From: Octopus vulgaris
Lineage: Eukaryota
DNA length: 64,000 nucleotides
Direction: 5' to 3'
NCBI GenBank assembly: GCA_951406725.2
Contig: OX597815.1
Location: forward strand, 91,946,001 to 92,010,000
Part shown: positions 1 through 64,000 of the stretch, in pieces
Numbering within the stretch: the stretch's first letter is position 1
Layout of the letters: the number at the start of each line of letters is the position of its first letter
Notes under the pieces: model-generated
What the model was told of the DNA's origin: nothing
Seen by the model: only the letters and a program-made list of their open reading frames with translations
Database searches by the model: none
Program-made: the position numbers and the translations under genes

Positions 1-482
1 TGAAAGTGCAGTCAAACTTTCGCGCATGTGCAGTCACAGGTTCGCGCATGCGCAGTCACACTTTCGCGGACGCGCAGTCACACTTTCGGGCATGCGCAGT
101 CACACTTTTGCGCATGCGTGCACACACATTCGCGCATGCGCACACACAAGTTCGCGCATGCGCAGTCAAACGTGCACGTACGCACATTCGCGCATGCGCA
201 GTCACTCGTTCGCGCATGCGCGCGCAAACGTTCGCGCCATACGTTCGCGCATGCGCAGTCAAACATTCCCGCATGCGCAGTCACACGTTTGCGCATGCGC
301 AGTCACACGTTTGCGCATGCCCAGTCACACGTTCGCGCATGCGCTGTCACACTACCGCGCATGCCCAGTCACTCGTTCGCGCATTCACGCACACACGTTC
401 GCGCACGCGCAGTCATACGTTCGCGCATGCGCAATCACACGTTTGCGCATGCGCAATCACACTTTTGCGCATGCGCAGTCAT
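1..482. repeat. ~22-bp tandem minisatellite, consensus CACACGTTCGCGCATGCGCAGT, ~20 copies
   Basis: Directly visible tandem units, each with the palindrome GCGCATGCGC. They produce the spurious repetitive ORFs at 6-508. Confidence 0.95.
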
Positions 483-668
483 ATGTTAAATTATTTTTAA
501 AATCGTAGACTCATCGTAGACGCGTACTAATAGCCAGACGGGCTCGATATTAATCACGACTATAAGATACCCGAATTTGGTTAAACTGCACCGCAAAATG
601 TGGGAGGAGTTAGGAATCTAAATCGTAGGAGACAGACACTCACACAACTACAGTTTTATATATATAGA
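1..668 (-). mobile_element. 5' end of a Helitron-like element (continues beyond window start) with internal GC-rich minisatellite
   Basis: The minus strand begins a|TCTATATATATAAAACTGTAGTTGTGTGAGTGTCTGTC at 668 next to a TA run. This is the same TC(TA)n..(GT)n 5'-end pattern as the Helitron at 57016. The 3' CTAG end is not in the window. Confidence 0.6.
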
Positions 669-689
669 TATATATATATATATATGCAC

Positions 690-865
690 ATATGGGTACA
701 GGACGTCAGCAATTGTAAACAACATGAAGTACAAAAACAAGCAAGTTAAATACGCAAACAACTAGACAAAAAACATTGAAAACAGGACAAGTAACACAAA
801 GAATGAGCCTTCATCAGTTGTCGGCTGTCTATCTACTTCTCATTTCGATCATTCAACAACAATAT
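690..865 (-). repeat. short TA-flanked repeat, possibly a Penelope-like pseudo-LTR fragment
   Basis: Follows a TA run; minus strand contains GAAA...CTGATGAAGG. Family assignment is inference. Confidence 0.3.
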
Positions 866-2952
866 GTATAGGGCCTTATCTTACCACTTTGATCTACTCT
901 TTTTCTCTTGTATCTTGTTTGTTTTTTAATCTCTCCTTGAATTTTTCCTTCTTTTCGAGTTTTCCTATTTCCAGATATTCTCTGTTCTAACATTCTTCTT
1001 TCTCTTTCTTTTCGTAGTTCTCTGCCTTTAAACTTTCCAGGGAAACAACTTAGATTAAATGTCCTAAGTTGCGTCCCTTATCCAACTGAATTTTTTTTTT
1101 AATATTATGTGTTGTTTAGTTATGTTTGCCATGAAGTATCCTATTACTGCTTAACTCTTATCAATTGCTTACTCTCAACAGAACGTAAGAGTTCTGAATG
1201 CATATATGGTACGGAACCGCTCCTTCAGATGTACACAAACATCCTAGAAGACATCCCCAAATCTATTTGATTGATAGGCAATGATTTACTTCTGTCGTAT
1301 TGTTGCTACAGTAGTCTCTACTCTCTGAACCAGCTATCCGCATATCCTCCTCTAACCGGATTTAATAAACTTTTTTAAATCCCTTCTTTCAATCTAGCTG
1401 TATCACATCTCATCAACACAGGTGGTGATCTTCAATATGACAGCGACATTTTTTGACTTGTTACCTTTTATATTAAACGTCCTTGCGAAAACATACTGTA
1501 TCACGTCATTACCACACCTCAGACCCCACACTAAACACTCCTTTTTCAAAAATATATCCCTCTGAAATTTTTTCCACATCCACACTTTTCCGCAAACATG
1601 AATTTGCCTATAGTTGTTTACAGTAAATACCAACCACAACAATATAAAAGGCTCTGCGAAAATTATGGGTACTGCTCCTTCTCTACTGCTCATTTTTTTT
1701 TTTTTTTTTTGTAGCTAATGGTAGAGCTTACAAAGGGAAACCGGACAACCCCTGGTGATAAGAATCACAGAATATCATAAAACAATAATAGATGTTGGAA
1801 GGAAATGTTAGAAACAGAAGAAAGTGTGTAATTCAAAAGAGAAAATGTTGATCGACGCAAGATCAGTGTTATTCTTACGTTCAAGGGAAGCAATACAGTA
1901 TATTCTTTACAAGGGAGGTAATTTGTCAGAGAGTACTTCCTTCCTCACTTCAATGCAAATTTGGCTATAGAATAGTGATATTCGAGAATTCTCAGAGGAC
2001 GTAAGAAGAAAAGTTATCTAAGAAAAAGAACTGAATTTTTCTCCGGCTAAAACGGAATTTTTGTTTGACAATGTGAAACAAAAGTATTGTCAATATTTTC
2101 AGAAAAGTCAAAGGTAAGCAACAAAGGAGAAAAATCATATGTGAAATATTATATAATTATTAAATTTTTTTTTTAGATATTTTCTCTTAGAAAATAAATT
2201 GAAGTGTTTACTTCAACAAAGCTAAGGAATTTCTTGAGCCCCATCACCTCCGCCGCCCTGCTTAGAATGTTTATTTCAAATTTCATCCTGACTTACATCA
2301 TCCTTAATGGTAGTCTACCACTTCTGGCAATCATGTCTCAAGTTTTGGGATTTGTCAAAAAAATCACCCGGAAATCAAAATCAAGGAGTACATTTGGTAT
2401 TATTGTAATTTCGTTATTGAATGTACAGCACTTGGTATGGTGCTACATGTCTATATTTTATTTTGAAATATTGCTGAAGTAGTTTAGTTTGTTCTGATTT
2501 CAAGCTTTTCCTTTCTACACTATTTTTCTATGTAGTTCATTAATGATTAACATTTAAATCAAACAATGCTTTCTTTATATTCCAGTATGACTATGTTATT
2601 ACTGACTGAATGGTGAAGGACAACATCAAACCCACTAGAATTAACTCTAGACACTAGAAGGAGCAAACTAAAAATACTAAAGGCATTCAGTCTGACCACA
2701 CAGCCCAATTTCTTACAGAGGCACAGGCCAAACATTTTGTAGAGGATGGATTAATTAAATGCACTCCAATATATGACTAAAGCTTTACACTGACCTTAAA
2801 CAATTCTACCAAATCAAGCCAAGATAACATCTATGTGGTTTCTTAATCTGCTAGAAATATCAGTAAAATCCTCAAATCATACCATCAGAAAAAGCACAAT
2901 ATATATCATGCCGGAGAAAAGAAGGGAATGGTCATGAATGAAACCTGTGATC

Positions 2953-3110
2953 ATATCATCATCATTTAACTCGTTTGTCCATGCTAGCATGGGTTGGACG
3001 GTTTGACCAGTGCTGGCAAACTACACCAGACTCCAGATTTGGCATTGCTTCTACGGCTGGATGCCTTTCCTAACTCCAAACACTTTACAGTGTGCTGGGT
3101 ATTGTTATGA
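2953..3110 (-). mobile_element. RTE LINE 3' tail fragment
   Basis: (CAT)n tail, CCATGCTAGCATGG palindrome and GGCTGGATGCC motif matching the 3' end of the RTE at 43205-46062. Confidence 0.8.
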
Positions 3111-3204
3111 GGTACCATACAGGTGTCACATAAATGTACCTGTGCAGTGCTTAGGTTTCCTTAATCAGGAATGAAGAACCTAGGGTTAAACATAGTAATT
3201 TTGT

Positions 3205-3760
3205 TCTAAATTTGGCACAAAGCCAGAAGTTTTGAGGAATGGGAGTAAGTCAATTATATCAACCTCAGTACTTGACTAGAAGTTATTTTATCAACCTTGA
3301 AAGGACAAAATGCAAAGTTGACTTTGACAGGATTTGAGCCCTGCATTGCCAGGGCTATTCAGGCTCAAAATATGAATAGCCTGAAGAAATAGTTAAGCTT
3401 TTTGCATGTTATACTAATGATTCTGCTAGCTGACTGCCTCAGTAAAAATGGTTTCAAATTTTGGCACAAGGCTAACAATTTTGTGGAAGGGGATAAGTCG
3501 ATTACATCAACCCCAGTGATCAACTGTACTTATTTTATTGACCTTGAAAAGATTAGAGGCAAAGTTGACTTCAGCAGAACTTGAACTCAGAACATGAAGA
3601 CAAACAAAATGCTGTTAGGCATTTTGCCTAGCATGCTAATAGTTCTGCCAGCTCAGTGCCATCACTGCCTTAGTAATAATGACCGTTTCAAATTTTGACT
3701 GAATGTCAGCAGTTCTTAAGGAGGAAGATAGTCAATTACATCCACCCCCAGTACTTGTTT
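3205..3760 (-). mobile_element. cluster of degenerate tRNA-derived SINEs (Nin/Deu-like domain)
   Basis: Repeated tacttattttat(c/t)gacc..gaaagg..aaaggcaaagttgac..gaactcagaac motif, reverse-complementary to the SINE at 16812. Confidence 0.65.
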
Positions 3761-5101
3761 TAAGATCCATTTTTCTTGCTAGTGAAGGTTAGACAGCTCA
3801 TTCTGGCACCATTTTTTTTTTTTTTTTGTGGGACCCAATGTAATAATAGTAATTATTATTTCTTGCATTGGTACAAGTTAATAAATTTGAAAGGTAGAAG
3901 TGTAATTAATTCAATATATGCTAGTAGATTTCTGATAATTATTTGACCAGCCAGAGAGAATAAGGACAAAATAATACAGGCCAAATTACAAAAGGACAAA
4001 ATACAGCAATGATTCAGTTCAGCTCTTTTGTTTTTCACACTTCAATGCCTCATTAGATTATTTCTAACTTTGTTTAACATACTTTTGGAAAAGGATATGT
4101 CAATTGAAACTGACTAGTACATATTTTTATTGTCCTCAGAGAGATAAACAGATACAAACCTGGCTGAATAAGAATTGGGTATCATAAAGCATTTAGTCAT
4201 ATATTCTACCTTTTCTGTTTGTTACTCACCTGTTTGATAATAAAAAAAAAGTTAACAAGAATTCTCAACAGAGTATTAATTAATGAGAATTTATTTCATT
4301 TTATTTTAAATCACCCCTTCAACACACTAGCAACCTCAATCTTGTTCTCTGTCCAGACAGTAAAATAGATATGTGTTGCATGTTAGCTCTATTTATGGGA
4401 CACACAAGGAAAATAACACAGACATTAAACAGTTTAGGCTTTTTCAATATATCTTCTCAGACTTCTTCAAACATTGCATCAATTCTTTTCTACATGCTTC
4501 ATTTTATTTCTTAAAATATTGCTGCATAAAATTTAACCTCACAAAATAACATAAAATTTAACCTCACAAAATAGCATAAAAGTACAATTAATAAATTTAT
4601 AATGGCTAATATATATGTATTTATTGTGTCTTCATGTGTGTATAAATGATTAACGATAATCATACTACCTTTAATATAAACTTGAAAATTTACATAATCA
4701 CTTAAAATGAAATGTTCTAATTTCGTAACACATTCTACAGAAATAAAATTTTACTACTTCAACTGAAAGCATATTTAGTTTTGTTATAAAGAAATTTTAG
4801 GGCTAAAACATTAAGTTAAAGGATTCCATGACTTACAATAAAACATTAAAACACATCAAAATTGTATACACACACCTTCTCTCTCTAACAATGTTTAAGC
4901 CCACAAAATTACTTTACAGGTAAACTTAAATGTGTTGTAGAATCCCCAAAGATATGGTTAAGTGCTGATATTAAAAGACACTGATATTAGTGAGAAAATT
5001 AACTATTCATGGAGGTAACCAATTATGACTCATATATCAATACAACTTTTAACAGCTTGAAAATGAAGACGTCAGGAGACCTATCCGCCAAAAGAAATGT
5101 A

Positions 5102-5143
<42 letters not shown>

Positions 5144-6059
5144 ACACAGCATGTGAAATGCTAAACACCTGACAGTAGTTAGTTTGATACAATCTCTAAA
5201 GAATATTCACCATGATAAAATGGTGCATGGAACCTGTAACAGATCAACAGACTTTCCAATAAGAAAGAGAACCTGCGCACAATAGAAATTGGTACACAAC
5301 TTATGCTCCTTAGATTAACACAAATATTAAGACTAAACAGATGAAAATTAGGGAACTAACAGAAGAAGCCAAGAAAGGAAATTGTCTGTAGTTTTATGGC
5401 AAGCTTTACGTAGCATCCAAAACCCTCTCTCTCTCTCTCAACAAACTCCTTATCATTGTTGACCACATGTTTAAATTCTAAATTTCATAGCAGCATTCAT
5501 CCTCCCATAATAAAGATATAGTCACAGCCAGAAGTCCAAAGTTTAATACAACTTGGCAAGGCAGATATCATATACTAACAATATGCCTAGAAGGCTGTGC
5601 CTTAGCTCTGATCAGGAAAATCTGGCTGGGGCCACACAACAATTACCATAATTCTAGAAACATCAACAAAAAAACAATATCAATAAATATTTCCAATACG
5701 GAAAACAAATTAACTCAGAGCAAAATCTGACAAAACAATACTCAAGTAAATATTATTTTCAATTATTTATTTATCAGTTAATAACAAGATACTGCCAAGT
5801 GAAACAATTGTGACATGAAATGTTTTAAAAGAAAACAAAAATAATAAAGTCTTAACTTAAAGGAAAATGAAAATAGTCTTAAAGAAATTAAAAGACAATC
5901 TATCATGTTATGTTTAGGAAATATTTTGAATTTCAGAAATGATAATGTAATATCGTTTATTATTACTCATTTTTTATTTTTTACTTAATAGATTGTTTAA
6001 TATTAATCAGTTGCTTTTCTAGTCTTATAGTAATATTAATAATGATTTTTCTTCTCTTA

Positions 6060-6645
6060 GACAAAAGTAATTCTTGTTAGAAAAAGAATTTACATTGGGT
6101 TAATCATTCCCAGCAATTTCCTGGTATTTTATCAAACAGTGAAGAATGAAAGACAAAGTCAATCCTGGATTTGAACTCAGAATTGTTGCAACACAAAACT
6201 TCAGAATGTAAAGCATTTAGTCAAGTGTGTTGTTACTTTAGCCATTACAACTCCTGTGTCTATAATAATAATTACTTCTAATATAGGCACAAGGCCACAA
6301 ATTTTAAGAAGGATTTAGTCATTGAAATCAAGCCATGTACTTGACTGGCATATATTTTATAGACTTTAGATGGATGACAGTAAAGTTGACTGGTAAGATT
6401 TTAAACTGAACATAAATACTGCAATTTGGCCACTCCACTGCCCTTATAAAAATTATGTTTCTAGCACAGGGAGAGGGAATTTATTTAAACTGACCCCAGT
6501 ACTTGACTGGTACTTTATTTTGTTGATCCCAGAAGAATGACAGGCAAAGCTGACCATGACATAATTTGAACTCTGGCAGCAAAAAGCCTGAACAAACACT
6601 GTAAGGCCTTTTGTTCAATGCTCCTTTGATTCTGTGAGCCAATCA
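6060..6645 (-). mobile_element. degenerate SINE remnants (same Nin-like family)
   Basis: Three decayed copies of gaccccagtacttgactggtac..ggcaaagttgac..tttgaactc. Confidence 0.55.
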
Positions 6646-9555
6646 GAAGGCAGTATTAAAAATAAATTTTGTAAGCACTTTCTAGAAATTGTTAGAACTA
6701 AGTGACCATGTAAAGAAGATACAAGATACATTATTGCAATAGAGACAAACAACCACTTCAATGTGAAAGGAAACAGACAAGATTTAGAAATATGTCAATT
6801 TGACAAATGAACTGAAAAACAATTAGGGACATATTAATTCCTTTAGTCATTGGAGTACTGAGAACAATACCATAAGCTGAGATCTAGAAAGCAGAGTGCT
6901 TAAAACTTATCTTCTATTCTGCAAGAATCCTTCACAAAACCCATTAAGTGTGAAAAGATTACTTATCACTAAATCTCAAATCATGATTCCACTGGCATGA
7001 TCAATGTGGGCCCCCAATAATAATATATTATATATATAAAGTTGCAATATTTATTCCAATTGCAATGAAGACAATTCAAAGAAAAAGCCTAAGACAATGA
7101 AAATATAATTAACTGACAGCAAACTCAAAATAGACAAGATATAATTGTGAAATGTTTTAAAAGATGAAACAAACTCAGAAGATTGTGAAATGATAGTAGT
7201 GTAGTAGATAAAGTAAACAATATGAAAAAATACCATATGTGCAATTAAAATTTATGAAATAAGAATTAAGCCACGCATGTAAATTAAAGAGACTATTGTA
7301 AAAGCAGAAACATGTTATCTCTAACCAACATTTTGATTTCATATTATATGAGTAAAATCTAATTCATTGAAGTCCTCTTCAAAAACATCGTATTATTACC
7401 CCTTCTATAACATTGTGTAACATGTTCCATAAAACAAACATTGTTATAGCCTTTCCTATAACAGTTATTGTGATTAGTTCTATAATAATATTACTGCCTG
7501 CTCTATACCAAACTGCACTATATTTTAATTTGTAATTACAATGTAATTTACTCTCTGTTCTACATGAAAGACTGCAGTAAGGTATGTTGTGTACAAAATT
7601 GTTCTTTGACTTGTTCTATGATAGACTGCATTATATCCTAATTTGTAATAGATTCTGTCTTGTTCTATACAAGACTATATCCTATAATTAATGCAACACT
7701 ATTGCTTTGTATTGTATAACAGAACCTGTCATATCTAATCCTATATAATTATGTCCAATATATTCCCTAACATCTCAGCAAACAGTAACACTTCAGAGTT
7801 TTAAGATGCAACAATATCACTGGTTCCAGAATTAACAGAGAAATCACAAAGCTTAAGAGTTGATTGAGATTTACAAAGTTTATTGTTTGCTCAACAAAAG
7901 GTTAGGAATTGGTCATTCACCAAGACAGTATGGAAAACCAAAAGCATTTTATTAACAGAGTAGTTTACTTGATGCTTTTAATTTTTTTTGATTAATCATA
8001 AGCCATCCTAGAGCTTTTTGATTATTTTGAACAATGAAAGATTTCAGGCTGACTCTCTCAAGTAATGCAAAGCTTTCTATGTATGAAAATAAATGAAATA
8101 GATTTACAACAGACCTAAAATGCAATTAAGTACTTTTGAAATTCTGCAATGAAAATACTCTAAAACAACATTCAAGACACAAAATTCAAAAAGTTTCTCC
8201 AGAAATATAAATATTATTAATGGTTCTAAACTAAAGATTGTTTAACAAGTACAACTAAAAATAACAACTAAAATTTTCTTCAAGTTAAAGAATTTAACAT
8301 TATAATTGCCTCTTTCTTCGTTTTCATCTTTATGCCTTCAGCAAATAATGAAAGCAGACACAATCTGAAGTATCGGTCTATAAGAACAGCTGGTGACAAT
8401 AACTTGCAAAGCTCAATTTGATTATGGTTCACCTTCAATGAGGCAACAATTAATTAAAACTTTAGAGGAACAAACTAGAACATCACCAGAAAGAGATAAA
8501 AATAATTTGTGTTGGTATAGAAGTAAACACGAAAGAAAACATTATCTTCTTTGTTCATATTAGTCGGAATGCATCACAGAGTTAGCTTGTATGATAGATG
8601 GCAAGGCATCATATCATGGAGAAATAATCATTTAGCTCTGTCAGCTAAATCATTATGTTCAACTGTCAAACAAATTCCAATAAACAATATATAATTTGAG
8701 ATTCCCCCAATTCAGAGGAACCATTCTTTAAATTTCTTTTGAATGACTTTGCAAATTTCTTTGTTTTGGATCATTATTTTGTTATTTTTTCCAGGCTTTT
8801 CTGGATTTTTTTTTTTCTGCAGTGGGATGAAATAGAAAGGATAAAATAACTATTTTATCAAGCAATAGCAAAAGATTAAATAAATCAAGACATTTGGCCA
8901 AACATAAAGAGGGTACAAACTTGAGCAGATGTTTAAAATGAAAAGTGAAAAAATAAAAATTGTCTTCTCCCATCTAAGTGTCCCTTCTCTAGATATCTAT
9001 AGTAGCAATATCTGTTTAAATGAAATGAGAAAAGCATAGAAAAGAAATTAACTAAATATTTAACCAACTTTCATCCACTCATTCACTCACCAGGAGAAAA
9101 TTACTTTTAAATATAAATGAGAGATGAAATAATTTGTTTATTATCTTTTGTATGGGGGAAGGGTCAAGGGTTTTGTTGTTCTTGAAGTAAGCAAGAAATA
9201 AATCAAAAGAATTCTAAACAGAAAATGATAAGTCAATGGGTTTCTATTATTTTCATAAAATAAATATTTTTTTATATTTTCAGTAATTGTTTCTCCCTTC
9301 ATTTCATTTAATAAATTTCAGATCTCCTGGGCACGATTCTAGTCACTACCCCCCTAGTGCTGTTTAGTAGAGTGGAACATTCTGAGAAGAAAACATTTTA
9401 AGTTTCTTTCATCTTTTGTTCTGTCAAACAGATAAATAGAATGGTAAATATATACACAGACACAAAAATCATTATGTTACATAAACTTCACATGCATAGG
9501 GGTAGGCTGTGTTTATTAATTGTAGCTGGTGTAGAGAGAAATGATTGCCATGTTT

Positions 9556-39237
<29,682 letters not shown>

Positions 39238-39770
39238 TCAGTATCAGAATCTCTTTGCACATCTACCAACTAACCGTATGTGTTCCGCTAGGTTCGCTGG
39301 GAAGGTGTCAAATATGTCATTAAGAAAATATTTAAATCAATGAAACTAGTATAAGCTTCTAAATATTATAGAATATTTTTTAGCTTACAAAAGTATGTGT
39401 AATTGAATTATTTTAAATGAATAAAAAAAAATTTTTATTCGTAAAATTTCTGCGGTCTATTTGTCATGGATGTGCAACGTGAAATAACAAGGGACGTAAC
39501 TCGTGATACTAGCTGGCTTAATAGGAGTTATTTATTTATTTAGGACAACTCGTTAAAAAGTGGAATGCAAGAATAAGCGCAAAAAAGTACCATAACCCAT
39601 TGTTTTGTGAAATGGCTTTTTGCTCGTGTAGTGCATCTTGTACAGATTGGCCTATTGGAACATGTATATCTTTGATTTGTACGCACAGCTGGGTTGGAAG
39701 ACAGTTCTACAAAACTAACAAATACGTGTCAATTACGCAATGACGCTCACCAATGCTCCAACGTTGAACT
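39238..39770 (-). promoter_or_regulatory. probable Arp1 5'UTR/proximal promoter
   Basis: Repeat-free, relatively CpG-retaining sequence upstream of the ATG, with CCAAT boxes near 39645 (minus) and 39750 (plus). TSS not determinable. Confidence 0.4.
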
Positions 39771-40989
39771 ATAAGAACAACAAAACCTCCACGTGGTCGC
39801 TTAACCTGCTAGAAATAGCAACCTAATTTCTCTCAAATCACACACCACTGTTTTAGAAAAGGATGTTGGGAATAATATTATTCTAGGGCATTTCGCATAT
39901 TCTAGATTCCTTGCACATAGGAAAAGACGATATTGTAACTCTTGAAGTACTTTGATCATACGTCTGCTCAGTTTGTGCTAACCTTAGGCTACTTAATAAC
40001 AGCAATGTGCTGCTATAGGAGCGTATTGTTTCTAACTCGAGCGGATGAAAATAACTACCAAATCTCAATTAAAATGCACCCTTCTGTCTTTAAAATGGAC
40101 TTATTGCCTGAAAATGTCGCAATGGTCATGGCTGGAATGCCTGTCATCATACGTTTGCTCGAACAGGGCTGACAACAACAATATCGCGTAACTATTTGCG
40201 ACCGGGTAAATCAAATCAGTGGATAATTATATATCTTAATCAAGGACATAATGCAATAGTAACTGACTACAGACTTTGGACAATTGGAATGATAGTCTGT
40301 TAATTTATCAGCTTCTCCCATCTGCAGTTCCAATTAGTATTGTAGTGAAATTCAATTAAGCAAACTAATAGAATTAAAGAAATTCTTGATATAAATACGC
40401 CTCTGTTTAATTCAACAAAAACGCTGTGAATTCAGAACAGATATGTCATACCAATTCTTTAGACATTTAATTTATAAATTGTGGTTTCTAGTCAGTTCCA
40501 GTGCATGGACCTTTGAACAAACTTTAAATCAACGAACCTTGTGGGTGAAATTTGATAAATGGAAACTCCATGAAATCCCATCAGTGATAGTTTCTACTTT
40601 GTAGTAATAGACTTAATCTGTCGACCGTGTTTAACACCACCAAATTTCCCTTGAAGGCTCGGGCTAGATTTCTGCGCTAATGTTAAATACATCCCTCAGT
40701 TTCAGAGGCCGTTAAATGGTCATAGGTGCTGCCCTTCTGATGACTAAAGAAAAAAACTAGTTTCACATGCAACAATAAATTTTTACAATTATACAGACCT
40801 CTATGTTCTGGTCCCTCGAGAATAATTTTCGGCCCTACAGGAAGAAATAAATATATACTCCAAGTCAGTCAGTGAATTTTAATTATAGAATATATTCAAG
40901 TTTACACAAAAAAAGCAAAACGGTATGAATTGAAACTGATCTACAGACTTATGAGGACTTGACTCTACATCAAAGTACCTGCCATATGT

Positions 40990-42070
40990 TAATGCGAAAA
41001 TACATTCTAAGATTAATCCTTGGTCAATATTTTTGGCAGGTGTTAAATAATAAGCCCGTAGAAGAATGTTAAAACCAATGACCTTTGAAGACCCTCTCCA
41101 AATGAGATCGATGTAGTTGTAGGTTAGGTTGAAAAGAATTCAGGCAGGTAAAACATTCTAGAGAGTTGATTTTGGGGACAGAAATGTTAGGATAAAATTA
41201 TTTTGTGCTAGAGTCTGGTCTAAGAGGTGTGACATGGTAGAGATAACAAGAGAAGGCAATGTGGGTGAATCGGCTAAGGCTGGCAAAACTGATAAGTAGA
41301 TTTTTAGTTAACAGTATTAAATACCGCTGGTTAAAGAGACAAGGAAAATATAGCATGTCAGAGTGCTAGTAATCTTTGCCAGCATGAACAGAACACAAAA
41401 TTGATAAGGAAGGACTAAGAATGACAAAATCTCAGAACATTTTATTAGTCACCACCAAAGTGAAAATATTAAAATAATTTGGGAAAGAATGGATTACAAA
41501 GACAGTTAAAAGCCTTCAAAATGAATATGAAAAGAGGAAGATGGAAACCAAGGATTACGTGGATGGATAGTATGAATTAGGCAGACTTAAAGAAAGATCA
41601 ACCGACTGGGAGCGGACGATACTTTATGAGGAGGAAGATATTTGTGTGTAATCACAGAACTGTTTCATTATGTGAGCAATAATCAAATAAGATTTGAAGA
41701 GAGCCAACAACTGATCAAAGCTAAGTGAAGAAGAAAAAATGAATACAGTTGATTTGGTTATAGGCAAGTAAATGATTATGAAAAAGATTAGGGGCAAATG
41801 TGAGAGGGAAGTGATGTAGATGGCCAGTGAGGAGAATGAGGAGAGAAGCTAGAATTGTAGAAAGAAGGTAGGAAGAGGAGGGGGAGCAGTAAGTAAAGAG
41901 AATGAGAGACAAAGACCAACGACACCCAAGAAGTTATTTTGAAGTATTTAAGTAAAAGGTACTCATAGAATTCTTAATTTATTGAGTGAGATGAGTCCAG
42001 AGAGATGTAGAGTGTAAAGAGTCAGAAGCTTAGAGTTGGCTTTGAGAAGTAGAGTGCCAAAGGTTCAAGC
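40990..42070 (-). mobile_element. highly degenerate CR1/L2-like LINE remnant
   Basis: Pyrimidine-rich minus strand with only faint RT C-terminal-like wording; no intact ORF. Confidence 0.3.
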
Positions 42071-43204
42071 AAAGGCTACAACTCTTAGTCAACAGTTCAT
42101 AAGAGACTGGTATGACTGTTCACTAGATTTAAGTTCTATGAACCTACACAAGTCAACGTAAAATAATGTGGAATCCATAATTCCAGATGTAGGCTTTGCA
42201 AGAAAAGAGGAGCTGTTTCTGTTGCTTCTCGTTTTCTACACTGTTCGCTTCACCCTGGATTGAATCGTCGGACTCCATTATAGATTATTTCTTCTTGTAT
42301 CAGTTACTCACCAATGATTTCCATGCGCAAGAGCCCAGGAACGGGGTGCAAACACACCCCCTACAATTTTTAGTGGGTGCAAAATCAAAATTTGCACCCC
42401 TTACATACTTTGCTATAGTGTCTAAAAGATGATCTGTAAAAAGTTGCTTGAAGTTAGATTCCTTCCCAAAACAAGGGACAAAAATAAATAAATAAATAAA
42501 AAGTCCAAAATGTTAACTGGTGAAGCTGGTCATAAAATTCCCAAGGGATTTCTCTGAAGGATATACTACTGGTCTAAAGCATTGTCCACATCAAAATTTA
42601 AAGTATATACAGATAGCAACAGTAGCAATAACAGCATCAGCAGTATGGCCACACCTCAAAGCTAGCACAATTGATGACCTATTAAACTCTGCAATGAAAA
42701 GCCCTTCACTGTCCAGCTATCCACATTCTTCATTTTCTCTGAATACTCTGACCCATCATTATCATCATCATTGCCATAATATTCCACTGCTACAAACATA
42801 ACTGCTGCTACTATCACGCCTTTCTTCTTACCACTGTCCATCTCAATTTGAATGGATACCGCACAGCTCTGTGATAAATCTGCAAACTGTAAATAAAGTA
42901 AAATCTATAAACGCATGATACCCACAAAATATACCAGTTTTCTCAATGCAAGAGACTATGCATACATACATAGTAACTGCAATCTCAGTCATTTACCTGG
43001 GACAAAACATGCAATTCATACAAGCAGCACCAGCCAATGCCAAAACACATCTTACGCTACCACTGCTGTAGCAACTGCCACCATCCCCCACCACTTGTAT
43101 GTGATTTTTCAATCTGCTACTTTCTGTGCAATTTTTTAAACAATGTGTTTCACTGTGTGTGTGTACACATATATTTATACATATATATATATATATATGT
43201 ATAT

Positions 43205-46029
43205 ATAACTTATCAGTCAGGAGACTCCACTAGCCAAATAGACTTCATCCTCACCAGACAACGGGATGCAGGGTTGCTCTTGAATACAAAGACCCTCCCG
43301 GGTGAAGAATGTATCCCTCAGCATAGACTAATCATCAGTGACTTTAAGCTTGAGGCCAGAAGGACTCCAAGAAACAAACCAATCCAGAAAAGAAGGATTT
43401 GGAGGCTAAAGAACCCTTCGCATGGTCAGAAATTTAGGGACATACTCATCAAGAAATTTGATGAGAGGGAAGAGGAGCTTCAGACGTCAGACATAGAAGG
43501 TAGCTGGGAATTCCTACGGGACAGCTTGTTGAGTGCCACAGACCAAGTTTGTGGATGGTGCAAAGTCCCTTCCAGACCTAGAATTACGTGGTGGTGGAAT
43601 AGTGCAGTAGATAAAGCCATCTGTGAAAAGAGACGGGCCTGGAAAGCCTGGAAGGATGGGGGCAGCAGGGAACTGTACCAGATAGCCAAAAGGGAGGCTG
43701 GGCGGCAGGTATACATTGCCAAAGATGTAGCAGAAAAGAAGAAGTTTGCCAATGTCCAGCGTCGCGAGGATCAAAGAGCTGAAGTATTTCGGATTGCCAG
43801 ACAGTGTGTCAGAGAAAATAGCGATGTTATAGGAGAGAAATGTGTCCGCATGGATGATGGGGCACTTGCTTTTACTACTAGTGAAAAGAAAGAGGCTTGG
43901 AGAAGCCATTATGAAAGACTGCTAAATGAGGAGAATGAATGGGAGGAGGAGAGCCTGCCAAATGTTGACCCAGTAGAGGGACCAGCTACCCGAATAGACA
44001 GCTCCCTTGTAGATAAGGCAATTAAGGATATGAAACCAGGCAAAGCCCCTGGCCTATCAGGAATCACTGCTGAGATGCTTAAAACAGCTGGCTATGTGGG
44101 CCATGCCATAGTCACCCGCATTGTAAACCAGGTAGTTCACAATGGAGCCATACCCAATGACTGGTGCAGCAGTACCATAGTCAACTGCTACAAGGGTAAG
44201 GGTGATGCTCTAGATAGAAATAACTACAGAGGTATCAAACTGTTGGACCAGGTGATGAAGGTCTCAGAGAAGGTCATAACCAATCTCATTAGGGAGAGAA
44301 TTTGTTTAGATGAAATGCAGTTCGGTTTTGTACCAGGTAGAAGCACCACTGAAGCTATATTCCTGGTCCGACAACTGCAGGAGAAGTACCTAGCTAAAGA
44401 TAAACCCCTCTACATAGCTTTTGTAGACTTGGAGAAAGCCTTTGACAGGGTTCCCCGTTCCCTTATCTGGTGGTCGATGCGGAAACTGGAGATTGAAGAA
44501 TGGCTAATAAGGGCTGTACAGGCTCTATACAGAGAGGCTGTTAGCAAGGTTAGGATTGGCAACGAATATAGTGAAGAATTCCGAGTAGAAGTAGGTGTGC
44601 ACCAGGGCTCAGCCCTCAGTCCCCTTTTGTTCATCATAGTCCTTCAAGCAATAACAGAGGAATTCAAAACGGGATGCCCCTGGGAGCTCCTCTATGCCGA
44701 TGACCTAGCTCTCATAGCAGAATCACTACCGGAACTAGAAGAGAAATTTCGGGTATGGAAGCAAGGGTTGGAATCAAAGGGCCTTAGAATAAATGTAGCA
44801 AAGACCAAAGTATTAGTAAGCAGCAAGAGGTACTCAACACACATCCCCTCGGGTAGGTGGCCCTGCTCAACCTGTAGGAAAGGTACAGGTAGAAACTCCA
44901 TAAGATGCACCCAATGTAAGTTATGGACACATAAGAGGTGCAGCAACATTAAAGGGAAATTAACAGATAAGATAGCTTTCATGTGCGGCAGATGCACAGG
45001 GACAATAGACACAACAGACACTCAGAAAACAGATTCCATCACACTCCAGGGAGAGAAACTAGAAGTAGTTGATAGTTTCCGCTACCTGGGAGACCAAGTT
45101 ATTAGCGGAGGTGGATGCACAGAGAGTATCACCACTAGAATACGAATAGCCTGGGCAAAGTTCAGAAAGCTCCTACCCCTACTGGCAACAAAAGGCCTCT
45201 CCCTCAGAGCAAAAGGTAGATTATATGATGCATGTGTGCGAACTGCCATGCTTCACGGTAATGAAACATGGGCTGTGACTGCAGAAGACATGCGTAGACT
45301 TGAAAGAAATGAAGCTAGCATGATCCGCTGGATGTGTAGTGTCAGTGTGCACGCAAAACAGAGTGTAAGTATCCTGAGAGAAATGCTGGATATAAGAAGC
45401 ATCAGATGTGGTGTGCAAGAGCGACGCTTGCGATGGTATGGTCATGTGCTGCGGATGGATGAAGAGAGATGTGTGAAGAAGTGCCACTCCCAAACAGTTG
45501 AAGGTATCAGGGGGAGAGGTAGACCCAGGAAGACATGGGATGAGGTGGTCAAGCATGACCTCAGAGCATTGGGCCTCACTGAGGCAATGGCGAAGGACCG
45601 AGATCTCTGGAGATATGCTGTGACTACAAAGACCCGGGCTGCTTTCTGCAGCAATTCCACATACCCCCTACCCATTCTAAGTACCCCCTACCCATTCTAA
45701 GTACCCCGGATCCCCAAAGTACCCCGGATCCCCAAAGTACCCTGGATCCCCAAAATACCCCGATCCCCAAAGTACCCCGGACCTCGTTGCCCCCGTGCCG
45801 CTGACACGTTAAAATGCTCGAATCCGATCGTGACGATGCCGGACCCTCCGGCCCCTGTGCAGGTGGCACGTAAAAAGCACCCAATCCACTCACGGAGTGG
45901 TTGGCGTTAGGAAGGGCATCCAGCCGTAGAAACTCTGCCAGATTCAGACTGGAGCCTGGAGCGGCCCCTGGCTTCCCAGACCCGGTCAAACCGTCCAACC
46001 CGTGCTAGCGCGGAAAGCGGACGTTAAAC

Positions 46030-46062
<33 letters not shown>
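43205..46062 (+). mobile_element. young 5'-truncated RTE LINE: end of APE endonuclease, complete RT with inserted PHD finger, 3'UTR, (GAT)n tail
   Basis: Uninterrupted frame from ITYQSG..SQIDFIL..QHRL (APE C-terminus) through KAPG, NYRGIKL, QFGF, FVDLEKAFD, QGSALSPLLF, YADD and FRYLG to GRPRKTW; stop at 45700. Possible TSD ATGTATAT on both sides. Confidence 0.95.
45658..45781 (+). repeat. 18-20-bp tandem repeats (AAGTACCCCTACCCATTCT / AAGTACCCCGGATCCCCA) at the RTE ORF/3'UTR junction
   Basis: About 6-7 directly visible units. Confidence 0.9.
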
Positions 46063-46063
<1 letters not shown>

Positions 46064-46389
46064 TATATGAGAGGGATTGGTATCTAGAAGATGTAAAGAG
46101 TGGCAGGTAATGCTAAGTAAGTGCTATGGACATATGGACAGACCATAGTTAAACTCTTGGTTCGATAGTGATAGGAGTGAGAAGTCTAATGTGGGTCTTG
46201 TATTAGCATGCATATGTATATAGGGAGAGATAAGTTATGAGAGGTAATGGTGTCATTAAGACCCAAAGGTGTCAGGTAATGCCAAGTAAGTGCTATGGAT
46301 AGACCATAGTTAAGCTCCAGGTTCAGTGATTATGCAAATAGGGAGTCCAACATAGGTCATATATCAGCATGTGTATATATAAAAAAAAA

Positions 46390-46545
46390 TTTTCAGAATG
46401 AGATAAAAAACCAAGGCTGTGAAGATTTTAGAACATTTATAAATAGAAGTTCTTACAGCTGTTTCCAGGATATTTATTATATCCCTTCAATGGAGACGGT
46501 GTGAGAGAATGGTTAAGCAATAGTTAATTTGGATAGGAAATTATA
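46390..46545 (-). repeat. Penelope-like pseudo-LTR fragment with degenerate hammerhead core
   Basis: Minus strand GTCTCCATTGAAG-GGATAT-loop-ATATCC-TG-GAAACAGCTGTA-AGA; related sequence at 50121-50270. Confidence 0.5.
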
Positions 46546-46554
46546 TATATATAT

Positions 46555-49401
46555 CGGGTGGGCGAACTTTTTTGATCGCGGCCGCACAGTGCGTCTTGGC
46601 GGGCCTCATTTATAAAAATCAAGTGAAAATATTTTTAAAGGCGGTTATAGACCTATAAACACACAATTGATTGAAAGGAAATTTTGTGAAATATTCCTGG
46701 TTTAAGTGATTTAATTTATTTTTTAGAGTATCGGGTTCATGTTTTTCGGTTATTTGCTCCTATAGTTGAAATTATTACAGGAACCTCGGTTATTTTGGAC
46801 AGCCTGTTATTGCTTACAAATTGCCAGGAACGGAATTTTCCTAGTAAAATCTGCACTAATTGTGGACAACTATGATGAATATTATACTTAAATTCTAGGA
46901 TACCCAAAATAAAAGATTTTAAAGAGAAATAACAGTTTATTAATATGAATTGATATCTGAAATTAGAAACGTCACCTGAAGCATTTATTTGAAAAACAAA
47001 GCGGCTCTGTAAATAACAATGTCAATGAGAATGATGCAGCTGACTACTGTCATTTACCAGTTTGTCAAAATTAGGTGTCAAGTTGCTTGTGCTGATTCTT
47101 AACACTGACTGAAGATTTGAGTCTGTGAGAAGTGATCGATTCTTCCCCTTGTTAATTTTCATGATGGAGAAAGTCTGCTCACATATGTAAGTTGATGCAA
47201 ACAACACAAACGTCTTTCTTGCAAATTTTTTTAGATTTTGAAACTTTTTTGAATGTAGAGAAGCATAAAACTCAACCAGTGGTTTACTTTCAAACATCAT
47301 CTTTAAAGAATTGTCGGCTTGCAAATGAATCAGTTCTATCTGCAGTTCCTCGGTAGTTGTTTCAATGTCACAGGCAAGAGGTGAGTTAAGCAAATCGAAC
47401 AGGCCTTCAACTGCCTTGAAATCAGCAAATCTTCTAATGAATTCCTTTTGTAAAGCCATCAACTGGGAACTGTACTTGTCCGATGATTCTTGTGTAACAG
47501 ACTGTGTTTTCAGCAGAGGGAAGTGAACAAATTTTTGCTCATTCAGCTGCTTGGCAAAAAGTCCAAGCTTCCATTGAAAAGCTTTCACTTCCAGGTACAA
47601 TTCATGAGCAAATATACCTTTGCCTTGCAGTATTGTGTTAAGTTCATTCAGCTTCTGCATTATGTCCACAGCAAATGCAAAATCACAAACCCATTCGTCA
47701 CTCTCCATTTCATTTAAAAAGTCACAGGAGATGTCTTGCATTTTGAGAAACATAAGAATCTCTGCTTTGAGGTCCCATACTCTCTTAAGAACCTTTCCAA
47801 TGCTTAACCAGCGGACATTTGTGTAGTACAGCACATCAGTAAAATCAGCCTCCACATCCTCCAAGAAACTTCGGAATTGCCTGTGTTTCAATCCCCGTGA
47901 TCTTATTAAATTCACTGCATGCACCACAAGTTCGATGACATGTTTGAGTTTTAAAGATGACTTACAAAGGCTTTCTTGATGTATGATGCAGTGAAAAGAC
48001 AACACACTGTGTAGTGGAAAATCTTCTTTGATTTTGTCATTCAACAACTACACAAGGCCAGAATGTTTACCGGTGAGTGAAGGAGCTCCATCGGTTGTAA
48101 TGCTGGCCAGTTTATTTAGGGTTAATCCAGACCTGATTGAACTGTTAATGACACTGTTGAACAAATCTTTTCCAGTAGTAGTGTCTTTGAGAGACTCCAT
48201 AGATAACAATTCCTCTGTAATTTCAAAGTTTTCGTCAATTCCTCTGATGTAAATGAGTAACTGAGCAGTATCCTGAATATCAGTACTCTCATCTAAAGCA
48301 ATAGAAAACCACTGGCTGTTAACAGCTGTTCATGAATATTCACGGCAATTGCATCAATGTGACGAACAATAGTTCTTCGTGACAGGGAAATGGCTTCTAC
48401 TTTTGACTTAACTTCAGGACACACAATGCTGACAGCATCAACCATACAATCTTTGATAAATTCTGCTTCTGCGAATGACTTGTTTTGCTTTGCAATTTTG
48501 TTGGCCAATATAAAACTTGCCTTTGTCGCGTTCCTTTGTAAAGAGGAAGTTTTATCAAACACATTTTGCTGTTGCTTCAAACGTTTTGTCAGACCATTTG
48601 CTCTCTTTTGCAGTTCTTGTTTTGATAAATTGTGTCCAAAATTGGCGTGCTTCGTTTGAAAGTGGCGTTTCAAATTATATTCCTTGAACACAGCAACTGT
48701 TTCAGAACAAATCAAACATGCAGCTTTCACTCCAACGTCGGTAAAGAAATACTTTTCAGTCCAATTTTCATTAAAAACACGACATTCCTCTTCAATTTTT
48801 CGCTTTTTAGATAGCTTCGAACAACTCATTTTGGGTAAATTTTATCAGACAACAAAAGCTAGTTTGAAACACTCGTGTCTGTACTAAATTCAAATAATCG
48901 ATAGAGTGAATGATAACCAACCACAGCTCTGTGTCCAGAAAAAGCTGGTTCAAGCCCTTTTATTAACCTGGCCGGCTTCTTCATTGGAACGAAACGCATC
49001 GTCCATCTTCACCATCTATCACGTGATTTATTTATTTGAATGTTTCAAGCATATCGATTCACTCATTGTATTGCCACAATACTTGTTTCATTGTTCTATT
49101 AATTTTTGAGTTTGTAGGGTCTGACGAGAAAACACAGAAAAAATATCTTCACCTGGAAATGTGTTTTATTATGATGTCATGGGAATATTTCTCGAAATTT
49201 TTCATCGCTTCACAGTAGCTGAAACAAACAAACAGTGGACAATTTTGTGAAGGCGTGAAACAGTGAACTGAAATAAAATGCAAACTATTGTGAATTACCG
49301 TACAACCGAAACAGTTACGAAGTATCTGCATAGAAGTTGGGATTCATAAAAGCTCTCAGCGGGCCGCATGCAACCCGCGGGCCGTAGTTTGCCCACCCCT
49401 G
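46555..49401 (-). mobile_element. full-length hAT transposon (Charlie/SPIN/GTF2IRD2-like), 2.85 kb
   Basis: TIR CAGGGGTGGGCAAACT at the right end; slightly decayed CGGGTGGGCGAACT at the left end; 8-bp TSD ATATATAT. Confidence 0.92.
47022..48829 (-). pseudogene. hAT transposase disrupted by one frameshift (~48310) and one in-frame TAG (~48049)
   Basis: Zn-finger region CLIC..NLKRHF; ALDESTD, TTDGA, HCIIH, VRWLS and FASTYICEQTFS motifs (DDE triad retained). Confidence 0.92.
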
Positions 49402-49437
49402 ATATATATCTTAGACAATATATCTCTTTTTTTTTTA

Positions 49438-49806
49438 ACTCTTTTTACTTATTTCAGTCATTTTGACTGCGGCCATGCTGGAGCACCACCTTTAATCAAG
49501 CAACTCGATCTCGGGACTTATTCTTTGTAAGCTCAGTACTTATTCTATCGGTCTCTTTTGCCGAACCGCTAAGTGACGGGGACATAAACACACCAGCATC
49601 AGTTGTCAAGCAATGCTAGGGGGACAAACACAGACACACAAACATTACACGCACATACATATATACGACGGGCTTCTTTCAGTTTCCGTCTACCAAATCC
49701 ACTCACAAGGCTTTGGTGGGCCCAAGGCTATAGTAGAAGACACTTGCCCAAGGTGCCACACAATGGGACTGAACCCGGAACCATGTGGTTGGTAAACAAG
49801 CTACTT
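49438..49806 (-). mobile_element. tRNA-derived SINE (octopus-type)
   Basis: Reverse complement of the family at 50276-50660; B-box GGTTCAGTCCC and GGCACCTTGGGCAAG core. Confidence 0.85.
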
Positions 49807-50275
49807 TATTTCATGAAAATTCGCCATTAAGGCGTTACATAGAGGGGACATACAAATACAGACAAACATATAGGGTGTAGTAGCTTAAAACATTTTAGTA
49901 TTTACAATATAATGTGTACAATATAAAGATTACAAATTTAATATTACACAGTAGGGCAAGGAACCCAGCCATCTGGGTAGAACCTTTACTTCTTGATCTG
50001 GCCACACTTACCTGGTGCCAAATATACCCAGCTTGCAAGCTACAGACTTCCATCTTTTCACAAACACATCTCGTGACAGACACCTCTTACCACACAGCCA
50101 CTCCTGCACCTATATATATCTTAAACAAAATGAGACAACAAAACCAAGGCTGTGAGGAGTTTTCAGGACATTTCCAGAAACAGCTGTAAGACTATATCTA
50201 TATCTCTTTCCTTATAAATGTCCTGAAAACTCCTCACAGCCTTGGCTTTGCTATCACATTTTGTCTAATATATAT

Positions 50276-50660
50276 AGGTGCAGGAGTGGCTGTGTGGTAA
50301 GTAGCTTGGGTACCAACCACATGGTTTCAGGTTCAGTCCCACTGCATGGCACCTTCGGCAACTGTCATCTACTATAACCTCGGGCCGAACAAAGCCTTGT
50401 GAGTGGATTTGGTAGACAGAAACTGAAAGAAGCCCATTGTATATATGTGTGTGAGTGTATGTCTGTGTTTGCCCTCCTCCCCCATCGCTTGACAACCAAT
50501 GATGGTGTGTTTACGTCCCCATAACTTAGCAGTTCATCCAAAGAGTCCGATAGAATAATTACTAGCCTTACAAAAAATAAGCCCTGGGATCAATTTGTTC
50601 AACTAAAGGTGGTGCTCCAGCATGGCCACAGTCAAATGACTGAAACAAGTAAAGGAGTAG
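50276..50660 (+). mobile_element. full-length tRNA-derived SINE (octopus-type)
   Basis: A-box TGGCTGTGTGG, B-box GGTTCAGTCCC, internal (GT)n, 3' end CAGCATGGCCACAGTCAAATGACTGAAACAAGTAAA. Confidence 0.88.
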
Positions 50661-50835
50661 AACAATACATGTATATATGTATTTTCTTTTATCCAATGTA
50701 TATATATATATATATATAATTAAATTAGGCAGTGGTTTAGCAATGAATTACCAAAAAGCAAAACTGTAACTGTCATTAGATATGACAGGTGTTAGAACAC
50801 CTACAATGCTAGGTGTTGCACAGAAAGTTGGCATA

Positions 50836-51116
50836 TCATCATCATCATCATCATCATCATTTAGCGTCCGCTTTCCATGCTAGCATGGGTTGGACGGTTC
50901 AACTGGGGACTGCGAAGCCGGAAGGCTGCATCAGGCCCAGTCTGATCTGGCAGTGTTTCTATGGCTGGATGCCCTTCCTAACGCCAACCACTCCATGAGT
51001 GTAGTGGGTGCTTTTTACGTGCCACCCGCACAGGTGCCAGACGGAGCTGGCAAACGGCCACGAACGGATGGTGCTTTTACGTGCCACCGGCACGGGGGCC
51101 AGGCCAGGCTGGCAAC

Positions 51117-51120
<4 letters not shown>
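50836..51120 (-). mobile_element. RTE 3' tail fragment, near-identical to 14600-14888
   Basis: (CAT)8 tail and 3'UTR; truncated at a TA/CA microsatellite (51121-51236). Confidence 0.9.
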
Positions 51121-51189
<69 letters not shown>

Positions 51190-51202
51190 TATATATACAT
51201 AC

Positions 51203-51236
<34 letters not shown>

Positions 51237-51474
51237 GCCAACTTTCAGTGCAACATTTTATGGTTATTATTAGTCAATGTAATGTCACCCCACCCACCCA
51301 CCCACCCACCCACTTCTGAGTGAAATTAAGACTCTTAAACCTAACTTTCCTACTCATTTTCTTCTTTTTTTTTTTTCTTTCGACTATTTAAGGGGTGATA
51401 ACTCGATCGTCCATTATCTCGGAGCAGGAGCTAACTTGAACATTATGTTTTGAAAGACAAGACATAGGCATTTT

Positions 51475-51972
51475 GGCAAGACTCCCAGCCACTCTTCAAA
51501 AAAAATTTTTGTTTCAACACAAACCCCATTTTTTCGGCAATGGGGAATATGAATCTGCAAAAAAATTGGCAAAAATCGGCATTTTTAAATTACCACCCCC
51601 ACCCATTTCCTTCATTTTTTCACTCTTTTTAGTAATTATTTTTTTCAAAATATGTGGGAAAATGCAGAGATTATGATTCTGAATAAAATTTTTTTTAAGA
51701 ATTTTTTTTTTCTTTGTAAATATGCGAAAAATAGACATTAAGATTTAGACAAAAATTTCAAAATATTTCTGTTACAGTTAGGGTTTTAGGGTCAGGGTTA
51801 GTGTTGGGGAATAAAGTCAAAATTGAAGAAGTTGGGGCGAAAGGGGGTGGGGAATTTTCACAATGCTGATTTTTGGCAATTTTCCGGAACCTCCATATCC
51901 AAAAATGGGGATTTTTGGCAAAAAAAATTTTTTTAATTAAACAAATTTAGGAGAAGATGGCAGGGAGTTTCC
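51475..51972 (-). mobile_element. MITE with TTAGGG-like repeats; same family as 54617-55173, opposite orientation
   Basis: Ends GGCAAGACTCCC ... GGGAGTTTCC; internal sequence is reverse-complementary to 54617-55173; TSD not recognisable. Confidence 0.8.
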
Positions 51973-52584
51973 TTTCTCTCTCTCTCATATATATACATAG
52001 CCGAAATTGCTAAGATAATCTGGAACTCGACTGAGGAAAGAAAACTCCAAATGAGCCGTCCTTGTTTTCTTTGTATCGTTTGTCTGGATGTTTTGTGTTC
52101 TTGACCCATTTTTGTATTTTATTTATATATATATATATGTATGTATCTTTTGTCCACCTCAATATCATTCAAATCTTTCTTTAGCATATTCTTTTGCCAT
52201 CACTTAATTACCCACGATATAATCTAATGTAAATGTTTTGTAAGTGCTGAATGGATTTTAAGGTTATGCTCTGCCTTTCTTCACAATGAATGAGACACAA
52301 AGCTGTTTTACTGACAAATTCGAATATCGCTGAAAACGGTGTTATTAGCATTACAGTCACTAAAACATCACCTAAACTATCACCACTTTTGATTATCAAC
52401 TCATAAAACATTCCATTTGCTCTTAACTCATTGCCTTTGTTTTGTTTAGTTAACCATTGTCCTATCTATAGATTTAGTTTTAATTAAAATTATCATGTGA
52501 GGTTGCTACATTAATTTTGTTAACCCTTCGACCCCGCATTGAAGGTTTTAGTCAAATAAATCAACTGCAGTAGTTTTTTTTTTT

Positions 52585-52797
52585 TTTTTTATAGCCTAGA
52601 ACTTATTCTATCAGTCTCTTTCCTGAATTGCTAAGTGATGGGGATGTAAACAAACCAACACTGGTTGTCAAGCGGTGGTCTCTCACACACGCACACACTT
52701 CTTTCAGCTTTTGTCAACTAGGCCCCTTCTATGTTATGCAGTGGGAATGAACCCAGAACTATATGGTTGGGAGGTAAACTTCCTACCACACAGCCAC
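52585..52797 (-). mobile_element. degenerate tRNA-SINE
   Basis: Homologous to 49438-49806, with deletions. Confidence 0.7.
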
Positions 52798-54616
52798 GTT
52801 TCATCATTGCCGTTTACTTTTACAGACACGTGCATTATTACGGTGCTTCTCTGACGATTTTACAAAACTATATTTGCAGTGGTCTCCATATCAGACTATT
52901 ACCCGTTCTCGTCATCGCATTATTTATTTCTAATGTTAATTAATTGTAACCCTGATGAATTAACTCAATGTTTTCCAAGGTTATTTTGTTGTGGAACCTT
53001 TAAACAGTTGTTCATAAATGTGTAGAAATCACGTATACATTTTGCAGACACTCTTACCATAGCTTTAATTTTTTTAATAAAATAAAAGTAATTATGGTCA
53101 AAGAAATTATTCGATTATTTTGAAATAGTGAATACCATTCCCTTTCCTTTGTACACAATGTTTACTATACCAACAGAGAAATGGGGCAATTCAAGAATGA
53201 GTTATTAAAAAAAAAATTCTTTTGTGGATAATTTTATCAAATTTTGAACACTTTAGAGACAACAGGTTGTTTTTCATCATCACAAGATCTGATGTCGCTA
53301 AAGAGGGAATAGATTTATTTCCTTCAGTATGTAAAAACATGTAGTTAATTACAAATGCCTCTGTGTGTGTGCATGCTTGTATGTACTATAGAACTGGTCA
53401 GTACTGAAAGCTATGCCATCTTAATTCCCTATGGAGAAATAAACTGGAGCGGGACTTACATGTGTGGATGTCTAAAAGTATTGACTCTTTTATCTCTGGC
53501 AACAAAAATCTAGGTACACAAGAACAATGTGATGCCACAAGATGTTGATGGGGCAATAAATGGTGTTGGGGGTGAAGGATGAAAGAATTGAATGGTGTGG
53601 AATGGGTTGAAATGGAGTGGAAGTAAGGGGTAGTAGCATCAGTGAAGGAAGAGAAAGAGGCAGAGAGAAACAGATAGAGATTTATGGTACTGGTAATGCA
53701 CTCATACATGTATATATATGAACAGAGATGAAAATTAACAAGTTATTTTATTCCCACCAATCAGGAATTATTATCGAGTTTGTGAATTCAGCAAAAAGGT
53801 AAGAAAAACTTCCATCATTGATAGAAAGGCTTTTGCGGCTGAGAAGTTTCACAGAATATTTTTTGTTTCTTTTTGAGCATATTTTCCAAAAGTTCATATT
53901 GAAATTTTTTTGAAGAAATTGTTGAAAAAATTTGTTTGAACTGAAATCTCTTCATGTTTGATTCAAAAATACATAAAATACATAGTGCAAGTAAAAAAAG
54001 TTTGTCAATATTCAAAGGAATATTTAAAATTTGGATTTATACCTGCTATCCATGACAAACAGTCACCCTTCTGCCTCTTGTGCCAATAATGTTTGATCAA
54101 TGAAACCAAATTGTCTTGAGGTGAATTTAAAGTCAAAACATAGTACGTATGTAAATTCAGATTTAAATTACTTGAAGTCTTTGAAGGAGAAGTTTGCAAA
54201 AAGAACAACCAAATGTCTCTGTTTACTGCACAAACTGATAATGCCCATTGTATTCTTGGGGCTAGTTATGAAATTTCATTACTCATTGCTAAATGTAGAA
54301 AAAATTATACTATTGGGGAGGATTTAATTAAACCATCAATATCAGCATTTTTTAAAACAGTCCTGGAAAAAGATGACAAAGTTGTTCAAGCCATGCCACT
54401 CAGTAACTATACTGTTAGTAAAAGAATAGATAAAATGGAGTGAAGATGTTGAAACACAACTTGCTGAAATCAAGAAAATTCTCATTACAAATAGATGAAT
54501 CAACTCTAAGAGACAGTAAGGTCATATTGCTAACCTATGCAAGGTATATTGATAAAGGTGAATTTGCTGAAGAAATGATATTCTGCAAATCATTAGAAAC
54601 CACCACTACTGCTACT

Positions 54617-55173
54617 GGAAAGACTTCCGCCCATCCCCCACCACCATTTTCTCTCAAATTTGTTTATTTAAAAAATTTTTTTTGCCAAAAACCCCCTTTT
54701 TCAGATACGGAGGTTCCAGAAAATTGCCAAAAATCGGCATTGTTAAATCCCACCCCTTTCCCCACCCAAATTCTTCAATTTTGACTTTTTACCCCAACAC
54801 TAACCTTAACCCTAACCCTAATCCTAAAACCCTAACCCTAACCCTAAAACCCTAACCCTAACCATAACTACAGAAATGTTTTGAAATTTTTGACCGAATC
54901 ATAATGTCCATATTTTTCTGCATATTTAGAAAAAAAAATTCTTGAAAAAAAAATTTTTTCAGAATCATAATCTCCGTATTTTACCACATATTTTGGGGGA
55001 AAAATTTTCTGAAAAAAGTAAAAAAATGAAGGAAATGGGGTGTGGGGTTTAAAAATGCCGTTTTTGCCAATTTTTTTGCAGATTCGTATTCCTCATAACT
55101 GAAAAAGGGGGTTTGTGTCGAAAAAAAATTTTTTTAAAGGGGTGGTTTTGGTGGGGGGATGGGAAGTCTTGCC
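54617..55173 (+). mobile_element. MITE with 8-bp TSD and internal (TAACCC)n, probably Merlin superfamily
   Basis: CTGCTACT|GGAAAGACTTCC ... GGAAGTCTTGCC|CTGCTACT. Removing it restores the hAT frame LETTTTAT-DIYDELK. GGNRM ends with an 8-bp TSD fit Merlin. Confidence 0.85.
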
Positions 55174-55965
55174 CTGCTACTGATATATATGATGAGCTAA
55201 AAAATTACTTGAATGTCAACAATATACCAAAAGAGAACATAACATCTTGTGCTGCAGATGGTGCTATTATGATAGGCAAGAAAAAAGGCTACTTAAAACT
55301 GATGGAAGATGTGAACCCCAAAATACTTCTTGTGCACTGTGTTTATTAGTATCCAAAAATATGACTCCTTTTCTCAATGAGGTACTAAAACCAGTTATAA
55401 AATGTATCAATGCTATCAAAGCTAATGCCAAATGTGAGCATCTTTTCAAGTAATTTTGTGAAAATTCAAACTATGTGAGTCTTTTATCGCACACTGAGGG
55501 AAGGTGGCTCTCAAAGGGGAATTGCTTGAAAAGATTTATGGAACTATTTGATGTTCTTAGTGACTTTTTAAGTGACAAGCTTGAAATGAAGCACCTGCTA
55601 ACCATTGATAGTAAAGCATTTGTGAGTTATTTAACAGATATCTTTGAAAAACTGAATGTGTTAAATAAACAACTTAAAGATCAAATAAAACTCTTATTGT
55701 TATATTCGTTGAGGTATGTCAGAAAAATATTTCAGAGAAAATTTTTGACCAGTTTCGTTAACCAATGCTACTGTAGTTGTCATTGTGGATCATCTGAAAA
55801 TATAGGCTTCTGATTTGAAAGAAAGATTTTCTGATTTAAAACAAATTGATTTTCCAACATGGATGATGCAGGCAATGCTAGTGGATATATCTGATGTTTT
55901 GATACAGTGCCAAGAAGAACTCTCGGAAATGCAAAATGATGAGTTAGTTAAAACTTTATTCAATA

Positions 55966-57016
55966 CTAGCAGTATAACCCGGCCTTGCCCGGGATTAAGT
56001 TACAATTATTAAGCTAATCAAGTTCTTTATTTCAAACCAAACTAAGTAATATCGACGTCAAATTTGGGCAAAATCCGTTGAAATTGGGTATATTATATAT
56101 ATATATAATATCATATAATATAAATATATATGGGCAACAGACACGAACACACATGTACGTACGTACATCTATTGCATGTTTTGTGCATGCATACATGTTC
56201 ATAAACAGAAATGAATGGAAAAATGTAGTTAGATTTGTAGATTAACACTCACTCGATTTTTACTAAGAAAAATAATCGTTTTTTTTTGCGTGGAATCAAC
56301 TACTCTGGCCTCCTAATATGCTACAAAACCCTTTTTGTGGTCCGTGAAACGGAGTGGGTGTGTTGGAAGCCTCGGAAATTGTGCCCATTTATATTGTGCA
56401 ATTCACTGACAAATTGCTACTCACCTCTTTGTTGTTAAATAAATGGATTGTCAACAAAACACTTTTTTACTCGGCGTAAAATAAAAACAAAACTCTTTCG
56501 CACCCAAAGTAATGTGTGTGAGAGAGAGGGGGGAGAGAAAGATGAACGATTTAAAATAAATAAATGATTTAAAATAAATATATTGTAATTGTTGTGTGAG
56601 AAAGTATATATACTATGATTATAAAATATAGTGTCTTTCAAAAACATCCTGAATTTGAACACTATATCTTGTATTTAAGAAAAGACAAAACATTTTACAT
56701 TTTATGAACGTCATCACTTACTCTCTCTCTCCCTCTCTCACTTTGTCTTTCCCGTGAAACTCTCTGCTTCTCTTCTTCCACTTTTCTTTATCTTGTTCTT
56801 TTTTTTTTGTTAGACGCCGTCAAAAAGTTATGGCTGAAAATAGATTTTTACTGCTATCCGTGGGTGCCTCGGGAAAAAAATAAGTTGACAAAACCCAGAT
56901 AGGATGTTGACAAATGTCCTAAAATTTGAGCGACATGTGTGCTAATTTGTGGATGTGCATAAACTAAAATCACATACACACACACACACACACATCTTGC
57001 CGTATATATATACAGA
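55966..57016 (-). mobile_element. non-autonomous Helitron (element A)
   Basis: 5' a|TCTGTATATATATACGG at 57016; 3' hairpin CCCGG-GCAAGG-CCGGG followed by CTAG|t at 55966. Confidence 0.85.
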
Positions 57017-57035
57017 TATATATAAATATATATGT

Positions 57036-57172
57036 ATTCCCAACCACATACTTCTGGGTTCAGTACTATTGCGTGACACCTTGGGTAAGTGTCTTCTGCT
57101 ATAAACTCGGGCCGACCAAAGACTTGTGAGTATATCTGGTTGACGTAAACCGTAAGAAGCCCATCTTATATA
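57036..57172 (+). mobile_element. tRNA-SINE 5' fragment
   Basis: GGGTTCAGTAC..GACACCTTGGGTAAGTGTCTTC..GGGCCGACCAAAG, homologous to 50276. Confidence 0.75.
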
Positions 57173-57413
57173 TGTATAGATATAATTATAGTATATTCTG
57201 TTAAGAACATAGTAGAATACAGTATAAAGCTCGCTCGTCCACTTTCACATTTAAACTGTGCTTTCCAGTAGTAGTATTATATGTATTTCCAGGTTTGCGT
57301 TTGGGCATCTGTCGTGTGTGAATAGATAATTGAAAAAATTGGAGTCAACAAGAAGGGTACAGTTGGACATTTATTTTTTAATCACTACAATTGTTTGCAC
57401 GCAATGTAGTTCT

Positions 57414-57666
57414 CAAAAATTTTTCAGGAAAATTTTCAAAAAATTTTTCAAAAATTTTGGGGAAAATTTTCGAAAAATCTTTGGGTAAAATTTTCAAAAA
57501 ATTTTTCAAAAATTTTTCAAAAATTTTTGGGGAGAATTTTCAAAAAATTTTTCAAAAATTTTTAGGGAAAATTATCAAAAATTTTGGGGAAAATTTTCTA
57601 AAAATTTTCAAAAGGTTTTTCAAAACTTTTGGGGAAAATTTTCAAAACATTTTTCAAAAATTTTTG
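57414..57666. repeat. A4-5T4-5 minisatellite with ~10-11-bp period
   Basis: AAAATTTTC / AAAATTTTGGGG units. Confidence 0.95.
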
Positions 57667-58040
57667 AATCGCTGTTGTTTTCCATAATTAGACAATACCC
57701 CCACCCTTTTGACACAATTCAGTGATGTAAGCGATCTCTGAGACAATGTGATGTTTTGACCATATTGTGTGTGTCCTTTTAATTAATTTTTTTTTAACTA
57801 AACACTTTCAAACTTCCGTTACTGGTAGAATATGTCACATAGAACAGGGTTTACTCTTAACGTTTTGGATAAAATTTTGTGCTTTAGAAGTTATTTCGTC
57901 TGAAGTTACAGAGTGACAATGGACAAATTCGTGTTTGATAAGTGCCAATACACGAAACTCTCAGTTTTTGACTTACTCTCTAACTTCTGCCGATGATATA
58001 TATACATATTACATAAATGTGTAAAAAAAAATCTTATCAC

Positions 58041-58520
58041 GCAATCATGAAAAATAAGATTCTTAAGATTATAAACCTGGAAAAGTACAGGACAAGTTAT
58101 TACACCTGTAAGAGTATAGGACAAGCTATTACTTCAAGTAAAGAATAAGAAACTTTTTACTTAAAATATTGCAGCTAAAATTAAAATTTGAATATTAAAA
58201 ATTATTTTATTATAGTTTTCAAATAACACAATACATATTTAAGTACAATTTGGCTACTTTACTACTTTAAATACAGAAAACAGTGACTAATTAGAAAAAC
58301 TTGCCAATTAGCTGAACAGTTTTGTGCAATAAAAGATGAGAACTCTAAAGAGTGATAAATTAGAAGAAGTGGCATTCTTTGGTGCAATATTTTAAGTAAA
58401 AAGTTTCTTATTCTTTATTTTACTTGAAGTAGTAGTTTGTCCTATACATTTACATGTGTAATAACTTGTCCCGTACTTTTCCAGGTTTATAATCTTAAGA
58501 ATATTACTTTTCATGCTTGC
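58041..58520. mobile_element. fold-back/MITE-like element with ~135-bp imperfect inverted arms
   Basis: 58041-~58180 is the reverse complement of ~58375-58520, with scattered mismatches. Confidence 0.75.
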
Positions 58521-58538
58521 ATTTTTCCATGTATATAT

Positions 58539-58951
58539 ATATTGTTATATTTCGGAATGGTCATATTGCCAGTTTAGCCAATAAAAACACACGCACTATA
58601 TATTTGGTGTTATTTTGCTTCAGTGATATTTATTTTTTACATTAATCTTAATCTTATTTCGGCCAAAGTTCTTTCGTCACACTCCTGTGACCGCATCAGT
58701 GGTCCTTTGTTTTCTTCTCACTTAGAAATACAAAATGGCTGACGGTTAGTAAGGAGAGACACAAATAAGTGAGAAGAAAACAAAGGACCACTGATGCGGT
58801 CACAGGAGTGTGACGAAAGAACTTTGGCCGAAATAAGATTAAGATTAATGTAAAAAATAAATATCACTGAAGCAAAATAACACCAAATATATAGTGCGTG
58901 TGTTTTTATTGGCTAAACTGGCAATATGACCATTCCGAAATATAACAATAT
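58539..58951. repeat. perfect 186-bp inverted repeat with 41-nt spacer (Penelope-like inverted pseudo-LTR pair)
   Basis: 58539-58724 is the reverse complement of 58766-58951; each arm carries CTGATG..hairpin..GAAA followed by AATAAA. Confidence 0.9.
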
Positions 58952-59019
58952 CTGTTTCAACACACGACTTCACATAAAAAATCTTGCACAACAAATATTT
59001 AAACGTATATATATATATA

Positions 59020-61307
59020 CTAGCAGAGATACCCGGCGTTGCCCGGTTACATTCAATTGAAGAATTAGACTTTTGTGTTATATATATATGGATACACACA
59101 CACACACACATATATGTATATTAATATAAATACATGACAGTACATGAAGTTTGTTAAAAAAAAGGAGATCATGTATATACCTCCTGGCTGTTGAGATTAT
59201 AACACCTTGTAAACAATGTTCCTTGTCTAACAAAAAAAAACAAGATAAAGAAAAGTGGAAGAAGAGAAGCAGAGAGTTTCACGGGAAAGACAAAGTGAGA
59301 GAGGGAGAGAGAGTAAGTGACGATGTTCATAAAAATCTATTTTCAGCCATAGCTTTCTGACGGCGTCTAACAAAAAACAAAAAGGTTTCTTTTGGTTCCT
59401 ACTCTTGAGCAGCCAACATACAGTTGCCCATGAGAAGACCAGCTACAGAGAGGGTTTGACCCTGAGATTTGTTAATGGACATGGCAGAGCTGACACGAAG
59501 TGGGAATTGCAGTCTTCTGAATGTAAATGGAATTTCTGTTCCTGATGGAGTAAGAGGAATTCTTGGAATAAAGACATCATCACCTTTTCCACATCCAGAA
59601 AGAATGATCGCCTCGATAACGTGTGACATCATTTTCTTTATCACCAGTCGTGTTCCATTGCAAAAGTTGAGTGTGCTGTCCTGCCACTGGGTAACAAAGT
59701 AGCTGCAATGCCAGAGGAGGCTACAGCTACTGCAATGTCCTGATGCTTCCCAACTTCTGCGAGGAGAAGCTTTGTAATAAATGTTTTTCCTGTCCCTCTA
59801 GGAGCATCGAGGAAGAAGATTCGTCCCTCGCGTTGGCATACACTGTTAAGAATAGTTCTGTAGGCCTGCAGCTGGTCCAGAAGTAATTTAGGCTCATTTT
59901 CAACAATGTACTTTGCAAGCGCTTGAGTGTCATAGGTTGTTTCACGAATGACAGCAGTGGGAAGGCTATTTGACCCTGACCTGAATGCTTGTGGCAGGCC
60001 ATACGTCGACAATTCATTTCCACCCAGTTTAGCAATTCTGTCTTCAATGTCAATGAGTGTTTTGTTATAGATCTCATTGCTGATACTCTCCATGTCAGGA
60101 TAGAGCAGTTGAGCTTGACACTGAAAGTCTTCAGCCAGGTTGTCTCCATATTTGAGCCATAGAGTGGCCGGATCACACAGTTCGCATGCCTGTAGTAATA
60201 CTGCAAATAGTGCCCTGAGACTTTTAGGTGATTGTGATAAAGCAGCCTCTCCTAAAGTTGCATCCCATTGTGCACCATCTTCTAACAGACCTTGTCGATA
60301 GCAGGCTTCTCTGTATGTTGTGCAGACATGTCCATGAACGGTTTTTAGGGCCTGGAAAGATGTTGGCCCTCTGACCACATGCTGTAGTAGACGAAGGTAG
60401 AAGCACTCTTGTTGAGTGGGATGCACTATGTATACTCGCCCAAGGCAAGTGTGAAACTTAATGCCAGGGTATCCATGAACATTTTGACCTGCTTTCCATG
60501 GGGCCCATTTTTTTCCATTCCAAGTGTAGTACGATGGAATCTGTGGATACAGCAAGGTTTGAGCGAATGGATCCACTTGACAAAGCTTGAAGAATGCAGT
60601 GAGTGTGCTATCCCTTGGTTCCTCTGCCAACAGAGAAGCATTAGCATCAGTGAAGTACACTCTTTGACCATTTTCCAGGTGCACTGCAAGCTGTTGAATG
60701 GTGGGGTGTTGTTGGTGAATTGGAAAGCCAAAGATGCACCAGAAAGCCTTGTTGCTACTTATGTACTGTCCCACCTGATAATGCATCACCTCATCCTGGC
60801 AGTATTCTTGTTGAAGTCCAAACATTACAGCGTCAGAACCCTTGTTTACACATTTTCAAACATACTTGATGGATTTAAGGAGTTGCGAAACTCAACGTTG
60901 ATGTGGGCATTGAAAGTCTTTGACAGGAGTGGGCAGTATGGAACAATCCATCTATTATCAATATCATGCTATCTGATAGTGCTGTGAAACCTCTGTCTTC
61001 TGGTTTTCTGCATCTGTATAATGGATACCCATCAGCACCTGTCTGAGTTTCTTGTAGGAACCTCCCTGGAAATCTTTTTGAACATATACTGTCCTTCAAG
61101 CATGGTGAGTTTATGATGAATCCACGCCCACATGGACCATGTACCATGTTTGCTTTAACTATTTCGTATAGTTCTTTGTCTAAAGCTGGATCAGGAAGCT
61201 CTGCAGAGATTATGTTGTCGATGTCATTGGAATTGATCTTCGCTGAGAGCCAAAGCAGGATATGAGCATGTAGAAGGCCCCTTTTTTGCCACTCGATTGT
61301 GTAGAGA
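59020..61307 (-). mobile_element. Helitron with truncated, internally deleted Rep-Pif1 helicase pseudogene (element B)
   Basis: YTIEWQKRGLLHAHILLW (HUH), MVHGPCG..GYPLYR, LAVHLENGQ, FYLRLL..GPTSF, DAPRGTGKT (Walker A), SSGIAATLL..GRTAHS, LCNGTRL, RRLQFP..MSINKSQGQT, SHGQLYV..SRV, RNIVYKVL* (stop 59197). The 3' end is a hairpin plus CTAG|t at 59020. Confidence 0.93.
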
Positions 61308-62129
61308 TAAAAGGAGTGACGTCATGGTTTTGTGATAAGCCAAATACCCAAATTCAACCAACTTTGCAAGAAAATTGTTATTACCATTCCCATCTTCATA
61401 TTTAGCTGAATGTGGCATTAGTGTTGTAAATGATTTGTTATTGAAGAAAAGAAATCGACTGGATATCACTAAACAAGGAGACTTGAGACTAAAGCTGACT
61501 AAATTGGTGCCTAATATAAAATCTCTCTGTAGCAGGCATGAAGCACAAGAATCTCACTAACTTTAGTTTACTTATTTTATATTTCTGCGTTTCAGTTCTC
61601 TGTCATATGTTTACTGTGTCTTGCTCGACACTGTTTTGTGTAGTATTATGACGATGTACTTCGTTGTCAGCCTGACTGGCCCAACGACATACCTCGCTGA
61701 CTTGTTATGTCTGTCAACTATTTATTTGTAGTTGAACAGCCCACTTCTCTGGCTTGCGGGTGTCCTCCACAACAATGTTTTTGCAACTTTATTTATTTAA
61801 CTGTCCTTCTGTTTTTTATATTTTTCTCTTTCATGAATTCCATGTTCTTTGGAAGCTTGTTTAGAGACCAAGTTAATAACCTTTTAAGCTTCCTCCAAGT
61901 GAATAGTAGTAAAATTTTGAATAACAAAAATCAAATATCACAGAAATGTTTCAGTGGGGCATGGCCAAAAATTAGTTGGGAACCACTGGTCTCAACCTTC
62001 TATGATTCTGTTTTCAAGTCACGTCTGTTCTCAAACCTACTTCCACTGTCCTCTTCCCTTCTGTTCCTTATCTTGGAGTAAATGTGTTGTTGTGACTGCA
62101 GATGGTACTGCAGCTATAAGATAACAAAG

Positions 62130-62500
62130 GCTTCCCCATTCATTTGAAAGAAAAATCCAAGAATCAGTTCAATTTGTCATTTCAATGGAAAAGGGGTGGT
62201 TATTTGCGATATGTTTTGGAAAACAGAAGCATAAAAATGAAGATCATCATGCTATATAGTAATGTTTATAAAAGCAATAGCTCCATTTTCCCACTTTTAC
62301 AAAGCTTCCTCAAAGAAAATCGATTGGAAGAAAAACAACCTTATCTGGGGAAATACCTAAGGACATATTTCTGACTACAATTTTGAAACATTTACCTCAG
62401 AAGCATCAGCAAGTCTTGACAAATTAGATATGGATAATTAATCCTTCTGTCACAGCTACATCAAATGAGCAGATTTATTTTAGGAAATATCATAAGTATT
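62130..62500 (+). mobile_element. possible second hAT transposase remnant
   Basis: Frameshifted IFPLL..L..YF..WIINP wording typical of Buster C-terminal halves. Confidence 0.35.
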
Positions 62501-64000
62501 GAGAGAGATTCATTATGTAGCAGGGATTCAAACCCTAGCCACTATATACTCAGTTGGGTACCATGAGTGAGCCACCAATTTCAGGTGATTGGTCTATAAA
62601 TCGATTCAATCAGCATAAGGCTATGGCATGAATGGTTTTCTCGAATATTCTAAAATTTGACTTCTTGTTCCCTATAAAAACTATTTTCATGCTTTAACTT
62701 GCAGAATGTTGAAGGCATCTGACTGATTTGTGTGCTTCCTCTCTTGCCATGCAGATGGTTCTGGACATTTGCGTTGACAGCTTCAGGTTCTTGGACAGAC
62801 CCATTCTGAATATTCACACAATGTCTCATCAGTAACTTCTACAGATGCAGCTTTTTTCTCTCACTCATTCAGCAATTATTAATATTGTTCATTGTAAATA
62901 GCCAATACTAAATATCCTTATGTCAAGTTAAATGTTCATGAGTTTGCTTCAGTTATTATTCTCCCAGCCTACAATGCTATCCACACGTACACTATACAAT
63001 GTTAATTAAACCATCTACTTCGGCAATGACAACTCATACTTCTGAAGTGTATCTTCATCAACCTGTTCAACCCAAAGAAGTTGGCCTCTGAACACGTATC
63101 GCCAAGCTTTCAGCAAAATTTAATGCAGATTCTCTGCTCAACTTTCTCTGTCATGGTCAATGCGACAACCACATGTTACATACCTTCTTTCCAAGCACTG
63201 CTGTAAACAGCAGAAGTGAGCTAGAATGTTAAAACTTTGTGTGCATGCACAACAGAGTTCAATGTCAATCTGTGCCAAGTGGCTTCCTTCTGCGTGCTTT
63301 AGTTTCGTTACTTTGGCAACAGTCCGGATACTTATTGATCAGACTACGTATATACTCTTCCTGTGGAAGCTATTGGTTTAGATTACTTGTTTCCGAATCA
63401 ATACAAGTTAATTTCTTTGAAAGCCCTTCAACCACTAGTAATTATGGCAATTTTTCTGTCGGAAAGATAGTTGATCTTGATGCATTTAAGAAAAAAAAAG
63501 AAGTGGTAATTAAAAATTATGATTAGGGAATATGGATTAATTTGGAGAAAGAAATCTAACAGCTTAAAAAGCTTGTCACAAAAGTAAATCATTGATGCTT
63601 AAAAGAAAGAGGCATTAATGTAACTTTGTTTAGAAATATACAGCTGGTAATTTATTTGTGGTAAACATACTAAATAAGACATTGCTTTTAAAAATTAAAT
63701 TCTAAAATTACTATTAACAAACTTTATGCAAACTAGAAACTTCTAATTTTTCTGTTCCTATGTTTTTTATCATTCATATTTACGACATTAAAAAAAAAAT
63801 GAATAAAGTAACATTTAAGAAATGAATGAATTGAAGTGTTTTACTCATGTGGCAAATTTAATTATATATGTAATAACATAATTAAGGGAGAATAACATGA
63901 AAATTACCCAAAACATTGACATTTAATTGCAGGAAAATGAAAATTTCTGACAGATTTGAAGATCAGTAACATTGAAATAAAGAAGAGCTTTAGAATAGCT

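Follow-up and report, generated by a model that had tools for sequence, protein, structure and literature searches.

How did a 5,342-bp block with two Helitron 3' ends come to lie inside another transposon of Octopus vulgaris, and was its cargo captured there? The block (positions 55966 to 61307, minus strand) was analysed within a window of 64,000 nucleotides, the whole stretch of DNA presented here, and its features are listed in Table 1. An earlier note on the window had placed the block exactly at an A|T site of a hAT element with no target site duplication, and this proved correct. Read on the minus strand, the block opens with a|TCTCTAC at 61307 and closes with CTAG|t at 55966. The host element is one that we take to be a hAT, following the label of the earlier note. 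Thirteen distinct paralogues of this element were returned, 12 of which reach the insertion site, and the empty site (...AATA|TAAAA) was unbroken in 10 of these 12, the other two having indels of their own there; no base was therefore lost or duplicated by the insertion. Such placement between an A and a T, with no duplicated target, is as expected of a Helitron, and the hAT is older than the block that it contains.

Table 1. Features of the composite Helitron and its insertion site (positions in the window)
Feature	Position	Strand	Remarks
Host hAT-type element, left flank	55666..55965	+	Paralogues 79-91% identical run straight on into right flank
A, complete 1.05-kb non-autonomous Helitron	55966..57016	-	Hairpin 55978-55993 and CTAG close the composite
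Truncated SINE-like piece and (TA)n	57017..57170	.	30 exact copies of junction to A
Cargo Q, terminal fragment of a further dispersed repeat	57175..57414	-	Free copies 86-87% identical
A4T4 minisatellite, 11-12 nt unit	57413..57665	.	Several kb long in other copies
Linker, largely restricted to composite copies	57668..57780	-	From genome matches
Cargo P, 5' portion of an independent, foldback-bearing dispersed repeat family	57778..58533	-	Private ~700 bp deletion at 58041
Very young Penelope-like copy, truncated, with inverted part and short tail	58539..59006	.	Nested in (TA)n behind B
B 3' end, inner terminator with family-standard sequence	59020..59226	-	Hairpin 59032-59047 and CTAG
150-bp inverted insertion, private; a single tandem unit from inside A	59227..59376	+	Replaces ~18 bp of B
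Helicase C-terminal remnant	59377..59661	-	Follows private ~760 bp deletion at 59662; other copies keep ~760 bp
Broken RepHel of B, HUH motif to PIF1 helicase start	59662..61303	-	Translation and Pfam; 93-96% identical to other copies
TCTCTA, remnant of the family's true 5' end, Z-derived	61302..61307	-	Joined to Rep at common TA
Host hAT-type element, right flank	61308..61700	+	Joined to left flank in 10/12 site-spanning paralogues

The composite is a multi-copy family, of which the window holds one decayed copy. The exact SINE-(TA)n-A junction marks at least 30 loci, and 16 of the 50 loci examined combine the family 5' end with A's end, 2.0-8.4 kb apart. A|TC was retained in 11/16 of these two-ended loci and CTAG|T in 13/16, and their 3' flanks were unrelated save for one off-register repeat match at 77%. 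The whole unit has moved to unrelated sites, and segmental duplication was rejected because the flanks of the copies are unrelated. The ends derive from different Helitrons that exist alone, as Z (described below), B and A all occur as free families; so do cargo P and cargo Q. The proposal that B, cargo and A form one non-autonomous unit is thereby upheld: the same order and junctions were found on many contigs and the unit has moved many times. The insertion in the window was not itself the capture event, as had been supposed, the composite having formed earlier and elsewhere. No donor was seen among the loci examined, none of which has cargo and A clearly without B, a linker-based search included; one unplaced linker match was only a fragment. 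A gapped pattern joining the inner end to P returned three loci and missed known ones, and is not a count.

Divergence within composites was 4.0% for P and 5.2% for A, against 8.9% and 8.2%, respectively, to free copies, and Rep differed from the column majority by a median of 2.1%, near the composite values for P and A. On these values the cargo coalesces as one unit. B lay directly upstream in 17/17 P matches at ≥93% identity and in 0/12 of those examined at 90-92%; free P extends ~2.3 kb further. The linker gave 20 genome matches (17 at ≥90% and three weak), at least 14 of the 17 being in loci mapped as composite, and is likely to be captured host DNA. The A4T4 array is a frequent end-point of internal deletions, and the piece next to A, presumably a SINE, has dispersed copies in many loci. 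A T at Rep base 60428 was found in 18 composites and one short copy, and a C in two composites and eight short copies (Fisher p 9e-5, with 12 unresolved C loci left out), so the T marks the composite. C01 and C13 carry the free-type base, which requires recombination between long and short forms. The Rep tree (35 rows, nine short rows left out) was a star with no well-supported branch, in which the composite label needs two changes and the composites formed one clade in 0% of bootstrap trees; a single origin of the composite therefore cannot be proved by the tree.

The A4T4 array and two large palindromes that had been reported in the cargo are present, palindrome 1 having 186-nt arms (100%, 58539-58951) and palindrome 2 having 102-nt arms (91%, 58041-58520). 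Of the 2 kb that had been taken for captured cargo, ~470 bp is a later insertion, a Penelope-like copy which forms the perfect palindrome. This copy differed by 0-2 mismatches in 250 nt from 29/29 other copies, with none beside B. It is truncated and partly inverted with a one-sided tail, and the spacer between the inverted parts varies in length among copies. The longer copies carry a putative GIY-YIG frame with visible motifs (Pfam E 5e-4, 20.8 bits, below the cut-off of 22.6). The perfect palindrome is a Penelope-like insertion much younger than the composite and not captured cargo. The available text of PMC8557442 describes Penelope-like elements that resemble this copy in having an inverted repeat, a tail on one side and a (TA)n target, and whose C-terminal GIY-YIG has a candidate counterpart in the longer copies; the tail is 30-40 nt there and ~55 nt here. 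A candidate hammerhead was rejected, its folds not surpassing those of shuffled sequences (z from about -1 to 0.5), and an Rfam scan gave sub-threshold hairpin matches only and no hammerhead.

Both 3' ends recognized earlier, at 59020 and 55966, carry CTAG and a hairpin. The stems read CCCGG/CCGGT at the inner end and CCCGG/CCGGG at the outer, with fold energies as DNA of -4.7 and -5.3 kcal/mol. The inner hairpin is thus weaker, as had been observed, but the weakness is not specific to this copy: CCCGG/CCGGT is the family norm and a perfect CCCGG stem was found in 0/30 sampled B ends. The last 24 nt of B occur in 469 exact copies, and in 29/30 sampled no cargo P follows, which indicates a working end there. 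Several copies (those of the window, C01, C03, C11 and L340) have an intact inner end inside the composite, and each of the two inner junctions is an A|T-type target site within (TA)n. The terminator of A has 209 exact copies, and free copies of A start A|TCTGTATATAT with flanks of their own (L171, L173, L175, L180, L183 and L196), so that the TC at 57016 is a true start, as the earlier note had it. A 5' TC, a 3' CTRR and a short hairpin ~11 nt before the end are all present, as in Helitrons. Rep (HUH) and PIF1 coding sequences occur as fragments only. The frame YTIEWQKRGLLHAHIL, which begins at 61303, gave a weak Helitron_like_N match (Pfam E 5.6e-5, below cut-off) and the next frame gave PIF1 (E 1e-19), with a frameshift near 60970-60850. 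The RepHel frame of the window copy is frameshifted and deleted, and no open frame longer than 995 aa was found among the B-type matches scored in a lower-bound search. The 150-bp inverted piece was identified by inverted repeats I4 and I18 and matches other copies across A's internal duplication junction at up to 97.5%.

The 5' end is supplied by Z, a third, non-autonomous Helitron overlooked in the earlier note. The family begins A|TCTC(TC)TATATATAAAACTGAG, ~1.3-1.4 kb upstream of the point at which the window copy has its remnant. Z terminators occur in 395 exact copies, and the head sequence of B lies directly before a Z terminator in 29/30 sampled. B parts from Z just before that terminator, which is missing from B by deletion. 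B is therefore itself chimeric, consisting of a Z that lacks its terminator and, joined to it, a broken RepHel.

Taken together, the block is very probably a decayed copy of a multi-copy, non-autonomous chimera, likely formed when a transposase acting in trans bypassed the terminator of B and ended at the neighbouring A. In the first step, a Z copy lacking its last 35 nt would have continued into a SINE plus a RepHel Helitron, and by taking B's end founded the Z-B family; this joining could also have occurred by deletion or recombination rather than by transposase read-through. Next, one Z-B copy lying in (TA)n would have had an A copy, oriented alike, ~2.5 kb downstream of it, and a single read-through may have caught the repeats between the two and so founded the composite. 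The composite would have been amplified in the same burst, its copies lying ~2% from the common sequence. A sub-lineage may then have deleted the inner terminator, while the window copy would have kept it and landed in the hAT. During or after insertion this copy would have undergone deletions of 1.39 kb in the head, 760 bp in the helicase and 700 bp in P and gained the inverted 150-bp piece of A, with the Penelope-like insertion following much later.

Microsatellites hold nearly all of the junctions, the family often shows deletions at short repeats and the Z terminator is missing by deletion, all of which would fit a chimera that Helitrons and (TA)n tracts had first formed through recombination or deletion, ordinary rolling-circle transposition copying it only later. 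This order of events is improbable, as the composite contains the terminator of B and both A|T-type junctions in intact form, and its first mobilization therefore still had to pass B's end.

The earlier note had suggested a cryptic 5' start at the HUH motif; in this reading the transposase would have nicked within the Rep gene and mobilized a short form. The TC does abut the host A and precedes the YTIEW codons by 4 nt, and one copy (L019) reads CATCTAC at this Rep point. However, TCTC is the exact beginning of the family and was found at this point in 0/29 other Rep copies, 28/29 copies reading CATG, CATA or CATC. The TCTCTA-Rep junction occurs once in the genome, with no daughter copy, and the window copy bears three further private rearrangements. 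A cryptic start was accordingly rejected as very improbable, and the note's alternative of a deletion-fused 5' end is substantiated by the private ~1.39-kb deletion, which joined the 5' remnant to Rep and removed no hAT bases. Separate insertion of every piece at this locus holds for the Penelope-like piece, with its own (TA)n and far younger age, and is otherwise refuted and has almost no probability, given identical order and junctions on many contigs and a host site that lost and gained nothing.

In the 60428 T lineage, four long copies keep the inner end and one copy stops there (n=5), unlike Helraiser, for which the available text of PMC4778049 gives read-through past an intact end of ~11.7% (4:1 against ~12%, binomial p 0.0008). 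It is tentatively suggested, and rather unlikely, that, given a second terminator downstream, an intact family-standard one is mostly read through in the germ line. There was one in-register pair among 40 flanks of B-type ends, and thus no sign of frequent 3' transduction at such ends. If the suggestion were true, terminators would be in competition, and genomes with nested pairs of them would offer a direct in vivo gauge of their strength.

The mechanism, end bypass with a downstream Helitron giving the end, is already published for bat and maize Helitrons. End bypass (Feschotte and Wessler, 2001; updated by Tempel et al., 2007) is described for HelibatN539 of vespertilionid bats in the available text of PMC4224331, and as in that element the octopus composite combines one Helitron's 5' end with another's 3' end, the DNA between being captured and amplified. 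The octopus composite differs in that its cargo is repeat debris rather than a gene, three Helitrons are chained, and no donor locus was found among the loci examined, whereas HelibatN539 has one. Maize helitron_mc2 and helA, as presented in the accessible part of PMC3288121, are likewise multi-copy, with internal 3' ends, internal losses and a stepwise build from neighbouring or nested Helitrons; 99/100 maize internal ends lack an intact CTAG, in contrast to the octopus inner end, which is intact in several copies. Helraiser and the Myotis de novo ends (PMC4778049, same portion) share A|TC...CTAG|T, a hairpin terminator and read-through. No description of the family was found among the listed octopus Helitron papers or in the available text of PMC13282606, and it may already sit in a curated repeat library. 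As no gene was captured and the mechanism is published, wider interest is modest. The locus nevertheless provides a clean worked example of a stepwise three-Helitron chimera, with all parent families surviving in one genome and long products distinguishable from short ones by a marker base. Such composites will be broken into many unrelated repeats during annotation, and here Helitrons are seen to carry other repeats, along with a minisatellite that can expand, to dozens of sites.

The composite lies within an older hAT element in a 2.8-Gb animal genome, probably that of an octopus judging by the look of the SINE, and its ends read a|TC...CTAG|t on the minus strand. A search with the left flank recovered 13 distinct hAT paralogues, 12 of which extend to the insertion site, and in 10 of these 12 the left flank is continuous with the right, indicating that no host base was lost or duplicated by the insertion. 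The earlier note's observation of a block between A and T of the hAT without a target site duplication is confirmed, as are its positions for two terminators, two TC starts, the A4T4 array and both palindromes; its interpretation was partly supported. The upstream part of the hAT is also interrupted by long inverted repeats (76–85%) flanking 2.7 kb, with an associated short AACCCT array.

Locations of the composite, its parts and related loci
Feature	Coordinates	Strand
Window	G000:C2:91946001-92010000	
Composite	55966-61307	minus
Outer terminator (A)	55966	
Inner terminator (B)	59020	
Penelope-like element	58539-59006	
Hammerhead-like core	58770-58850	+
Hammerhead-like core	58640-58730	-
Rep marker base	60428	
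Outer 5' TC start	61307	
Inverted repeats	51500-51960 and 54640-55115	
AACCCT array	54791-54868	
Composite L140/L160	G000:C4:171037197-171054196	
Second Helitron family (L380)	G000:C2:38215000-38222999	

The composite family comprises the head of a non-autonomous Helitron (Z), a Helitron with a broken RepHel (B), cargo including a repeat (P) and a 1.05-kb non-autonomous Helitron (A). B was found immediately upstream in all 17 best matches to P, and all 12 weaker matches examined were free P copies; the genome contains 30 exact matches to the SINE-(TA)n-A junction. Fifty candidate loci, each limited to 10–17 kb, were picked through P or this junction. Sixteen of them contained the family head as well as A's end, with A|TC in 11 and CTAG|T in 13, and the flanks of the 16 are unrelated to each other, which bears out the proposal that B, cargo and A moved as one unit. 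Divergence between composites was 4.0% for P and 5.2% for A, compared with 8.9% and 8.2% to free copies, indicating that both were copied jointly from one source. Many copies carry internal deletions, frequently ending in the A4T4 array. In L140/L160 this array spans several kb, and the 3' part of B plus the start of P is duplicated.

The Rep tree was a star with no supported branches; the composite label was clustered on it (2 changes versus 6.8 when shuffled), and composites never formed one clade in its bootstraps. More telling on a single composite origin is the non-CpG marker base, which is T in 18 composites and one short copy (ending at the inner terminator) and C in two composites and eight short copies, 12 further C loci being left out of this count. 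Genome-wide, the exact motif has 10 T and 72 C loci. Nine T loci are composite and one stops at the inner end. The inner end is kept in four of the nine (two of them point-changed), while two belong to a sub-lineage with this end deleted and three lost it through larger deletions. Thus four of five T copies with an inner end are long, running on to A's end, against 11.7% read-through for Helraiser (PMC4778049) (p 0.0008; n=5, and exact matching misses copies). This excess was unexpected. The single short T copy may be older than the capture. General leakiness of B-type ends is argued against by 3' transduction elsewhere, which was infrequent (one pair in 40 flanks). At L260 and L281, B-type ends lead into a shared 510-nt sequence (93%) that starts like another Helitron; the two are possibly a second composite family.

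A weakened inner hairpin in the window copy, as had been proposed, did not hold up: the sequence is the family standard, its last 24 nt occurring in 469 exact copies, and a perfect stem was absent from all 30 inner-type ends sampled (the first 30 exact copies on contig C1). No P lay behind 29 of these, and B helicase lay upstream of only five, the remainder being families that share the end. Its fold energy is slightly weaker than that of A's terminator (-4.7 versus -5.3 kcal/mol), so a family-wide difference in strength is possible. Across the paired stretches C01–C17 the inner terminator was deleted in 10, had its hairpin deleted in one, was point-changed in three and intact in three; it is additionally intact in L340 and the window copy.

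The earlier note offered a cryptic 5' start at the HUH motif or a deletion-fused end. The four bases ahead of YTIEW in 29 other Rep copies were CATG (25), CATA (two), CATC (one) or a different junction (one), and never TCTC. Other Rep copies extend ~1.3–1.4 kb further upstream, starting A|TCTC(TC)TATATATAAAACTGAG. By this comparison the window's TCTCTA is the family start, fused to TACACAATC at a common TA. As TCTC is the normal family start and the TCTCTA-Rep junction occurs once genome-wide, the cryptic start is ruled out and the deletion-fused end, a deletion private to this copy, is upheld. Also private to the window copy among those examined are deletions of ~760 bp in the helicase and ~700 bp in P, together with a 150-bp unit of A that sits inverted within B; these changes could date from during or after insertion.

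The perfect palindrome had been counted as captured cargo, but it differs by only 0–2 bases per 250 nt from 29/29 copies, none of which has B beside it. Longer copies contain a GIY-YIG-like frame and are truncated plus inverted with a one-sided tail, a layout shared with Penelope-like elements (PMC8557442). The composite had long been in place when this Penelope-like copy inserted into the (TA)n that follows B. Either arm contains CUGAUG, a stem and GAAA, which we take to be a hammerhead-like core; there was no Rfam match and the fold was not significant.

The first 0.96 kb of B matches the free Z family. The Z terminator has 395 exact copies; B's head sequence directly precedes it in 29 of 30 sampled, with the common start within 1.5 kb in 13. 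B diverges from Z ~35 nt short of this terminator, and what follows is (CA)n, a SINE and a fragment of Rep. From the nesting of ends we infer that the chain began with Z, gained B and finally A. Up to 1 kb of extra Rep N-terminal sequence and other deletion junctions occur in the B copies L061, L064 and L065, so the RepHel of the original Z-B chimera may have been more complete. A full RepHel frame was absent from every B-type copy among the matches scored. A second Helitron family (57–58% protein identity; 23 matches, many scoring identically) has open frames reaching 1,744 aa. Both its hairpin and its start, TCTCTCTATATATAAA, are similar to the Z and B ends, making it a candidate helper. It is apparently young, and looks younger than the burst in which the composite multiplied.

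The Tempel model and HelibatN539 (PMC4224331) likewise have an end provided by a downstream Helitron and the intervening DNA captured. Multi-copy maize Helitrons with internal ends, again like the composite, were already known (PMC3288121), and read-through has been demonstrated by experiment (PMC4778049). The composite differs from the bat, maize and Helraiser cases in its three-part chain with all parent families alive and in its intact inner end. The literature searched, which took in neither repeat libraries nor supplements, yielded no account of this family. Helitron heads immediately behind other Helitron ends were seen in L321, L338, L350, L370, L336 and L064, including short head-to-tail Z repeats; such adjacency is raw material for chimeras.
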